This document shows positions 1 to 64,000 of a stretch of 64,000 nucleotides of DNA, piece after piece; positions within the stretch are counted from its first letter, which is position 1; each line of letters starts with the position of its first letter. The DNA lies in the NCBI GenBank assembly GCA_048938105.1, contig JBHLMN010000001.1, positions 288,001 to 352,000 on the forward strand. The letters run 5' to 3'. Origin of the DNA: Promethearchaeota archaeon. Its GTDB lineage: Archaea > Asgardarchaeota > Heimdallarchaeia > Hodarchaeales > Hodarchaeaceae. The notes under the pieces are model-generated. The model was not told the DNA's origin and made no database searches. It saw only the letters and a program-made list of their open reading frames with translations. Made by a program: the position numbers and the translations under genes.

Positions 1-1
1 G

Positions 2-1630
2 ATTAAACGGGTACGGGAGATGATAGAGCTTCCGATGAAACATCCTGAACTTTTTGAACGGTTAGGTATCGACCCTCCAAAAGGTGTTTTATTACATGGG
101 CCTCCAGGTACAGGTAAAACATTACTCGCCAAAGCAGTTGCAAATGAATCTGGAGTGAATTTTGTATCAATTGCTGGGCCTGAAATTATGTCGAAATTTT
201 ATGGGGAGAGTGAACAACGCATTCGTGAGATTTTTCAACAAGCTGAGAAAGAAGCCCCAAGTATCATTTTTATAGATGAATTAGATTCAATTGCAGTAAA
301 ACGGGAAGAAGTCACTGGAGAGGTAGAAAGACGAGTTGTTGCTCAATTATTGGCTTTAATGGATGGTTTAAAGAGTCGGGGTAAGGTTATAGTTATAGGA
401 GCTACAAACCGTCCAAACGCACTCGATCCAGCCTTGCGAAGACCTGGACGATTTGATAGAGAAATTGAAATTGGGGTTCCAGATAGAAATGGACGCTATG
501 AAGTCTTGCTAGTCCATACAAGAGGAATGCCCATTGATGAAGATGTCGATTTAGAAGAGTATGCAGCTAAAACGCATGGTTTTGTTGGAGCAGACATCGC
601 TGCTCTTACAAAAGAGGCTGCAATGCATACCCTTCGCAAAATATTACCAAAGATTGATTTTGATAAACCTCTTACACCAGAGATTCTTTCAAAACTCGTT
701 GTATCAAAGGAAAATTTTGATGAAGCACTTAAGATCACAGAACCCTCAGCTATGCGCGAAGTGCTGTTGGAAATTCCAAATGTCCACTGGAAAGATGTTG
801 GAGGTCTTGAAAGGGTAAAACAACAACTTATTGAAGCTGTAGAATGGCCTATTGCTCACCCTGAGATGTTTAAACGCCATGGTATTACCCCTCCTCATGG
901 AATTCTTCTTTATGGTCCACCTGGGACTGGAAAGACCCTCTTAGCTAAAGCTGTTGCTACTGAAAGTCAAGCGAATTTCATTGCAATTCGGGGGCCTGAG
1001 CTTTTATCCAAATGGGTTGGGGAAAGTGAAAAAGCTGTTCGTGAAGTTTTTAGGAAAGCGAAGCAAGCAGCTCCTTCTATCATTTTTTTAGACGAACTTG
1101 ATGCTATTGCTCCACGTCGAGGAGTATTTACTGGTGGTAGTCATGTCACGGAGAGCGTTGTGAACCAAATATTATCATTACTAGATGGGTTAGAGAGTCT
1201 TCGCGATGTTGTGGTATTGGGTGCAAGTAATCGGCCAGATATGATTGATCCAGCTCTTTTAAGACCAGGGAGATTTGATCGATTACTATTAGTGAAACCT
1301 CCTGATACTAAATCTCGAGAAAAAATACTACAAATCCATACAAGTGGAATGAAGCTAGCATCAGATGTTGACCTTCCTCAACTTGCTAGTGACCTGGAGG
1401 GTTATGTAGGAGCAGATATAGCAACAATCTGTCGTGAAGCTGTTATGATTGGTCTCCGTGAAGATTTGAACACGGAATTAATCGAACGACGTCATTTTCT
1501 TGAAGCGAAAAAAGCAATCCATCCTAGTATCAATGACAAAATTATCAAGGAGTTTGAAGAATTAGAACGTAAACTTTTAGGTAAATCAGAAATTGGACGA
1601 GATTTATTAGGATTAAAAGATTACCTTTAG
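2..1630 (+). CDS. cdc48: CDC48/VCP-family AAA+ ATPase, 5'-truncated (N-domain lies upstream of the window)
   Basis: Two AAA modules (GPPGTGKT twice, IIFIDE/IIFLDE Walker [19 protein letters not shown]). The frame is open back to the window edge ([11 protein letters not shown]). C-terminal KDYL keeps the penultimate Tyr of the HbYX-type proteasome-binding tail. Confidence 0.95.
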
Positions 1631-1683
1631 CATACTTTGTGCATTGAAGTAATGAAACTTTTGTATGATGATTATGAAGATCT

Positions 1684-2619
1684 TTAAACATCAATTTTCT
1701 GTCTATAGATATCTAAAGGCCATTGTTTCTCCATTAATTTTAGTAGTACACGAGAATCAAATTGATTAATCTCAATCGAAGCTGAAGCTGTTTTCATTAA
1801 TCGTTCAGCAATCAATTTAGATCGTACAACAGAATCGGAGTACCCAATTATAAGTCCAGTTACTAAAGGATGGGTTTTCACGATAACAAGCTGGAGATCG
1901 GAAGCTGTTATTACCTCCATTCCCGTCGGATTTTTTGACAATTCTTTCACTGTTTCACTAATACCCATATTCAGTTGATCCAGTATTGAAGGGTCGATAT
2001 TGGTGAATTTTGTAGTATAGATCTGGTGTGTTTCGAGATCAATTAAAATAACAACACGGACTTTGCATTTAAATGTAGATTCAACACCAGATAAGACATC
2101 GGCTATCCAATCAAAAGCATCGTAAAAATTCTCTCCAGTTTTTGCTGACACCCGAAACAATCCTACAGGTCTATCTGATCTTTGTGCACGAGGTAGATCA
2201 AGATCACGTACTATCAAATCGAAAGCTCGTGCTCCCTCTAGGTCGATTTTATTAGCGATAAAAAGGACTGGAGCTTTCTCATTCCGTTGGATTGAATCCC
2301 AAAAAGCCTCTGATGCTTCTGCAATACGAATATCAGCACTATCAAGTACAAAAACGATTGCCGATGCTTTTACTAAAGAATCATGCCATAGAAGGTTACG
2401 GTAGATCTCTTGTCCACCTAAATCGACCAGGTTAAACTCAATTTGGCGATATCTTACAGTTCGATAGTTGACGCCAAGAGTTCGGGTCGTAGGGACAAAT
2501 TCTGAACGTAAAAGTCTATTAACGATTGTGGTTTTACCAGCACCATCGAGACCAATAACAGTAATCTCATATTTCTCGACTTTTTTTCCTTTGAAAATTC
2601 TTCGTAGTATGCTCGACAC
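1684..2619 (-). CDS. Arf-family small GTPase with C-terminal longin/roadblock-like domain
   Basis: GLDGAGKTT, TRTLGVN, DLGGQ, NKID, SAK motifs; Arf-like amphipathic N-terminus (SILRRIFKG); about 130 extra C-terminal residues with a longin-like beta-beta-alpha-beta pattern. Confidence 0.85.
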   Translation of the reverse strand: MSSILRRIFKGKKVEKYEITVIGLDGAGKTTIVNRLLRSEFVPTTRTLGVNYRTVRYRQIEFNLVDLGGQEIYRNLLWHDSLVKASAIVFVLDSADIRIAEASEAFWDSIQRNEKAPVLFIANKIDLEGARAFDLIVRDLDLPRAQRSDRPVGLFRVSAKTGENFYDAFDWIADVLSGVESTFKCKVRVVILIDLETHQIYTTKFTNIDPSILDQLNMGISETVKELSKNPTGMEVITASDLQLVIVKTHPLVTGLIIGYSDSVVRSKLIAERLMKTASASIEINQFDSRVLLKLMEKQWPLDIYRQKIDV

Positions 2620-3052
2620 TGATAACCACGATCACAATAGATTAGTCAATGCTTCCAAAAAAAATTAATGAGTCTTTTGTAAATAAGTTTTCTATTTGCA
2701 CTCATAAATCTTTACAAATCTTTCTCAAGAATGGCTAGAAATTCTGAGTATTGAGTACTAGAAGATATTATTAAAGCTTATTTCTTTATTCAAAAAAAGA
2801 GACGACATTTTAGTAGAAATTCCTGATCTGTTCAAGTGAAATTGTTTTTTTATTATTAAACTGTATTATTCCTTCTTAGAATTGGAAGTTCTCATACATA
2901 TTTTAGTTTCTTTCAAAGACTCACATTTTTTCTAGTAGACTCCAAACTATGATAAACTAATCAAGCTTCGCTTTAAAGTAATAATAGAAATATTAAGAAA
3001 ATTCAAAATTGTTTCTTAGGCTGCTAAGAGATTTTAAAGGTGAGAAATTTTT

Positions 3053-4000
3053 TTGAAAGGAAATTTTACAGAAACTCCAGAGTTTCGTGAACTAAAAACT
3101 ACAATGAGGAAAATTAAAAACTTAACCATTCAAGGTGCTACAAGTGTCGCCATTTTTGGGGTTGGTGCTTTTGCAAAACATGCAAAAACCGTTCCACTAA
3201 AAGGAGAAGAATTATTTAAGCATTTAGAGGCTGTTGTTAACCAACTTAGCAGTGTAAGAGTTACAGAGCCAGCATTAAGAAATGGATTACGATATGTCAT
3301 GACAGGGATTCGGCTAGACGGAAAAGAAACAGCTGATGTTCATGGGAAGAGATATATTGATTTAATAAATGAAGCAAAGCAAAAAATCTTTAAAACTGGG
3401 GCAGAGCGAATCCAAGATGGTTCACGAGTCTTCACCCACTGCCACTCGTCTATTACTGTAGGGATATTTCTTGAAGCGGCTAATCAAGGGAAGGATTTTG
3501 AAGTAATTAATACTGAGACTAGACCTCTCTATCAAGGAAGGAAGACGGCGAAAAGATTATTGGAGAATAATATTCGCGTTACCCATATTGTAGATTCAGC
3601 AATGCGATGGGCAATGAATGTTTACAAGCCTCACATGATTTTCATGGGAGCAGACGCAATTACTGTTGAAGGAGTCGCTTTAAATAAGATCGGTTCCCGT
3701 CTTTGTGCTCTCGCGTCAGAAGAAGAACATGTTCCCCTATACATTTGTACTTCTCTTTTAAAATATGATCAAGCTACAAGTATCGGCCGACTTAGTGAGA
3801 TCGAAATGCGCGCTCCTTTTGAAATATGGGATGATGATGTTCCTCCAGGAATTAGGGTCGTTAATCCTGCTTTCGAAACCATTGACCGACATAATATTTC
3901 TGCATACATTACTGAAGCAGGTTTAATCCCTCCTCAAACCATTCATATGACTTTTCAACATCTTTATGGTAAAAAAATCCAATATTACCATCATTTATAG
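3053..4000 (+). CDS. Ribose-1,5-bisphosphate isomerase (eIF-2B alpha-like family)
   Basis: IQGA, THCHS (catalytic Cys), ETRPLYQG, MGAD (catalytic Asp), NKIGS, NPAFE motifs. Confidence 0.88.
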   Translation: MKGNFTETPEFRELKTTMRKIKNLTIQGATSVAIFGVGAFAKHAKTVPLKGEELFKHLEAVVNQLSSVRVTEPALRNGLRYVMTGIRLDGKETADVHGKRYIDLINEAKQKIFKTGAERIQDGSRVFTHCHSSITVGIFLEAANQGKDFEVINTETRPLYQGRKTAKRLLENNIRVTHIVDSAMRWAMNVYKPHMIFMGADAITVEGVALNKIGSRLCALASEEEHVPLYICTSLLKYDQATSIGRLSEIEMRAPFEIWDDDVPPGIRVVNPAFETIDRHNISAYITEAGLIPPQTIHMTFQHLYGKKIQYYHHL

Positions 4001-4051
4001 TGTGGAAATTACATTACTTCATCAAAAAGGTTCAATTGAATTATTTGAGAA

Positions 4052-4408
4052 TTAACGAATATCAGGCCCGTCACCTAGATAATATACATCATCCTCCACA
4101 AATCCTATTTTCTCAAGTTCATCACGTACGCTTCTCAGGATGAGTTGCTCTTCATTTTCATCGTCTTCATACGGCCAAATCGTGAATCCAACGATAATTT
4201 CGCTTTGATGAGTTTCATCATCAAAAGTATCTAATTCAACAAAAAACCCACGAGCGGTTCCCGCATATTCTCTTTCAAGAGTATGACTCAATTCGACTAG
4301 GTTTGCATCAGCAGATTCGAAAGTCATTTGTTCCTCTCCTTCCCGAAAAAGACCGCTGAACACGTAATATCGCGTAATCGCAGCAGTTAGAGACTCACGA
4401 AAAACCAT
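4052..4408 (-). CDS. Hypothetical acidic protein
   Basis: 118-aa ATG ORF, co-oriented with upstream genes; no recognised motif. Confidence 0.7.
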   Translation of the reverse strand: MVFRESLTAAITRYYVFSGLFREGEEQMTFESADANLVELSHTLEREYAGTARGFFVELDTFDDETHQSEIIVGFTIWPYEDDENEEQLILRSVRDELEKIGFVEDDVYYLGDGPDIR

Positions 4409-4537
4409 GAAAATTCACAGCCTCATTAATGATGCTTTTCTAGAAATTCATTCTGATAATTCTCTTATTTTTCAGTGTAATGTCAATTAGCAAGAGATTT
4501 TTTTCTTTTTCTTTTCGATAATGACAAAAAGTTTGCT

Positions 4538-5806
4538 CTAAAAATAATCATCTAATGTTTTTCGATACAAGATAGGGCTTTGATGGTAATAATATCGCAT
4601 TGGAGTTGTTAAATGTTTACCAATAAATCTGAGGGCTTGATGCAAATCGTTAAAACACTGATAGGGATTATTAACTGCCTTACGCATGTTTTCTCGGACT
4701 TGCCAGACTCCTAAAGGAATCGCGTATCCTTTTCCAACCTCTCGAAAAGCAACCACTGCGGCTTTTCGTCTCATCTGTACAAGTTTTTCTTGTACAGCTA
4801 ATCTAGCAGCATAATAACCTCCAACTGTATTAGTTGCGTAAGTTTTTCGTCCATTTGGGCCTTCAGTATCCGTTGAAATTCCTGGAGTATAACCAGAAAT
4901 ATTCCAAGCACTCTTCTTTTTCCATGTTTCATGATAATCAAAGTGCCACTCACGTCCAGGAATAAATAATACCCAGAAATCATTATCTAGGTAAGAATTG
5001 TGAAAAACCATAAAATCCTGAATTTCAGGATAGTCCTGAATTTTCCTTCTGAGATAGTTTCCAGTCATATCGTCAACAGCTGTGATACTCCACCTTGTAG
5101 GTACGAACCTCCGATTTTTAGTCTCACCTAACAAACCAGCAGATAGTATTCTTGATATTTGAGTAACTGTTGCCTCTGTTCTATATAGTTCTGTAACTGC
5201 AGAAACAGCTTTCAAATCAGAATCACTCACAATACGTTCTACTTGATGATCAACTTTAGGAGTAGATGCTAGATGTATTGAATCAATATGAACTCGAGCG
5301 CCCATGGGCTGAGTGAAACGATTGAAACTTAGATCGAGTCGAGGTTTTTTAGAGAACTTTACTTCCAGATCAACAGGAGAAGAAGATTGGATCTGTTCCT
5401 GTGTGATTTCAAGGATTTTTGTGGATGATGTAACATCTGTAACTTGGACTGGTTCAGCCATAAAACGAAATAATTTAGCTCGGAGATGAACAATATCTTC
5501 TAATGACATATTTGTCTGCCAAATATCAGGTTCATCGACTACTTGAATATTCTCCCAATTCAATGCTGCCATTGGACCTAACCTGACCTTTGGATATCCA
5601 AATCTACCAACAAACAGGCTTGGTGGGCTAGGCCCATAGTATTCATCTTTTAACTTAGGTAAAATCTTTCTAACTGGTAATAAAGCCTTTGTTTTTAGAA
5701 TAATGGGACAATAGGAAAGACCACACAAAAATTTCCCACCTTTACAGCGTAAACAGAGGTTTTGGTTGGTGGGTATTCGAACCATGATTTCACTCACTGA
5801 TAACAT
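4538..5806 (-). CDS. nreA: Nre-family PCNA-interacting DNA repair protein
   Basis: N-terminal CLRCKG..CG...CP, SPPSLFVGRFGYPKV, RFVPTRWSITAVD, GGYYAARL, PLGVWQVRE; C-terminal PIP-like KTLDDYF. Confidence 0.92.
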   Translation of the reverse strand: MLSVSEIMVRIPTNQNLCLRCKGGKFLCGLSYCPIILKTKALLPVRKILPKLKDEYYGPSPPSLFVGRFGYPKVRLGPMAALNWENIQVVDEPDIWQTNMSLEDIVHLRAKLFRFMAEPVQVTDVTSSTKILEITQEQIQSSSPVDLEVKFSKKPRLDLSFNRFTQPMGARVHIDSIHLASTPKVDHQVERIVSDSDLKAVSAVTELYRTEATVTQISRILSAGLLGETKNRRFVPTRWSITAVDDMTGNYLRRKIQDYPEIQDFMVFHNSYLDNDFWVLFIPGREWHFDYHETWKKKSAWNISGYTPGISTDTEGPNGRKTYATNTVGGYYAARLAVQEKLVQMRRKAAVVAFREVGKGYAIPLGVWQVRENMRKAVNNPYQCFNDLHQALRFIGKHLTTPMRYYYHQSPILYRKTLDDYF

Positions 5807-5845
5807 TCTTTGGGATAATTACTCTTCAGACAGATAGTATTAGGT

Positions 5846-7231
5846 CTAAAGAGTTTTTTGAATTGGTTTTGAGGAATGAATAACATTTACATTTTTATAA
5901 TTTCCTTTTTGACCAATAACCAAAGTCCCATATACTCCATCGAACCCGTAAGGATGAAAAGTGAAATTACCTTCTTTGACCTTAAGAATTGCGTTAATTA
6001 TAGATGACTTTATATGGCTACTAAGTCTTGCTTTTACTTCTTCAGAAGAAAGTTGCCAAATCATCCGTTCAGGGCCTATATGAGTTGTAATTTGTTGGTA
6101 CTGACTAATTAGAGACTTTGATGTCTTAGTTTTTATATTTAAGACATGACTTAAAATGTCTATTAATGGTACCATACGAATGAATTTTTTTAAGGATTTT
6201 ACTTCCCCAAGTACTCTTTTTGTATCTTGTGCACGACTAATCTCAACGCACCTCTGAAAAACTCCAATTGTAAGGGATTTTTTGCAAATAGGACAAATAT
6301 CATGAGAAGGTACGTTTTGAGGAGAGAAATAACAATACTCATCATCTCCATGTGTTCCAGGGCGTTTTCTTCCTGCCCGATGGCCTGTTAAAAAAAATCT
6401 TCCCTCTTCTGGGGGAAATTCAACGGTATATAATACTTGATTATTGCGTAAAGCCGAAAGAATGCTTTGATAATTTATTTTTGATACAGAAAGAACAGTG
6501 AATTCACGGCCCATCCGATGCAAAGCACTTGAGTGAGCATCTGAATTTGATATTAATGTTCTGTTGTCTAATTCAGGAATTAGAGACAGAAATTCGGGAT
6601 CGGCGGACAAACCAGTCTCAAAAACACGCAATCTTGAAGTAGCTGATGCGAAAAAATCTGCTAAATGGTTAATACGAATATTGCCTTTACCAGATCCGAA
6701 AACTCCTTGGGGTGTCATGATATGAGCTGGAATAGCCTCAATCCAAGGATCTAAATCTAAAATGGAGTGAAGGCGTTCTGCAACTTGCATTGAAGATTGG
6801 CACAAGATAAAAGGTCTTGCCATTTTTTGATGTTTTACTCCCCATTTATCCAAAAGTGCTCTAAATGTTTCTACTAAGGAAAAATTCGGAAATAGAAAGA
6901 TAATATGAGTTTCTTTTGAATATTTTCCTATTTTTGCATTGAAAATCATCTCTGTCTGTAAAATGAAGCGAGTTTGATAATTATTTTGGAGAAAAAATAC
7001 TCCATTCGCATCTTCAATAAAAGATTCCTTGAGAATATCAGTCCACATTGTGAATTGACAGTCTCCTGTCCCAATCAGATCAATTCCTTTTAATGGCATT
7101 GTCTGATTTGTTTTTACCAAATATGAAATAGCTTTTTTCCGATTGTTAACCATTTCTTCTGGTCTAATTCCAAGGCTTTGAGTTCCACCTGCAAAAACAG
7201 AATGAGCGTGTAGATCTACCGCTACTTCCAA
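5846..7231 (-). CDS. Endonuclease Q-family PHP-domain protein
   Basis: DLHAHS, KGIDLIGTGD, IPAHIMTP, ETGLSAD, SNSDAHS, GREFT, CPIC zinc site, GFDGVYG; TTG start with GAGGAG SD. Confidence 0.88.
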   Translation of the reverse strand: MEVAVDLHAHSVFAGGTQSLGIRPEEMVNNRKKAISYLVKTNQTMPLKGIDLIGTGDCQFTMWTDILKESFIEDANGVFFLQNNYQTRFILQTEMIFNAKIGKYSKETHIIFLFPNFSLVETFRALLDKWGVKHQKMARPFILCQSSMQVAERLHSILDLDPWIEAIPAHIMTPQGVFGSGKGNIRINHLADFFASATSRLRVFETGLSADPEFLSLIPELDNRTLISNSDAHSSALHRMGREFTVLSVSKINYQSILSALRNNQVLYTVEFPPEEGRFFLTGHRAGRKRPGTHGDDEYCYFSPQNVPSHDICPICKKSLTIGVFQRCVEISRAQDTKRVLGEVKSLKKFIRMVPLIDILSHVLNIKTKTSKSLISQYQQITTHIGPERMIWQLSSEEVKARLSSHIKSSIINAILKVKEGNFTFHPYGFDGVYGTLVIGQKGNYKNVNVIHSSKPIQKTL

Positions 7232-7243
7232 TAAATGTTCTCC

Positions 7244-8593
7244 TCAATATATGTCAAGTTTAGTATGGATATTATTACTATTCTTAGGATTAGGTTTTAC
7301 TTGATATTCTAATACCTGTTCACTAACTAATTTCAATAGACCTACTCCTTTAGTAGAATCACCAACCATGAAGAGGGAAGTATCCTTTGTGTTATTAGTT
7401 GCCCACCTCAAGGCAATAGAGTTTGATCCATGTTGAGACAAAACCATCTGTATCAAATCAGTACGAAACAATCGTGCGCTAATATTGTTAATAGCTATGA
7501 AGATCTGACAGATAAAGGCATGTTTTCTCGCTACATGTGTAGCATTAGTACGAAGGGTTTCAACTTTATCTGTACTACACCGTAAGAGGGACACATCCGT
7601 GATAATTGGTTTAAAGCTTTCGAGTAATTCGAAACTTTTATCTAAGAATTGATTTTGAGGATATAGCTTGCTTTCATCCTTTATTGATAATGAATACCTT
7701 GAAATGTATGGTTGATAGTCATCAGAGCTTTGGACATTCATATGCCATAGAATTTCCCGAAAGTTTCTGAATAAGCTCCCGAGACGCCCCTTGCCTGAAC
7801 TGAAAGCAAAGACAAAGTTATTTCGAATACATGTCAAATAGAATTGTTGATTATCGTAAGTTTTTCCGTGAATTTCGATGGGAAGCGCGTCAAAGAAGGT
7901 TCCAAAGGTTTTTAGCTCACGTTCATAATCTTGTAATAGTACAGGGATTTTATTCACTAAAGAAATTATATCTGGAGATAAAATTATGTTATGAACAGCT
8001 CGGATGGTACCATCTGAAACTAAGACTGTCTCTGTATCGGTACAGATTTCACTTATTCGATTTTGAAGTGTATGATCAATTTTAGTTAATAGGATTTTCT
8101 TAATGTTACTGAACACTTTACTTAAGGAATAGGTTTCTTGGTTACTGTTTTTTTGAAATTTTATTTCTCGAATAGCATCTTGAAGAACATTTGAGAAAGC
8201 AAGAGAATGCTGTAATAATTTGTCTTGATGAAAACGTGGGATAAATAACATGAAACTTTCAATTCGATTTTTTCCTCTGGCTTCAGGATCTTCAATCGTG
8301 AATGAGTGAATTAATACACGGCCTTGGATGCCTGTAACATTAATTGGTATGATTGCTGTTTCAGGTTCTCCTGTTGGTTCACCCACACCAATTGCCATCG
8401 TAAATAATGTGGTTGTGACACCCTGAAGAATTATTTTCGGGATTTCTAATCCATGAGTCAGATAAGACTTTAAAATTGGGCCATGTTCTTCATCAAAAAC
8501 AATATGGGCCAAAAAAAATTGAATAGGCCTATCTTCTGACGTTTCCAAAGTTCCCATGATTTTAGGGCTCACCTTTTGCTTACTGAAACTCAA
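7244..8593 (-). CDS. Folliculin/SMCR8-like uDENN-longin domain fused to two roadblock-like domains
   Basis: HIVFDEEHGPIL (uDENN beta-hairpin) and HSFTIEDPEARGKNR (folliculin-type DxxARG); the C-terminal half has two segments ending in roadblock-type helices (GRLGSLFRNF, KGVGLLKLVS). Confidence 0.7.
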   Translation of the reverse strand: MSFSKQKVSPKIMGTLETSEDRPIQFFLAHIVFDEEHGPILKSYLTHGLEIPKIILQGVTTTLFTMAIGVGEPTGEPETAIIPINVTGIQGRVLIHSFTIEDPEARGKNRIESFMLFIPRFHQDKLLQHSLAFSNVLQDAIREIKFQKNSNQETYSLSKVFSNIKKILLTKIDHTLQNRISEICTDTETVLVSDGTIRAVHNIILSPDIISLVNKIPVLLQDYERELKTFGTFFDALPIEIHGKTYDNQQFYLTCIRNNFVFAFSSGKGRLGSLFRNFREILWHMNVQSSDDYQPYISRYSLSIKDESKLYPQNQFLDKSFELLESFKPIITDVSLLRCSTDKVETLRTNATHVARKHAFICQIFIAINNISARLFRTDLIQMVLSQHGSNSIALRWATNNTKDTSLFMVGDSTKGVGLLKLVSEQVLEYQVKPNPKNSNNIHTKLDIY

Positions 8594-8837
8594 TCGAAAA
8601 GTGTTCTCAATTTTTGGTTGAAATTAATCTTTATGAACAATCTTCCTATATTCTCAATTAAGTGTTTTTAATTAGTTATACGAAAATATTGCTTGTTTTG
8701 TTGGATTAAAGGAAAAAATAATTCTAAAATGCCACAACAGGGTTTAACAGATAATAAAAATATAAAATCTTAATAGATTTATGTCTATAGGACTTATAAA
8801 TTGATAAAAGAAATTTTAGATAAGGAGAATTATTGAT

Positions 8838-9143
8838 TTAAGATTTTGATTCTTTTTTCTTAATTAAATCTTTTATTTCCTCCCATTCTTTCTCTTGTTT
8901 TGATTTTTTCGTAAGCTGGTCATTTACTCCTAAAATATTTAACACCCATTGACGTTCTTTCTCACGTTTTTGTAATCTTTTCTTCTGGCGATGTTCTGCT
9001 GCATTGATCCAAGTCTCTAATGCAGCTTCTTGTATTCCACATTTAATACAGACATACAATTTTTCCTCGGGGTTCCAAAACAGAGTTCCCTTCTTGCAAT
9101 TAGGACAAGGAATTCTTGAATCACGAACAGGAGGCTTAGACAT
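8838..9143 (-). CDS. Small zinc-ribbon protein with basic helical tail
   Basis: CPNC...CIKC; starts 6 bp after the roadblock gene stop. Confidence 0.75.
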   Translation of the reverse strand: MSKPPVRDSRIPCPNCKKGTLFWNPEEKLYVCIKCGIQEAALETWINAAEHRQKKRLQKREKERQWVLNILGVNDQLTKKSKQEKEWEEIKDLIKKKESKS

Positions 9144-9149
9144 AACTAC

Positions 9150-9644
9150 TTACTTCTCCATTGTTAATATCTTATCTAATTCTTTCTGAGTAATAGATAA
9201 GGATGAGATTTGTGATTGGGAACGCTTTGAAGGAGGCCATTGTTGTATTATCTTCAAAATTGAATCAATAGCTGGCCCAATAATTAATTTCAAGAGCTCG
9301 AGATCCACATAAGGATCAGTCAATACGCCTAAGAAAGCAATACGCCCTATTGCTCGTAAGAATAATTTAAAATTACTGCTTTCAGCGGTGAAAGAAACCC
9401 AAGGGGAGCTACCAATTTCTTGACCAATGGTATCCATATTGGATTGAATTCCAGCTACCAAAGAACAAAGGATAAGGCTGCTTTCCTTACCTAATGTGCC
9501 TTCCAAATTCACTTCTTCAATTAGAAGTCCATCTGTATCAACACAGAAACCTGAATAAATACCATCCAGAGAGCTCACGATGTCAGTTAATATTTGTGGA
9601 AGTCCAGTTTTGAATTGATTTGTATTATCATTGGGAAAGGACAA
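9150..9644 (-). CDS. Roadblock/LC7 (MglB-like) protein
   Basis: GIYSGFCVDTDGLLI, central helix, LFLRAIGRIAFLGVL, DLELLKL pattern. Confidence 0.85.
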   Translation of the reverse strand: MSFPNDNTNQFKTGLPQILTDIVSSLDGIYSGFCVDTDGLLIEEVNLEGTLGKESSLILCSLVAGIQSNMDTIGQEIGSSPWVSFTAESSNFKLFLRAIGRIAFLGVLTDPYVDLELLKLIIGPAIDSILKIIQQWPPSKRSQSQISSLSITQKELDKILTMEK

Positions 9645-9864
9645 GGAAAATCAACCAGATCTTAGTTAAATCCTTAGAAAAAACCCCATAATTGGCTAAG
9701 AGGAGACTGTCATTATCCTATATTTGAATCTATTTAATCTTTCTCACATTTCTATACATTTGGTTATAGACCATTTTATGTATACAGTTTAAGTAAAGCT
9801 GGAAGCCCTCTATAAAAGATGTGAATAGCTTGCAGAGAAACCTCTTCATTAACACGGGGCGAGC

Positions 9865-9872
9865 TTTATAAA
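9865..9872 (+). promoter_or_regulatory. TATA box of SRP RNA gene
   Basis: TTTATAAA, starting about 28 nt upstream of the 5' end of the SRP RNA terminal helix. Confidence 0.7.
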
Positions 9873-9892
9873 GGCACATAAGAGTAACTACA

Positions 9893-10199
9893 TGGAACAG
9901 TAGGCGGCTGAGGATAGCGGCTCAGCTAAATCGTAACGCTATATGACGAGCTTAATCCCAGAACTGAGATGCCAAAGCCTAGTAAGGCTCCTTGGTTTGT
10001 GCGATGAGAGATCCTCCGACTAGGTGGCCTCTAGCTGAGATTCCTCTGGAGAGAGGAATAAGAAGGCGAGGTTAAACTGGGTCAGGCATGGGAATGAACA
10101 GCCCTAAGACCGAGAGGTTATGCTTTTCGGGCTCGGGTCTTAAGTACGGCTAAGTTCAACCGAGCTAGAGTGGAAGCCCCGAGGTTCTGGTCTGTTCCA
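9893..10199 (+). ncRNA. ffs: Archaeal SRP (7S) RNA
   Basis: GC-rich ORF-free island. Terminal helix TGGAACAG/CTGTTCCA; Alu CGTAAC motif; helix 6 ATTCCTCT-GGAG-AGAGGAAT; helix 8 GGGT-CAGG-CAT-GGGA-ATG-AACA-GCCC; long helix 5 can be paired; about 307 nt. Confidence 0.9.
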
Positions 10200-10214
10200 C
10201 TCCTTTTTTTGGAG
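10200..10214 (+). terminator. Oligo-T terminator of SRP RNA
   Basis: T7 tract immediately after the terminal helix. Confidence 0.6.
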
Positions 10215-10469
10215 TTAACACGAAAGAGTATTCTATCTCTGGTTTCATTGGTCTTAATGATCCATAAGAAGTCTTAGAGAACAAAAACTAATAGTTCACT
10301 AATTTTTATGCCTTTCTTTTATTAATATCAAACTTTTTTCATCGATAAAAAAGTTTTTAAGTGTTGCGCAACAACAACAACATGAGCAACATAAACAAAA
10401 TCTTGAAAAATTTTGTCTAAAATTGCTCAATTTCCCTGTTAATAAGGATATAATTGGTGAAAAATAGCT

Positions 10470-10748
10470 TTGATGCAAATCTTGCTAGATGAAAAAGAAA
10501 TCAAAAGAGAATTACCTAATATTATTAGTTCAATACCTTTGCCTCAAAGTGCAAAGAGAGTTTTCGAAATTTTATGTCATGAGGGACCTCTAACATCAGG
10601 AGATCTAGAGAAAAGATGTACCTATTCTGATCGGACTATTAGAAACGCATTAAAAAAGCTAATAGGAATAGGTTTAGTCATAAAAGTTGCGAATTTTAAT
10701 GATATGCGAACTTCCCTGTTTCATGTTCAAACAATAAATGCTGCTTGA
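10470..10748 (+). CDS. Small winged-HTH transcriptional regulator
   Basis: LPQSAKRVFEIL...LTSGDL...SDRTIRNALKKLIGIGLV. Confidence 0.85.
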   Translation: MMQILLDEKEIKRELPNIISSIPLPQSAKRVFEILCHEGPLTSGDLEKRCTYSDRTIRNALKKLIGIGLVIKVANFNDMRTSLFHVQTINAA

Positions 10749-10773
10749 TCTGATTTCGTATTGATTACCATTT

Positions 10774-11418
10774 TTATTTTTCTTCTTTTAGTAGAAGAAG
10801 CACTTTCCCATAATGATCCCAAAGTGTTTGCCAAATCCAACTAATAGGCAATCCTACTACGTTGAAGTAATCTCCTTGAATGTCACTAATTAAAAATGCT
10901 CCTAATCCTTGTATTGCATAACTACCTGCTCTATTTTGCCATTCGCCTTTTTCCAGATAATAGTGTATCTCTTCTTTCGACACATCCCTGAACTTTACCA
11001 GTGTAGAAACCACAGTCTGGTATTTCACTTTATTAGGGTGAATAAGGATGGTACAGCCCGTTAGAACCGTATGACTCTTACCAGACAGGCTTTGCAACAT
11101 AATTTTTGCATTGTCTCGATCCTTGGGCTTACCAATGATCGTACAAGACGGATCAATTACAACTGTATCACATCCTATTATAATAAAACTTTTTTTTTCA
11201 TCCTGAAGTCGAGAAGCAACAGTATAAGCCTTTTTTTGAGAAATGTGCAATACATACTTTTTGGGATCTGCTGAAAACTCCTCTTCATAGTCATTTTCAT
11301 CGATTTTACTAGGAATCGTTGTGAAAGGTAAGTGAACCTGTTTCAATACCTCTGCACGTGCTGGAGATTGAGACGCAAGAACTATTTTTAGGAAATGAGA
11401 CATTTTATGTTCAGTCAT
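10774..11418 (-). CDS. maf: Maf-family nucleoside triphosphate pyrophosphatase
   Basis: IVLASQSPAR, IIGCDTVV, GKPKD, LSGKSH, AGSYAIQG, GDYFNVVGLP. Confidence 0.93.
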   Translation of the reverse strand: MTEHKMSHFLKIVLASQSPARAEVLKQVHLPFTTIPSKIDENDYEEEFSADPKKYVLHISQKKAYTVASRLQDEKKSFIIIGCDTVVIDPSCTIIGKPKDRDNAKIMLQSLSGKSHTVLTGCTILIHPNKVKYQTVVSTLVKFRDVSKEEIHYYLEKGEWQNRAGSYAIQGLGAFLISDIQGDYFNVVGLPISWIWQTLWDHYGKVLLLLKEEK

Positions 11419-11556
11419 TCTGAAATAAAAAAAAGACTTAAGGACTATTCATTTTTTTTACAAACAGTTATTCCCTTAATATTCCTAGTGATCATCTATT
11501 TTTCATTATATAAGATATTGTTTTTTCGCAAAAAAAGAAAGGGTTAGGCAAATAGA

Positions 11557-12756
11557 ATGACAATGGAGGAAAAGATTCATAATCCTAAACGAGCTGCTAA
11601 TCGAATGTCACAAATCCGCTCATCAGGATTAAGAAAATTATTTGATCTTGAACACAAGATCGCAAAATCCTCTTCTCTCAAGATTCTCTCCTTTGGGCTT
11701 GGAAACCTTAACATCCCAACCATGCCTGAGATTATCAACAAGCTAAAAATCGCTCTTGATGATCCTATTTCTCACCGTTATTCTCCGAATGCTGGGCTTT
11801 TAGACCTACGAGAGGCATTAGTTGCTAGATATAAATCTGTTTATCATCTTGATTATTTAACAGACCAAGTAATAGTCACATCAGGCTGCTTAGAAGCTTT
11901 GATCGATACATTCATTGCTCTTATTGACCCTGGTGACGAAGTTCTTATTCAAGATCCCACTTTTGGTTATTATGCCAGTCAAATTACGCTTGTTGGAGGA
12001 AAAATAAAACCAATTCCTCTAAACGCTAAATTTGAACTCGAAGTAGAAGCAGTGAAAGAAGCGATCACCTCAAAAACGAAAGCTTTAGTTTTAAACTTCC
12101 CCTGTAATCCCACTGGAAGTGTAATGAGTCGCGAACAAATCCGAGCTGTGGTCGAAGTTGCGGCTGATAAAGGAGTAATTGTAATATCGGATGAAGCATA
12201 TGAAGCAATTACCTTTAATGGTCACAAACACACCTGTGCAGCAGAAATTAACTATGATAATGTAATTATCATTTCATCCTTTTCTAAAACTTATTGTATG
12301 ACTGGTTTTCGGGTTGGTTATGTTCTAGCTCCCCCTGAACTTCTTTCTCCTATTTCATTAGTTCACCAATATAATACTGCTTGTGCTAACAGTCCAGCAC
12401 AGATAGCTGCTAGAATAGCCCTTCATTCTCCTTCTTCTATCAGAGATGCAATGATGAAAGAACTCATTGAAAGGCGTAAAGAGACCATAAAAGCTTTTAC
12501 TTCTGTTGAAGGTATTGAATTGAATTACAACCCACTTGGGGCTTTTTATATTTACCCCAACGTTAGAGGCTTAGAAATGGATGGAAAGGAATTCTCTGAA
12601 CTTCTCTTAGAGAATTGTCAAGTAGTAGTGGTTCCAGGAACAGAATTTGGAACTGCTACTCCCGATCATGTTCGTGTGTCTTATGGTTTTTTAAACGAAG
12701 AAGATATCCGAGAGGCAGGCACAAGAATTCAATCATACTTCTCAAAAACTCATTAG
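11557..12756 (+). CDS. Class I/II PLP aminotransferase (aspartate aminotransferase-like)
   Basis: YSPNAG, NFPCNPTG, SDEAY, SFSKTYCMTGFRVG, GAFY. Confidence 0.92.
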   Translation: MTMEEKIHNPKRAANRMSQIRSSGLRKLFDLEHKIAKSSSLKILSFGLGNLNIPTMPEIINKLKIALDDPISHRYSPNAGLLDLREALVARYKSVYHLDYLTDQVIVTSGCLEALIDTFIALIDPGDEVLIQDPTFGYYASQITLVGGKIKPIPLNAKFELEVEAVKEAITSKTKALVLNFPCNPTGSVMSREQIRAVVEVAADKGVIVISDEAYEAITFNGHKHTCAAEINYDNVIIISSFSKTYCMTGFRVGYVLAPPELLSPISLVHQYNTACANSPAQIAARIALHSPSSIRDAMMKELIERRKETIKAFTSVEGIELNYNPLGAFYIYPNVRGLEMDGKEFSELLLENCQVVVVPGTEFGTATPDHVRVSYGFLNEEDIREAGTRIQSYFSKTH

Positions 12757-12894
12757 ACCCAAAAATGAATCGCTGTAGAGTGTATAAATTTCGTTATTTT
12801 GATCAACTTCTTAATTTTCGACCATTTCTCCTAAAGAAACAAAGAATGCATAAAAATAAAATTTGTTTTTCCATTAAATCTAAAGGTGTAAAAC

Positions 12895-14211
12895 ATGAAA
12901 GAAAGTAGAGAATTCATCCTCAAAGCTGACGATCTACCAGATAAATGGTATAATATTATCCCAGATTTACCAGAACCCCTTCCACCACCTAAAGATCCCC
13001 CTGAAGGGTATTCAAGGGTTAATGACTTACCTAACATGCTCATAAATGAGTGTTTAAAACAAGAAATGTCAAATGAGAGATGGATACCCATTCCTGAGGG
13101 AATTCGTGAACTGTACTTAGCTGCAGGAAGGCCAAGACCATTGTTCAGAGCAAAAAATCTTGAGGATAAATTAGGGACTCCTGCCAAATTATTCTTTAAA
13201 TCAGAATTTTTCAGCCCAACTGGTAGCCATAAGGTTAACACTGCTCTTGCTCAAGCTTATTATGCAAAAAAAGAAGGTTTCGAGCGACTCACAACTGAAA
13301 CTGGAGCTGGCCAATGGGGTAATGCGCTAGCTTATGCCGCAAGTTTAAATGACTTAGATTGTACGATTTTTTGGGTTCGTGCGGTCTATCGTTGGAAAGA
13401 ACAAAGATTAAAATTCATGCAGATGTTTGGCGCAGATGTATATGCTTCTCCTAGCAATAAAACAGAGTTTGGAAAGAAATTATACAAAGAAGACCCAAAC
13501 CATAATGGATCATTGGGTATTGCTATTTCTGAGGGATTAGAAGATGCCAAGAAAGATCCGAAAGCAGTTTATTGTCTTGGATCGGTGCTAAATCATGTTA
13601 TGATACACCAATCTATAATAGGCCTTGAAACGAAAGCGCAAATGGAGCTAGCAGGAACATATCCAGATGTCGTGATTTCGTGTCTTGGTGGAGGTAGTAA
13701 CTTTGGTGGTATTGCTATCCCCTTCATGCACGATGTGCTTAAGAAGAAAACAGATATTAAGTTCATTGCGTCACAAAGCAAAGCAGCTCCGAATCTGCAA
13801 GGAGAGTATAAGTACGATTTTGCTGATCATGCTGAAATGACTCCAATGTTGAAAATGTATACACTTGGACACCAAATAACGATGGTACCTATCAGGGGTG
13901 ATGGTCTGAGGTACCATGGTTGTTCACCGATTTTGAGTTTGTTAAGGCATCACGGTTACATTGATACAATAGCATATCCAGAAGATGAAAAATATGTTTT
14001 TGAGAGAGCAAGAGAATTTGTGCAAGCAGAAGGTTTTCTACCTGCACCTGAATCAGCTTACAGTATTGCATGTGCTATAGATGAGGCAATGAAGTGTAAG
14101 GAAGAAAATGAGGAAAAAGTCATTCTTTTCAATGTGAGTGGACATGGTTTCATGGATATGGATGGCTATGCTGAGATCCTTGGTTTGAAAAAACAACCAG
14201 AACGGGCATGA
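12895..14211 (+). CDS. trpB2: Tryptophan synthase beta chain type 2 (TrpB2)
   Basis: PTGSHKVNTA, TETGAGQWG, GSLGIAISE, LGSVLNHV, GGGSNF, GLRYHG, PAPES, SGHG. Confidence 0.95.
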   Translation: MKESREFILKADDLPDKWYNIIPDLPEPLPPPKDPPEGYSRVNDLPNMLINECLKQEMSNERWIPIPEGIRELYLAAGRPRPLFRAKNLEDKLGTPAKLFFKSEFFSPTGSHKVNTALAQAYYAKKEGFERLTTETGAGQWGNALAYAASLNDLDCTIFWVRAVYRWKEQRLKFMQMFGADVYASPSNKTEFGKKLYKEDPNHNGSLGIAISEGLEDAKKDPKAVYCLGSVLNHVMIHQSIIGLETKAQMELAGTYPDVVISCLGGGSNFGGIAIPFMHDVLKKKTDIKFIASQSKAAPNLQGEYKYDFADHAEMTPMLKMYTLGHQITMVPIRGDGLRYHGCSPILSLLRHHGYIDTIAYPEDEKYVFERAREFVQAEGFLPAPESAYSIACAIDEAMKCKEENEEKVILFNVSGHGFMDMDGYAEILGLKKQPERA

Positions 14212-14290
14212 AATGCTAGAGGGAGAAATACCTCTCTTTTAGCAATGTCCTTATGAGAAATTCAATCCTCCCTATGAGAACTTGTCTTCT

Positions 14291-14503
14291 TCACGCAATT
14301 AATCTTCGTGAAATATAGTCAGAAAGCTTCTTGTTTCGGGGTATTCGGGTTACAAATGCATCCATACCACATTCATTGCACTTCAGTCGAAGTGTACCAT
14401 GATTAACGATGGTACTGATGGTATGAGTATGACACCAAGGACATAGAAGCTCTTGTTCAGCTCGTTGTTGAAGATCTACATTCTCTTCGATTTCGATAGT
14501 CAA
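14291..14503 (-). CDS. Small zinc-ribbon protein (Elf1-like Cys spacing)
   Basis: CPWC...CNEC; TTG start preceded by a strong GGAGGT Shine-Dalgarno. Confidence 0.75.
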   Translation of the reverse strand: MTIEIEENVDLQQRAEQELLCPWCHTHTISTIVNHGTLRLKCNECGMDAFVTRIPRNKKLSDYISRRLIA

Positions 14504-14532
14504 TTTTTTACCTCCTATTCTTTTATTAAGAT

Positions 14533-14643
14533 GGAAAACTACCCATTATGGGTTTATTTTCCGATATAGCTTAGCTATATCACACCGACTCGATTTCGGT
14601 GAGCTTTTCCTATATGGAGATACACACTAGTGAAACTAGAGTG
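14533..14643 (-). promoter_or_regulatory. Putative structured 5' leader RNA with tandem hairpins
   Basis: Three abutting inverted repeats (14533-14562, 14563-14581, 14583-14601) plus 14623-14643, lying between a minus-strand TTTATAT box (about 14668-14674) and the SD of 14291..14503. Confidence 0.5.
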
Positions 14644-15352
14644 CAGATAATTTTTCTTCTTTAGGGGATATAAAAATGTTATGATTTATGACGAATTTTG
14701 TAATTTTATACATATTTTCATATTTTTTTTCAACTTTTTAATTTCATCTAATAAGCTTATTCTGTGTCTAAAGGTTTAGTGTACTTAAATTTTGGCATAA
14801 TCGCTTATTAATCTTTCTCTATTGGCATATCTTTTCATTCTTTATGTCTATGATATTTCCAATGGATTTATAGATCACATCACTCCTGTAAACTCAAAAT
14901 AACGAGATTTTCAATATGAACGAATCAAAGATGATAGGGACTTATCGAAAACTTCACTGACTGGCATTGATGCAAAAAAATTCAAGATAGATGAAAAAAA
15001 TACTCGAAAAATAACACGCAAAATGTTCAGGTCTAGAAAATTGTTAAATATTATCCTCATGTGGTGTTTAACTTAAAAAAAGTAGAAGTGTTACTGTATA
15101 ATTAACAAATGCTAGATTGTTTTCAATTTATTGCAATTACTGGAGTTTTTTACTTAAAATACTCTTGTAAAAATTTACAGATTTCATTATAAAAGCTATC
15201 TAAATTTTTAGATTGAAGAGATATGTCAACATTTTAACATCTTTCCACAAAAAGTTTATTCATCAAAAGGGATCTTTACCATTTTACGAAAGATTGCCTG
15301 GAATTAGCCACAAACAAGATATGTCTAGAATATTTGGAACTGTGTCCCCAAT

Positions 15353-16513
15353 ATGGTAATTCACCAGATATTTAGCAAATTTGCTTTAATTGGAGATGAT
15401 CTTACAATAAAGCAGGATGTACTCATAGATATTAATAATCAAGGTAGAATTTCCAACATTAAATGGAATTCCTCTCTAGATAAAAATGATGTTGAATTAT
15501 CATTTCCTCATCATTTACTTTTACCTAAGTTCATTAACTCTCATACTCACCTTGGTGATTCCGTTCTAAAAGACCAAGCTTTTGGATTATCTTTAAATGA
15601 AGCCGTAGGAATTGAAGGTTGTAAATACAATGCTAATAAGCTTCATAGAACCCAGCGTCTTGCTGCAATGAGATCTGCCGTAATAGAAATGATTGAGAGT
15701 GGTACTGCAGCCTGTTATGACTTTAGAGAAAATGGGTTAATAGGAATTCATGAACTCAGAGAGTCTGCGTTTGGTCTTCCGATTGATCTTCATATTCTGG
15801 GACGTCAAGATCCTAGTACTCACTTAATTGATATAATTTCTCAATGTGATGGTATAGGGTTTGGTTCACCACTTTTTCTTTCTCAAGAAGAGCTAAAGAC
15901 GATTCAAGAACAAATTTCTTCTCCAAATATCCTTGTAGCAACTCATGTTGGAGAAGAGCTTCAAGTAATTCAGGAATCTTTAGATCGTTTCGGGCTTACT
16001 GATCTTCAAGTAGCTTTAAAGTATCTAAATCCCGATATCCTGATCCATTTGACAAAGTTTGATGATAATGATCTGGTTGAAATTCCTACCTCAAAATTTG
16101 TTGTTTTTTGCCCACGATCAAACGCCTATTTCGGATTAGGATTTCCACCAATCAGTTATTTTCTAGATAAGAGGTATTTAATTGGACTAGGAACTGATAA
16201 TGTCATGACAATAGCCCCAAATATCTTGGAAGAATTACGTTGGCTCGTACTGCGATTAAAAGAACAAGGAATTCCAATTAGTCCCATTCAAGCCTTAAAA
16301 TTCATAACAATAAACCCTTCAAAAGCACTAAAAATCCTCACAGGGTGCGTCAAAGAAAATTATTGGGCAGATTTGTTAGTGATTGATCTTCAAACTAATA
16401 GAACTATGTTTGGGAAAGATCCAATCATGACATTACTCTTTCGTTGTCACCTTCCAGAAGATATTTCTCTTAATCTCTTCCATGGAGAACTTGTTTCAAA
16501 TGAACTTAGTTAA
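15353..16513 (+). CDS. Metal-dependent amidohydrolase (cytosine/adenosine deaminase-like superfamily)
   Basis: INSHTHLGD, HVGE, LIHLT, CPRSN, GLGTDN, ADLLVID. Confidence 0.88.
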   Translation: MVIHQIFSKFALIGDDLTIKQDVLIDINNQGRISNIKWNSSLDKNDVELSFPHHLLLPKFINSHTHLGDSVLKDQAFGLSLNEAVGIEGCKYNANKLHRTQRLAAMRSAVIEMIESGTAACYDFRENGLIGIHELRESAFGLPIDLHILGRQDPSTHLIDIISQCDGIGFGSPLFLSQEELKTIQEQISSPNILVATHVGEELQVIQESLDRFGLTDLQVALKYLNPDILIHLTKFDDNDLVEIPTSKFVVFCPRSNAYFGLGFPPISYFLDKRYLIGLGTDNVMTIAPNILEELRWLVLRLKEQGIPISPIQALKFITINPSKALKILTGCVKENYWADLLVIDLQTNRTMFGKDPIMTLLFRCHLPEDISLNLFHGELVSNELS

Positions 16514-17210
16514 ATCTCATAAAGCTCGCCCTTATGTATTTCTATCAGCAGCAACCAGTCTTGATGGTTATATCGCAACAATTGATGGTGATAGTCTTTT
16601 ATCAAATTCGAAAGACTGGATTAGAGTTCATCGATTAAGAGCTGAATCTGACGCAATAATGGTTGGAAGTGGAACTATTCGAGCTGATGATTCCAAACTG
16701 ACCATAAATAGAAAATTAATTGATATAAGTAATGAAAATAATCCCATTCGAGTTGTGGTCAGTTCAAAAGGTAAGATTCCTTTGAACTCTAGAGTAATTA
16801 CCCATCGACCTGATATCCTAACCTTAATTGCAACTACATCACAATGTTCTCAAAACCAAAAAAAACTTTTGGAGGAAAAAGGCTGTCATGTCATTATCTG
16901 CGGAGATGGCCCCCTAACAGACCTATTCCAACTATTATACACCCTAAAAAAGGATTTTCACATTAAGAAATTGATGGTGGAGGGGGGAAGTCGCTTGAAT
17001 GGAGAAATGTTAAATAACCAACTTATTGATGAAGTTCAGCTAGCAATAGCACCAGTGATCTGTGGTCAGGGCGTTCCGCTTTTCAACCTATCACAAGAAA
17101 TTCCTTCATTTTCAAAGTCACCTTTTTTCGAAATAAAAGCACACAGCCAAATAGATGATATGATATGGCTAAAAATGTCAATTCATTACCGACACCGACG
17201 AGTTTCTTAG
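16500..17210 (+). CDS. arfC: 2,5-diamino-6-ribosylamino-4(3H)-pyrimidinone 5'-phosphate reductase (stand-alone RibD reductase, ArfC-type)
   Basis: RPYVFLSAATSLDG, VHRLRAESDAIMVGSGT, LMVEGG, IDEV; no deaminase domain; probable start ATG 16500 overlaps the upstream stop. Confidence 0.85.
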   Translation: MNLVKSHKARPYVFLSAATSLDGYIATIDGDSLLSNSKDWIRVHRLRAESDAIMVGSGTIRADDSKLTINRKLIDISNENNPIRVVVSSKGKIPLNSRVITHRPDILTLIATTSQCSQNQKKLLEEKGCHVIICGDGPLTDLFQLLYTLKKDFHIKKLMVEGGSRLNGEMLNNQLIDEVQLAIAPVICGQGVPLFNLSQEIPSFSKSPFFEIKAHSQIDDMIWLKMSIHYRHRRVS

Positions 17211-17217
17211 ATGTGTT

Positions 17218-18132
17218 TTAACCCACAATGAAGAGAATTACAGCATATATTATTGCAATGATAACTGCGTGTGACCCTTCAGGATCAATTGACTTAACAG
17301 CAAAATAAACTAACACGATACCCCAAATAAGGAAAATAATATCTGTAAAGAAAAGTATATCCCCTACTATTCCAATAGGAGCACTCAGTGCTGTAAAATC
17401 AAATATGTCATTAATTGTGATTGTTGTTGGCTGAATAAAAAGAGCAAAAGCAGCAAGTCGAAGCAATTCACTGAAAATTCTAGGAAGAAAACTCCAACCC
17501 ACGATAGACATCATGGTCTTAAAGTTTCTTTCATGTGATGGAACTTGGGATGAGAATATTGCTTGTAATATCCACAGAACGAAACTCCCAATTAGCCAGG
17601 TAATAAAAAAGCCAAAAGGAGTAAAAAATACAGATACTATCATCAAAAATTGCATATATTCATCCATATCAATATCCATACCTGATATACCAAGACTCTC
17701 GAAGAAACCTTCAGAAAATTCAATTGGTGTCCTTAAGGTAAGAACATAAAGGGCTAAACCTGAAATAATCCCAGCTATTAAAACAATAATAAATGGTTGG
17801 CCCAAATTTGGTCGTTTAACAATTCGAGGCATTTCTAATTTAGGAGACATCAACACTCCTTGAAAATGTTGAGCGAATGGAAGAGGTGGTTCCCTCACTA
17901 TTCTTTCAGGTCTATAAGAAGGCGGATAAGTAGGAGTACCTCTATCAGAAACAGTTGGAGGGATTGCTGTATATGGAGAGGAAGGTTTCGTACTAACTAC
18001 TCCAGTTGAATCAACGGTTGGGACTGGAGTACCACAGTATGCACAAAAAGTAGCTCCCCCTAGTAACTTCTGACCGCAATTTCCACAGAATTTTGGGGTT
18101 GTTTCAGAACCATCATTACTCATAAAAATCAA
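17218..18132 (-). CDS. Yip1-domain membrane protein with N-terminal double zinc ribbon
   Basis: FCGNCG...FCAYCG, Pro-rich linker, five hydrophobic segments with FKTMMSIVGWSFLP (Yip1-type). Confidence 0.8.
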   Translation of the reverse strand: MIFMSNDGSETTPKFCGNCGQKLLGGATFCAYCGTPVPTVDSTGVVSTKPSSPYTAIPPTVSDRGTPTYPPSYRPERIVREPPLPFAQHFQGVLMSPKLEMPRIVKRPNLGQPFIIVLIAGIISGLALYVLTLRTPIEFSEGFFESLGISGMDIDMDEYMQFLMIVSVFFTPFGFFITWLIGSFVLWILQAIFSSQVPSHERNFKTMMSIVGWSFLPRIFSELLRLAAFALFIQPTTITINDIFDFTALSAPIGIVGDILFFTDIIFLIWGIVLVYFAVKSIDPEGSHAVIIAIIYAVILFIVG

Positions 18133-18411
18133 CTTAATGATATTAATACTAGAGAATGTTTAATTATAAGCTAATGGAGCATGAATTAAAAATTTATTGT
18201 TTATGTTGGCTGTTTTTCAGTATAGCATCATCTTGAATATCCCTAAGTATTAATTATTGAATAAATTCAGATATACGATCTTGAATGAGCTTTTTTCGTA
18301 TAAAAAAATACTTTCATGCTATTAATGGTGATTCTAGATTTAAATTAGTAAGATATGTATAGTGACTGTGTTAAAAAAGGTTATACTGAAAGACACTAGT
18401 TAAAAATAGGA

Positions 18412-18729
18412 TTAACTTGACCTATCTTTCAAAACAACAATGGTGAATCCAGCTGCTTCGTCAGGAGTGATGATTATTTCTGATTTAGGCATTTCTACAT
18501 ATACACTTTGAAGTCGTCCATGATCGAGAGCATCTGAAACACTCCTGACCTTTTTTACCAGTGAAGCCACATGAGCAGATACTCTTTCTGCATCTGACTG
18601 CGGAAGATTACTTTGGAGTGGTAGACCATCTTCATCACAAACTAATATCCCTTTAACCCCACGTCGCGCTGCTAATCTTTTGATAGTGTTCTGCAACACT
18701 GAGGGAATTACATACTCATCATCAGACAT
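18412..18729 (-). CDS. Roadblock/LC7 protein, dynein light chain roadblock-like
   Basis: LQNTIKRLAARRGVKGILVCDEDGLPLQS...KSEIIITPD. Confidence 0.9.
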   Translation of the reverse strand: MSDDEYVIPSVLQNTIKRLAARRGVKGILVCDEDGLPLQSNLPQSDAERVSAHVASLVKKVRSVSDALDHGRLQSVYVEMPKSEIIITPDEAAGFTIVVLKDRSS

Positions 18730-18745
18730 TTGATCACTTTCCTCT

Positions 18746-19093
18746 TTAATCCTTGGATGTTAATGTCATTTTAGTGCTTTCCCGTTTCACTAATGCAACA
18801 ATAATGATTTCAGAGTCATAGTCAGGGATTATTTCCACGTCACCAACTTCCAGCTCCAATCTGATACTTCTAGCTTCTTCTTGTGATATTTCCCTAGAAA
18901 TACTTCTCACTTTTCCTACCAAAGAGGCAACGTGCGCCGCTACTCTCTCCGTATCCTCTTCAGGAAGTGAAGATTGGAGTGGCAAACCATCTGTATCACT
19001 TAATACAGCACCATAAACTCCCTTATGCTTCCCAACTGATTCAATGACCTTCTCCAGCGCCTGTTGTGATAAATACCCTGCTTCTTGTGCCAT
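18746..19093 (-). CDS. Roadblock/LC7 protein, paralog of 18412..18729
   Basis: HKGVYGAVLSDTDGLPLQS, ERVAAHVASLVGKVRS shared with the neighbouring gene. Confidence 0.9.
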   Translation of the reverse strand: MAQEAGYLSQQALEKVIESVGKHKGVYGAVLSDTDGLPLQSSLPEEDTERVAAHVASLVGKVRSISREISQEEARSIRLELEVGDVEIIPDYDSEIIIVALVKRESTKMTLTSKD

Positions 19094-19132
19094 TTTTCAT
19101 CGTATTCCTTTATTTTTTCATCGTATTCCTTT
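19093..19132. repeat. Tandem duplication of 19 bp, period 21
   Basis: TTTTTCATCGTATTCCTTT at 19093-19111 and 19114-19132. Confidence 0.9.
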
Positions 19133-19200
19133 TCTCCGACGGCCACTTAAAACCTTTTGCTTTTGATTCCATGAAGGAAAAATTAAACCCTAATGAGCAG

Positions 19201-19226
19201 CATTACCTTTTAAAAACAAGGTAGTG
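19201..19226. promoter_or_regulatory. Inverted repeat, candidate operator in divergent promoter
   Basis: CATTACCTT-N8-AAGGTAGTG (8/9 complementary) between the roadblock pair and an HTH gene. Confidence 0.35.
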
Positions 19227-19298
19227 TATCAAAGTTCTGGTAGGCTAAACCTTAAAAGCGGGGGAAAATAGGAAGTCCTTAGTCCTAGGAGGCCATTT

Positions 19299-19748
19299 GT
19301 GATGGACTCACAAGAAAGTGATAACAGCAAATCTTTGGATGAAAAATTAGATAAAATCCTATCAACTGTTAAGACCTTAGGAACTGATGTTAAATCCTTA
19401 AAAAACAGAATTTCTCAACTTGAGGGTCGCATAGATCAGAAATTATCCATTCCAATAGAATCTAGTGAATCAAAATCCACAGAAAGGAAAATAGATCCTG
19501 TTAATTTTGACGAGCTAGATGAACATCTAAAGCGTACCTATGAAATTTTAGAAACAGCTCAAAAACCAATGGATGCTTCAGAACTTGCCGAACGAATGGG
19601 TCGAAGCCGCAGCACCATTAGTTATCATCTTAACCAGCTTGAGAAAAAGGAATTTCTTGAAAAAATTCCAAGTCCTAAAGATAGGTCAAGAAATGTCTTT
19701 TTCAGGCCTAAGGGTAGCTCTTTTAAACTGATAAACTCTGAGAAATAA
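19299..19748 (+). CDS. Coiled-coil plus winged-HTH (ArsR/MarR-like) regulator
   Basis: N-terminal heptads (LDEKLDKIL...LKNRISQLE); MDASELAERMGRSRSTISYHLNQLEKKEFL. Confidence 0.85.
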   Translation: MMDSQESDNSKSLDEKLDKILSTVKTLGTDVKSLKNRISQLEGRIDQKLSIPIESSESKSTERKIDPVNFDELDEHLKRTYEILETAQKPMDASELAERMGRSRSTISYHLNQLEKKEFLEKIPSPKDRSRNVFFRPKGSSFKLINSEK

Positions 19749-19799
19749 TTTCAGAGAATATTGAAACTAATAGATGAAAGAAAAGCAGAATTATTTCTA

Positions 19800-20348
19800 T
19801 CATTCAGATGTAAAATCTAAAATTTCAGCCCCTAACTGGTCAAAAGCAGCTTGAACACCGTTTCCAGTTTTTGCACTAGTTTCAATGAAATTTAATCCAA
19901 GACGATCAGCGAGTACTTTGCCTTCATCTGTGGATACGGTTTCTGTTCCTTCCTCACGCAAATCGGTTTTGTTTGCAAGCAGAACCACAGGAACATCCTT
20001 ATCACGTTTAGAATTTTTTCGGATATCATCCAACCATTTCTCTACATTTTCAAATGTTTGACGACGTGTAATGTCGTAAACAAGGATTCCACCAAATACT
20101 TTTGTATAATATGCTTTCACGACATCCTTAAAAACAGGCTGCCCTGCAAGATCCCAGATTTGCCAGCGAATATGTGTTTCCTTTATCGTTGTATCATAAA
20201 GGGCAAAATCTGCGCCCATTGTACTTAGATAATCTGTTTCGAAACCCTCACCTAGGTAACGTTTTCGCAGTGAGGTTTTCCCAACTGCTCCATCTCCAAT
20301 TAGTACAATTTTCCATAAGCGATGATCCTCATTACTCAACAATTTCAC
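19800..20348 (-). CDS. Rab-like small GTPase
   Basis: KIVLIGDGAVGKTS, YLSTMGADF, IWDLAGQ, YDIT, NKTDL, ETSAK; no C-terminal Cys prenylation motif. Confidence 0.93.
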   Translation of the reverse strand: MKLLSNEDHRLWKIVLIGDGAVGKTSLRKRYLGEGFETDYLSTMGADFALYDTTIKETHIRWQIWDLAGQPVFKDVVKAYYTKVFGGILVYDITRRQTFENVEKWLDDIRKNSKRDKDVPVVLLANKTDLREEGTETVSTDEGKVLADRLGLNFIETSAKTGNGVQAAFDQLGAEILDFTSE

Positions 20349-20594
20349 CTTTTATAATCCTATTTTGATAGATTTCACAATTTCAAGTGTTCTAAATCCT
20401 TTGCGTAAAGGTTTAAAACCTTTTCTTTAAGTAACACTTGATTATTTCTGATTTTTTCTCGTTTTAAGTCAATTTTTATTTGACACATAAATATCATTTG
20501 ACTAGTGAGGAGAGATTTTTAAGAACTTTGATAAAGAATCTTAGATTAGATGCAATCTACTTCTCTCAAATCTCTCTTACATTAAAGTATCATA

Positions 20595-22298
20595 TTAGAG
20601 ATAAGATTTAGAATCAGTAGGGGAAATTCTTTTAACATATCCCCGTTTTCGTAATTCTTCTAAACACTCTAGTTCTACATCTTGATCTCGCTGTGTTATT
20701 TCTGTTGATGTTTCAGGAGAAAGTACTTTAGACGTTAGTAGTGCCCTAATAGTAGGCCTTAATTTTTCGGGTAATGCTAGTATCCCTAGGGTGTCGAAAG
20801 GTTGGATCTGAACGTATTTAGGGGGTTCTGTACATGAACAAACCTTTTTCCCTGTTTCTTCTTCTAGTTTAAGAAGAAATGGTCTTGGATTGATTCCTAA
20901 TTTTAGGAGATATTCATGCCTAATGTTATGGGTAGTTGTGAACTCATATAACAATAAATCCTTCACAGTGGGGTCAGAAAAATATTTTTGAACGTAATTA
21001 TGGAATAAAATTTCAGGATCCCCACGTAAGAGATCCATTTCAGCTCCATATGCAAGTATCATTTGCCGTAATTGTTCGTTTACCGTATCAATGTCAAAAA
21101 CATATGATTCAAAGATTTCTTCCACAACTTTTGTAGCCCCTGCAAATCCTCCAGTTTTTCCAGTCTTGGAAAAATCATGAATTGCTTCACTAAACTCTTT
21201 CTCAAAACGTTTAATATATTGAAAAAGCAATTCTGTCAGGGTGTCGGTCATCACTGGGCTATAGAGGATACCAATAATCCGTGTTCCTTTTCGTTGAACA
21301 ATTTTCATATTTCCATTGTCAATATAACGTAAATCACCTCGTCGTCCAGCAGTCTCCGAAACCATATGAGCGATGCTAGTCAATGCTGCTGTTATCAGGG
21401 CTGGGTTCTTCATCTCATCCTCTGCCTTTCCAAAGAAATAATAGTACATTGTTGATCCTGATTCTCGGTCTGTTATAAATATGGCAATGGGTGATGCTTC
21501 GGTTTCACTAGTAATCCTTCCAAATTCCTCTTTCTCTGTGATTTCCTGGAATTTTTGGTTCATATCTTGAAATGTTTCATTTACTGGGGATTGTGGAGAT
21601 TCCAGATAATAAATCCCTTGATCTGAAAATTCATTAAGTTCAGGAACCCAAGGAATTGTGTAAAAAATTGGATGTCTTAATTTTGATTCCATCTGTTCAA
21701 GAATTTGTTCAAGTTTCCCAAAGACCACAGGGGGTTTAACCATGTTCATGATTAACAAAGTTGGAGTAGTAAGGAAAGATAAAAAGTTTTGAATTACAGA
21801 TCTAGTTAAGCTGAAAGTAGGATATTTTTCAGACGAGATAATCCAAACCATATCACTCTGAAGAATGGCTTGCATTGTAATACTATTCTCTTCCAGATTA
21901 GCTGGTAAGATAAATGCTAGAAGATCAATTGTGTCTTTGAAAAAAAGTGCATTAACCCGATATTTTGTCCGTTCTCTTAAGTCAATTTGTGGAATTGGGC
22001 ACCCAGCAGAAGGCAGAACACGAACAAATGAGCCTTTATCCACATCATCAAAGATTGATAAGGACTCACTTACAAGAGTATCTTCAGAAATTTCGCTTAG
22101 GAAATCTGTACTGGTGAATTGAGATTTACCATATTTTAAAAGAGAATATCTTAGCTTTTCGGTGATGGAAAAATCAACAACAAGAATTCGCAATCCAGGC
22201 CTCGAGTGAGCGTAAGCTAAGAAAAAATTTAGTGTAATGGTCTTTTTTCCACAACTAGGGGTACGAGAATAAATACTGATCACTTTTGGAGTAGCCAT
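20595..22298 (-). CDS. Degenerate MinD/ParA-like domain + longin domain + C-terminal wHTH-like region
   Basis: KVISIYSRTPSCGKKT, RILVVDFS, LLIMNMV, IPWVPELNEFSDQG; longin IAIFITDRESGSTMY...LITAALTSI...LRYIDNGNMKIV; C-terminal VELECLEELRKRGYV. Confidence 0.7.
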   Translation of the reverse strand: MATPKVISIYSRTPSCGKKTITLNFFLAYAHSRPGLRILVVDFSITEKLRYSLLKYGKSQFTSTDFLSEISEDTLVSESLSIFDDVDKGSFVRVLPSAGCPIPQIDLRERTKYRVNALFFKDTIDLLAFILPANLEENSITMQAILQSDMVWIISSEKYPTFSLTRSVIQNFLSFLTTPTLLIMNMVKPPVVFGKLEQILEQMESKLRHPIFYTIPWVPELNEFSDQGIYYLESPQSPVNETFQDMNQKFQEITEKEEFGRITSETEASPIAIFITDRESGSTMYYYFFGKAEDEMKNPALITAALTSIAHMVSETAGRRGDLRYIDNGNMKIVQRKGTRIIGILYSPVMTDTLTELLFQYIKRFEKEFSEAIHDFSKTGKTGGFAGATKVVEEIFESYVFDIDTVNEQLRQMILAYGAEMDLLRGDPEILFHNYVQKYFSDPTVKDLLLYEFTTTHNIRHEYLLKLGINPRPFLLKLEEETGKKVCSCTEPPKYVQIQPFDTLGILALPEKLRPTIRALLTSKVLSPETSTEITQRDQDVELECLEELRKRGYVKRISPTDSKSYL

Positions 22299-22643
22299 TT
22301 TTATTTCAGCACATGTATTTTGATAATTCAGATAAAATCAATGTTCTAATAACTTAATACAGTTTAACTTTCCTTTTAAATTGAATGTTTACAGAGGTGA
22401 ATCTAATTATCATATTTATATTTTTAATAGATCTAAATTTAAGATTAGGAAATTAATATGAATATTTCCAATATATTTTCTTCTGCATTATGATTAAGTT
22501 AATTATATGATTTCTTTCAAACCACAATCAATAAACTTTTGGTTCATTATGAAATCCTATCCCTTGACATCTGAATAGTAAAGAAAATGACTACTCAAAA
22601 GTTTTACAATTCTGGCAACTTAAATATACAAGGACTGTTTTAA

Positions 22644-23450
22644 ATGGAAAAGGAAACACAAGACCAATCCCCTGTTGTTTCATTATCTTTAGATGAAGTG
22701 GGACTCACTGATTTTCAAACGCAGGTCTCTATCACTCGGGGAACCAAGGTTTATCGTTATCAAACTACTGTTAGTGTTGTTATCGACTTACCTCCTTCCC
22801 GAAAAGGGGCTCATTTATCCCGTTTCGTTGAATTGATTTCTGAAATCCTCAGTAGTGAAGTTCAAATCCACTATTCCTTAGAAGAGATGTCCATTCACGT
22901 TCTACGGAAATTAAATGAACGACATCCATTTGAAAAAGGATCAATTACCTTAGATTTCATTTTTTTTACAAATAGAATCACACCAGTCTCACAACGACCT
23001 TCAATAGAAAATTATAAAGCTCAATTGATTACTTGGTGGGATAAAGGTAACATTATGCATAAACTTACTTTAGGAACGTATGGAAGCACCGCATGTCCTC
23101 ATGCTCTTTCTCAAAACTCTGCGAACCGTACCCATATTCAACGTGCCTACGCTGAAATTAGTTTGCAAGGTAAAACAACCGATATCCCTGATATGGAGGA
23201 TTTAAGCGTAATTCTTGACAAAAGTTTTTCAGCTCCGACCTTTTCCCTTCTAAAAGCGGAGGATGAACAGTGGATTGTCAAGCGTATGTGGGAAAATCCA
23301 TTATTTGTGGAAGATGTCACTCGAAATCTATTGCAGCTTGCTCTAGAAAACTATTCTAGTCGAAAATTAGAAATTCAAGCTAAGACTGTCTCTCAAGAAT
23401 CTATTCATAAACATAATATCATATCGAAAGGAAGTATCAGAACCGATTAA
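22644..23450 (+). CDS. mptA: GTP cyclohydrolase FolE2/MptA family
   Basis: ETQD, KGAHLSRF, TACP, THIQR, LLKAEDE, NPLFVED, ESIHKH. Confidence 0.9.
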   Translation: MEKETQDQSPVVSLSLDEVGLTDFQTQVSITRGTKVYRYQTTVSVVIDLPPSRKGAHLSRFVELISEILSSEVQIHYSLEEMSIHVLRKLNERHPFEKGSITLDFIFFTNRITPVSQRPSIENYKAQLITWWDKGNIMHKLTLGTYGSTACPHALSQNSANRTHIQRAYAEISLQGKTTDIPDMEDLSVILDKSFSAPTFSLLKAEDEQWIVKRMWENPLFVEDVTRNLLQLALENYSSRKLEIQAKTVSQESIHKHNIISKGSIRTD

Positions 23451-23493
23451 AACCTCAAATATTTTTAGATGAAAAGAAATTTACTCTAATTAT

Positions 23494-24837
23494 TCAATTA
23501 GACTTCTTTTTCTCTCCGAATATTTTACTTCGGAATTTCTTTGCAGCTGAAAAGATACCAACTCCACTTGCTTCAACAGCTTTTTTTCCTACTGTAAGTG
23601 CAATATCTGTTTTGCTTATTTCTCCTTTCTTAATTCGTTCCATATAATTAACAAGATCCTCATAAGGTGGTAGAAAATCAAAACGATAGATGTCAGCAGC
23701 CCAATAACCTTTCCCACGCTGTAATGTATAGAAAATGCAGACAATGACTAGAATGAGAACCATGAACACCATTGTAATGTCGTGATACCCCTCTGAGAAT
23801 AAGAGATCTCCAAATAAATTGGCCCATGCTATTGTTTGATTACTCATTACTTGCAATTGCATTAAGTGGAAACCTAAAGCAAGCCCCAAATAAATCAAAA
23901 CAATCCCCTCACCACCAACAAAACCAATGAATCTACCTATTCGAAATGGATCCTCCTTGATTTCTTTCTTGGATTCTGGATCGATTACAACACCTTTCAT
24001 TTTAACACGACGTGAGATATTTTGAGCACTATAAAGAAGGGAAAATATCACAAAAAAGTAATCAAAACTTGTTATAATACCTTCAGATCCAGTCACAGAG
24101 GTTAAAAAGATCATTATTTGATTGGGTAAAGTCATTACAAAAAAGAAACCTAGAGTTGTATTGAAAACATCATCATTGAAAATCCATCCTTGAACCACCA
24201 ATATAATCAGGATTGCAACAATAACACCAATGACACCCAATGTAAAATAACTTATACGATTTTCAGTAAAACCAACATAAGTCATAACAATATTCCAGAA
24301 AAGCGAAGCTATCGCTATGAGGGTCATTACACCTGAAAAGATGGATTTGTGATCTGTCGTTGGTTTTCCTAAAAACAAAACACTACCAGTTATTTTATTA
24401 TTAAACATCCCCTTTGAAAAGGCAAACGAGGCTAGAGGAACCAAAAACGCCCAGCTTAAGAAAGCTAGAAGGGGAAAATACTGGATCAATAAATCAGAAA
24501 GGATTTCAAAAAATAACACTACTAAAACAGTGATAACTACTATCAATAGAAGGATGAAACGAACAATTGTATTTAATTTCTTAGAAACTAAACCTGAAAC
24601 TATAAAACCCAAAGCTATACTAATCTGCGCCATGAATGCTACTTCAAGCAGGGTAAAGTCACCAATAGTAATTGTTTCTGATGTTTGACTTTGGAGGACG
24701 ACTGCTCCTGTTGTTATTACTGAAGTTATAAATAAAATCAAACTAAACAGGATTAAACGCCTAGAAAATAGAATTCGTACCCCACCAAACAATGTTGATT
24801 TTAGATAATCCCAAAATGCCTTTTCTACATAACTCAT
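23494..24837 (-). CDS. Polytopic membrane protein of unknown function
   Basis: About 10-11 hydrophobic segments. Confidence 0.8.
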   Translation of the reverse strand: MSYVEKAFWDYLKSTLFGGVRILFSRRLILFSLILFITSVITTGAVVLQSQTSETITIGDFTLLEVAFMAQISIALGFIVSGLVSKKLNTIVRFILLLIVVITVLVVLFFEILSDLLIQYFPLLAFLSWAFLVPLASFAFSKGMFNNKITGSVLFLGKPTTDHKSIFSGVMTLIAIASLFWNIVMTYVGFTENRISYFTLGVIGVIVAILIILVVQGWIFNDDVFNTTLGFFFVMTLPNQIMIFLTSVTGSEGIITSFDYFFVIFSLLYSAQNISRRVKMKGVVIDPESKKEIKEDPFRIGRFIGFVGGEGIVLIYLGLALGFHLMQLQVMSNQTIAWANLFGDLLFSEGYHDITMVFMVLILVIVCIFYTLQRGKGYWAADIYRFDFLPPYEDLVNYMERIKKGEISKTDIALTVGKKAVEASGVGIFSAAKKFRSKIFGEKKKSN

Positions 24838-24981
24838 TGATTATTCCTCAATTATTTCTACTAATTAACACATCTAAATAACAAATAAGAGAAATTTTAA
24901 AATTTCTTCGAACTCCTGATATTTTATTGTTAAAGAAGTTAAATCTGCAATACACCAATTTTTTTAATGAAGTGAAGAGGA

Positions 24982-25293
24982 ATGGATTTGAACAGTATTA
25001 CTAGTGAAGTAGATAAATTTATCCGATCTCATGGAGGATATTGGGAGCCAGCTTGGCTTTTAGCAGCAATAAATGAGGAATTAGGAGAATTATCTCGAGC
25101 TCTGCAAATATATTCAGGAATTAGAACAACAGAAGCTTTAGAAAAGAAAACATCTATAATAGGTTCCATTGAAGAGGAATGTGGTGATATTTTCTATGCG
25201 TTAATCTGTTTAGCCAATTTTTTCAACTTAGACTTAGAAACTGCGTTATATAAGACCTTAAACAAATATAATTCGCGATATGAGCTTAAATGA
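24982..25293 (+). CDS. MazG-like nucleotide pyrophosphohydrolase (YpjD-like)
   Basis: GGYW, EELGEL, EEECGD, LICLAN, KYNSR. Confidence 0.88.
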   Translation: MDLNSITSEVDKFIRSHGGYWEPAWLLAAINEELGELSRALQIYSGIRTTEALEKKTSIIGSIEEECGDIFYALICLANFFNLDLETALYKTLNKYNSRYELK

Positions 25294-25433
25294 TAAATGG
25301 AGATTACTAAGGTTAAGTATGACGATTTAGAGTTCTTTGCTTATGAAAGAAATACCGCAAGCTTTAATTATTTATTAAGAGGCTGGATCAATTCCAAATA
25401 GATGTAAATATTATTCAAATAGGATGAGTAAAA

Positions 25434-26885
25434 ATGGCAAGTGTAATAAAAATAATAGCTGGAATCTTCATTATAATGATAGGCTTTCCTATCTTTATTG
25501 GTGGCAGCGCAATTCTCCTCATCACACCTATTTTCACTGATGATCAAGGATACTTTATGACAGATCCTATTCACATTGAAAAAGAAGGTTACTCAGCTAT
25601 TCGACTAGATATTCCTCTTGAGGATGTAGAAATCGGAGTACGGATTGATCCGTCAAAATTCGTCACATTAAAAATGAATGTTCATGGCGAAAAATCTAAT
25701 GATAAAGTTTTCGTCGGATTAGCCGAATCGTCTGAAGTTGATAAAGTTTTAACTTCTAATGTTTCCTTTATAAGAATCCAGAACTTTGAGTACTATTCTG
25801 GCTGGGAATTTGGTGAGGAAGATTCAGAATTCAAAATGGAACTTGAATTTATCGAAAATACTTCTACTAGAGCCCCTCCGCAGATTAAAGCAGCTTCATG
25901 GATTGGAGATACTGGTACGACTGGTAATGAATTTATTTGGGCTCCAACATATTTAGAACTGACTAGTGGTAATACACTCTCTTTGGTTTTAATAAATGAA
26001 GACTCTGGAGGAAATCATGGCATATCTAACAATGTTGATATTACTTTTAGTGTAGGAGCGAAGATTCCTATTATAAATGCTATCGGTTGGGTACTCCTCA
26101 TATTTGGTGGTTTGTTCACCTTATTGGGAATTATCCTTCTATGGAGTGGGATACGAACCAAAAAACCCCGGCTTGAGCGTGTGCGATATTACCAAGGAGC
26201 CCCAGCACAAGTAGTTGAGCCTGTGACCAGACCAATTCCGAAATTCCAACTCCAATGCTCTAACTGTGGTTCTTTAAATGAAGCAGATAGTACCTTCTGT
26301 TCTCAATGTGGTGAGATTCTCCTTTCAGAAGATCGAAAATCTATTGATGATGTTGTAGAGGGGAAAGAAGTCAAAATATACGAACCAGTAGGTACTAAAC
26401 TAGTTGTAGCAGAAGGATGGCCTCGCTTCTGGGCTTGGTTAATTGATATCTTTATTGTGAGCATGAGCACAAACCTTCTGAGCTCAATATTGTTCTTTTC
26501 TTTCAATAATTGGGATTGGTGGTCATTTGGTATCTTGAATCCTTTTCAATGGTTATTTAGTCTCGGACCTTCTTCGATAATTTTCTTTTTGTACACTATT
26601 TTCATGGAATACAATTATGGACAAACTATAGGTAAGATGGTTCTTAATCTAGAGGTGGTATCAGAAATCACTGGTGACCGTCCTGTTTTACAAGATTTGG
26701 TCATCTCTGCATTAGGAAAATCTTTTTTCCTTCCTTTGGACGTAATATTAGGATGGTTCGCTCGTGATAAGAACCAAATACCAAATCTTGAGCAAAGATT
26801 AACCCAGAAATGGGCTCGAACTGTTGTGATAGTCCAACAGAAGAAAAAAGAGGAATCTGCTCAATTTGTGTCTAGTAGGGTTTAA
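25434..26885 (+). CDS. Membrane protein with extracytoplasmic domain, double zinc ribbon and C-terminal RDD domain
   Basis: N-terminal TM, second TM, CSNCG...FCSQCG, WPRFWAWLID, GQTIGKMVLNLEVV, QRLTQKWARTVV. Confidence 0.85.
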   Translation: MASVIKIIAGIFIIMIGFPIFIGGSAILLITPIFTDDQGYFMTDPIHIEKEGYSAIRLDIPLEDVEIGVRIDPSKFVTLKMNVHGEKSNDKVFVGLAESSEVDKVLTSNVSFIRIQNFEYYSGWEFGEEDSEFKMELEFIENTSTRAPPQIKAASWIGDTGTTGNEFIWAPTYLELTSGNTLSLVLINEDSGGNHGISNNVDITFSVGAKIPIINAIGWVLLIFGGLFTLLGIILLWSGIRTKKPRLERVRYYQGAPAQVVEPVTRPIPKFQLQCSNCGSLNEADSTFCSQCGEILLSEDRKSIDDVVEGKEVKIYEPVGTKLVVAEGWPRFWAWLIDIFIVSMSTNLLSSILFFSFNNWDWWSFGILNPFQWLFSLGPSSIIFFLYTIFMEYNYGQTIGKMVLNLEVVSEITGDRPVLQDLVISALGKSFFLPLDVILGWFARDKNQIPNLEQRLTQKWARTVVIVQQKKKEESAQFVSSRV

Positions 26886-26943
26886 ATAGACCCCACTACC
26901 TCCTCTTTTTCATTTTTTCTTTTTTTGATATTAAATTCCTGAA

Positions 26944-27426
26944 TTAAATGGAACTCATTATATCCTCTTCAGTCATAAGAACTTCATGAGATTCCTTTAA
27001 GACCCGTTGATAATCGTCAAATGTCAACAATGAGAGTGCTTCCTCAAATGTAGCCCAACGCCAGTTGATATGCTCTGGAGATATATTGATTTCTTTAGAA
27101 AAGAATCTGACTAAGAAAAACACTACTTTCTTGACTATTGTTTTTGGGCCTCGCTTAGGAAAATAAATTGAGTCACTAAGCAATCTCTTAATGATTCTGA
27201 AGTTTGATTGTCCTGTTTCTTCACGAATTTCGCGAATAGCGGTTTGTTCGTAAGATTCTCCTTTATCTTGGCGCCCTTTAGGGAAGGCCCAATACTTGAA
27301 AGGCCCATGGTGTTGTACTAATAGATAGAGGGGTTTTTCACTTTTATTTAGTTCATTGAAGTACACAGGTACTCCTCCACACGAGACTTCATCGAAATGA
27401 GGGAGAAATTCCTGTTTGGGAGTCAT
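26944..27426 (-). CDS. Nudix hydrolase (Ap4A hydrolase-like)
   Basis: WAFPKGRQDKGESYEQTAIREIREETG Nudix box; ISPEH. Confidence 0.9.
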   Translation of the reverse strand: MTPKQEFLPHFDEVSCGGVPVYFNELNKSEKPLYLLVQHHGPFKYWAFPKGRQDKGESYEQTAIREIREETGQSNFRIIKRLLSDSIYFPKRGPKTIVKKVVFFLVRFFSKEINISPEHINWRWATFEEALSLLTFDDYQRVLKESHEVLMTEEDIMSSI

Positions 27427-27640
27427 GAATGGGGATTCCCTGAAATTTAGTTTGTGAATATTTACTAATTCTATTATTACAGGTTATGTTTTAATTGTTA
27501 AGGGTGTTCTATGTTCTTTCAGGAATAATTAATGCGAACTTTCATTTATGAGCCGTATTAATAGAGAAGTAATTTAAAACTTATTATCCTGTTTCTAAAA
27601 GTGGATAAAAAATTGCAAAAATTTGTGAAAAAACGACACA

Positions 27641-28546
27641 TTGTCTGGAGATAGATCTGTGAAAGAAAAGGACATCATAAAATATCGTGTGATTTTAAAA
27701 AAAGAAGATCCATCAACTGATATTTCAAATGTAAAAGGTATTTTATCATTCCAGAGGAATAATCTCATTTTTACCTCGGATGATCTTGATCCAAATCTAG
27801 AAAGAACATATGCTATAAATGAATTAACAAACGCAACAATACTTTTAATGCGAGAATGGTTCAAGAAAAAGGAAATAGTGTCACTCCAATTTACTAGGAG
27901 ACAGGTTTCGGTATCCGTCTTTTTTGAACCCATAGATGTATCACCTGAATTTCTTTTGCAGGAAATCTGGAAAATTCACGAACAAATATCAAAAGGAACT
28001 TTTTCTGGTGTAGTAGGTTCTTTAATTGAAAAAATTGGTGAAGAAAGTCAAAAGATAGTCCATGAGTTCGGAGCAATGATTCAATCTTCTTCCCAAGAAA
28101 TTACCCAAGCAATAGATCAAACGAGACAATTCATCAGAGAAGCAACAAAAAGTGCCAACATTTTGGAATCTATTGATACAGCTCCAGAGAAGAAAAGGAA
28201 AACAATCAATTTAGAAGTAACTGATATCGATGAAATCCTTAAGCGATCTCTAGCCTCAGAAAAGATTGAAGCAATGATTTCTGGTTTGATCGCTAAAGGA
28301 CTAATTTCTGCAAAGGATCAAAAGTTTCAGGAAGCTTTAGATGCTTTAAAAATTGCTCGTGAAGCAGCAAAAAATGAAAACTTGAAAGAATACACTGAAA
28401 TTGTTGATGAAAACATAAAACAAATTGAAAACTTAGATACTGAGAATTTAGATAAACAAGCCATCAAGTATGCAAACGAGGCTCGTGATATTGTAGCCAA
28501 TTGGGAAGAGTCAAAAAATAATGAAAAAGAAGATGCATCCGATTAA
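27641..28546 (+). CDS. Hypothetical protein: possible PH-like N-domain plus coiled-coil/helical repeat
   Basis: KGILSFQRNNLIF and YAINELTN beta pattern; helical C-terminal half. Confidence 0.65.
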   Translation: MSGDRSVKEKDIIKYRVILKKEDPSTDISNVKGILSFQRNNLIFTSDDLDPNLERTYAINELTNATILLMREWFKKKEIVSLQFTRRQVSVSVFFEPIDVSPEFLLQEIWKIHEQISKGTFSGVVGSLIEKIGEESQKIVHEFGAMIQSSSQEITQAIDQTRQFIREATKSANILESIDTAPEKKRKTINLEVTDIDEILKRSLASEKIEAMISGLIAKGLISAKDQKFQEALDALKIAREAAKNENLKEYTEIVDENIKQIENLDTENLDKQAIKYANEARDIVANWEESKNNEKEDASD

Positions 28547-29669
28547 ATGGATCATTATTTTAGGGAGTATTATATGGAGCTTGTACATTGTTATCCCTCT
28601 CTTGGCTACAGGTTACCTTCATTCCCCACTATCTTATAAAACCTCTTTTAGCTACGATTTTAAGTTTAACAGTACACGAGCCTATGATATTATCCAAAAA
28701 CAAGTCAATTTGGGACCTCGTTATCCTGGTTCTGAAGGAATTCAAAAAATTAGGGGATTGATAGCTTCAGAAATCCTCCCAACTCAAAAGTGGGTTATTT
28801 CTTATCAAAATTTCTCAAAGAATTGGATAGATGGCCAAGAAGTAAAACTAGTAAACATTATCTGCAATCCAATTGATCGTAATACAACAGAGCAATCCTT
28901 TTTCTTAATGGCTCATTATGATACACGCTTATGGGCTGATGAAGATCCAAATCCTTCAAAACAAGAAGAACATGTTCTTGGTGCAAATGATGGTGCTTCA
29001 GGAGTAGCAATAGTACTAGAATTAGGGAGGGTATTGCTAGAAGACTACAATGTGACAAATTTTCAACTCATTTTTTTTGATGGTGAAGATCAAGGAGGTA
29101 TTCATGGTTGGGATTGGTTAGTTGGATCTCGATTTTATGTTGAATCTGAACGATTTAGGAGTCAGAATTTGTCGTTTGCAATTCTTTTTGATATGGTCGC
29201 GGGGAAAGATGCCACATTTAAACGAGAAAAGTATTCTGATCAATATGTAGGCAAACTTGTAAATCAGATTTGGAACGAAGCAGCAAACCTAGGATTTAGT
29301 AACTATTTTTTGAATCAATCTGGAGATCACATATTAGATGATCATTTCCCTTTTATTCAAAAAGGATTCTCTGCTATTGACATTATTGATGATTTTGTTC
29401 ATCGTTTCAAACCTTGGCATACAAGTTTTGATAATATGACTTTTATTGACACTAAAACCCTAGAGGCAGTTGGATATACCTTAGAATCGGTGTTAATACA
29501 TCTTTCAGCCTCAATGGAATGGTTGTTTAGTCTTTCAACCTTTCAGTTTCAAACTTCAATCATTTTCTTTGATTTTTTGAATGGTTATCTTCTAATAACA
29601 TTTGAAACAATATACCGTAAAAGAAGGAATTCACATAAACGGATTTATCAATTCTTCATTGAAAATTAA
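28521..29669 (+). CDS. Membrane-anchored M28 peptidase / glutaminyl cyclase-like protein
   Basis: N-terminal TM; GPRYPGS, AHYDTR, GANDGASG, FFDGED, LFDMV, DDH, WHT. Confidence 0.9.
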   Translation: MKKKMHPIKWIIILGSIIWSLYIVIPLLATGYLHSPLSYKTSFSYDFKFNSTRAYDIIQKQVNLGPRYPGSEGIQKIRGLIASEILPTQKWVISYQNFSKNWIDGQEVKLVNIICNPIDRNTTEQSFFLMAHYDTRLWADEDPNPSKQEEHVLGANDGASGVAIVLELGRVLLEDYNVTNFQLIFFDGEDQGGIHGWDWLVGSRFYVESERFRSQNLSFAILFDMVAGKDATFKREKYSDQYVGKLVNQIWNEAANLGFSNYFLNQSGDHILDDHFPFIQKGFSAIDIIDDFVHRFKPWHTSFDNMTFIDTKTLEAVGYTLESVLIHLSASMEWLFSLSTFQFQTSIIFFDFLNGYLLITFETIYRKRRNSHKRIYQFFIEN

Positions 29670-29785
29670 TAAACATTATTCTTATATAGAAACATAGATC
29701 AAAAATAGATCAAGAATTTTCGAATAAAGCTCAAAGTGATAAAGTATTTATTTTGTGTCTCAAACCTGACGCAAAACAGTAAGAG

Positions 29786-30259
29786 ATGACAATTATGGCT
29801 ACGACTAAAGAACTAAACACACAATTAACGTTTAGACCTCTTACAGTGGATGATGTTGATACTATTGTAAGAATTGATCACCAAATTCTTCGACGAGAAC
29901 GTTCCAAGTTATTTCATGATCAATTGCGTGAACAAATACAAAAGCATGGCGAAGAGAGTTTTGCAGCATGTAATGCTGATGGGGCACTCATAGGATACCT
30001 CGTCGCTGAAACTGTGGTCTATATTTACGGAGAAGATGACCTCAGTGCATGGATCATTCTGCTAGGAGTTGATCCTGACCATCAGGACAAAGGTGTGGGA
30101 ACAGCTCTCGTAAAACAAGCAATTGACTACTTCAGTCAAAAGGGAATTAAAACAATTCGAACAATTTGTGCGTGGAATTGGGGTGATTTAGTCGAATTTT
30201 TTAGCTCAGTTGGATTCAACCTCTCCACTTACTTGACATTGGAACTTAACATTGGATAA
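29786..30259 (+). CDS. GNAT-family acetyltransferase
   Basis: LGVDPDHQDKGVGTALV acetyl-CoA-binding motif A. Confidence 0.88.
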   Translation: MTIMATTKELNTQLTFRPLTVDDVDTIVRIDHQILRRERSKLFHDQLREQIQKHGEESFAACNADGALIGYLVAETVVYIYGEDDLSAWIILLGVDPDHQDKGVGTALVKQAIDYFSQKGIKTIRTICAWNWGDLVEFFSSVGFNLSTYLTLELNIG

Positions 30260-30272
30260 CGTCCATAGGAGT

Positions 30273-30428
30273 ATGAAAATATTGAGTGAACTCATCCGAC
30301 AAAGTAAATTCGAAGTTTATGGTGAAGAAATGTTAGAAAAAGAAGTAAAGAAGAGCGGGAATAGCGGTCGGGTATATCTACCACCCTCTTGGATCGGAAA
30401 ACGGGTGAAAATAATTCGAATGGACTGA
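30273..30428 (+). CDS. 51-aa DUF2080/AbrB-like protein (absent from the ORF track)
   Basis: Manual translation MKILSELIRQSKFEVYGEEMLEKEVKKSGNSGRVYLPPSWIGKRVKIIRMD; AGGAG directly upstream; GNSGRVYLP..WIGK.V swapped-hairpin signature. Confidence 0.85.
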   Translation: MKILSELIRQSKFEVYGEEMLEKEVKKSGNSGRVYLPPSWIGKRVKIIRMD

Positions 30429-30449
30429 CGATTTACCTTTTATGATTTC

Positions 30450-31700
30450 TCAATCTGTGTTTGGAACATCCATTATGGATGCTTTCTTATCCTTCTTTTT
30501 TAATAAAGACTGAGTATTGTCGCGAAGCTCGGAAATCATGACCCCTGATTCTTTGTATAAATTATTAACTTGACCCAGATCAAAGTAAAGATCATTTTCA
30601 ATCCATTTATATTTTCGGTACTTATAAAGCGAAATACTGCCAATTCTAGATTCAATAGCGGGAATATCCCTCTGTATGAGAGTCTTGAGCTCTTCAACTG
30701 ATAAATTTGCTAGTTTAGCGAAGTTCTCTGAAACAAAGACTTTACATCTCTCCAGTTCAGTCTTAATCTTTACCAATTCGGCTTGATATTCTACAATAAT
30801 TGGATCTTTTATCTCTCTACAAATTTTTGAGACCATATCATTGTCAACATTAAACAAATACTCATCATAGTACTGAATAGCGATTAAGCTATCTCCCTGG
30901 GCTGCCTTCTCAATTTCTGAAACAATGACTTCAGATGGTAATTGTTGTAACGCCCAAATTGCTTTTCCTTGAACATCTACATCCTTATCTTTAGTTAGCT
31001 GTAATAGAGGAAGAACAGACTCACCACGATTAATTTTTCCCAGAGCTTCTGCAGCATTTGCACGAGTTCCTTTATCTTTATCTTTTAAAGATTTTATTAA
31101 AGCATTAAGAGCCCTTGCATCTTGTAATTCACCAAGACTCCAACTCATTTCTCGTCGAGCATATTCTTCAGGTTCCTTCTCCAGCGCTTTTATCAAAGGT
31201 TCAACAGCACTATGAATCTTAATCTGTCCTATGGCATGAGCAGCATTTTCTCGTATTTCAGAACTTTCATTATCATAAAGGGCTTTGATTAGACTCTGGC
31301 CTGCCTCATTAGCTACATCTCCCATTTCCCCCAATTGTTTAGCAACCATAGCACGAAAGTCTGGATCCTCATCAGATTCTAAATACTTAATAAGGGGGCC
31401 AATAGTTGATTTATTTGCGATTTCGCCTAGAGCTTCAACAGCACCAAATCTTACTGTCCAATAATCTATTGATGGGTTTAATGCGGCTAGTATTTTTGGT
31501 ATAGCCATCTGAGGATTGTTTTTACCCAAGGTAACTAGTTGATTGACTGCTGATGCGCGAATAAGTAACTGATGACTCTCTAACGCTCGTAACATAACAT
31601 CGCACAAAGCATCAGGAGGGAGTTCCTGGTCATCAGGTATTTGCATGATTTTTCGAATAGCAGGATCGATATCTTCATCTTTATCTGGTATCATAGTCAT
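30450..31700 (-). CDS. HEAT/PBS-lyase repeat protein
   Basis: About 7 repeats of the VR..A..ALG.I...A...LI.AL type. Confidence 0.9.
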   Translation of the reverse strand: MTMIPDKDEDIDPAIRKIMQIPDDQELPPDALCDVMLRALESHQLLIRASAVNQLVTLGKNNPQMAIPKILAALNPSIDYWTVRFGAVEALGEIANKSTIGPLIKYLESDEDPDFRAMVAKQLGEMGDVANEAGQSLIKALYDNESSEIRENAAHAIGQIKIHSAVEPLIKALEKEPEEYARREMSWSLGELQDARALNALIKSLKDKDKGTRANAAEALGKINRGESVLPLLQLTKDKDVDVQGKAIWALQQLPSEVIVSEIEKAAQGDSLIAIQYYDEYLFNVDNDMVSKICREIKDPIIVEYQAELVKIKTELERCKVFVSENFAKLANLSVEELKTLIQRDIPAIESRIGSISLYKYRKYKWIENDLYFDLGQVNNLYKESGVMISELRDNTQSLLKKKDKKASIMDVPNTD

Positions 31701-31723
31701 TTCTCCTTAAATAAGTATATTTC

Positions 31724-32233
31724 TTAACCGATCCGAACCTCTACTATTTGTTGCTTCGTTCGCAAGTTAGAAGACAAGAAACGCCCTTCTACTGAAGATA
31801 ATTCCATCATCAGTGGGTTGTTTGTCCAAGAACAACGAATTGAAGCTCCCTCAAAAACCCGTTCTGTTATCTCTGGATTTCCTCGTACTATAACTGGTTC
31901 CTGAAACTCAAATCCATTTTTACTTTTCTTTATTTGTAAAAAGAAAACAGAAAGTGCTATCCCTCGTTTCATCATACTAGAAACATTTTCCTCTACCTCA
32001 ATAGCTTGATTCTCTACGTTCCAAGATATTCGAGCACGAATACGTCTTGGCTCTGGTTGTTCAACATTGATAAATCGCATACCAGTAATGAAGAAACCCG
32101 TCCTATTCCGACCATCTTCATCTTTCAGTCCTTTCACATTGAGATGACTTTCTACATCAATTATGGGGTAGATTTCGATTTTTTTAACTTCATCGATTCG
32201 GGTCATTCTCATTCTCATTCCTAAATGCTGCAT
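31724..32233 (-). CDS. Hypothetical beta-rich protein
   Basis: ORF tightly packed between co-oriented genes; no motif recognised. Confidence 0.7.
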   Translation of the reverse strand: MQHLGMRMRMTRIDEVKKIEIYPIIDVESHLNVKGLKDEDGRNRTGFFITGMRFINVEQPEPRRIRARISWNVENQAIEVEENVSSMMKRGIALSVFFLQIKKSKNGFEFQEPVIVRGNPEITERVFEGASIRCSWTNNPLMMELSSVEGRFLSSNLRTKQQIVEVRIG

Positions 32234-32242
32234 TCATATAAG

Positions 32243-33421
32243 TTAATTAATTGTTTTCAAGAAGGATTCAACATGATCTAAGGCTTCCCTCATCATTGCA
32301 ACGTCTGGGAGTACAACAGATCGGAAATGGCCTTTTCCAAGCTCTCCAAAACCACTTCCAAAAACAAAAAGTACGCCTGTTTCTTGAAGAAGATCCAATA
32401 CAAAACGGCGGTCGTTTATATCTTTGTCAATCCGAGGGAAAGCGTAAAAAGCCCCTCTAGGTGGAATAACAGACAATCCATTCATTTCATTAATTCTTTT
32501 TGAGAAATAGGCAGCACGTTCTTTCAGTTTTCCAATGACTGCAGGTAGAAAATCCATTTCTTTGTTAATAATTTTACTTACTGCTACTTGTACTGGACTA
32601 TTAGCACACAATCGAATCCGTGACTGCTTGGCTAATGCTTCCCAAAATTCTGAGTAGATTTCATCTTCATCTCTTAGTGTTGCCCACCCCAATCGCCAGC
32701 CTGGGGAAAGTAACGTTTTTGAAATACCATTTAACTCTAAAATTGGTATATCGGTTAATGAAGCTGTTGATCGAAAATTACTCTCAAAAGTTAGTAAATC
32801 ATAAATTTCATCAGAGATTAGTAAAAGATTGTGCTCACCTGCGAGATCTGTTATCTTTTTCACAATATTTTGAGAATAAACTGCTCCAGTGGGATTATTA
32901 GGATTGATTATAATAATTGCTTGAGTTTTTGGAGATATTTTTCTTCGAATATCTTCTACATCAGGCTGCCATTCTTTTGATTCTTGGGTATGATATTCAA
33001 TCGGCACAATATTATGATACTTAAAATATGATAAATATGGAGGATAAGAGGGAGAAGGGACTAAAACTTCAGTTCCAGCCTTTAAACTTGCAGATATGAA
33101 TGATATTGCTTCAGATACTCCTGATGTAACCAAGATCTTACTAGGGTCTAGGTTTGTTCCCCAAAGTCGTCTTTGCCTTTTAACTATTTCTTCTCGTAAC
33201 GTAGGATCCCCTGTGGAATCGCTGTAGTAATTAGCCTTATCTTTTGTCACAGCTTCCAACAAAGCCTGTTTAAGAAAGTCAGGAGTATCAAAGTCAAATT
33301 TATCTGGATCACCAATGTTAAAGTAATAAAGCTTTTTTCCCTGTTCTTCTACCTTTTTGGCTAGAAGTACTATATCTCTAATTGCATATTTTATATTAAT
33401 AACATTAGGAGAGAGTTCCAT
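32243..33421 (-). CDS. Alanine aminotransferase (AlaA/AlaAT-type, class I)
   Basis: IKYAIRD, NIGDP, GVSEAI, INPNNPTG, SDEIYD, NGISK, PGWRLG, RLCAN; start probably ATG 33421. Confidence 0.88.
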   Translation of the reverse strand: MELSPNVINIKYAIRDIVLLAKKVEEQGKKLYYFNIGDPDKFDFDTPDFLKQALLEAVTKDKANYYSDSTGDPTLREEIVKRQRRLWGTNLDPSKILVTSGVSEAISFISASLKAGTEVLVPSPSYPPYLSYFKYHNIVPIEYHTQESKEWQPDVEDIRRKISPKTQAIIIINPNNPTGAVYSQNIVKKITDLAGEHNLLLISDEIYDLLTFESNFRSTASLTDIPILELNGISKTLLSPGWRLGWATLRDEDEIYSEFWEALAKQSRIRLCANSPVQVAVSKIINKEMDFLPAVIGKLKERAAYFSKRINEMNGLSVIPPRGAFYAFPRIDKDINDRRFVLDLLQETGVLFVFGSGFGELGKGHFRSVVLPDVAMMREALDHVESFLKTIN

Positions 33422-33658
33422 ACGGGTACCTTCTTTAAATGCGTACATGCATTTTTCTGTATCTAACAAAGAAGAATTAACCTGGAAGAACAGTAAGGAG
33501 TTGTTAATTACGTTGTTTAATCAACATTTACTTAAACTCTTCTATTTCTCTAGACAAGTATCCTATGATTTTCAGAATTATTATTTCAAAAAATGATCTT
33601 CCTTTTGCAAGCCTTTTTTAAATTTAAAAAAATGAGGATGAATAATTCATAATGACAC

Positions 33659-34366
33659 TTGAGGAAGGTAATTTCTTTGAGTACTGATGTAGAATCATTA
33701 TCTGTACTTATTACTTCTATTGTAGATCTTGGAGCTAAAATTTGTGTTTTATCAGACATTTCAGGGTTACCTATTGTTACTCGTTCGAAAATAGACACAG
33801 AAGATGTAGAAATTGCACTTAGTGCTCTTAGTAGCCTCGTCATTTCAACAGGAGATACTATTGCTCGAGAGTTAGAAGGAAATTTTGTGAATATGTCTGT
33901 TCGAACCAGTGGTGGTTTACTCCTCTCTACTGTTATCGATTCAAACCCCAAGGTAGTACTTACGGCTATTGTTGATGAAAATCTTGAAACCACTATTATC
34001 CACGAAATGCGTCGTCTTCAACCAATTATCTCTAATGCTATTGAAGGAGTAGCCATTGAAATAAAAGAACGTGAAAGACTTCAGGCTCCTAATCAACGAA
34101 AGATTCTCACATTCTTTGATTCATTTTCTCTAAAAGTAAACCAATCAGACTCTCCGAATAATCTAGTTAGTATTATTCAAGCAGCGAAGGATGATCTATT
34201 TACATTAGTTAATTCAGGTACAATTTCCTATGAAATGAATAGATTTGCTCTTATGTTGGAAAAACAAATCCAATATAAATCTGTCAGCCCAGAAATTTTA
34301 TCAAAGATAAAGGTAGAAATAAACAATGCTGTAGAAGACTGGAAAAGACGACTCTTACCTGAATAG
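33659..34366 (+). CDS. Roadblock-domain protein with C-terminal helical domain
   Basis: ICVLSDISGLPI...ALSALSSLVISTGDTIAREL...VVLTAIV. Confidence 0.75.
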   Translation: MRKVISLSTDVESLSVLITSIVDLGAKICVLSDISGLPIVTRSKIDTEDVEIALSALSSLVISTGDTIARELEGNFVNMSVRTSGGLLLSTVIDSNPKVVLTAIVDENLETTIIHEMRRLQPIISNAIEGVAIEIKERERLQAPNQRKILTFFDSFSLKVNQSDSPNNLVSIIQAAKDDLFTLVNSGTISYEMNRFALMLEKQIQYKSVSPEILSKIKVEINNAVEDWKRRLLPE

Positions 34367-34902
34367 ATCTAATTAATCTGTTTTTTTATAGAAGAACCTA
34401 CTTTTACATTCACTTTTTATAATGAATAGAATCACTTGTTAGTGATCACTAGCATATTAATTATTCAATAAGTAAAAATGTATTATTTGTAAATTATAGC
34501 AACAAGAGAACTCCAATATGGAGACCAGATAACGATAAGACCCTGTAAATTAATAAGAGGAATTTCAGTAAAATCTAAACTGAGATAAGGTGTATTCTGC
34601 AAGAGCTCATAGGTAAGTATTTAATTATTGTCTAATAACAATATGCCTCTAGCAATATTCATCCTTGAAAATTGTTCCATAGTACGTCGTGATCTCATGC
34701 CTCGGATATCATTAGGTTTATCCTCATCCGAGATCTGAAAGTGCTTCATGTGATATGACTTTCACATTCTTTCAAGCTATTGCCTCATGTTTGAGCATCC
34801 ATCTGTCGAAGTAAAAAACGTTAAGAAGGGCTCTATTTTCGCAAAAAAAAGAATCGTCTATACGGGAAAACTTATAATCTAAGATGTGTTAGAATTATAC
34901 AA

Positions 34903-34970
34903 GAAAGAAAGGGCTTCAGTTCGTTTAACTCTTTTATGGTTACCGCAAACCGCCTTTTCTTTCACCTTTT
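34903..34970 (+). ncRNA. Candidate small hairpin ncRNA
   Basis: GAAAGAAAGGGC/GCCTTTTCTTTC stem (one G-U on +), inner TAAC/GTTA; BRE-TATA-like GAAAACTTATAA ending 25 nt upstream; T-run downstream. Confidence 0.35.
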
Positions 34971-35262
34971 CTCCCAAACAATAATTTCTCCATGTTTTAT
35001 TTGATTCCTACCGTTTTTAGCTATGGCTAGTTTTTCTATTATTAAGTGTCATGGGTGTGTAGAAGCAACCCAGCAAAAAATTTTTTGTCGGCTTCTTTTT
35101 CTTTATATTACTATTATTGGCTCTTTTACTTCCTGAGAAAAACGACAAAAAAGATGAGAAACTATGTTAAGGATGTTTACCTCTCAACCATATTGAAGAA
35201 TTCATTAAAGTGTGTCATTCTGGTAAAAAAAGTTGAAAAATCCTTTTACGAATGAAAAATAA

Positions 35263-35967
35263 CTATTCTGCTGAAAGGCCTATTAAAAAGTTCATGATTG
35301 AACTAGCATTATCAGAACTTTCACGCTGGATCCCGCAATTCGCACACACAGAGTACGGGGCACCATGACTTTTTCCCCAGTAATTTATTTTGTAAGTACC
35401 TTGCCAGAACTTACCTCCACACGCACAATCATCGCCAGGGGTTTCTATGAAATTTGTTTCTATTTGGCGCACCTGACCTACAACTTTACGTAGATAAATA
35501 CTGGGATTACTTATTTTATGAATACTTTCTGGATCAAATCTTGTTTCGAAAAATGAAATTTCGTGTAATTGAGGATATTGACTAAGATAATCTATCTGCA
35601 GCAATTCTGGAGTCAAAATTCCGTTTGTTACAAATATAAAGTGTATTTTATCTATATTTTCTCCCTGAATTTGCGCAATACTATCATTAAGGGCGACATC
35701 TCCTGGAAAATGAGCTATTAATTCATCAAACTCAACAGATTTTACAAAGGTTTTTCTACTATTAGGATCCAATGTGAAAATATCGGCGATCTCTCCATTG
35801 ATTAATGGAAGAAGAGGCTTAATATCACTTCGTGAGGCTAAGGGGGTTGTTGTTCGTGATAATGCATGATGAGCTATTCTATGACTGTTCGTTTTTAGAT
35901 AATCAATGATCACTCTGAGGTATAAGAATCGTTTACGGTCAGATGAGGGGCTTCTAGCTTCAGACAT
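35263..35967 (-). CDS. Hypothetical protein with C-terminal zinc ribbon
   Basis: CACGG...VCANCG at the C-terminus; GGAG SD. Confidence 0.75.
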   Translation of the reverse strand: MSEARSPSSDRKRFLYLRVIIDYLKTNSHRIAHHALSRTTTPLASRSDIKPLLPLINGEIADIFTLDPNSRKTFVKSVEFDELIAHFPGDVALNDSIAQIQGENIDKIHFIFVTNGILTPELLQIDYLSQYPQLHEISFFETRFDPESIHKISNPSIYLRKVVGQVRQIETNFIETPGDDCACGGKFWQGTYKINYWGKSHGAPYSVCANCGIQRESSDNASSIMNFLIGLSAE

Positions 35968-36113
35968 TTAGGTATACTCCTTCTACTCATTCATATGACC
36001 CTTTACTTTTTTTGTTTTTCTAAACTTCAAAAGTACTTAAATAAGAAATTAAATTCTTTTTCAACATCTTCTATTAATGTTTGAAATTTCTACCTCTATT
36101 CTGGGTTTTCTTT

Positions 36114-37286
36114 ATGTCATTATCACATTCATCAAAGCGAATATTAGTTGTTGGTCGAGAAGTTGGACCTATCACACAGTTACTTAAAGAAAAAGATCCT
36201 AAGGTGTCAATAGGGGCAGTGGATGTGTTAGGGAACAAAGAAACTCGTCGTTATGCTGATTGGAAATTTTCTGTAGAAAAGCAGTCTCCTAATGTCTCTA
36301 TTTACCGTTATAAACATCGTTCAGTTCTTGATCTTCTTTTTGAACTCGCATTAATTATGCTAGAGGATCTGGAATTTGATCTGTTGATTCCTCTGTCTCC
36401 TTTTCAGATTAAACCTCAATATATTCTCAGATTATCTCGGGAAGTCGAAGTTTATGCCCCAAATTATAAATCACTAGAGAAAGCTTCATCTGCGTATACG
36501 TTTTTGACTCAAATTTTAGCTGATTTTTCTGAGATAATTCCTCCAAATTCTTTTATTTCTGATCTTTCTAAGATCCCTTCAATCGAATTTCCAGGAATTT
36601 ATGTTTCAAAAAATCAAACATATTGTCTTTCTTCTAGAGCAGTTATTTCATCTATTGATTCATCAAACAAGTCTGGGTTTCTTCTTCCTCTTTCTAGAAT
36701 TCACTGTGCATTCTTCATTGCTCTTCCTCATTGTATCAATTTCCATGGCTTTCAAACACTCTCTTATCCTCACGAACACTCTTTCTTTTTTAAACATCTC
36801 GAGAAAAATGCCCTTATCCCCTTTTCCTTACCACAAAGTCACTCTTATGAAAGAATCATCTCATTTCTGTCTGAAATTATCACTCAATTAGGATTTACTG
36901 GTATGATTACTATCTATTTCGGATTATCAGAGGATAGGATATTTCCTGTTTCTTGTAATCTCCTCCCTGATGAAAATCTTGACCTTTGGGAGAGTCGATC
37001 TTCAAAACCACTAATTTCACATTTTTTTTCTCCACAAGAAGAACAAGAACCTGTTACATCTTCCTCCAACTTCGCATTTAAACTCCCTATTTATTCTCAT
37101 CGTCCTATTAAAGTTCCCTTACTACCTGAAAACCTTTGTTGCCAACAAAATTTAACTGGGGTGATTTCACATCCAGACTATCCCCTTTGTGCGCTCTTAG
37201 ACTCAAATCCCTCTGCCTCAGTCGCGCAGAACCTATTCCAACAGAAAAAAATGAAAATCTTAAACATCCTTAATCCGAAAGCCTAA
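36114..37286 (+). CDS. Divergent ATP-grasp-like protein (COG2232-like)
   Basis: ILVVG..., GAVDVLGN, LGFTGMITIYF, PDYPLCALL resemble the archaeal ATP-grasp family; the EINPR-type motif is degenerate (SCNLL). Confidence 0.5.
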   Translation: MSLSHSSKRILVVGREVGPITQLLKEKDPKVSIGAVDVLGNKETRRYADWKFSVEKQSPNVSIYRYKHRSVLDLLFELALIMLEDLEFDLLIPLSPFQIKPQYILRLSREVEVYAPNYKSLEKASSAYTFLTQILADFSEIIPPNSFISDLSKIPSIEFPGIYVSKNQTYCLSSRAVISSIDSSNKSGFLLPLSRIHCAFFIALPHCINFHGFQTLSYPHEHSFFFKHLEKNALIPFSLPQSHSYERIISFLSEIITQLGFTGMITIYFGLSEDRIFPVSCNLLPDENLDLWESRSSKPLISHFFSPQEEQEPVTSSSNFAFKLPIYSHRPIKVPLLPENLCCQQNLTGVISHPDYPLCALLDSNPSASVAQNLFQQKKMKILNILNPKA

Positions 37287-37627
37287 ATTTTTGTTCTTGG
37301 TTTTGTTATTTGCCAGGTTCCTTCACAAATTCCATTTAAATCTTCTTGGGATTATAATTAAGAAATTTAGCTTTTCCTTCTTTCTACTTAAAAAATTCGT
37401 TCGAATAATAAGATTGGTCAATAAAAGTTTATTATCAAAAAATGATAGTCTTTTAGAGATGTATTGCTGCAGAAATCCTTTAAACCTCTATTATTGAAGA
37501 TCTATTCTATTAATTATGACCTTAATATGGAAAGTATAAACATAGAAACCTCTATTAATCATTTAGAGGCAAAAGAAAATGGAAACCTTTATGAATCATA
37601 TTTTTTTCAAGACACATAGGTGTTAAA

Positions 37628-38035
37628 GTGGTTGGAACTGAGTCAGAAGCTAATTTTGTAAGAGACGCTTTTAAAAAATGCAGTCCCGAACTTGCTTTCA
37701 GGTTTTACGGCAGTAATGGTAAAGTAATCGCAACAATTTCAAATTTATCAGAATTGATCTCTACTTTACCCGAGATTCCAGCCACAATTGCACAATTTCA
37801 TATCTTTCGAGAAACAACTCAAGATCTTTTCGAACTAAAACAACTTGACGGCCCAGTAGTACGTTCTGATCTTGCTTTGTGGATTAACTATGTCTTAGGT
37901 GATGTGGAACTTTCTCGTAGAGTATATGAACTTGGAAAAATGGAATCTACTAATCCAGAAGCTCTTAAACGGCAAATTATTGAATTACTAAAACAAAGAG
38001 AACGAGAACTAATTAACTTGATTCGTCCATCTTAG
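37628..38035 (+). CDS. DUF5752-like protein
   Basis: AFRFY...SNLSEL...FH...SDLALWINYVLGDVELS. Confidence 0.7.
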   Translation: MVGTESEANFVRDAFKKCSPELAFRFYGSNGKVIATISNLSELISTLPEIPATIAQFHIFRETTQDLFELKQLDGPVVRSDLALWINYVLGDVELSRRVYELGKMESTNPEALKRQIIELLKQRERELINLIRPS

Positions 38036-38224
38036 ATCATTACTCAAACGTAATTAAAGGTTCTCTTTTCATTTAACATATTTGCAATTCTAATAAATAA
38101 CATCCAAAAAAGTCACTAGAAATCTTTTACAGCGTTCATTCATCATAATATTTTATTCCCCAAACTTTCAAAAATTATCCAAGATTCAAATAATCCAATT
38201 GCTTCCTTAAAGGATGATGAATTC

Positions 38225-39463
38225 ATGCATATCCTTCGACGAATATTCCGTATAGATCCTCAACGTGACTTTTCAAAAGCACGAGAAGCTTTTGATCAAG
38301 GGAAATACGCCTTAGCTTCTAAAATATTTCTAAAAACTCATAATCAATTTGATACTATCGATATGAAAATCATTTCTCTGGAGAATGCAGCCATAGCAGC
38401 AGAATATGCTGATATGTTTGATAGATCACTAGAACTTTATTACCGTACTGTTCTCATCAAATTAGACACCGATCAGCTCCCCAAAGAGGTATTATTAGAT
38501 ATAGATAAGGCCTTACACATGGCACAACAATGTGAAAAACCCTCTATTTCTATAAATAAATTATTCTTAATGAAATTTTTGATTTTTCTATCCCAAAAGG
38601 ATTTTAACCAATTAAACTCATTATATAAGAAGCTCAACTTCGAAATTTCAGATAAATATAGTAAGGCGATTGAAAAAACTTGGCTTTTAATCCATTCTTC
38701 CGATACTTTCGAGAAAAAAGAAACCCTTCCACAGGTTGATCTTCCAAATGAATTCTACAGCATTTTGGAAGCTGCTGAACAAGTCATGCAAAGATGTTCA
38801 TTGTGTGAAATCGCGTTGAGAACTAATGATCAATCTGAGCATATAGAAAAAGGCACCGAGTTTTCACTGTCTGCTACACTGACTGCATATGCCCATTTAT
38901 CCATTCAGAAGACTCATCTAAAAACGGGAACGAAAGGAAGAGTTCTGACCTCATCAGAACCGGAATTTCCTTTAAGATTGAGTGCAGGTGAAAATTATTC
39001 AATTATCTATTCTCTTATTCCCAATTTACCAGGAGAGTGGTTGTTAGGTCCACTATCTTTGGTTTATTCTATTCCATCTGAAACAGGAGAATATCCAGTA
39101 GCATCAAAACCTATCTTGATCACAGTTGAAGATGCAGCGCCCGCATTACGATTATCTATGGAATCGGAGACTATTGAGGAAGATCTGGAATACTTGATAA
39201 TTATTTCTGCTGAAAACGTTGGGAAAACTGCCCTTCAAGATGTGAAGATTGTTTCAGAGGTTCCAGAGGGAGTTAAAATTCACGAGGGAACCAGAGAGAA
39301 ACATATCAGTACTTTAGGAGAAGGAGAGTCATTTCAATATGAAATTAATGTTCAGTTTGAACTAGATCGAACTCATTTTTCAGGGTACATAATTAAAGCA
39401 AATGGATACATTGAAGACAATAAAAGACTTTCAAAGTGTTCTATTAGACTAGGAGGCAAATGA
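38225..39463 (+). CDS. TPR/alpha-solenoid plus two Ig-like (CARDB/BatD-like) domains
   Basis: AREAFDQGKYALA TPR; LSAGENYSIIYSL..GEWLLGPLSLVY and AENVGKTALQDVKI...LGEGES beta-sandwich patterns; no signal peptide. Confidence 0.75.
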   Translation: MHILRRIFRIDPQRDFSKAREAFDQGKYALASKIFLKTHNQFDTIDMKIISLENAAIAAEYADMFDRSLELYYRTVLIKLDTDQLPKEVLLDIDKALHMAQQCEKPSISINKLFLMKFLIFLSQKDFNQLNSLYKKLNFEISDKYSKAIEKTWLLIHSSDTFEKKETLPQVDLPNEFYSILEAAEQVMQRCSLCEIALRTNDQSEHIEKGTEFSLSATLTAYAHLSIQKTHLKTGTKGRVLTSSEPEFPLRLSAGENYSIIYSLIPNLPGEWLLGPLSLVYSIPSETGEYPVASKPILITVEDAAPALRLSMESETIEEDLEYLIIISAENVGKTALQDVKIVSEVPEGVKIHEGTREKHISTLGEGESFQYEINVQFELDRTHFSGYIIKANGYIEDNKRLSKCSIRLGGK

Positions 39464-39522
39464 AAACTAATTTAACGTACAGGTTCAAGTTTAATGGCTT
39501 TTGAAAGAATAAATCCAGTTGA

Positions 39523-41685
39523 TTAACTTGATCGAAGGCCTAATCTAGCAATAAATGTAGAATAATACGCAAAACAATCGACTGATTCTTTTTCATCTAA
39601 AGTGATTGAGGAATGGACAATCCTGTTTCTTAAATTTCGAAAACGAGCAATCTTTCTTTCACTCGGTAGGTCGAAACCCCATTTTCGAAGACTAGCAACT
39701 TGAAACTGAAAATCAGGTTTGGTATAAATAGGATCAGATATTAATTGTTGAAACCGAGTAGATAGAAGATTCTTGACTGCCGCATCAGCCTTAATCACAA
39801 ATAATTCATAATTATTCTCCTTAAAGGCATGTTTAGCTTGATTCCATAAAACTCGAACATAATTTATGTTTTTTAAGGCTTGATCGGCATCCAAAAACTT
39901 AGGAGGATATTCTTTAAGGGAAGTTTCCTGATAATTATGTATAATAAAATCCATCCTACTAATGACTTGGCTATAACTAATAAAAGTAGTGGCATTTATA
40001 AAAATCACGCCGATTGTAAGTAATGCTGTTGGAATTGCCAATACAATAAACAATATCGTGGGATTAGGAATATAAATTGGGAGAAGATGGATCGATAAAA
40101 CGTAATAACCCAGAATATTCAAAAGATCAAAAACTAGAAATCCAATAAAGACATAAAAAATCCACTCAACTTTTCGGCGTAATCGTTTTGATATCACAAG
40201 TGTTTCTGTTTCAGATGATTCCATGAAGCTAATTAATCCAAATGTTTTGAATGGGATACTGGCCACTCGGATTAGAATTGACTCGTTAGGAACCTCCTTA
40301 ACATTGAAGATTCCACGAAAACTATTGTCTAAATATTTATAAGTATCTTTCAAAGAAGCAGGAATAGTCCATTGATTAAGACGAAACCATTTTCCTTTTG
40401 AATCCAAATACATTAGATAAGCTGGCAATGCAGCCAGAATAATGATGCTAAGAATGATAGAGGGAAGAGGCCAAGTAAAGGGCTTCGGTAGCCGATATTC
40501 AAAATGAATGTAAAACAGTCCTTTAGTTTCTGTTTTTGGATAGATAATTAAATAATATTTTCCATCGTCCAACAACTTGGTAACATTAATCTCGCCATCT
40601 TGGGTTGATTGATACTCATATGCAGTATGAATTGGATCTTGAAGCCCCTTGTCTTTGATCTCGATCCATGCATAATCAAGGATTTTATTAATTGTTGGAT
40701 TTTCTGCAAAAACACGGATATTAACCTCTGATCTACTTGTATTCACCATAAACCAGAAATAATATTCTTTGGATATATAATTGTGAACCTCACGAACAGA
40801 AATAGTATGGTTATAAGGTATTTTTATTGCTGTAAGGTAATTAAAACAGTTATGATAAATGGAGGAGGAAATATTATATAATCCTGTATATTGTGTTTTG
40901 TGTGAGATTTCAATTATATAGTCATCTTGCTTAGGAGGATTCCAAGAAAAGTTATACAAACCTAATGTTTCGGAAAACTTTTCTTCTACCGTGGCAGGAT
41001 TTCCCTTTCCCTCTTCCTTTGGGTAAATTATTACTTCTGCTTCGTCAAGCACATTGGACGTTGATTCTTTTAAGAAAACTGTACAATTTTGGTTTTCATC
41101 CAATGAAACCTTCCAAAATTGTATTTCATGATCTATAGTGAAATTAGCAGTTATAAATGATTCACTGAGGGAGATCGCAGATTCAACGCTATATCCGATA
41201 CTAGGTAAACTAACCAATATTGTATAAGAAAAATCCCCACTTTTATCCACTCTAATATCGTTCACTTGTATTGTCCAGTTGCCTGTTCTTGGAGGAATCC
41301 AAGATCCCAAGAATTTATCAGAAGAGAAAGGATTTATTCTTTTTGATTCTAGTGTTTCTTGTATACCTAAAGGATCATAAAGTGTAACTTGAAAATCAGA
41401 TTTGGAGAATGGTGGATTAGGAGCGATCGAAAAATATACTATTTGTCTTAGATTTACAATATTAAGAGTCCAATTATGCTGCGATGACTCATTTGTGAAA
41501 TGCCGAGTCTGAGGAACTCCAGGCCTCAATACTGTTGTGTTTTGGAAATCTGATGACTGTTTCAAGTTATTAAGAGAGAACATAGAAGAAGAACTAGTAT
41601 GTACTGGAGAAAAATGGAAAATCAAGAAATTAAATGTAATAATTGCTACAAGAAGTACAACATGCTTTTTGGGTGTAACTTTCAT
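39523..41685 (-). CDS. Membrane protein with PPC-like ectodomain repeats and C-terminal HEPN domain
   Basis: Signal peptide, three beta-sandwich repeats with many N-x-S/T sequons, three TM helices, C-terminal AKHAFKENNYE...RNRIVH (Rx4H). Confidence 0.8.
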   Translation of the reverse strand: MKVTPKKHVVLLVAIITFNFLIFHFSPVHTSSSSMFSLNNLKQSSDFQNTTVLRPGVPQTRHFTNESSQHNWTLNIVNLRQIVYFSIAPNPPFSKSDFQVTLYDPLGIQETLESKRINPFSSDKFLGSWIPPRTGNWTIQVNDIRVDKSGDFSYTILVSLPSIGYSVESAISLSESFITANFTIDHEIQFWKVSLDENQNCTVFLKESTSNVLDEAEVIIYPKEEGKGNPATVEEKFSETLGLYNFSWNPPKQDDYIIEISHKTQYTGLYNISSSIYHNCFNYLTAIKIPYNHTISVREVHNYISKEYYFWFMVNTSRSEVNIRVFAENPTINKILDYAWIEIKDKGLQDPIHTAYEYQSTQDGEINVTKLLDDGKYYLIIYPKTETKGLFYIHFEYRLPKPFTWPLPSIILSIIILAALPAYLMYLDSKGKWFRLNQWTIPASLKDTYKYLDNSFRGIFNVKEVPNESILIRVASIPFKTFGLISFMESSETETLVISKRLRRKVEWIFYVFIGFLVFDLLNILGYYVLSIHLLPIYIPNPTILFIVLAIPTALLTIGVIFINATTFISYSQVISRMDFIIHNYQETSLKEYPPKFLDADQALKNINYVRVLWNQAKHAFKENNYELFVIKADAAVKNLLSTRFQQLISDPIYTKPDFQFQVASLRKWGFDLPSERKIARFRNLRNRIVHSSITLDEKESVDCFAYYSTFIARLGLRSS

Positions 41686-41981
41686 TAGTTAAACTTCATA
41701 AAAATGAGTCATATGATATTTATTAAATTAATGTGAATTTCAAGTTACCATATATCTTTCTAGTAACCTATTTGAGGCAGATAATTCCATTGAATAAATC
41801 TGTTATTAAGTACTGAATGATGATCTTTTATATATTAATGGTAAATAAGAATCATTTCTTTTTGATTAAGTTTATTATTAAGTTTGGAGAAATTATAAAT
41901 AATGGCCTCGAATAGAGCTTACCTTTATTAATTCCTCTATTTGAAGAATTCTGGTATCAAACGTTCAGGTTTGGAAATATA

Positions 41982-42623
41982 TTGAATCAAAGTGTTCGGA
42001 TTTTCAAGAAGCGCCTTCAAATTTCCCAGAAAAAGTGGAACACAGTTCAGGGCCATTCATTAAGAACAGTAAATACCATTTTAACCATTCTTTCAAGATT
42101 AAATTTGACTCAACGTCCCGATGCTTTCTCAAAAGCGCTATTAACCAGATTTACTGATATTCCAGAACGTTTAGCCTATCATCTTGCTGAATTGATAAAT
42201 AAAAGTATTACAGAGCTATATTCTTACATTGAACAATTCTCTGATATTGTTCGTGAAATGAGAAAAATCGAGAAAATTTTTCGGTTAGATTTCTCTCTAA
42301 TGGCAAAGAAACATGTGACAAAAAGAAATGAAGCATGGCCTCATGATCTTGAGATCATAGAACAAGCTGAAAGGACTATCCAAGAAATTGTTGATATGTA
42401 TGAGACTGAGCTCACACTTAGAAAGCAACTAATAAATGAAATACAGGAATCAGTCTGTTTACAACCCTTAAAGATCACAGTTTACTTGGTTCTTTGGACA
42501 TCAGAAGTGTATATTGAGCCGACCAGGATTCATGAGCTCATTGAGGAATTTACACATGTTGAAAAGGTTTATGAACGTGTGTCTCAACAAGAATCTTATA
42601 ATTCTCTTCCAAAATCTCGCTGA
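41982..42623 (+). CDS. CINP/C1orf109-like helical protein
   Basis: KKWNTVQ, FTDIPERL, WP, MYETELTLRKQLINEI, YLVLWTSEVYIE match remembered CINP/C1orf109 patterns. Confidence 0.7.
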   Translation: MNQSVRIFKKRLQISQKKWNTVQGHSLRTVNTILTILSRLNLTQRPDAFSKALLTRFTDIPERLAYHLAELINKSITELYSYIEQFSDIVREMRKIEKIFRLDFSLMAKKHVTKRNEAWPHDLEIIEQAERTIQEIVDMYETELTLRKQLINEIQESVCLQPLKITVYLVLWTSEVYIEPTRIHELIEEFTHVEKVYERVSQQESYNSLPKSR

Positions 42624-42664
42624 TCTAATTTTCTAAGTACTAAAAGAATGGCTTATAGAATTCT

Positions 42665-44098
42665 CTAACTTGCATGGAAATTTGCTGACTTCAGAATTTT
42701 ATCAATTGATCCATTGCGAAATCCACGAACTAATAATCCCTGAATCTTATCGTTAACAGCGTACTCAGGTTCACCATTCTCTAAAAATTTCCTTACTAAA
42801 TTCATTGAAACCGTTAAGTTATCTCGAGCAGTTTTTTCTAAACCAGCTGAATATATAGCTACACCTCTTAATTGAGAATTTTGTGGCCCTACTTGTGAAA
42901 TAAAGACACATCGTTTGTCTCCTGCAGTTAAATGGTCAGGTGTATGTCCAATTAAGTCAGAGCTCATTGACTGAATAGCAGAGAATAGACCTGTATACAA
43001 ACAGACTTCTTGACCAGCTGGACGGTGACTTGCAAATAAAGGAAGACCACCATCATCGAAAATATAGATCTCCGAATCTGAGAATATCCTGTTCAAAACG
43101 TTAAAACGTTCATCCTCTTCAGAGGAATCTGATAGTATTGCGTCTGTAAAATTTCTTTTGATTGAAGTTTCACATGAAGCAAGTGCTGGAGTAACAGAAG
43201 TTAGAAAATCAGTTGAGGCAAAACTGGGTACAATATTTCCTATTGGATTAGAATCTGTCAGAAAAATTACCACATTATACCCTGAAATGTAAGGGTTGAC
43301 AATATTAGAAAAAATAATCTCAATTTCTTTTCCAAATGTTTTTGCTATTTGTTTGGATGTATTATTCATTACTTTAAGACTAAGAGATTTAACTGAAGTC
43401 ACAGATATAAATATCATCTCTAAACTTTCAAGTTTTTCAGGGATTGTGGCGACTAATCTCTCACCAACCTGGTTAATAACTTCTTCTATTGCATCTTCTA
43501 AGATTGTTGAAGATGAAATTCCATAGTACATACATTTAGATTCACCAAAAATACGAATTAAATTGGAGAATGAAACTCCAAATCCAGGGGATGGAGTAAG
43601 ACTTGAAATTAGGGTATCTAATAAAACAAGAAATTTCCATCTACCTTTTTCAAGATTACAATCAAAATGAAAATAACATTCACCAAATATCTCCCTTTGA
43701 CAGGAGTTTAATCCTGTTCCTGTATCAATGAAAATAGGAACGGTTCCAGAAAATTCTATAGAAGCTAGAATGGCTCCTAAAGCCCTGAAAACTTCCTTTT
43801 CAGAAGAATTAAAAATAAATATTAAAAAATAGGCATTTAAAAGGCTGTAGATCTGTGGTATCATCGTTTCGGAGTCAAAACTGACTACTTGATCACAGAT
43901 ATCAGGAGTGATTGGTGTCCCAGTTGTTATAAGCAGTAGAGGTAAGCGAGACTCACTTTTTGTAGTTAAATAATCATTTAGAAGTTGTAATTCAGCTGTC
44001 AGATCATTTCCAATACATATGATTTTCCCACGTGGCCGAAAATACTCCAATATTGAATTTTTATCAGATTGTGAGCTCAAAGCTAATATCTCTTGCAT
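42665..44098 (-). CDS. Degenerate FtsZ/tubulin-like domain fused to C-terminal longin domain
   Basis: PGFGVSFSNLIRIF..MYYG, IFISVTSVKSLSL, IIFSNIVNP..YNVVIFLT follow the FtsZ C-domain; longin EIYIFDDGGLPLF...LYTGLFSAIQSM; no GGGTG motif. Confidence 0.65.
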   Translation of the reverse strand: MQEILALSSQSDKNSILEYFRPRGKIICIGNDLTAELQLLNDYLTTKSESRLPLLLITTGTPITPDICDQVVSFDSETMIPQIYSLLNAYFLIFIFNSSEKEVFRALGAILASIEFSGTVPIFIDTGTGLNSCQREIFGECYFHFDCNLEKGRWKFLVLLDTLISSLTPSPGFGVSFSNLIRIFGESKCMYYGISSSTILEDAIEEVINQVGERLVATIPEKLESLEMIFISVTSVKSLSLKVMNNTSKQIAKTFGKEIEIIFSNIVNPYISGYNVVIFLTDSNPIGNIVPSFASTDFLTSVTPALASCETSIKRNFTDAILSDSSEEDERFNVLNRIFSDSEIYIFDDGGLPLFASHRPAGQEVCLYTGLFSAIQSMSSDLIGHTPDHLTAGDKRCVFISQVGPQNSQLRGVAIYSAGLEKTARDNLTVSMNLVRKFLENGEPEYAVNDKIQGLLVRGFRNGSIDKILKSANFHAS

Positions 44099-44383
44099 TT
44101 TATGAATTAGAATACCCTTTCTGATACTATTTTGGAGAAGGGGAATTTCAGATGACAGGTGATCTCAATCTAAAACAAACTCTTCAATAACCATATTATG
44201 TGGAAAATATTCTAAATGACTTTCAAAGGAAGATTGAACAGCTCCTCATAACATAACTAATTGACATCCTCACTGATTTAAAAGAATAGAGAATTAAGAA
44301 AACAATAATTCATTTTTGAAATATTGAATAGATTAATTCATATAGCAATCTTATTCCTCCCTGAGTAAATTTGGTAGATCATA

Positions 44384-46309
44384 ATGACATTTGAAATCAA
44401 AAAATGTGAAGGTTGGGGACGATTGGGACTAGCTTTTGGAAAAGAAGGTTTTATCACACCAAATATAGTTAGACCTTGCTTTTTTAACAATAATTCTTTT
44501 TTTCAACAAACTTCTCTCTTTAACTTTTCAAAATGTCAGGAGAATAAAATTTCTCTGACTTCTAAAAATGATAAGTTAAAAGATAATGTAGATTTCGACT
44601 ATTTCCCTTCATGTTTCATATATCCTTCTTTACAAATGCAAGGAAAGTCTTTGGAGGAGCTTTCTAGTTTTGATGATTTGTTCCCCGTGAACATTACCAA
44701 AAGATCTCACTCAAAAGCATCTTATCACCTTATCCCATGGGATTTACCCACGATATTTTTGAATCGATATGATAAATACTTACAAGCTCTTAATACCCTT
44801 GAAATACCAGAGTTAGGCGAAAAAACGAGATTAATGTTAAATGTCCCATTTACACCTGAAATCCTTGAAACTGAACTCCCACCTCTAGGTTCTTCTGCAA
44901 TTTCAGTGGTAAGTTTAGGAGATATATCATCATTACTAACACATCCGCCACTTTTAATACGATATTTGGTTCATATAAAGTCATGGTTATCCCCTAATAA
45001 GATGTTATACGCTCCTGCAGTTCCTTCAAGTTTTATTCCAATTTTAGTGTACTTAGGTATTGATTTATTTGACTTATTAATTACAGATATGTACTCGACA
45101 AACCCATTTCAAGAATTTAATTTGATTTTCGAACAGAATACGACTAGGAAGTTTTTTTTACAAGTTCTTCATTTCACTAGAGAAGCCATAGAAACAAACA
45201 AATTGAGGGATTTAACAAGGATTTTCGCAAATTCCTTTCCTTATTTAAAGGTATTATTAAGAATAAGTGATAAACAGATTCCACTTGAAAAAGGAACTCC
45301 TCTTTACGGATCTCGAACCCTTTACTGCACTGATGAAACTGATTTCACCCGTCCAGAGGTGACACGATTTCGTGAAAGGGTAAGAACTCGTTATAGCCCA
45401 CCTTCTCACACTACTGGGATTATCTTCCTCCCTTGCTCAGCTAAGAAGCCGTATTCACGATCGAAATCACATCAGATTTTTAGAAAAGTAATCCGTCGAA
45501 ATTTAAAGGGAAAACGTTTCTCAGTTGGAGAAGTAATCCTGACAAGCCCCTTAGGTGTTGTACCACGAAACCTTGAGTACTCTTTTCCAGCAGCTCATTA
45601 TGATATTCCAGTTACAGGAGAATGGAGTCAAATTGAGAAAAACCATTTAAAAAAAGATCTTGTATCTTTTTTGGACAAAGTCAAATCATCTATTCCGCTT
45701 GTGGGTTATGTTAAAGGAATAGAACGTGAGATACTAAAGAAAGTATGTAACCAGCTCAATCGTTTGATATACCTTTTACCTCAAGATGTAACATCGTTAT
45801 CTTCGAAAGAATCTCTCGAAGAATTCTCAGCCATTCTTCAAGAGGTTTCACTTAAGATTTCCTACAAGCCAAAAATTCCTAACCGACTCGTGTTTCTTAG
45901 AACAATTGCTGATTTCCAATTTGGGAAAGGGATTGGGTCAGTTCTCATTCCGGATCATGTTAAAATATATGGTCGAAAAGAACTTGGAATTAGAGTTCAA
46001 CTTAATAACAGACATCACCTCACATTTCGTCCAGAAACAGGTTATCTAACTTTATCTCTGACCGCAGGAAAGTTGTTATTAAACCACAGTAACAATTTAG
46101 TAACATTTGATGGTCAGAAAATCATTGGTTCTACAATATTCTCAAAAGCCATAATCAAGGCAGATCCAGAGATACGTCCAAATGATGAAGTTCTTATTAT
46201 AGATAGAAATGGGGAATTATTGGCTGTTGGTGTAGCACACCTACCAGGAAATCTTTTAGTTGAAATGAAAAGAGGTAAAGGGGTTACTATTCGTCAAAAG
46301 GTGAAGTAA
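44384..46309 (+). CDS. arcS: Archaeosine synthase subunit ArcS (TgtA2) with PUA domain
   Basis: LPCSAKKPYSRSKSH, TSPLGVVPR, PAAHYDIPVTGEW, ADFQFG, C-terminal PUA. Confidence 0.92.
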   Translation: MTFEIKKCEGWGRLGLAFGKEGFITPNIVRPCFFNNNSFFQQTSLFNFSKCQENKISLTSKNDKLKDNVDFDYFPSCFIYPSLQMQGKSLEELSSFDDLFPVNITKRSHSKASYHLIPWDLPTIFLNRYDKYLQALNTLEIPELGEKTRLMLNVPFTPEILETELPPLGSSAISVVSLGDISSLLTHPPLLIRYLVHIKSWLSPNKMLYAPAVPSSFIPILVYLGIDLFDLLITDMYSTNPFQEFNLIFEQNTTRKFFLQVLHFTREAIETNKLRDLTRIFANSFPYLKVLLRISDKQIPLEKGTPLYGSRTLYCTDETDFTRPEVTRFRERVRTRYSPPSHTTGIIFLPCSAKKPYSRSKSHQIFRKVIRRNLKGKRFSVGEVILTSPLGVVPRNLEYSFPAAHYDIPVTGEWSQIEKNHLKKDLVSFLDKVKSSIPLVGYVKGIEREILKKVCNQLNRLIYLLPQDVTSLSSKESLEEFSAILQEVSLKISYKPKIPNRLVFLRTIADFQFGKGIGSVLIPDHVKIYGRKELGIRVQLNNRHHLTFRPETGYLTLSLTAGKLLLNHSNNLVTFDGQKIIGSTIFSKAIIKADPEIRPNDEVLIIDRNGELLAVGVAHLPGNLLVEMKRGKGVTIRQKVK

Positions 46310-46310
46310 A

Positions 46311-47408
46311 TTGCCTCAACGAAGAAACACACTACTAGCCTCAAGGATTTTCAATCTACGTCAAGAATACCTCAATAAACGTGCTCCAGATTTTCAAGCA
46401 AAAATATGGAGTAGTACAATCGAAACGAAAGAAAGTATTGTAATAACTATAGTAATCCCAACACGAGGATGTAGTTGGGCTCTTTCAGAGAGCGGAGGAT
46501 GTTCAGTCTGTGGTTATGTGAATGATTCCTCTTATAATCAACCTATCCCAACCCAAAAAATTCTAGACACAATTGATCATTCTTTAAATCAGGTTGACTC
46601 TGAAAAACCCATTGAATTTAAGCTATATAATTCAGGGAGTTTTTTTGATGAAAAAGATGTTCCACAGAGATTACGCTCACAGATTATCGATCTTATAAGA
46701 AATAGAAATGAAATTATTAAATTCGGTGTTGAATGTAGGCCAGAATATCTCATAACTAATCAAATAGTTGTTAAAGAAACAAAAAAAATACTAGAACCCA
46801 TTAAACTAGAAATCGGAGTAGGTCTTGAAAGCTCGAACAATACTATTATAACAGACTGTTGGAATAAAGGATTTTCTATTGAAGATTATAAAAAAAGCGT
46901 ACAAATACTTCGAGCACTAGATGTCCGAATTAAAAGCTATATTTTTATAAAGCCTCCCTTTTTAACTGAGGCAGAGGCAATTATTGATGCAATAAAGACA
47001 GCTCATGACGCAGTGAGATTTGGAACTGATGTGATTTCATTTAATCCTTGTAATGTTCAAAATGGAACACTTGTCAACCTTTTACAAAAACAAGATCGTT
47101 ATCAACCTCCTTGGTTATGGTCTGTGTTATATATTGTAAAAATTATTAGACAGGATTTTCCAGATCTTGAAATTATTTGTGAACCTACCGCAGCAGGAAA
47201 AAAAAGAGGAACACATAACTGTGGGAAATGTGATACGAGAGTTTCTGATCTTATTTCTAAAGTTATTAATAAAGAACAGATAAATGAAAATCTATCTACA
47301 ATCTGTTCTTGTTTTCTAACCTGGAAATTATTAGTGGAAACACCCATAGAAGTGTTTAGATCAAGAAATCTATCGAAACTGCGACAATTGAATCCATTAA
47401 ATGAATGA
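46311..47408 (+). CDS. Radical SAM enzyme RaSEA for archaeosine synthesis
   Basis: TRGCSWA...GGCSVCGY, YNSGSFFD, ECRPE, KPPFLTE, YQPPWLWS, RGTHNCGKCD; abuts arcS. Confidence 0.92.
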   Translation: MPQRRNTLLASRIFNLRQEYLNKRAPDFQAKIWSSTIETKESIVITIVIPTRGCSWALSESGGCSVCGYVNDSSYNQPIPTQKILDTIDHSLNQVDSEKPIEFKLYNSGSFFDEKDVPQRLRSQIIDLIRNRNEIIKFGVECRPEYLITNQIVVKETKKILEPIKLEIGVGLESSNNTIITDCWNKGFSIEDYKKSVQILRALDVRIKSYIFIKPPFLTEAEAIIDAIKTAHDAVRFGTDVISFNPCNVQNGTLVNLLQKQDRYQPPWLWSVLYIVKIIRQDFPDLEIICEPTAAGKKRGTHNCGKCDTRVSDLISKVINKEQINENLSTICSCFLTWKLLVETPIEVFRSRNLSKLRQLNPLNE

Positions 47409-47443
47409 TTGTGATTCTTAGATAAAATTTTGCTAATTAAAAG

Positions 47444-48601
47444 TTATTTGGATGATGAAAGATACTTTATTAATTCTTCACTGTCTTTAAAGACGTATTT
47501 TTTATCTATTGTCTTGCTAAGCTCTTCTAATAATTTTTTCGAGGATTTGGATAATTTTGAGGGAAATTTCACCACAATTCTGATGTGCATGTCACCTTTA
47601 TGAGAACTATTTGGATATGGAGCTCCTTTATTACGAAGAGTAATTATTTTTCCCGACTCCGTACCAGGTTTGATGTTTATTGTTTCTTTTCCGTCAATGG
47701 TAGGGACTTCAACCTTTGTACCTAATATTGCATCAATAAAACTAATAGGATATTCTAAAAGGATATCAGCGCCATTTCTTCGGAAAAATGGATGAGGTTC
47801 TACTGAAAGGACTACAAACAGATCGCCAGGTGGTCCTCCTAACTCTCCTGGCCGACCTTCACCTTGAATTACAACCCTCATACCATCATCAACTCCAGCT
47901 GGAATTTCAGCACTGACTGATCGATATTGTTTGACTTGGCCCAAACCTCCACAAACCTCACATTCTGCGCCTTTAGGTAATCTTTTCCCCTCTCCATGGC
48001 ATTGCGGACAGGTAGAAATATTAACAATTTGTCCAAATGCTGAACGTTGAATTCGGCGGATTTCCCCAGTTCCCTGACATGTCTTGCAATCTTTCATTGA
48101 TTCTCCTTGTTTTACTTTCGATCCATGACAAGTTGGGCATTGTGCCCAATTAGGAACTCGTATCTTCTTTTTGAGTCCTCTCATTGCCTCATCAAAGGAT
48201 AGATCAAGGTTCAACCGTACATCTTGTCCTCTTCGAGCTCTAGGTCGTGATGTTCGTGCCCGAGAACCTCCGCCGAATGCACTGAAGAGATCACCAAAGA
48301 TGCCAAATCCACTGAAGAGATCCTCGAAACCCATTCCAGAAAAATTCCGGAATTGCGTTCCTGATAATCCAGCATGGCCAAATTGATCATATGTAGCCCT
48401 TTTATCCTTGTCTGATAGAATTTCAAACGCTTCAGCCGCTTCTTTGAATTTTTCTTCCGCATTAGGGTCATCAGGCTTCATATCAGGATGATATTTCCTA
48501 GCAAGTCCGCGAAAAGCCTTCTTTATGGTTTTAAGATCTGCGTCTCTCGATACACCTAAAACTTCATAATAGTCTTTTTTTTCTTCGCTCAGAAACTTCA
48601 C
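47444..48601 (-). CDS. dnaJ: Chaperone DnaJ
   Basis: J-domain with HPD, G/F region, four CxxCxGxG-type repeats. Confidence 0.97.
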
Positions 48602-48634
48602 CTATCTTCGATGTTTAATTTTAGAAATCTCTCT

Positions 48635-50488
48635 TCAATCATCGTCAACAATTTCGTAATCTACATCGACAACTTCAGATTCATCAGCTCCACCCCTTGC
48701 GCCTTGGAATCCAGCTCCAGCTGACTGTTGTGCTTGTGCTTGAGCCTGTTGTGCTGCTTGCGCCGCATAGAGTTTCTGAGCCAATTCATGGGTAATTTTC
48801 TCTAATTCTTCACTTTTATTTTTAATATCTTCGATTGTACCGCTTTTGATAGTAGTTTTCAGCTCTTCAATTTGCTTTTCAGCTCTTGATTTCAGATTTG
48901 GGTCAATTTTATCTCCTAAGTCTTTGATTAACTTCTCGGATTGATAAACTAAAGAATCAGCTTTATTACGAGTCTCGGCTTCTTCAAGTCGTTTAGCATC
49001 CTCAGCTTCATACTTTGCTGCTTCATCCACCATTCGTTGGAAATCACTTTCAGAAAGCCCGCTATCACTCTTAATAGTAACTTTTTGTTCATTTCCAGTT
49101 CCTAAATCTTTAGCAGAGACATTAACAATTCCATTTGCATCAATATCGAAGGTTACTTCAATTTGGGGAATCCCACGAGGAGCAGGGGGAATTCCAACTA
49201 ATTGAAATCGACCTAATGTTATATTATCTGCTGCCATCTTACGTTCACCCTGCAACACGTGAACTTCAACAGATGGTTGATTATCTGCTGCTGTGGAAAA
49301 TATTTGACTTTTCTTTGTGGGTATAGTAGTATTTCTTTCAATTAATTGAGTAAACACTCCTCCTAAGGTCTCTATCCCTAATGATAATGGTGTAACATCT
49401 AGTAGTAGCACATCTTTCACATCACCCACCAGAATAGCAGCTTGAACAGCAGCTCCTAAGGCTACACATTCGTCTGGGTTAATTTCTCTTGTTAAATCTT
49501 TATTGAAGAAGCTTTTTAATGCTGATTGAACAGCCGGTACCCTAGTTGATCCACCTACCAATAAAATTTTATCAATATCTGAAGGCTGCAGTTTTGCATC
49601 AGACATTGCTTGTCGCGTAGGACCCATGGCTGCTTCAATCAGATCAGCTATCATTATCTCGAATTTAGAACGTGATAACGTAAGATTAAGATGTTTTGGT
49701 CCGGTGTTATCAGCATAAATATATGGTAAATTAATATCTGCTGATGTTTTTTGTGATAATTCTATTTTAGCTTGTTCTGCAGCATCTTTCAGACGTTGCA
49801 TTGCCATTGGATCATTAGAAAGATCTAATCCTGTATCTTTCTTGAATTCTTCAATCATCCAATCCATAATTCTTTGATCAAAATCGTCCCCACCAAGACG
49901 ATTGTTTCCTGAAGTGGCCTTAACCTCAAAGACTCCTTCTGATAACTCTAAAATGGAAACATCAAACGTACCTCCTCCTAAGTCAAAAACTAGGACAGTT
50001 TGTTCTTCTTCTTTATCAAGTCCATATGCTAACGAAGCACTTGTTGGTTCATTAATAATTCGTAATACTTCCAGTCCTGCAATTCGTCCTGCGTCTTTAG
50101 TAGCTTGTCGTTGTGCATCAGAGAAATAAGCAGGGACAGTTATCACAGCCTGTTTTATGGGTTCACCTAAATATGCTTCAGCATCACGTTTTAACTTCTG
50201 AAGGATCATGGCACTAATTTCAGGTGGTTTGTAAACCTTTCCATCTATCGTAACTGTATAATTAGTACCCATTTCTCTCTTTATTGATCTGATAGTACGT
50301 TCTGGGTTTGAAACAGCTTGCCTTCTAGCTAAAATACCGACAACTCTTTCTCCTTCTTTTGTGATTGTAACCACAGAGGGAGTTATTCTCTGTCCTTCAG
50401 CATTTGGAATGATTTTTGCTTTACCACCTTCCATGGTAGCAATACCAGAAAATGTGGTTCCTAAATCTATACCGATTGGTCTTGGCAT
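48635..50488 (-). CDS. dnaK: Chaperone DnaK
   Basis: [29 protein letters not shown]; probable start ATG 50488. Confidence 0.98.
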
Positions 50489-50489
50489 C

Positions 50490-51155
50490 TTAATTTTCAC
50501 CTTGTGTTACATTTTTAGCTATTACAACTTTAGTTGGGCGTAATACTTTAGAATTCAATAAATATCCAATCTGAACTTCTTCTAGAATTATATCCTCTTC
50601 AGTATCTGGATTAGATTTCACAAAAACAACTTCGTGGAAGTTAGGATCAAACTTCTCACCGATAGCTTGAATTCTTTCGACTCCTTCATTTTTCAAGATA
50701 GTGTTGAATTGTTTGCGAACTGATTGAAAGCCTTCAATCACTGAATGGTGAGAACTTTTCTCTTTACTAGACATATCTATTTCTGCTTTTTCAAAACTGT
50801 CAGCCAGATCGACAAGCTTAAGTAATAACCTTTCATTCGCCTCTTTCACAATCCTGGCTCGCTCTGTCCTCGTACGTTTTTCTAGGTTTTCATAGTCTGC
50901 CAATGCACGCAGATATTTTTGATGTGTCTTTTCATAAAACTCATCTTTCTCTTCGAGTTGTGTATATACTCGTTTCAATTCATCTATCAGTTCTTTTTTC
51001 GTATTATCTTCTACTAAATTAGGCGTCGAGTCTTTTTTAGCCGCAGTTTTTAGATTAGTCTCATTCTCAGTTTCTTCGATCTGATAATCAATATCTACGA
51101 TTTCTTCTTCGATCTTATTAGAGTTTTTGAGATTTTTTTTGCTCATAATAGACAC
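50490..51155 (-). CDS. grpE: Nucleotide exchange factor GrpE
   Basis: [34 protein letters not shown]. Confidence 0.95.
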
Positions 51156-51156
51156 T

Positions 51157-51909
51157 TCATTCTGTTTTTGTGCTCAATGTTGATTCTAACCTGTCCATTA
51201 AATGAATACCTTTTTCAGGTAGTAACTTTTTTTCATGTAATATCCGTAGTGATTCTAAAAGCTCAGATCGCTTGGTATTAATCTCTTTTTGTATCAAATC
51301 AATGGATATAGGGGCTGAACTCGAAAAAATAGTGTAAGCAAGTTCTCTATCCTTCCGATGCACATCACCCTCAAGTTTCATTGAAATTGTTTCGTTTAAT
51401 TCTCCTGTAATAGAGAGTTTTCTGCTTAAAAGAAATGTTTCGATAGAACCGAGTTGATCAAGTACAGTGTCTATCCTTCCTATTTGTTTAGCAAAATCAA
51501 AATTTTTTACCTCTAATGCTTCCAACACATTAAATGATAAATCTTTGCTCAAAGATTCGACATAATCAAGAGGAAGTGACTTCTTTGTATCAAATTCTCC
51601 AATTGAAATCTCGAAAACGTCAAAATCAAAAGAATGTTGAGTTAAGGTAATCCTAACGGAAAGATTTTTCGCAATTCGATATATTTTTCTTGAAGGGCCG
51701 AATGGTCCTTCAACAGCCTCACGAACAATCCACCCCTTTTCCATCAAGCAATGAAGATGTCTTTGTAGAGATTGTTGAGATTTATTCAACTCCTGTGAGA
51801 GCTGAAAGAGATATTTTGGCTCTCGTGCAATGGATCGCAAAATATCACGGCGTGTATCATTGCCAACTAGCTCAAAAAATTCTTGTTCATCCACAGGAAA
51901 CAGAATCAC
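51157..51909 (-). CDS. ArsR-type wHTH regulator, COG1777 (Phr/HSR1-like heat-shock repressor)
   Basis: VGNDTRRDILRSIAREPKYLFQLSQEL..SQQSLQRHL, GPSRKIYRI; first gene of the grpE-dnaK-dnaJ operon. Confidence 0.8.
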   Translation of the reverse strand: MILFPVDEQEFFELVGNDTRRDILRSIAREPKYLFQLSQELNKSQQSLQRHLHCLMEKGWIVREAVEGPFGPSRKIYRIAKNLSVRITLTQHSFDFDVFEISIGEFDTKKSLPLDYVESLSKDLSFNVLEALEVKNFDFAKQIGRIDTVLDQLGSIETFLLSRKLSITGELNETISMKLEGDVHRKDRELAYTIFSSSAPISIDLIQKEINTKRSELLESLRILHEKKLLPEKGIHLMDRLESTLSTKTE

Positions 51910-51983
51910 CTTTCAAATGACATATATTGGTCAAAAGGGCAGTAATTGCTAATCAATTTTATAGCTTATTAGTAATTAAGTTG

Positions 51984-52009
51984 ACTAGTGGTAACTTAAG
52001 CTTACTAGT
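51984..52009. promoter_or_regulatory. Candidate heat-shock repressor operator
   Basis: ACTAGT flanks around GTAAC-N5-CTTAC; lies just downstream of a minus-strand TTTATAA (52037-52043). Confidence 0.4.
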
Positions 52010-52070
52010 TCCTCCAAATCTAAAACAAAAATTATATTATAAACCAGAATATTGAAAGAGATTTTTTAGG

Positions 52071-53027
52071 TCATTCCTCTTCGTCATTGGTAGAACTTAC
52101 TTCAAGAAAATCGGGATTCTGGGTCATCATGATTCTCATTTCTTCGATAGAAAGAGTTTTCTTTTTTGTATGACTTAATTTCTCTCGTATTTTTGCGCTT
52201 TGTGCTTCAAGTATTTCAGCAGTAACTCTATCGCGTTCAATCTGAATTCGTTCCTTTTGAATACGGCTTTGTTCTCTTAGAATACTTGACTTTTCCCTTA
52301 GAGTCTTATTCAATGCGCGAAACTCTTCACGCAATATTCGTATTTCATCTGCTTTTTCTAAGAATTCCTTATGTCTACGATCAGCTTCATCTTTCGCTCT
52401 TTTTCCTGCTTCATATAGTTCTGTTAACTGCTGATGTGACTTTTGCGATTTTTCCACTAATTCAGAGAAATCTTTCCAGCTATGATCGAGAAATCCACGA
52501 AGATTATTTATTTCACGGTTAAGCTCTTTTCGAGCTTGTAGTTTCTCTTCTGAAACAGATATCTCACCTAACTGCTCCATTAAACTGTTTACTTGATCTG
52601 TTAACTGTCTTTCCTCAGCTACTCCCATAGATGGAGTTGTTTGAATTTTCCAATCTAATCGATCAATTCGTTTACGAATACTTTTAGACTGCCTTATTTC
52701 TTTTTCATCAATATCCATTGATTTAATTTCTTCTTGAAGTGATTGGGCTTTTTTGATTAAACCTTTCATTTCCTCTAGGACACTACGGCGAACCATTTTC
52801 AATTCTTGGATAGATTGGTTATTTTTATCCCGTAATTCTTTAAGTTCCCTCACTTGAACAAAATTTTCTGAAGCTATCTTGTTAAGTTCGTCTCTTTCAG
52901 AACGATTTTGATTCCTTTCTCGCTCTAGTTTTCGAAGTTGGCTTAGTAACTGGGATTTTTGGTTACGAAGCTGTATTATTTCATCTTTCAGAGTCCTAAG
53001 GTCTTGAGTTTCAAAGGCCTTGGCCAT
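52071..53027 (-). CDS. Archaeal coiled-coil protein (COG1340-like)
   Basis: Long heptads with RDELN, IDRLDWKIQT, AEERQL, ADRRH, LSIEE motifs. Confidence 0.85.
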   Translation of the reverse strand: MAKAFETQDLRTLKDEIIQLRNQKSQLLSQLRKLERERNQNRSERDELNKIASENFVQVRELKELRDKNNQSIQELKMVRRSVLEEMKGLIKKAQSLQEEIKSMDIDEKEIRQSKSIRKRIDRLDWKIQTTPSMGVAEERQLTDQVNSLMEQLGEISVSEEKLQARKELNREINNLRGFLDHSWKDFSELVEKSQKSHQQLTELYEAGKRAKDEADRRHKEFLEKADEIRILREEFRALNKTLREKSSILREQSRIQKERIQIERDRVTAEILEAQSAKIREKLSHTKKKTLSIEEMRIMMTQNPDFLEVSSTNDEEE

Positions 53028-53365
53028 AAATAATGCACCATTAGGAATTAAATAGGCAGTTATTGATATTTTTGTAAGAACGATAACAGAAAAATCCGTT
53101 AAGCAGTATGATAAGGAAAAAAAACCTAATTTAAATCATCTTTGATTGCATTCAACAAGCACTTCTTATAAACTAAATAAATACAAGAGCTAATAAGACT
53201 GCTTTAATGCTTTTTTTTTACTTAAGGAGTTTTTAGATAATTATAAAGAGATTTTATCAGAGAGCTGAAATTTTCAATGCTTTTAATAAATAGAATGACA
53301 TTTGCACGAAAGCTGGATAAATATGACTTTTGAAACTCCTTTTATTTCGAATTAGTGGTAGAACT

Positions 53366-54103
53366 ATGACAGTAAATGCTTTAGGAGTGTTCTTTGATTT
53401 AGATGGTACTTTAATAGATTCAATGAGAAGTTTTTATGATCTAGTTATCAATAATCTTGAACGGAGGAATATTAATATCTCAAAAGAGGCTTTAAAGAGA
53501 CTTGGTATCGAATTAATAGAAGAATATCAAAGTACTCCCTCTGGACAAGGATTGCGTTTAGTTATTAACTTGTTTTGGAAGATTGGTAGAAAATCTGGAC
53601 TTTCTAGACTCAAAACAATAGGATTCACTTTTGATTGTATGTTAAAAGCGAGAAGTGTTTACTATACAGCATCCCTGTTTTCAGATGTAAAAAGAACATT
53701 ATCACGCCTTCAAGAGGCTGGATTTCACCTTGGTGTATATACAATGGCCTCTCGTAAACAATTGATAGAGACCCTTAGTAAACACGAGATTATTCACTAT
53801 TTTAATCCAAAAGGATTAATTTCAAGGAATGATGTTAGGAGAGCAAAACCCGATCCAGAAGGCCTTTTATTAGCGCTTAAAATGTGCTCTATTCATCCTT
53901 CAAAAGGGGTTTATATCGGAGACATGCCTGTCGATGTGATAGCAGGAAACAATGCAGGAATAAGTACTATTGCTATGACTACAGGATTAATAAACAGGAC
54001 AATATTCGAACAGTATTGCCATCCTTCTGCCATTTTCGATTCTTTAGACCAAGCAACAAATTGGATCTTGCAAACAATTCCACCTAATTCTCCCAATTCG
54101 TAA
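53366..54103 (+). CDS. HAD-superfamily phosphatase
   Basis: FDLDGTLIDS, KPDPE, YIGDMPVD; probable start ATG 53366. Confidence 0.9.
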   Translation: MTVNALGVFFDLDGTLIDSMRSFYDLVINNLERRNINISKEALKRLGIELIEEYQSTPSGQGLRLVINLFWKIGRKSGLSRLKTIGFTFDCMLKARSVYYTASLFSDVKRTLSRLQEAGFHLGVYTMASRKQLIETLSKHEIIHYFNPKGLISRNDVRRAKPDPEGLLLALKMCSIHPSKGVYIGDMPVDVIAGNNAGISTIAMTTGLINRTIFEQYCHPSAIFDSLDQATNWILQTIPPNSPNS

Positions 54104-54241
54104 TTTTAACAACTAATCTTATCTTGTGAAAATACAAAGAATAATTATTAATGGTCTTAAATGATTGAAAAAGGGATTTTCCAAAAAATACAACCAAATT
54201 AACTAATTTATCATCCAATCCTTCTATTTGGAGTTTTGAAA

Positions 54242-55291
54242 ATGACTGATTTATCCTTCGACGAAGTACTCGCTCGTTTAAATGAATTAGGTAGGTCTGT
54301 TGAGCCGAAGATGCAAGAGTTTCTCTTAAAAGGAATTGATCCAGAATTTCAGGATTTAGTATTGTGGCAAACTAAAACAGGAGGAAAAAGATTACGGCCA
54401 GCATTAACTATCATTTTTGCTCAAGCATTTGGAGCATCTCCTAATGATTCAGAGGTTTTAGCTGCTGCAGCAGGAATTGAACTCATTCACAATTATTCAC
54501 TGATTCTAGATGATATCATTGATCGCGGTGAGGTTCGACGTGGTAATCCTTCTGTAAGAGCTAAATATGGAGACGAATTCGCAATTCTTTCTGGAATTAT
54601 TCATCGTGAAAGCGTATATGAGGCTGCGAAATCGACTGGAAAGTATATAACTGATGCAATTAACATTTATTCGGAAACTATCAGGAAGTTAACTGAAGGG
54701 GAACGATTAGATATCCTTTTTGAACAAAAAGATGATAGAACCCATGAATACTTTCAAGCAAATCGGTTTCATACAATTACAATTGATGATTATCATAAGA
54801 TGATATCAGGAAAAACAGCTTCACTCATCGCTGCTGCTTGTAAACTGGGAGCTCTTGTTGGAGGAGCATCCATTGATGAACAGGAGGTTGCAGAAAAGTT
54901 TGGATGGACAACAGGTATTGCTTTTCAAATAGCTGATGATTATCTTGATATTTTTACCATTTCAGATAAGTTTGGAAAAGAAATCTATAAAGACATTATC
55001 GAACAAAAACTAGGGAATTTTGTTATATTACAAGCATTAAAAGCGTTTAAAGAAGATAAGGCAGAACAGCTTAAGAAACACCTAAAAGATCCAACACTTT
55101 CAGATGAAGATCGGATAAATAGATGTCTTCCTTTGATTGAGGAATCTAATGCAAAGGAAACCGTGTTAGAAGAGGCTGAGCGATGGGCAGACAAAGCAAA
55201 AACGATTTTGTCATCTGTTGAACTCAAGAACGAGAATTTACGTACTATATTGGAAAAGCTTGCTGAATTTACTGTTAGAAGAGCTTTCTGA
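54242..55291 (+). CDS. idsA: Short-chain polyprenyl diphosphate synthase (GGPP synthase)
   Basis: GGKRLRP, FARM DDIID with Tyr at position -5, RRG, GKT, FQIADDYLD. Confidence 0.88.
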   Translation: MTDLSFDEVLARLNELGRSVEPKMQEFLLKGIDPEFQDLVLWQTKTGGKRLRPALTIIFAQAFGASPNDSEVLAAAAGIELIHNYSLILDDIIDRGEVRRGNPSVRAKYGDEFAILSGIIHRESVYEAAKSTGKYITDAINIYSETIRKLTEGERLDILFEQKDDRTHEYFQANRFHTITIDDYHKMISGKTASLIAAACKLGALVGGASIDEQEVAEKFGWTTGIAFQIADDYLDIFTISDKFGKEIYKDIIEQKLGNFVILQALKAFKEDKAEQLKKHLKDPTLSDEDRINRCLPLIEESNAKETVLEEAERWADKAKTILSSVELKNENLRTILEKLAEFTVRRAF

Positions 55292-55349
55292 CTTATATAT
55301 AGTTAAAAATACATCTTATTAATCTGATTACAATAAAATTAGAAAGAAA

Positions 55350-55973
55350 TTATTTTTTTGGATTTGACTTTTCCATAAGTTCAGCTAAATGATCAAGCTC
55401 TTCTAGTCCACTTTTAAGCTCTTCATCTAGTTCTTTAATTTTCCGCTTTAAAAACTTAATAGTATTTTCATTGTCTTTTTGTGATAATTCTTCCCCACAT
55501 GTAGTACAAATGAATCCGAGTTCAAATGCATCGGAGAAAGTAACAGGCGTATGTCCTTCACTACATACGTATAATAGGTTTCTTTGTTCGTAATCTAAAC
55601 GTTGTCTTAATTTTCTTATTGAGAGCTTTCGTCTATTCACAATAAGATCAAGTATTCTTTCAAAAATAGGACTCCAATAATAGACAAAATACCCCGTTTC
55701 TTTGTCTCTAACACGCCGATAACGAGCTAAAGACCTTTCATTTAATTTATACAACGATTTTCTAACTTCTTTTAAAGCGATACGTGAAATTTCTTTTTCC
55801 TTGTCATCATTCAGATCTTTCTGTGACTGTTCTATCTCTTCATTAATAATATTAACCATCTCTTCATCAATTATCTCCTTATGTTCAAGAAGTACATTAA
55901 GAACCTTGACTGTGGTTTTATCTGTCAATTTAAGGATAATATCATTAAGTTGAGAAAAAGACAAAGATTGCAC
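55350..55973 (-). CDS. tfe: Transcription factor E (TFE/TFIIE-alpha)
   Basis: VRKSLYKL, RDKETGYFVYYW, CSEGH...CTTCG zinc ribbon, DN. Confidence 0.92.
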   Translation of the reverse strand: MQSLSFSQLNDIILKLTDKTTVKVLNVLLEHKEIIDEEMVNIINEEIEQSQKDLNDDKEKEISRIALKEVRKSLYKLNERSLARYRRVRDKETGYFVYYWSPIFERILDLIVNRRKLSIRKLRQRLDYEQRNLLYVCSEGHTPVTFSDAFELGFICTTCGEELSQKDNENTIKFLKRKIKELDEELKSGLEELDHLAELMEKSNPKK

Positions 55974-56055
55974 CTTAAAGCAAGGATAACTAATTTATGA
56001 CATTTTCAATTATTAAATACTGAAATAACAGAATAAAATGTAGAGAATGGACTGG

Positions 56056-56529
56056 TTAGAAATTTTCTAATTCTTTGAGCGCTGCCATAATTGATTGAGA
56101 TTCTGGTTTCTTTATTTTGACAGCGGAAGGCTCTGTTATCTTGTCCATAAGAGAAGACAAAGCTTCAGAGGATTCCTTCATCTTAACACGAATTAATCCG
56201 AGTTGAGCATCTGGTTCGGCCACAACAACCAAAACACCCCGTTCACCGCTTTGTGCAGTAAGAATTTTGCCATCATTAAATTCAGCAAGCATTATTCCTA
56301 GCTCTCCTAAAGTAAGAGCACTCCCTTGTTCCGCGGCTCCACAAAATACAGCTGAAGCTATAGCTCCAATACTTTCGAGATCAAAAGCTCCCATAGTTTC
56401 CGAAACTAACAGTCTAGAAGCTCTAGCTATGGTCAACCCAGTTCTATCACCCAATAAAGTGACCTTAATAGAAGTATCACTTTTCAATAGACGAGTCAGC
56501 TCGCGGTGGATTTCGTCTCTTTGTACCAT
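56056..56529 (-). CDS. Roadblock/LC7 (MglB-like) protein
   Basis: LLGDRTGLTIA, IGAIASAVF, LGEL, GKIL, AQLGLIRVKMK; C-terminal amphipathic helix. Confidence 0.9.
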   Translation of the reverse strand: MVQRDEIHRELTRLLKSDTSIKVTLLGDRTGLTIARASRLLVSETMGAFDLESIGAIASAVFCGAAEQGSALTLGELGIMLAEFNDGKILTAQSGERGVLVVVAEPDAQLGLIRVKMKESSEALSSLMDKITEPSAVKIKKPESQSIMAALKELENF

Positions 56530-56654
56530 ACAGCTTTCACCTAAATCCTCATGACTTTCTACTCACTGTTCCACTTATATCACTTTTTAATATTATGATT
56601 ATAAATTCTTTTTCTAATGTTTCCTTAATACCTTTCAACTTCAATTTAAATGTT

Positions 56655-57374
56655 TCAAAGAATAACTATTACGATGACTAAGGCAATTACTGACCCTGCT
56701 AATAAGGCTAATAATGTCCTGTTCTGAGTCAACTTTCTAGAAATTTTTCCTAACGTAGATTGAACTTTTTGTAGTTTAGTGTCAACCTCAGTTATTTTCT
56801 CGTCAATCTTATCAAGCTTGACACCTTGTTCGTCAAGTCTTTGTGTTAAAGTAGTCAAACTTTGAGAAATTTGATTCATTTGAGCATTCATTTGATCCAT
56901 TGATGTTAGAAAGGAATTCTCTAAAATTTGAAGCCGTTCTTCTAAAGTACCTACATTTTGGGAAGTGATCGCTTCACCAGGGTAAGCTAACTCATAGATT
57001 CGGTTTCCCATTTCATCGCTTGCAGGAGGGGCAGCTTGTAAATCCATAGATTCTATTGATTCGCTTATATTGGCCAATGTTCCTCGTAATAGGTGCATCT
57101 TTCGTTTTGTTTCTTTTATTTCATCTGTTTTTTGATTTTGACGACGAATAGAGCTTGGTTGCACGAACTTAGGCATTGATGCCAGAATCTTAGAAGAAAA
57201 CGATCGTTTTTGGATGACTTGATTGGAATAACCTGAGGAGATATCATCTGCCATACTTTCCATAGATTCTAGAACTGATTCAAGATCATTAATGAATCCC
57301 ACAATAAGCTCTTTTTCACTGGGTTCTTCAGTTTTTTTTAGCCATTTTCCTAACCGTTTTGTTATAACAGACAA
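56655..57374 (-). CDS. Tail-anchored Q-SNARE-like protein
   Basis: Heptad stretch with Gln183 at the zero layer and hydrophobic layers -7 to +8, short basic linker, C-terminal TM. Confidence 0.75.
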   Translation of the reverse strand: MSVITKRLGKWLKKTEEPSEKELIVGFINDLESVLESMESMADDISSGYSNQVIQKRSFSSKILASMPKFVQPSSIRRQNQKTDEIKETKRKMHLLRGTLANISESIESMDLQAAPPASDEMGNRIYELAYPGEAITSQNVGTLEERLQILENSFLTSMDQMNAQMNQISQSLTTLTQRLDEQGVKLDKIDEKITEVDTKLQKVQSTLGKISRKLTQNRTLLALLAGSVIALVIVIVIL

Positions 57375-57770
57375 TTTTTTGTCTCCAACTCATTTTTTCT
57401 GGACAATACCATATTTAATTAGCCAATTATGATATAAATTCCTAAACTGAGATCTTCATGGTGCATTCATTTTAAATTAATTTAAAGTATTCTTTTAGGA
57501 TATTTTTTGAGTGAAAATTGCGTATAAATCTTATAAAATTCATTCTTTTGTCTCAATTAACAAGATTTTGCTTTTTAAATTATTCCAATTAATAATTAAA
57601 TGTCTATTATACATTTAGTGTACATACCTTTTTGCATTGACCTTTAGTTTTTAGAAAATTACAATCATCAAGATGATTGTTCACTAATAATGTCTTAATT
57701 AAAATAAGCAGACAAACAAAAAGGATATGAGAACCTCTACGAGGCTACTTTTAGACAAGAAGGAATTCCT

Positions 57771-59078
57771 TTGCAAACTACAAATAATTCTTTGATAATT
57801 TCAAATGCAAGTGAAATTGTAACACTTAGATCTAAAGGTTCTACATCCCACCTAAGGATGAGTGATCAAGAGTTAATACTAATCAAGAACGGGTCTCTCA
57901 TTATTCAAAATGGGAAAATCACCGATATCCTTGATTATCCTGTTTCTGACTCTACTTTTTCTATCTCGGAACCATTTACTTTAGTGGACGCAACCAAGAA
58001 AACAGTGATTCCAGGTTTAGTTGATTCTCACACACATCTTTCTTTTGCAGGAAACCGTGAGGATGAACTGGAGATGAAGTTACAAGGTTTAACTTATCTT
58101 GAAATTCTTAAACAAGGTGGTGGAATCATGAGAACTGTTAAAGCAACACGGAAAGCTTATTTAGAAGATTTAGTTGTAAGGGGTAAAGAAAATGCAGACA
58201 TTATGCTTAAACACGGAACTACAACTATCGAGGCAAAAAGTGGTTATGGCCTTGATCTGGAAAACGAGATTAAACAATTAGAAGCCTTAAGAATATTAAA
58301 CAAAAAGTGTTATAGTTCAGTTATTCCGACATACTTGGGTGCACATGCTCTACCTCCTGAATATTCTAATCAAAAGGAGAAATACATCAATTTGATGATT
58401 CAAGAAGTTATTCCCAAAATTTCAAAAAATCATCTAGCGAAATTTATTGATGTTTTTTGTGAAAAAGGGGTTTATTCCATTGAAGAAAGTCGAGACATCC
58501 TTTTAGCAGGAAAAAAAGAAGGTTTGAGGCCAAAAATACATGCTGATGAGATTGTACGAACGGGAGGGGCTCAGCTAGCTGCAGAAGTAGGAGCTATTTC
58601 TGCTGATCATCTATTAATGACTGACGAAGATGGTTTTAGAGCTTTAGGGAATGCAGGAGTCATCCCAGTACTTTTACCTGGAACACCCTTCTCCCTCATG
58701 AAAAAGGAATACCCACCTGCTCGACAAATGATTGATAAATTTGATCTCCCAGTAGCTTTAGCAACTGATCTAAATCCAAATTGTTTTTGTCATTCTATGC
58801 TCCAAATCATCACTTTAGCTTGTTTCAACATGCAAATGACACCTGCAGAAGCCTTAATTGCAGCAACTAGCAATTCTGCAGCAGCTATTGGCCTTCGAGA
58901 GGAAATAGGAAGCATTGAGGTAGGAAAGCAGGCTGATTTAGTAATACTCAACTCTCTTAATTATAAATATATTCCGTATATGTTTGGATCAGCCAGCTTG
59001 ATAAATACAGTAATAAAGAATGGTAAAGTGGTTGCGACGAATACTCCTGCGCTTGTTAAAAAGTATGAATGTTTATAG
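57771..59078 (+). CDS. hutI: Imidazolonepropionase
   Basis: DSHTH, GGGI, EAKSGYGL, YLGAH, DVFCE, KIHADE, SADHL, ATDLNP. Confidence 0.95.
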   Translation: MQTTNNSLIISNASEIVTLRSKGSTSHLRMSDQELILIKNGSLIIQNGKITDILDYPVSDSTFSISEPFTLVDATKKTVIPGLVDSHTHLSFAGNREDELEMKLQGLTYLEILKQGGGIMRTVKATRKAYLEDLVVRGKENADIMLKHGTTTIEAKSGYGLDLENEIKQLEALRILNKKCYSSVIPTYLGAHALPPEYSNQKEKYINLMIQEVIPKISKNHLAKFIDVFCEKGVYSIEESRDILLAGKKEGLRPKIHADEIVRTGGAQLAAEVGAISADHLLMTDEDGFRALGNAGVIPVLLPGTPFSLMKKEYPPARQMIDKFDLPVALATDLNPNCFCHSMLQIITLACFNMQMTPAEALIAATSNSAAAIGLREEIGSIEVGKQADLVILNSLNYKYIPYMFGSASLINTVIKNGKVVATNTPALVKKYECL

Positions 59079-60572
59079 TTTTCTGTTTTTGATTAATTCA
59101 ACACATTGGTTAATGTCAGGTGACAACTCACGATCCTCAATTAGCTTAGGCACTACTTTTCGAATTTTGTGATAGACTTCTAGGGATTTTTGTGCGAGTT
59201 GATCTTGAATTTCAGCTAAGTCAATGGCTTGCGATACACACAGAAGTTCAATGGCAAGAATGTATTGCACATGTTTAATAATTTTCCGTGTCTGAATCGC
59301 TGCAATTGATCCCATACTTACATGATCTTCTTGATTAGCAGATACTGGTATTGAATCAATTGAAGCTGGGGATGCTAAGTGTTTATTTTCAGATACTAAT
59401 GAAGCAGCTGTATATTGAGCTATCATGAAACCAGAGTTCACACCACTTCTTAAGGTGAGAAAAGCGGGTAAACCACTGAGAGTAGGATTTAACAACCTTT
59501 CTATCCGACGTTCCGAAATATTTCCCAGTTCTGCAATTGAAATGGCTAAAAAGTCCATGGCTAGAGCGATGGGTTGTCCATGAAAGTTTCCACCACTGAG
59601 AATTTTATCAGAAGAGAAAATTAAAGGATTATCAGTTGAGGAGTTCATTTCAGTTAAAACAATATTTTTTACAAATCTAATTGTGTCTAATGTAGCCCCG
59701 TGAACTACAGGAACACATCGTAACGAATAACTGTCTTGATAAGCAATATTTTGGCGTGTTCGTTTACTTCCTTTAAGATAATCACGAATTGATTTTGCTG
59801 TTTGTATTTGGCCTTTATGTGGACGTGCTTCGTGAATTAAGGGATTTAATGCATCAATATTAGCTTGATGCACTTCCATACTTAAACTAGCCGCTAAATT
59901 CGCAACTTTAACGAGGTACTCTGCATCTGACACCGCTATTGCTGCTATTGAAGTCATTGCTTGAGTTCCATTGAGAAGTGCTAGTCCTTCCTTAGCAATC
60001 AGCTTTATAGGAGACAACCCAGCTTTTTCTAAGGCTTGGAGACCTGAAGTCCGTTTTCCTTCAAAATTTACAAGGCCTTTACCTATTAAAACTAATGCTA
60101 GATGTGCTAAAGGAGCTAGATCTCCACTCGCTCCTAAGCTTCCTCGTGAAGGTACAATAGGAGTAATATTCTTGTTCAGAAAATCTAATAATAGAGAAAC
60201 TACCTTTAAACGGATACCAGAGTGACCCCGTGCAAATTTATTGACTTGGAGTACTATCATACCTCGTACAACCTCTTGAGAGAATTCTGAACCCACTCCT
60301 GCGGAATGACTGACTACTAGGTTTTTTTGCAGTTTTTCAGCATCAAGAGGTGAAACAACAGTATTTTGTAGATATCCAAATCCAGTAGTAACACCATATA
60401 CCATACGATTTTCTTTTAGAATATTTTGTATAATTTTAGCAGCCTGATTAATCCTTTCTTTGGCTTCAGCAGTAAGTTGAACTCTTTTATGATCACGAGC
60501 GACAGCAACCATATCCAAGATAGATAAATCATTTCCATTTAATTCTATTATTGATTTCTTCATCATAATCAC
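59073..60572 (-). CDS. hutH: Histidine ammonia-lyase
   Basis: YGVTTGFG, SHSAG, GASGDLAPL (MIO), QDSYSLRC, SGGNFHG, NQEDHVSM. Confidence 0.95.
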   Translation of the reverse strand: MIMMKKSIIELNGNDLSILDMVAVARDHKRVQLTAEAKERINQAAKIIQNILKENRMVYGVTTGFGYLQNTVVSPLDAEKLQKNLVVSHSAGVGSEFSQEVVRGMIVLQVNKFARGHSGIRLKVVSLLLDFLNKNITPIVPSRGSLGASGDLAPLAHLALVLIGKGLVNFEGKRTSGLQALEKAGLSPIKLIAKEGLALLNGTQAMTSIAAIAVSDAEYLVKVANLAASLSMEVHQANIDALNPLIHEARPHKGQIQTAKSIRDYLKGSKRTRQNIAYQDSYSLRCVPVVHGATLDTIRFVKNIVLTEMNSSTDNPLIFSSDKILSGGNFHGQPIALAMDFLAISIAELGNISERRIERLLNPTLSGLPAFLTLRSGVNSGFMIAQYTAASLVSENKHLASPASIDSIPVSANQEDHVSMGSIAAIQTRKIIKHVQYILAIELLCVSQAIDLAEIQDQLAQKSLEVYHKIRKVVPKLIEDRELSPDINQCVELIKNRKL

Positions 60573-60822
60573 TAATTATAAGTATGGAACAGATATTAGA
60601 ACTATAACAGGCTTTTTCTAATCGATATTTCCTATTGTAGCAATTAACTCTTATTAAAGGCATAATCAAATATCAAGAAAATAATACTTCCAGTCATAGG
60701 AAGAATCTTTCTAAGTCTCCTGCTTATATATCAATTGTCAAGTAACTCATTCGATGTAAAGAAAATTCTTTTCACAAAGGTATCTAAAATTTTGTTAAAT
60801 TAACTCTTTGGTTCCCTAAAGC

Positions 60823-62709
60823 CTAAAGAAGATTGATTGATATTGTTTCCATGGGTGGATAAAGCTTTATTTGAGTACGCTCTTCTACCAGTTGAATGAG
60901 TTCCAGATACAGTTGCTTATAATCCATTTCTCTCTGACTAGTTTTCCCAGGCACAATGATCTCATTGACATTTGCAATTTGAACTGCTTCATTGTACCCT
61001 GCAGCAGCATGGCGTAAAATTGCAGACATCGGATCCCAGGTTAACACCCGAAAGATCATCTCTTGAGATAAAGGGGTTCCATCAGCAACACATACCTGAC
61101 CTGCATGAAGTGAATATCCTACACCAACTCCTCCACCTCCATGATAGCTGGTCCAAGTTGCCCCAGAAAGAGAGTTACCTAATAAATTTAAGACTGGATA
61201 GTCTCCAATCGCATCAGAACCATCTTTCATCCCTTCAGTTTCACGATAAGGACTTGCTACGGAACCTCCATCAAGATGGTCTCGTCCAATTATCACAGGA
61301 GCCTTAATTAAACCATCGGAAAAAAGTTTATTTAGAAGCATCCCAAATGCAGCCCTTCCTTTATATCCAGCCCAAAAAACCCTTGCAGGTAAACCACCCT
61401 CGAAGGGAATATATTTTGATGCTAAATCTATCCAATTTATTAACATTGGATCATCGTAAAATAATAACTTAGCATATTTATCTGTAACTCGAATATCTTC
61501 TGGGTCATTTGAGAGCGCTGCCCATCGAAATGGACCCTTACCTTCACAAAAGAGAGGACGGATATAATTAGGTACGAATCCAGAGAAATTAAAAGCTTCA
61601 GAAAGTCCCACGTTATACGCTTGAGCTCTAATGTTATTCCCATAATCAAATGTTTCTGAACCTCTCTCTTGTAAAGTCAGCATTGCTTGTACATGTCGTT
61701 TTACTGTCTCGAATGCTCGTTTTTTATATTCTGCAGGATTTGATTTTCTAAGCTCTACCGCTTCCAAATAAGTCATATCACTTGGAATATAACCATTTAA
61801 CATGTCATGAGCTGAGGTCTGATCAGTTAGGACATGAGGAGTTATATTTTGTGCAATTAAATATTCTAAGAGATCTACCGCATTACACAGAATACCTATT
61901 GATGTAGGTTTATTCTTTTCAACACTTTCTTGTGCTAGTTGAACACCCTCGCTAATTGATTCTACTTTTTTATCCAAATATGGAGTTCCTTTATCTCTGC
62001 CCTGATGAAATATTCGGTCTAAATTTTCAGGATCAATTTCTGCAATTAGAGATGTTTTTCCAGCCATTTTTATAGCTAAGGGTTGTGCTCCTCCCATCAA
62101 CCCTAAGCCTGCTGTTACGACAAGATTCTGTTCAAAGTTTGAAAGAGAAGAAAAATATTCCTTAGATTCGGCTGCTTTTATTGCTGCAACAATAGTTTCA
62201 TAAGTTCCCTGAATTATTCCTTGAAGTCCGATAAAAATCCAGCTTCCTGCAGTCATTTGACCATAAACGGTTAGACCTGCGTCAACCATTTCTTGAAAAA
62301 ACTGAACCCAATTAGGTACAATTACAGAATTAGTGATGACACATCTTGGTGCAAGGGGATGAGTTATCGTTTTACCATAAGGAACCCCCGATTGCATAAA
62401 CAGCGTTTCATTGGGCTTTAGAGTCTTAAGTAGCTCAATTGTATCATAATAAGCTTTCCAATTTCGCATCGCTTTTCCACTACCTCCATAGATAAAGAAT
62501 TCTTCCCAATTTTTTCCATTATGGAGGTTTGAGATAATTGCACGAATGATCCCCTCTGTTTGCCAACCTGCTTCAGTCGTTGGAGTAAGTGCATCCTTTC
62601 CTCGAGGAAGTGGAGGGATTTCTTTCGGCTTTAAGTCTAATCGTAATCTTTCAGGCTCACTAATCTTGTGAGCACCTTCTTGTATTTCTTTCAATCTTGT
62701 TTTTTTCAT
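60823..62709 (-). CDS. hutU: Urocanate hydratase
   Basis: YGGSGKA, YGQMTAGSW, GLGLMGGAQP, TDQTSAHD, FDYGN, GKGPFRW, GRDHLD, SPYRETE, HGGGGVG. Confidence 0.96.
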   Translation of the reverse strand: MKKTRLKEIQEGAHKISEPERLRLDLKPKEIPPLPRGKDALTPTTEAGWQTEGIIRAIISNLHNGKNWEEFFIYGGSGKAMRNWKAYYDTIELLKTLKPNETLFMQSGVPYGKTITHPLAPRCVITNSVIVPNWVQFFQEMVDAGLTVYGQMTAGSWIFIGLQGIIQGTYETIVAAIKAAESKEYFSSLSNFEQNLVVTAGLGLMGGAQPLAIKMAGKTSLIAEIDPENLDRIFHQGRDKGTPYLDKKVESISEGVQLAQESVEKNKPTSIGILCNAVDLLEYLIAQNITPHVLTDQTSAHDMLNGYIPSDMTYLEAVELRKSNPAEYKKRAFETVKRHVQAMLTLQERGSETFDYGNNIRAQAYNVGLSEAFNFSGFVPNYIRPLFCEGKGPFRWAALSNDPEDIRVTDKYAKLLFYDDPMLINWIDLASKYIPFEGGLPARVFWAGYKGRAAFGMLLNKLFSDGLIKAPVIIGRDHLDGGSVASPYRETEGMKDGSDAIGDYPVLNLLGNSLSGATWTSYHGGGGVGVGYSLHAGQVCVADGTPLSQEMIFRVLTWDPMSAILRHAAAGYNEAVQIANVNEIIVPGKTSQREMDYKQLYLELIQLVEERTQIKLYPPMETISINLL

Positions 62710-62905
62710 CTAAAATCTCCTAATTACAGTTTAATTGGAAAAACCTTCCACTCCAAGTTATTTCTTCTGAGTTTCAGAATAAAATTTCATCTTATAAAAA
62801 CTCTAGCCTCAGAATAGGGTATTTCTTCTTTAATGCTGGAATTGGCTCCTATTCGAAAAAATTCGGTTTTTTTAATTAGTTAAGAATATAGCATTAAATC
62901 TTGAA

Positions 62906-63610
62906 TTACCCTTTTCGCAGTTCAGAAACGAGGATATCACGAATAACCATTTGAATAGGCTGAATGATTCTTTGGACTGGCTGAGGACGTCGTTTAGGAT
63001 TCCATTCCCCCTTTCCCCAGGCTTCTTTCAATGCTTCCAATGCTTCTAGACAACTAACTTCAAAGGTACTAGCAAAAGTATCCCTTAATTTGTCAGAAAT
63101 GCCAGCTTCTAACATTAATCTTCCAACATCAGCAGCAGAAATTCGTGTATCAGCAGGAAGATCCATTTTGTTTAGCATAATAGCCATTTTAACCTCACGA
63201 CTATAGAGTTTCTCACCCAATATCTGAAACAGTTCAGTGAGGCTATCCTTATTCTCCTCCCAACGAGCACTCTCTGAATCAATTACCACAATAAGTCCAT
63301 GGAGTCCATTAACAACAATTTTTCGCATAGATTTAAACCGATCTTGGCCTGGTGTTGTAAAAAGATGATATTTAAATCCTGAGCCTGGTCCTGTGCCTAA
63401 ACCAAATGTTGCTTGATCGAAACCAATAGTTCGTTCAGTTGCTTTATCTTCGAGTTTCAAAAAGTTATATACGCTCTCAGGATCCTCTTTCTTCTTGATG
63501 GCATGAAATAAGCTGAGTGCAGTAGTTTTTCCAGCTAATGTCGGGCCCCAAAAAACAATTTTAATTCCTTTTTGAGCCTCTTCAAAAACAAGTTCTTCTT
63601 CTTGACTCAA
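62906..63610 (-). CDS. MglA-family small GTPase
   Basis: KIVFWGPTLAGKTT, TERTIGFD, HLFTTPGQ, RKIVVNG, NKMD. Confidence 0.88.
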   Translation of the reverse strand: MSQEEELVFEEAQKGIKIVFWGPTLAGKTTALSLFHAIKKKEDPESVYNFLKLEDKATERTIGFDQATFGLGTGPGSGFKYHLFTTPGQDRFKSMRKIVVNGLHGLIVVIDSESARWEENKDSLTELFQILGEKLYSREVKMAIMLNKMDLPADTRISAADVGRLMLEAGISDKLRDTFASTFEVSCLEALEALKEAWGKGEWNPKRRPQPVQRIIQPIQMVIRDILVSELRKG

Positions 63611-63947
63611 TGAAGCTTCCTCGGTGTAATAACTAGGTGGCTTTACGCTAACAAATAAGTCTAACGCATCATCATTATATATTTTATTCTATTTCCAATA
63701 CTACATAAAAGCACCACATAAATAATAAAAATTTGAGAAATGTGATAATATCTGAAATATGCCTCCCTATACCCCTTTTTTTTCCATTCAAGGATTTCTT
63801 GACTATAAATTATTGTTATTATCACAATTAAAAAAAATCACATACTTATTGAGAGCTGCTGTGAAAAATCATATAATAAAATAATATTAATATCTTCTTA
63901 ATTACAATAGCTGTCTGTTTTAGATTCAAATTCTATGGAGAAAAAGA

Positions 63948-64000
63948 ATGACTGATAATTTTGATATAATTGCAGTTTCTCCTCACCCAGACGATGCAGA
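63948..64000 (+). CDS. PIG-L/BshB-family deacetylase, 3'-truncated (absent from the ORF track)
   Basis: Manual translation MTDNFDIIAVSPHPDDA; HPDD metal motif; GGAG SD upstream. Confidence 0.75.
   Translation, partial: MTDNFDIIAVSPHPDDA

Follow-up and report, generated by a model that had tools for sequence, protein, structure and literature searches.

We identified a conserved, single-copy gene in a Hodarchaeales genome that encodes a longin domain of the folliculin/SMCR8 class followed by two predicted roadblock folds. An invariant arginine and a Gly-Pro motif in the longin domain resemble the catalytic signature of GTPase-activating (GAP) longins, and the domain order resembles that of the eukaryotic tri-longin RabGEF subunits. 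The motifs and the predicted folds incline us, on balance, to regard the protein as a GAP-type regulator of a small Ras-superfamily GTPase, with the roadblocks as a possible scaffold layer. The gene lies in a stretch of 64,000 nucleotides that was analysed as a whole and is hereafter called the window (Table 1).

Table 1. Features of the window discussed in the text (residues numbered from the ATG start, 437-aa form)
Feature	Position	Strand	Basis or remark
Arf-family GTPase, 311 aa (Arf311), with a C-terminal extension of about 130 aa	1684..2619	(-)	Pfam Arf 3.1e-33
Nre	4538-5806	(-)	follows EndoQ
Endonuclease Q (EndoQ) homologue	5846-7231	(-)	PfuEndoQ (PDB) E 1.3e-17; starts 12 nt past the stop of the longin-roadblock-roadblock gene
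CDS, 437-aa longin-roadblock-roadblock protein	7244..8557	(-)	probable start; identical database record and homologue N-termini
Domain 3, roadblock, a-bb-a-bbb-a (aa 303-417)	7307..7651	(-)	predicted model
Domain 2, roadblock, a-bb-a-bbb-a (aa 162-277)	7727..8074	(-)	predicted model
Extra linker helix (aa 145-156), longin to first roadblock; possible tri-longin alphaX counterpart	8090..8125	(-)	predicted model
Domain 1, folliculin/SMCR8-class longin, bb-a-bbb-aa (aa 14-138)	8144..8518	(-)	AlphaFold2 model, Pfam
Candidate arginine finger Arg94, beta4-beta5 loop, within D-x-x-A-R-G	8276..8278	(-)	invariant, 39/39
GP motif Gly26-Pro27, start of beta2	8477..8482	(-)	kept in 38/38; position fits the description in PMC12290439
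101-aa zinc-ribbon protein, between the Robl164 gene and the longin-roadblock-roadblock gene	8838..9143	(-)	conserved in clade A only
164-aa roadblock/LC7 protein (Robl164), candidate partner	9150..9644	(-)	Pfam Robl_LC7 E 3.4e-4

The gene and its distribution

The open frame at 7244-8593 on the minus strand of the window comprises 449 codons from a TTG at 8593. It is a real, conserved gene. A database record with the identical protein starts at Met13, corresponding to the ATG at 8557, and the N-termini of the aligned homologues coincide with the same methionine; hence, the coding sequence is probably the shorter form of 437 residues. Two numberings are therefore in use, and Arg94 of the 437-residue form is Arg106 of the TTG form. 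The sequence features named in the original prediction were found where it had placed them: the frame contains HSFTIEDPEARGKNR (aa 96-110, TTG numbering) with the codon of Arg106 at the predicted nucleotides, and the FDEEHGP hairpin is located at aa 33-39 (TTG numbering). The domain boundaries proposed there (about 25-170, 175-290, and 320-435) agree with those of our AlphaFold2 model, namely 26-150, 174-289, and 315-429 in the same numbering. A single full-length match was detected in the organism's own genome, which is 99% complete, demonstrating that the gene is present in one copy.

The family is restricted to a single order of Asgard archaea. A word-indexed search returned 77 relatives of about 420-440 residues, all from metagenome genomes labelled as Heimdall- or Hodarchaeales. 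The exhaustive profile search of 1.84 billion representatives gave 18 matches, each of them a family member or a fragment, and revealed no fused, longer, or eukaryotic relative. We also surveyed 399 Asgard genomes, including the organism's own, using the full-length profile. Of the 20 further genomes in its genus, 19 gave a match, as did both genomes from another family within the order, giving one copy per genome in about 22 relatives from two families. The remaining 376 Asgard genomes contained no full-length match; the only further match was a weak one, limited to domain 1, in one genome. Within the family, five clades can be distinguished, which share 23-36% sequence identity with one another. 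The family alignment consists of 39 sequences, one of which is truncated, so that the Gly-Pro motif was counted over 38.

A folliculin-type longin with a candidate arginine finger

Domain 1 matches the Pfam family Folliculin (PF11704) at 28.5 bits, above the curated cut-off of 23.3 bits (E 1.6e-6), as do 36 of the 39 family members, the best of them with an E-value of 2.8e-8. The AlphaFold2 model calculated from the 39-sequence alignment has a mean pLDDT of 84.8 and a pTM of 0.82. In structural comparisons of domain 1, the longins of FLCN, FNIP, SMCR8, and C9orf72 were the closest, ahead of the GATOR1 chains (about 10.5) and of the longins of TRAPP, sedlin, and DENND1 (9-11). The model places Arg94 in the loop between the strands 77-89 and 97-107, immediately before the last core strand, and Gly26-Pro27 at the opening of the strand 26-35. 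Because Arg94 within HSFTIEDPEARGKNR is invariant across the five clades despite their low mutual identity, as is the GP motif in every sequence in which it could be counted, the two motifs are more than a chance resemblance. Domain 1 is also the best-conserved part of the protein, with 52% identity to distant clades compared with 29% for domain 2 and 19% for domain 3, a gradient that fits a catalytic or GTPase-binding role. The Pfam match, the fold, the conserved arginine, and the GP hairpin together bear out the assignment of the N-terminal domain to the folliculin/SMCR8 class that was made in the original prediction.

Arg164 of FLCN and Arg147 of SMCR8 are arginine fingers that are inserted into the active site of the GTPase. 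The pattern F-x-I-x-D-x-x-A-R-G is one that we take to be common to the Hodarchaeales protein and to the Arg164 region of FLCN. Searches of the PDB chain sequences with the whole protein, the family profile, and the domain-1 profile gave no meaningful match. Because the family profiles did not retrieve FLCN from these sequences, the correspondence between Arg94 and Arg164 is not a residue-level alignment; Arg94 is a candidate counterpart, suggested by the shared pattern, the range of the Pfam match, and the superposition at the domain level. The arginine finger and the GP motif have been described as the signature of GAP longins, and FLCN/SMCR8-type longins with both elements have already been reported in Heimdallarchaeia (PMC12290439). 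Our finding for domain 1 is thus confirmed yet not new in kind, and the existence of folliculin-like domains in Asgard archaea, noted in the original prediction, has been reported in print. The 15 Asgard longins of that study may include members of the present family (PMC12290439).

Other folliculin-type sequences were observed outside the window. A second longin of this type lies on the same contig at about 41.9-42.8 kb (-) of G000:C52 (L002:1351-2100), where it follows a transmembrane helix at the C-terminus of a giant frame that is open over 8857 aa. It carries a GP motif, FFDQVKGP, and the same finger motif, VPDPEARGG, and its PF11704 score of 23.5 bits is barely above the cut-off. Two more weak matches to the domain-1 profile (E 1.4e-3 and 3e-3) were found in a 1541-aa frame at G000:C52:37526-37744 (-) and in a 194-aa frame at G000:C20:116498-116875 (-), one of them near the giant gene.

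Two predicted roadblock folds and a tri-longin-like layout

The two C-terminal segments had been predicted to be roadblock-like, and structural modelling and structure searches lead to the same assignment. In the predicted models, domains 2 and 3 superpose on solved roadblock structures with the roadblock topology. Domain 2 modelled alone reached a pLDDT of 85.5, and the Foldseek list obtained with it consisted almost entirely of roadblocks, at modest E-values starting from 2e-3. None of the 39 family members matched the Pfam family Robl_LC7 (PF03259), and the assignment of both domains accordingly holds at the level of the fold. An unbiased search of 48,161 chains with domain 2 gave scores for MglB and for stand-alone Asgard roadblocks that were equal to or above those of the Ragulator and Rag roadblocks. 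When two copies were modelled as a homodimer with the family alignment, the score was 0.01, which speaks neither for nor against a dimer.

The best 18 full-length Foldseek matches were all tri-longin RabGEF subunits, comprising Inturned, Fuzzy, MON1, CCZ1, and a BLOC-3 chain, with alignments of about 460-550 columns and E-values between 3.8e-8 and 5.5e-5. Mon1 and Ccz1 are built from a canonical longin, a roadblock-type, and a lamtor-type domain, and the hallmark of the tri-longin family is an alphaX-betaX linker, which connects LD1 to LD2 and completes LD3 (Klink et al., PMC8833172). The layout of the Hodarchaeales protein is therefore not without precedent, and the fused architecture, singled out as unusual in the original prediction, follows a domain order already known from eukaryotes. 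With Mon1, Ccz1, Fuzzy, Inturned, HPS1, and HPS4, the protein shares three collinear longin-superfamily domains, a longin followed by roadblock-type domains, as well as a helix in the linker after domain 1 and a size of about 430 residues. By analogy, the helix 145-156 could possibly be the counterpart of alphaX (PMC8833172). In contrast to the tri-longin subunits, domain 3 is modelled as a roadblock that is complete in itself, N-terminal helix included, instead of a lamtor-type domain completed by alphaX, domain 2 is nearer to stand-alone roadblocks than to LD2 of Mon1 or Inturned, domain 1 carries GAP-type motifs, and a paralogous partner is lacking. The global superposition was poor. The Pfam families Mon1, Fuz_longin_1-3, and Intu_longin_1-3 gave no match at E <= 0.1 in the 39 members. 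In the organism's own genome, a search with PF19037 found nothing, and PF19036 gave only sub-threshold matches to other small ORFs. The protein looks tri-longin-like, but it cannot be filed as a member of the tri-longin family.

The protein also differs from the other systems with which it shares individual domains. Compared with the catalytic longins FLCN, SMCR8, and NPRL2 of the FLCN-FNIP, C9orf72-SMCR8-WDR41, and GATOR1 complexes, it has two roadblocks where the DENN domain sits, and since the gene is present in a single copy, there is no paralogous partner resembling FNIP or C9orf72. Compared with MglB, LAMTOR2/3, the Asgard roadblocks, and the C-terminal domains of Rag/Gtr, its roadblocks are instead fused in tandem behind a longin. 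No tri-longin layout in Asgard archaea was described in the literature that we searched, nor did we find there the combination of a GAP-type domain 1 with a tri-longin-like body in a single-copy archaeal gene. The evolutionary framing of the protein needs changing from a GAP fused to a Ragulator-like scaffold to a GAP-type longin on a tri-longin-like body.

Gene neighbourhood and candidate partners

Clade A, a genus-level group, consists of the window and 19 other loci. Its members keep a block in the order Robl164, the zinc-ribbon gene, the longin-roadblock-roadblock gene, EndoQ, Nre, a 118-aa gene, an oppositely oriented IF-2B, and the Arf-like gene of 311 aa. This block is kept throughout the clade; one locus (L028) lacked a roadblock match, and three contigs stop short of the Arf-like gene. 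A Robl164 homologue adjoins the gene in L007 and L030 as in clade A, and in L006/L029 one lies 2 kb away, so that a protein of this family accompanies the gene in four of the five deep clades. In L004 and L008 of clade B, the order is a 700-aa protein, a 146-aa protein, the orthologue, and a Ras-type GTPase 59-148 nt downstream. L007 has a Ras-type GTPase, the roadblock homologue, the orthologue, and EndoQ; L006/L029 has a divergently adjacent Arf-type GTPase; and in L030 the roadblock homologue is directly upstream, with no small GTPase at the locus.

A small GTPase is thus the immediate neighbour in three of the five clades, being of the Ras/Rab type in two and of the Arf type in one; those of L004, L007, and L008 match PF00071 with E-values of 1e-32 to 1e-35. 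In clade A, no small GTPase is nearer than 4.3 kb. The organism's own genome encodes about 52 small GTPases in 5.85 Mb, and adjacency to a GTPase would be expected by chance at about 3% of loci (rough estimate). As the subfamily of the adjacent GTPase differs between the clades, no single substrate family is indicated. Within the window, a Ras/Rab-like GTPase at 19839-20345 (-) is 35% identical to the GTPase adjoining the L004 orthologue and has one TAA inside its match.

The 146-aa protein upstream of the orthologue in L004/L008 matched no Pfam family and did not match the Robl164 profile significantly, and the Atlas returned only unnamed archaeal clusters. The putative operon of clade B is headed by a protein of 696-708 aa (L004:7427-9517, L008:5357-7483), for which only sub-threshold matches to GOLD/EMP24 (E 0.013) and filamin were obtained. 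Genes for a methyltransferase and a DRG/Obg-type GTPase (MMR_HSR1 + TGS) occur near the orthologue in three deep clades (L004:18183-20200, L007:1-2066, L030:3548-5442), and this recurrence is probably a remnant of the ancestral gene order.

Possible mechanism and alternative explanations

If the protein is a GAP-type regulator, domain 1 would insert the invariant Arg94 and the neighbouring GP hairpin into the active site of the GTPase in the manner of FLCN Arg164 and SMCR8 Arg147. Domains 2 and 3 would constitute a non-catalytic layer, which might self-associate or pair with the 164-aa roadblock protein and perhaps also contribute to localisation, as LD2 and LD3 do in Mon1-Ccz1. We infer this chemistry, together with the oligomeric state, the partner, and the identity of the substrate GTPase, from motifs, predicted folds, and conserved neighbours. 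Several aspects argue against the GAP reading. The adjacent GTPase changes subfamily between clades, and Arg94 corresponds to FLCN Arg164 by pattern and at the domain level. The modelled full-length architecture resembles those of GEFs, not of GAPs, and the gene is present in a single copy, while the eukaryotic relatives pair paralogues. To our knowledge, all of these relatives act as heterodimers of paralogues.

The same architecture could also belong to an exchange factor of the tri-longin type or to a non-catalytic GTPase platform comparable to Mon1-Ccz1, Fuzzy-Inturned, and BLOC-3, in which the arginine and the GP motif would serve GTPase binding or folding. The full-length Foldseek matches, the longin, roadblock-type, and lamtor-type construction of Mon1 and Ccz1 (PMC8833172), and the Ras/Rab-type GTPases adjoining the gene in L004, L007, and L008 all point in this direction, and longin platforms are more often GEFs; we nevertheless consider it rather unlikely. 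The original prediction envisaged a GAP with built-in scaffolds resembling Ragulator and the Rag C-terminal domains, a Rosetta-stone fusion that prefigures FLCN-Rag-Ragulator, with Arf311, located 4.6 kb away and read as having a longin-like tail, as the candidate substrate. This model is a narrower version of the general GAP reading and, in our judgement, an improbable one. The roadblock folds carry no specific Rag or Ragulator signal, since MglB and the stand-alone Asgard roadblocks match them equally well or better. Arf311 lies 4.3-4.9 kb downstream of the gene in the clade A loci and is better conserved within the clade than the longin-roadblock-roadblock gene itself (74-95% against 62-89% identity). 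It has a basic/amphipathic stretch at the N-terminus, and the solved structures most closely related to it are four entries described as GTP-binding/Arf GTPase (8oun/8oum/8oul/8ouk). Against the model, the synteny of Arf311 spans EndoQ, Nre, the 118-aa gene, and the opposite-strand IF-2B and is seen in the one genus-level clade only. The adjacent GTPases in the other clades have closer relatives than Arf311, and five other paralogues from the organism's own genome are more similar than Arf311 to the Arf-type neighbour in L006. The C-terminal extension has no Pfam match, and its Atlas leads score below 0.9. Since the adjacent GTPase varies between Ras/Rab-like and Arf-like among the clades, Arf311 is a possible substrate that the data do not single out.

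The linkage to Endonuclease Q and Nre might suggest a role outside GTPases, for example in DNA repair. EndoQ follows the gene closely in the window, adjoins it throughout clade A and in L007 (a 31% identical orthologue), and is found within 2.9 kb in L004/L008. In clade B, however, EndoQ is encoded on the opposite strand, clades C and E lack it, GTPase and roadblock neighbours recur as well, and the known roles of all three domain folds are GTPase regulation or scaffolding. Such a role is therefore very improbable, and for a functional link to EndoQ and Nre we judged inherited gene order the more likely explanation. The remaining explanation, that the protein is a true folliculin orthologue with a longin and DENN organisation, draws on two observations of Liu et al. 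(bioRxiv 10.1101/2020.10.19.343400), namely Heimdallarchaeial proteins with FLCN domain organisation and an operon, conserved in Asgard archaea, that encodes a roadblock ('LAMTOR1-like') protein together with a Rab-like GTPase and a DENN protein. The neighbourhoods at the orthologue loci are similar to this operon, since in them, too, genes for a small roadblock protein and a small GTPase occur with one for a longin protein of several domains; the difference is that the Hodarchaeales family is limited to one order and that the predicted model is without DENN. Residues 162-417 are modelled as two antiparallel a-bb-a-bbb-a domains whose matches are roadblocks and not DENN, and on this fold evidence we rejected a DENN reading of the C-terminal part. 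DENND1 structures align only to residues 4-196, and the Pfam families DENN, Folliculin_C, and SMCR8_C matched none of the 39 members. Orthology to folliculin is the least credible of the explanations considered here. We retain the GAP-type regulator as our preferred reading.

Evolutionary implications

The Rab, Arf, and Rag switches by which eukaryotic organelles are defined are governed by platforms made of longin and roadblock domains, and the Asgard order to which the Hodarchaeales protein belongs has been proposed as the nearest to eukaryotes. For the question of how the paired GAP complexes (folliculin, C9orf72-SMCR8, GATOR1) and the GEF complexes (Mon1-Ccz1, CPLANE, BLOC-3) arose, it is of interest that one single-copy gene here joins a catalytic signature known from the GAPs to a domain order known from the GEFs. 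The eukaryotic pairs have been inferred to derive from a single homodimeric three-longin protein, and the single-copy archaeal three-longin layout would be the kind of molecule predicted by Sanchez-Pulido and Ponting (PMC7703760). That the protein is a surviving example of this predicted homodimeric precursor of the eukaryotic hexa-longin complexes, yet with the catalytic finger of a longin GAP, is a tentative proposal that we regard as doubtful. If it were true, the folliculin/SMCR8/NPRL2 GAPs and the Mon1-Ccz1-type GEFs would go back to a common archaeal root, a longin-roadblock-roadblock platform that acted together with a small roadblock protein and a GTPase of the Ras superfamily.

In several lineages, the gene lies in a compact operon with its probable partners, offering a minimal, expressible three-protein system. 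Such a system could show whether the arginine-finger mechanism is older than the eukaryotes and which family of GTPases it served at first. The finding is relevant to the fields of eukaryogenesis and GTPase regulation, where folliculin-type longins of Heimdallarchaeia are already on record. Because its three-domain layout is the one used by the Mon1/Ccz1-type Rab regulators of eukaryotes, the Hodarchaeales protein may provide a testable archaeal model for the origin of small-GTPase regulators.

Follow-up and report, generated by a model that had tools for sequence, protein, structure and literature searches.

A probable pre-duplication homologue of CINP and C1orf109 encoded by a single Hodarchaeales gene

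RESULTS

The CINPL gene and its surroundings

The DNA analyzed here, referred to as the window, is a stretch of 64,000 nucleotides from a Hodarchaeales (Asgard) genome of 5.85 Mb that is 99% complete. An open reading frame on its plus strand (41982..42623) starts with a TTG codon and specifies a protein of 213 amino acids, which we call CINPL. The gene stands alone, with a minus-strand gene on each side. Its closest relatives (53-90% identity), mostly labelled Hodarchaeales or Heimdallarchaeota, share the start position and the length of about 213 residues and carry the precomputed Pfam family PF15011. The reading frame is a real gene. A promoter scan of a type that does not cover archaeal promoters gave nothing above chance, and the finding of no longer or fused forms of CINPL is in itself weak evidence. 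The features relevant to this study are as follows.

41982..42623, plus strand: CINP/C1orf109-family gene (Asgard CINP-like, CINPL) with an all-helical 213-residue product, from reading frame, Pfam, profiles and Foldseek
42036..42038, plus strand: W19, kept in 31/32 Asgard, 23/24 CINP-group and 25/25 C1orf109-group sequences
42141..42173, plus strand: residues 54-64, comprising a loop and the first part of helix 2; L54/I60/L64 align to human C1orf109 L63/L69/L73, and F57 to F66
42336..42341, plus strand: WP, residues 119-120, taken from the first-pass annotation; poorly kept across the family
42396..42422, plus strand: helix-4 motif MY..E..L[RK], residues 139-147, common to the Asgard, CINP and C1orf109 groups; L146 aligns to the interface residue L162 of CINP
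42480..42518, plus strand: C-terminal motif Y-L-x-x-W-x-x-E-[PV]-Y-I-E, residues 167-179, retained in CINP and degraded in C1orf109; V167/V170 align to CINP S181/S184
2..1630, plus strand: 3' part of a Cdc48/VAT paralogue of 766 residues (G000:C52:287330-289627), proposed as a partner in the first-pass annotation

The convergent neighbour (42665-44098, minus strand; 477 residues) is kept in all 19 Hodarchaeales loci fetched and has a weak match to FtsZ_C (E 0.08). At 44384-47408 (plus strand) lies a gene for an ArcS-like archaeosine synthase (DUF5591, PUA, TGT_C2), followed by a gene that looks radical-SAM-like by its translation, and this pair is conserved in Hodarchaeales.

CINPL is homologous to both CINP and C1orf109

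The first-pass annotation had described the protein as a combination of motifs from the two eukaryotic paralogues CINP and C1orf109, a description borne out by the searches reported here. All motifs that it quoted are present in the reading frame, with FTDIPERL at residues 57-64, WP at 119-120, MYETEL..RK at 139-147 and YLVLWTSEVYIE at 168-179. The human motifs that it had cited are also correct: FPDLKERL of C1orf109 matches PDB chain 9gwj_A, and MYRKELLLK and YLSMWLHQPYVE of CINP match chain 8cih_A. The parallel drawn for WP did not hold: the corresponding region has WP in 3/32 Asgard proteins and in 2/24 sequences of the CINP group. It was dropped as a family motif, with W119 kept in 22 and P120 in 17 of 73 Asgard alignment rows.

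CINPL matches PF15011 (CA109-like, C1orf109-like) over residues 10-156 with 43.8 bits (E 3.3e-11), above the curated cut-off of 27 bits. In searches of the PDB, a Hodarchaeales profile ranked human CINP first (E 1.4e-4), and a wider Asgard profile retrieved human CINP with an E value of 5.7e-10 and human C1orf109 with 0.17 over residues 17-161. Group-to-group comparison with HHalign gave 99.7% for Asgard against CINP (E 2e-25, score 164) and 99.6% for Asgard against C1orf109 (E 1e-23, score 150); the two eukaryotic groups matched each other at 99.2% with a score of 125, below that of the Asgard group with either. The AlphaFold model of CINPL is all helical (pLDDT 85), and the first ten ranks of a Foldseek search with this model are all CINP and C1orf109 chains (best E 1.1e-3; TM 0.58-0.68 for the best four). 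Comparisons of the kind the first-pass annotation had called for (HHpred, Foldseek) thus return significant matches to both proteins.

An exhaustive fold search ended in a tie between CINP (Z 15.3, rmsd 3.0, 167 residues aligned) and C1orf109 (Z 15.2, rmsd 3.4, 188 aligned). Because designed helical bundles reach a Z score of 14.1 in the same search, just below these values, it is the sequence profiles and not the fold that carry the proof of homology. The proximity of designed bundles, the failure of a single-sequence phmmer search of the PDB with CINPL to retrieve any CINP or C1orf109 chain, and an Atlas shape search that yielded unrelated bundles only could all be taken to mean that the likeness is a chance similarity between helical bundles. 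This explanation is ruled out by the Pfam, profile and HHalign results and is further opposed by motifs that run the full length in consistent register and by an independent published phylogeny (see below), leaving it a negligible probability. CINPL is, with near certainty, homologous to both CINP and C1orf109.

The two sides of the human interface map onto one archaeal chain

A profile search of 1.84 billion representatives recovered Asgard proteins together with about 90 near-full-length proteins that look eukaryotic. The latter sort into two groups, labelled by us and checked on only a handful of named members: C1orf109/OPNR, with amphioxus C1orf109, plant At5g43822, Pilobolus and Pharyngomonas, and CINP, with gar CINP and Piromyces. 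Scored by halves, the N-terminal part (residues 1-112) was closer to the C1orf109 group in 29/32 Asgard proteins, and the C-terminal part (residue 113 to the end) was closer to the CINP group in all 32. For CINPL itself, using separately aligned groups, the N-terminal half scored 54.7 bits against C1orf109 vs 36.1 against CINP, and the C-terminal half 19.0 vs 41.5 bits.

In the human heterodimer, C1orf109 residues L63, L69 and L73 are required for binding CINP, the interacting residues on the CINP side are L162, S181 and S184, and each protein is monomeric alone, forming a dimer only when the two are together (PMC11055677). Helices 1-2 and loop 1 of C1orf109 meet helix 4 and loop 4 of CINP (10.1101/2025.11.07.687187). 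In our alignments the C1orf109 side corresponds to L54, I60 and L64 of CINPL and the CINP side to L146, V167 and V170. Of 73 Asgard rows, 64 retain L54, 66 retain F57 and 72 retain W172, while position 60 is I, L or V throughout and position 146 is L or V in 66 rows; the positions aligned to CINP S181 and S184 (167 and 170) are variable, with A/T/N/L and T/V/I, respectively. As judged from these alignments, both halves of the human heterodimer interface are retained in one archaeal chain. Among the eukaryotic proteins, F57 is lost from the CINP group (3/24 keep it) and W172 is eroded in the C1orf109 group (11/25). We infer that a self-complementary homomer, once duplicated, would be expected to leave such a complementary pattern of losses, and the monomeric state of the isolated human proteins is likewise as expected if each had lost one half of the surface. 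The conserved hydrophobic residues of interface type could instead serve the core of the bundle.

Copy number and phylogeny

The genome carries one CINPL gene; the next match in a genome search has an E value of 0.09, and there is no second paralogue. Nearly all positive genomes likewise have one family match, and the five with two appear to owe this mostly to fragments at contig ends. In an IQ-TREE phylogeny (LG+C20+F+G4; 83 rows, 196 columns), calculated after near-duplicates had been removed along with about 35 rows, most of them redundant or on long branches, all 32 Asgard rows separate from all eukaryotic rows with a support of 99/96. This tree is unrooted and without outgroup, and its eukaryotic rows were chosen by the Asgard profile. 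A branch supported at 97/84 sets the C1orf109 rows apart, and of the 26 CINP-labelled rows 24 group together (100/97). The eukaryotes attach between the group that contains the Hodarchaeales and the other Asgard archaea, consistent, if the root lies within Asgard, with the published tree, for which the text of PMC12962969 reports that eukaryotes cluster with Hodarchaeal CINPL (UFBOOT 99).

The median patristic distance from Asgard is 4.84 to CINP as well as to C1orf109, and CINPL groups exclusively with neither in the best tree. The phylogeny that the first-pass annotation had asked for sets the Asgard proteins apart from both paralogues, and leaves the two alternative groupings standing in AU tests, with p values of 0.09 for Hodarchaeales plus CINP and 0.08 for Hodarchaeales plus C1orf109. 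Given the mosaic of halves, the presence of both interface sides, the single copy and the split between Asgard and eukaryotes, a self-complementary protein from before the duplication is likely. We thus consider it probable that CINPL is a pre-duplication co-orthologue of both CINP and C1orf109, as had been proposed.

CINPL might alternatively be a plain CINP orthologue that acts as a monomer, with C1orf109 a faster-diverging eukaryotic derivative. The large difference between the profile E values for human CINP and human C1orf109, the CINP-like C-terminal motif, the AU result for Hodarchaeales plus CINP and the label used in the text of PMC12962969 are in line with this. Against it stand the C1orf109-like Pfam match above cut-off, the nearness of the N-terminal half to C1orf109, the equal distances to the two groups and a best tree with both paralogues on one side, so that we regard it as improbable.

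Distribution and gene neighbourhood

The Asgard profile finds the family in 129 of 399 genomes, two of these matches being weak. Positives comprise the Hodarchaeales families f1 (19/20) and f2 (2/2), f17 of the Hermodarchaeia (17/19), f20 (5/5), f11 of the Thorarchaeia (80/89 when pooled with two unlisted families) and one genome each in f10, f15 and f28; the family is thus found in Hodarchaeales, Thorarchaeia, Hermodarchaeia, Asgardarchaeia and further families. The same profile had no match in f14 (0/135), f27 (0/14) or, within the same class, f4 and f7 (0/12 each); f14, f4 and f7 are examples of the many Asgard groups that have several Cdc48s and gave no match. A match of 350 residues in L087 was excluded as a probable coiled-coil false positive. 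Two divergent members lie on short contigs, P0118 (L097:1984-2592) and P0135 (L098:109-636); the former stands after six small genes, two of them with weak zinc-ribbon matches.

Neighbours of the family gene are kept within a lineage and differ between lineages, with SAM synthetase and HTH-CBS genes in Thorarchaeia, phosphomutases in Hermodarchaeia, and RNA cyclase and HypF in f20. No Cdc48 or ribosome-assembly gene is among the conserved neighbours.

Candidate Cdc48 partners

The host has four full Cdc48/VAT genes, at C52:287330, C9:116982 (minus strand), C65:3072 and C9:144481 of G000. The first-pass annotation had suggested the copy at the start of the window as the partner, a proposal that we reject on grounds of distance and phylogenetic profile: the gene is 40 kb away, is one of four paralogues and belongs to a clade that does not co-occur with CINPL. 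In a Cdc48 tree of 102 sequences from 36 Asgard genomes, which resolves several old groups, its group is absent in the Thorarchaeia sampled and in f10, f15, f20 and f28, all carrying the family gene, and present in f5, f6, f8, f12, f13, f14, f18, f19, f23, f25 and f27, all without it. A search for Cdc48 N-domains in 150 genomes agrees with the tree on this point. In four congeneric genomes the two genes are likewise 40-45 kb apart, and we read this as ordinary synteny. The window copy also has a Gly/Ser-rich insertion of about 30 residues in its N-domain (L090:2331-2954), and a similar one marks the whole of its clade within Asgard.

Only a near-universal and weakly supported Cdc48 group, represented here by the intein-bearing gene G000:C9:113269-116982, is shared by all positive lineages, so that no dedicated ATPase can be singled out by co-occurrence. 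All sampled genomes with the family gene have at least two Cdc48s. Three host Cdc48s compared with the PDB came out closer to VAT and p97 than to SPATA5, by scores that do not discriminate, and with N-domain profiles SPATA5 fell outside the top 60, so that no SPATA5-like paralogue can be named. Complex prediction for two CINPL chains with the near-universal N-domain (score 0.15, mark 0.32) is no evidence either way. If CINPL does act on a Cdc48, the near-universal paralogue, and not the window copy, would be the likeliest partner. Its gene (L091:3270-6983, minus strand) holds a LAGLIDADG intein of about 500 residues in the first ATPase domain; the orthologues in G138 and G101 are without it. 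Two other Cdc48 genes (L092:2576-6236 and L093:2814-6474) each lie between genes that, from their translations, appear to encode a small heat-shock protein and a proteasome-assembly-chaperone-like protein.

Substrate tails

The human adaptors bind residues 85-163 of RLP24 (C-terminal helices) and residues 452-474 of GTPBP4 (PMC12019325). Counterparts of these docking tails were not found in the host genome, which has one L24e with a frame of 67 residues and a Nog1 frame of 384. L24e is single copy in the Asgard genomes searched, at about 60-76 residues in Hodarchaeales and most Thorarchaeia, and no second, Rlp24-like L24e was found in 150 genomes. With such tails missing, the eukaryotic pre-60S docking mode is not transferable as is, and a CINPL substrate gripped by RLP24- or GTPBP4-type tails is unlikely. 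In Hermodarchaeia (L231-L234; G011, G060, G066, G043), L24e carries a Lys/Pro-rich C-terminal tail of 65-80 residues, in contrast to the L24e of about 65 residues in most other Asgard archaea; this is reminiscent of eukaryotic eL24, which has a long tail.

DISCUSSION

That Asgard archaea have this family has already been published, as the first-pass annotation had guessed, and finding it again is ordinary. The available text of PMC12962969 (Nat Microbiol 2026; preprint 10.1101/2024.07.03.601958) describes CINP homologues in five Asgard clades and none in other prokaryotes; this is the same family, and the full-length CINPL studied here falls in its Hodarchaeales clade. In the main text of that paper C1orf109 appears only in a reference title, and the main text holds no discussion of 55LCC, the heterodimer interface, the oligomeric state or a Cdc48 partner. 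What is new relative to that main text is the link to C1orf109 and, as read from the alignments, the retention of both interface halves.

The explanation that we tentatively favour is a helical adaptor that dates from before the duplication, associates with itself and would serve the N-domain ring of a Cdc48. The ancestral gene, from before the eukaryotic duplication, would persist as CINPL, a single-copy co-orthologue of CINP and C1orf109 (plant OAP1/OPNR). The helix-1/2 loop of one copy (L54/F57/I60/L64) would pack on the helix-4/5 surface of the next (L146, 167-172), and chains so joined would form a T-shaped homodimer or a small ring, which would sit on the N-domains of the Cdc48/VAT hexamer and feed it substrate. 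After duplication, C1orf109 would have kept the loop and CINP the C-terminal surface, yielding an obligate heterodimer. Taken by itself, self-association of CINPL appears moderately likely from the paired surfaces. A role as Cdc48 adaptor, suggested by the only known role of the family, stays somewhat short of an even chance. The most specific version, in which a homo-oligomeric ring (dimer to tetramer) caps the Cdc48/VAT hexamer as a substrate funnel and is the direct ancestor of the 55LCC/OPENER lid, with the heterodimer produced by duplication and complementary interface loss, is rather unlikely as a whole.

The strongest competing explanation is that CINPL is a pre-duplication homologue that associates with itself or another partner and is unrelated to Cdc48, the link to SPATA5/AFG2 and pre-60S particles having arisen only in eukaryotes after Cdc48 expansion. 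We give this a substantial, if minority, chance, as no dedicated Cdc48 clade co-occurs with the gene, its neighbours vary by lineage, the known substrate tails are missing and yeast Drg1 functions without such adaptors (PMC12019325). Conversely, both paralogues are known, in animals and plants, chiefly as cofactors of SPATA5/CDC48-like ATPases (PMC11055677, PMC12332008), which suggests that the ancestor already had that role, and the sampled genomes with the gene all have more than one Cdc48 on offer.

The nearest known system is the human CINP-C1orf109 (AIRIM) heterodimer of SPATA5-SPATA5L1 (55LCC; PDB 9gwj, 8rhn, 9lgo), whose adaptors are likewise helical bundles of about 200 residues. CINPL has W19, MY..E..L[KR], the loop residues of C1orf109 and the C-terminal motif of CINP in common with the human pair, but it is the product of one gene instead of two, is 12-18% identical and is without the CINP-type N-terminal tail. 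55LCC employs the ATPases SPATA5 and SPATA5L1; the comparison of three host Cdc48s with the PDB, by scores that do not discriminate, identified no SPATA5-specific ATPase, and no Cdc48 clade tracks the gene. The RLP24 and GTPBP4 tails on the 55LCC side also have no counterpart in its genome. In Arabidopsis, the OPENER complex consists of OPNR, OAP1 and OAP2 with CDC48D and CIP111 (PMC12332008). Its adaptors assemble as a heterotrimer, for which a central pore is predicted, located at the nuclear envelope and in mitochondria (PMC12332008). Both 55LCC and OPENER draw on distinct adaptor paralogues, unlike the archaeon with its single subunit type. The Asgard profile recovers OPNR (At5g43822-like) proteins, and these fall in the C1orf109 clade. 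A preprint claims the adaptors CINP and C1orf109 as eumetazoan novelties (10.1101/2025.11.07.687187); the recovery of fungal, plant and heterolobosean family members by the Asgard profile argues against this.

Should CINPL form such a ring on Cdc48, it would be an adaptor with this fold for the N-domains of a prokaryotic Cdc48. The protein is small and soluble and the candidate N-domains number four, which makes the question directly testable. A single chain that carries the C1orf109 loop together with the CINP surface would be a clean candidate for the evolution of a heteromer from a homomer, in a case that touches a disease-linked ribosome-maturation machine.

Follow-up and report, generated by a model that had tools for sequence, protein, structure and literature searches.

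What does a protein do that joins an apparently inactive FtsZ to a longin domain? We addressed this for a reading frame of 477 residues, uninterrupted by stop codons, within a 64,000-nucleotide window (the whole stretch of DNA analyzed) of a Hodarchaeales genome (5.85 Mb, 99% complete, 7% contaminated; genome coordinates C52:330665-332098). Hodarchaeales belong to the Asgard archaea and are frequently placed nearest to eukaryotes, and the gene touches two open questions: whether Asgard archaea divide by FtsZ or by ESCRT, and what purpose is served by the dozens of Rab-like GTPases and longins that they encode. Both folds are already known, as is the shuffling of Asgard longins, but we found no published report of an FtsZ-longin fusion, and likewise no description of a GTPase-intact one, in the literature searched, which consisted mostly of main texts available without subscription and included PMC12583498, PMC9871819, PMC10933270, PMC10936438 and PMC12993045.

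A first-pass annotation, made from the sequence alone, had proposed a pseudo-FtsZ fused to a longin domain, acting as an adaptor or filament cap. The frame and the stretches quoted for it are present (T7/H8-like, 171-184; strand, 229-235; 261-269; 276-281). A TTG at residue 7 is an alternative start that would give 471 residues, and the Atlas record begins there. Homologues number 68 and share 37-100% identity with it; most carry the label Hodarchaeales, Hodarchaeota or Heimdallarchaeota. GTDB loci with homologues include Ca. Hodarchaeum mangrovi and B3_Heim, and the organism that bears our gene is accordingly very probably a Ca. Hodarchaeum. These homologues, together with the dN/dS values below, rule out a pseudogene or an open reading frame artefact. 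Pfam returned nothing above its cut-offs: PF12327 reached 13.6 bits against a cut-off of 27, PF00091 did not match, and a sub-threshold Ribophorin II match (E 0.003) is spurious given the FtsZ and longin folds. An ESM Atlas feature search gave nothing usable for the whole protein; for the longin alone it gave only archaeal clusters, unnamed and longin/roadblock-like. Feature coordinates are collected in Table 1.

Table 1. Features of the pseudo-FtsZ-longin gene and its convergent neighbor, in window positions.
Feature	Residues	Position	Strand	Basis or remark
Whole gene (pseudo-FtsZ, linker, longin)	477 aa	42665..44098	-	ORF; homologues mostly 457-477 aa
FtsZ N-terminal domain (Rossmann-like, GTPase-type)	19-167	43598..44044	-	AF2, Foldseek, VIA, alignment
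T1 loop position	29-34	43997..44014	-	One Gly remaining instead of glycine-rich phosphate loop
T4 signature position	96-102	43793..43813	-	FNSSE where FtsZ has GGGTGTG; S98 invariant
T7 loop and H8	168-186	43541..43597	-	N207 and D209 equivalents lost; D212 equivalent is Asn
FtsZ C-terminal domain	187-283	43250..43540	-	Pfam FtsZ_C, Foldseek, VIA
Disordered linker	284-326	43121..43249	-	pLDDT <50 at 291-325; conservation 0.36
Helix alpha0 ahead of longin	327-341	43076..43120	-	AF2 models; helix itself 327-338
Longin-type domain (bb-a-bbb-aa)	342-462	42713..43075	-	Model of domain, Foldseek, VIA
Alpha1 and beta3: predicted homodimer interface, near-invariant exposed alpha1 face with G370	364-395	42914..43009	-	
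Convergent neighbor, C1orf109/CINP-like		41982..42623	+	Pfam PF15011, E 3e-11; synteny marker only

Whether the N-terminal region takes an FtsZ fold had been set beforehand as the refutation test. An AlphaFold2 model of the whole protein (mean pLDDT 76) confirmed that residues 19-283 are predicted to form the complete two-domain FtsZ fold, more than its C-terminal half. The best 50 Foldseek matches were all FtsZ (E 1.6e-12), and VIA-align placed model residues 19-283 on FtsZ residues 6-312 with Z 20.0 and an rmsd of 3.2 Å over 252 aligned residues. The whole fold is shared with 2q1x, 1w58 and OdinFtsZ1 (9v7v) at Z 17.9-20, although identity is 10-15%. Sequence homology is weak and runs from H7 through the C-terminal domain, in keeping with the FtsZ likeness originally seen at about residues 165-282. 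Here HHalign against Hodarchaeales FtsZ gave E 1.5e-5 over residues 165-285, and a family profile (67 members) searched against the PDB found 26 sequences at E<10, every one an FtsZ (best E 0.0012, profile positions ~156-273). Pfam FtsZ_C weakly matches 17 of the 67 members (best E 4e-4). HHalign probability was ~79% for FtsZ1-type proteins, 5% for FtsZ2, 3.7% for tubulin and 0.1% for CetZ-like proteins; these profile scores rule out a CetZ or tubulin origin and lean toward FtsZ1-type. In the core tree, which has long branches, the AU test gave p 0.56 for placement with Hodarchaeales FtsZ and intact fusions and 0.42 for placement with FtsZ2, which it thus did not reject. Overall, the protein seems to have arisen from FtsZ within Hodarchaeales.

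In the alignment with intact FtsZs, neither the GG[GA]TG[ST]G signature nor the T1 glycine motif occurs in any family member (0/67 for each). The T3 glycines are missing, the T5-to-H6 region is altered and shortened, as is the S6/H6 region of an N-terminal domain whose nucleotide loops are replaced, and the T7 catalytic N-x-D-x-x-D reads G174/S176/N179, so that T1, T3, T4, T5 and T7 all differ from FtsZ. The reported loss of the GGGTG(S/T)G loop thus stands for the family, whereas that of the catalytic Asn/Asp residues applies to this protein and not to all its relatives: the D212 equivalent is Asp in 37 of the 67 and Asn in 24, so motif loss is incomplete across the family. By established FtsZ chemistry, replacement of T1, T4 and T7 would leave the core unable to bind or hydrolyse GTP. 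Since its catalytic motifs fail FtsZ membership, the most fitting description of the protein is a pseudo-enzyme derived from FtsZ and bearing a longin-type domain. New residues have become fixed or nearly so in the old T4 and T5 loops (N97 in 64/67, S98 in 67/67, D125 in 66/67 and G127 in 62/67).

The longin sits where FtsZ has its C-terminal tail. Residues 325-477, folded alone, gave alpha0 and then bb-a-bbb-aa; the first strand (342-347) agrees with the start near residue 342 given by the first-pass annotation, and alpha0 is an extra helix ahead of it. The best Foldseek match was human MON1A (E 2.4e-4), with MglB interleaved, and a wide VIA search returned Ragulator-type roadblock, TRAPP, CPLANE, BLOC-3 and Mon1-Ccz1 proteins at Z 8.0-9.1, the matches spanning model residues 16 to ~150. 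The two C-terminal helices make the domain longin-type by the criterion in the accessible text of PMC10933270. Roadblock/MglB structures score within a single Z unit of the longin matches, and the domain is therefore most safely assigned to the longin/roadblock superfamily and described as longin-type; the weak sequence matches are LC7 roadblocks.

The longin domains are predicted to form a symmetric homodimer through beta3 and alpha1, mainly residues 360-397. The prediction scored 0.53 against 0.00 for the best of three controls; of proteins with a solved one-chain pair 20 of 30 attain this mark, compared with 1 of 23 solved as a single chain, and the score may reflect longin/roadblock dimer structures already known to the predictor. 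Agreement between runs covered 92% or more of the contacts, with pLDDT of at least 84. Mon1-Ccz1 has the same beta-strand/alpha1 geometry, its paired alpha1 surface binds Ypt7, and Mon1 likewise has an alpha0 (PMC5216073). More broadly, Mon1-Ccz1, TRAPP C1/C4, Fuzzy-Inturned, BLOC-3 and MglB share with our protein the fold (Z 8-9), the central-strand and antiparallel alpha1 dimer (predicted here) and an invariant alpha1 Gly; our protein differs from them in being a predicted homodimer, not a heterodimer, and in its fusion to a tubulin-superfamily fold. The position of the Mon1 catalytic-site Lys, K233, we take by eye from the beta-hairpin motif to be Leu352 here; the Lys is apparently absent, and Mon1-like GEF chemistry is therefore not implied. 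Some longins have no GTPase role, according to the accessible part of PMC10933270.

Conservation is highest in the longin. It reaches 0.96 in the predicted dimer interface, and alpha1 positions outside that interface are equally constrained (0.94-1.0, G370 invariant), which suggests that the exposed alpha1 face may bind a second, conserved partner. By contrast with its longin and with canonical FtsZ, the pseudo-FtsZ core is maintained but relaxed. Across 13 congeneric genomes, with dS saturating in distant pairs, the core showed 44-78% identity and dN/dS of ~0.13-0.26, the longin 73-94% and ~0.03-0.08, and the canonical FtsZ core 88-98% and ~0.01-0.03. On these computed values, both domains are under purifying selection.

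We searched 399 Asgard genomes with the longin profile. Matches reached E<1e-53 in every genome of the genus (21/21) and ~1e-21 in the other genomes of the order (2/2). Elsewhere among the Asgard genomes the lowest E was 1.4e-10, and the best outside matches examined were other longins, such as GTPase-longin fusions. An ORF of 442-551 residues bears the longin in every genus genome. Dead versions with cores decayed in different ways also occur (P0069, P0078, P0081, P0088 and ORFs in L027 and L028). The C1orf109/CINP-like gene adjoins P0069, P0081 and P0088 as it does our gene, and the L028 member adjoins a homologue of a 720-residue membrane protein; these common neighbors support the orthology of the distant dead versions. 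In distantly related Hodarchaeales (L005, L067, L141) the C1orf109/CINP-like gene and the pseudo-FtsZ gene keep their convergent arrangement. One MAG carries a dead fusion split into an adjacent 263-residue core and 183-residue longin (P0096 and P0077; ACTSP4_06260 and ACTSP4_06255), either genuinely or by assembly error.

The family also includes GTPase-intact members. P0076, of 572 residues, joins this longin to an FtsZ that retains every motif; five further clusters (P0083-P0087) and additional members (P0090-P0095) share this state, for example MFX0113186.1, and are annotated merely as FtsZ. Their loci include L065:7807-9522, L066:7907-9640, L142:2790-4517 and L144:10001-11728. Because they occur in several Hodarchaeales-labelled MAGs, the intact fusion is not a chimera; a pattern search of GTDB contigs and JGI metagenomes found no others. 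They share our protein's architecture, and most end in AS as it does, but they differ in their GTP motifs, in gene neighborhood and in a linker with a basic, membrane-targeting-like stretch. That stretch, read by eye, lies directly before the longin; a hydrophobic-moment scan of linkers did not discriminate. In a tree of longins, a single clade (95/93) holds every one of the 17 fused domains, whether joined to a dead or an intact FtsZ. The FtsZ part of the intact fusions branches as sister to the one canonical FtsZ of Hodarchaeales (92/95) and falls outside the FtsZ2 clade; OdinFtsZ1 was recognized through PDB 9v7v. The simplest history is a single FtsZ-longin fusion in the Hodarchaeales ancestor, with decay of the GTPase in most lineages; alternatively, the intact lineage may have gained its fusion later, by transfer of the longin to a new copy of FtsZ.

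In four contigs, a Rab-like GTPase gene on the same strand precedes the intact fusion by 250-620 bp, in the order TFIIB, Rab-like GTPase, fusion, EamA. The best match to this GTPase in our genome lies at C61:21969-22550 (67-68%). This adjacency may be incidental, since it is confined to one lineage and the same GTPase occurs near ino1, without a fusion, in the host genome of our gene. No small GTPase adjoins the 477-residue gene and the genome has 77 Ras-family (PF00071) matches, so no single GTPase partner can be named and adjacency is weak evidence. Two or three of the Ras-family matches fall inside the window (C52:290098, 307818 and 351113). A promoter scan was no better than chance.

The division machinery of Hodarchaeales is already unusual. 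Every genome searched has one canonical FtsZ (C9:85539-86855 in our genome, L001; orthologues L036-L057), which lies outside the FtsZ2 clade, and CetZ-like paralogues, whereas SepF (PF04472) had no match in 23/23 Hodarchaeales genomes. In 19 of the canonical Hodarchaeales FtsZs the C-terminal end is basic-aromatic (K-K/R-F/I-L-G-L/I-F), and we take it to resemble a MinD-type membrane-targeting sequence; the genome's own FtsZ has this end and the 477-residue protein does not. Given this end and the unmatched SepF, canonical Hodarchaeales FtsZ may anchor itself to the membrane. A CetZ-like tubulin-superfamily gene of 454 residues lies just left of the window (C52 ~281.1-282.5 kb; L002:649-2013, minus strand); its GGGTG motif is intact, it is kept across the order, and many genomes have a second paralogue.

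Our preferred reading, to which we give a little under an even chance, is that the longin forms a dimeric platform on whose alpha1 helices a small GTPase or a comparable partner docks, with nucleotide-dead FtsZ folds attached as interaction modules. The protein would be a Hodarchaeales-wide scaffold or adaptor that arose when a longin was fused to an FtsZ copy whose GTPase later decayed, and the longin would be its main functional part. Two longin domains are predicted to pair by beta3 and alpha1, and by analogy with Mon1-Ccz1, TRAPP and MglB the paired alpha1 helices could serve as the docking site for a small GTPase of the Rab-like kind or for a further longin-type protein. The two pseudo-FtsZ heads, each on a flexible linker, would then work as nucleotide-independent modules and bring the platform close to FtsZ or to proteins that bind it, without themselves polymerizing or hydrolyzing GTP. 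Of the two roles originally proposed, the predicted dimer and the near-invariant alpha1 make the adaptor or platform plausible; the cap gained no support, as set out below.

A broader proposal, which we regard as rather doubtful, extends the adaptor reading to the whole family: FtsZ would be coupled to a Rab-type GTPase switch by a dimeric longin, and the dead versions would recruit GTPase signaling to the ring or cytoskeleton. The intact fusion would be the starting state and the dead versions the derived adaptor, in a lineage lacking SepF and FtsZ2. If true, the control of a tubulin-family cytoskeleton by GTPases would have a precedent in prokaryotes.

Among the rival explanations, a filament cap or inhibitor, in which the T7/C-terminal face docks on the GTP face of canonical FtsZ, takes up no further subunit and so terminates or cuts the filament, with a GTPase in control, seems unlikely. 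It would fit the facts that the C-terminal half is the part still recognizable by sequence, that the D212 equivalent is Asp or Asn in 61/67, and that F184, F255, G256 and D282 are invariant across the family. However, the equivalents of N207 and D209 are lost, and the docking face (T7/H8/H10/S9) is conserved at 0.68 against a core mean of 0.65; since this polymerization face is close to the mean, capping or co-polymerization gains no support. The core has also fallen to its present identity range while the supposed partner FtsZ has kept a far higher one, and L028 and P0078, from other lineages, have decayed in different ways.

We consider it distinctly unlikely that the FtsZ fold now serves as a sensor or scaffold outside division, with its old loops (FNSSE, IDTGxG) binding a new ligand or partner and regulating a signaling platform built on the longin, much as in the numerous Asgard fusions of sensors to longins. 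The strong conservation of the former T4/T5 loops in their new sequence speaks for it, as do the lack of any division gene seen nearby and the fusion of Asgard longins to many signaling domains, described in the available portion of bioRxiv 10.1101/2020.10.19.343400. Yet the former GTP-face loops overall are no more conserved than the core (0.65 for both), SS[DE] could be explained as a helix N-cap, and the FtsZ origin and the intact fusion favor a cytoskeletal context.

Less probable again is a bivalent bundler or spacer, in which the longin dimer cross-links FtsZ-type heads in a ZapA/SepF-like role with no GTPase involved. A homodimer is indeed predicted, SepF is unmatched, each genome has a single canonical FtsZ that falls outside the FtsZ2 clade, and in the intact fusion a dimerizing tail would cross-link real filaments. 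But the near-invariant alpha1 face beyond the dimer interface points to an additional partner, the FtsZ faces lack conservation, and SepF is undetected also in families f3, f5 and f6, which have no strong match to this longin. That the FtsZ part is a decaying passenger of a longin working alone is very hard to credit: the core does evolve several times faster than the longin and one MAG has the gene in two ORFs, but the selection signal in the core largely refutes this, and full-length longin-bearing ORFs persist throughout the genus with a complete fold at high pLDDT.

Other tubulin and FtsZ relatives have left the canonical role, namely Misato/DML1, FtsZl1/FtsZl2 and thaumarchaeal FtsZ-like proteins (PMC9871819, PMC12993045); none is reported with a longin in the accessible text of these sources, and we found no sequence link between them and our protein. 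The family described here unites the FtsZ and longin systems in one polypeptide, kept across Hodarchaeales in active and dead forms, and offers a possible connection of the archaeal cytoskeleton to small-GTPase signaling as well as a candidate FtsZ-family pseudo-enzyme with an active relative in view. Asgard longins are fused to many domains, and the fusion could be another lineage-specific shuffle. The protein is small enough for expression, and the set to be tested is compact: the longin dimer, the single FtsZ and the Rab-like GTPase suggested by synteny. Localization is feasible because a hodarchaeal culture, Ca. Margulisarchaeum, exists (cited in the available text of PMC12993045).

Three further proteins caught our attention. 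A Fusobacteriota-labelled ESM Atlas cluster of 272 residues has FtsZ_C without the common Tubulin Pfam domain, matches our model at TM 0.73 by target and is possibly an independent pseudo-FtsZ family. In the window, the gene at 33659-34366 (plus strand) appears by eye, with no Pfam match, to encode a Roadblock-like N-terminal domain and a helical C-terminus. A 567-residue protein at 20595-22298 (minus strand) has a ParA/MinD-like N-terminus and an apparent longin segment at ~270-390, and is, judged by eye, another fusion of an NTPase fold to a longin.
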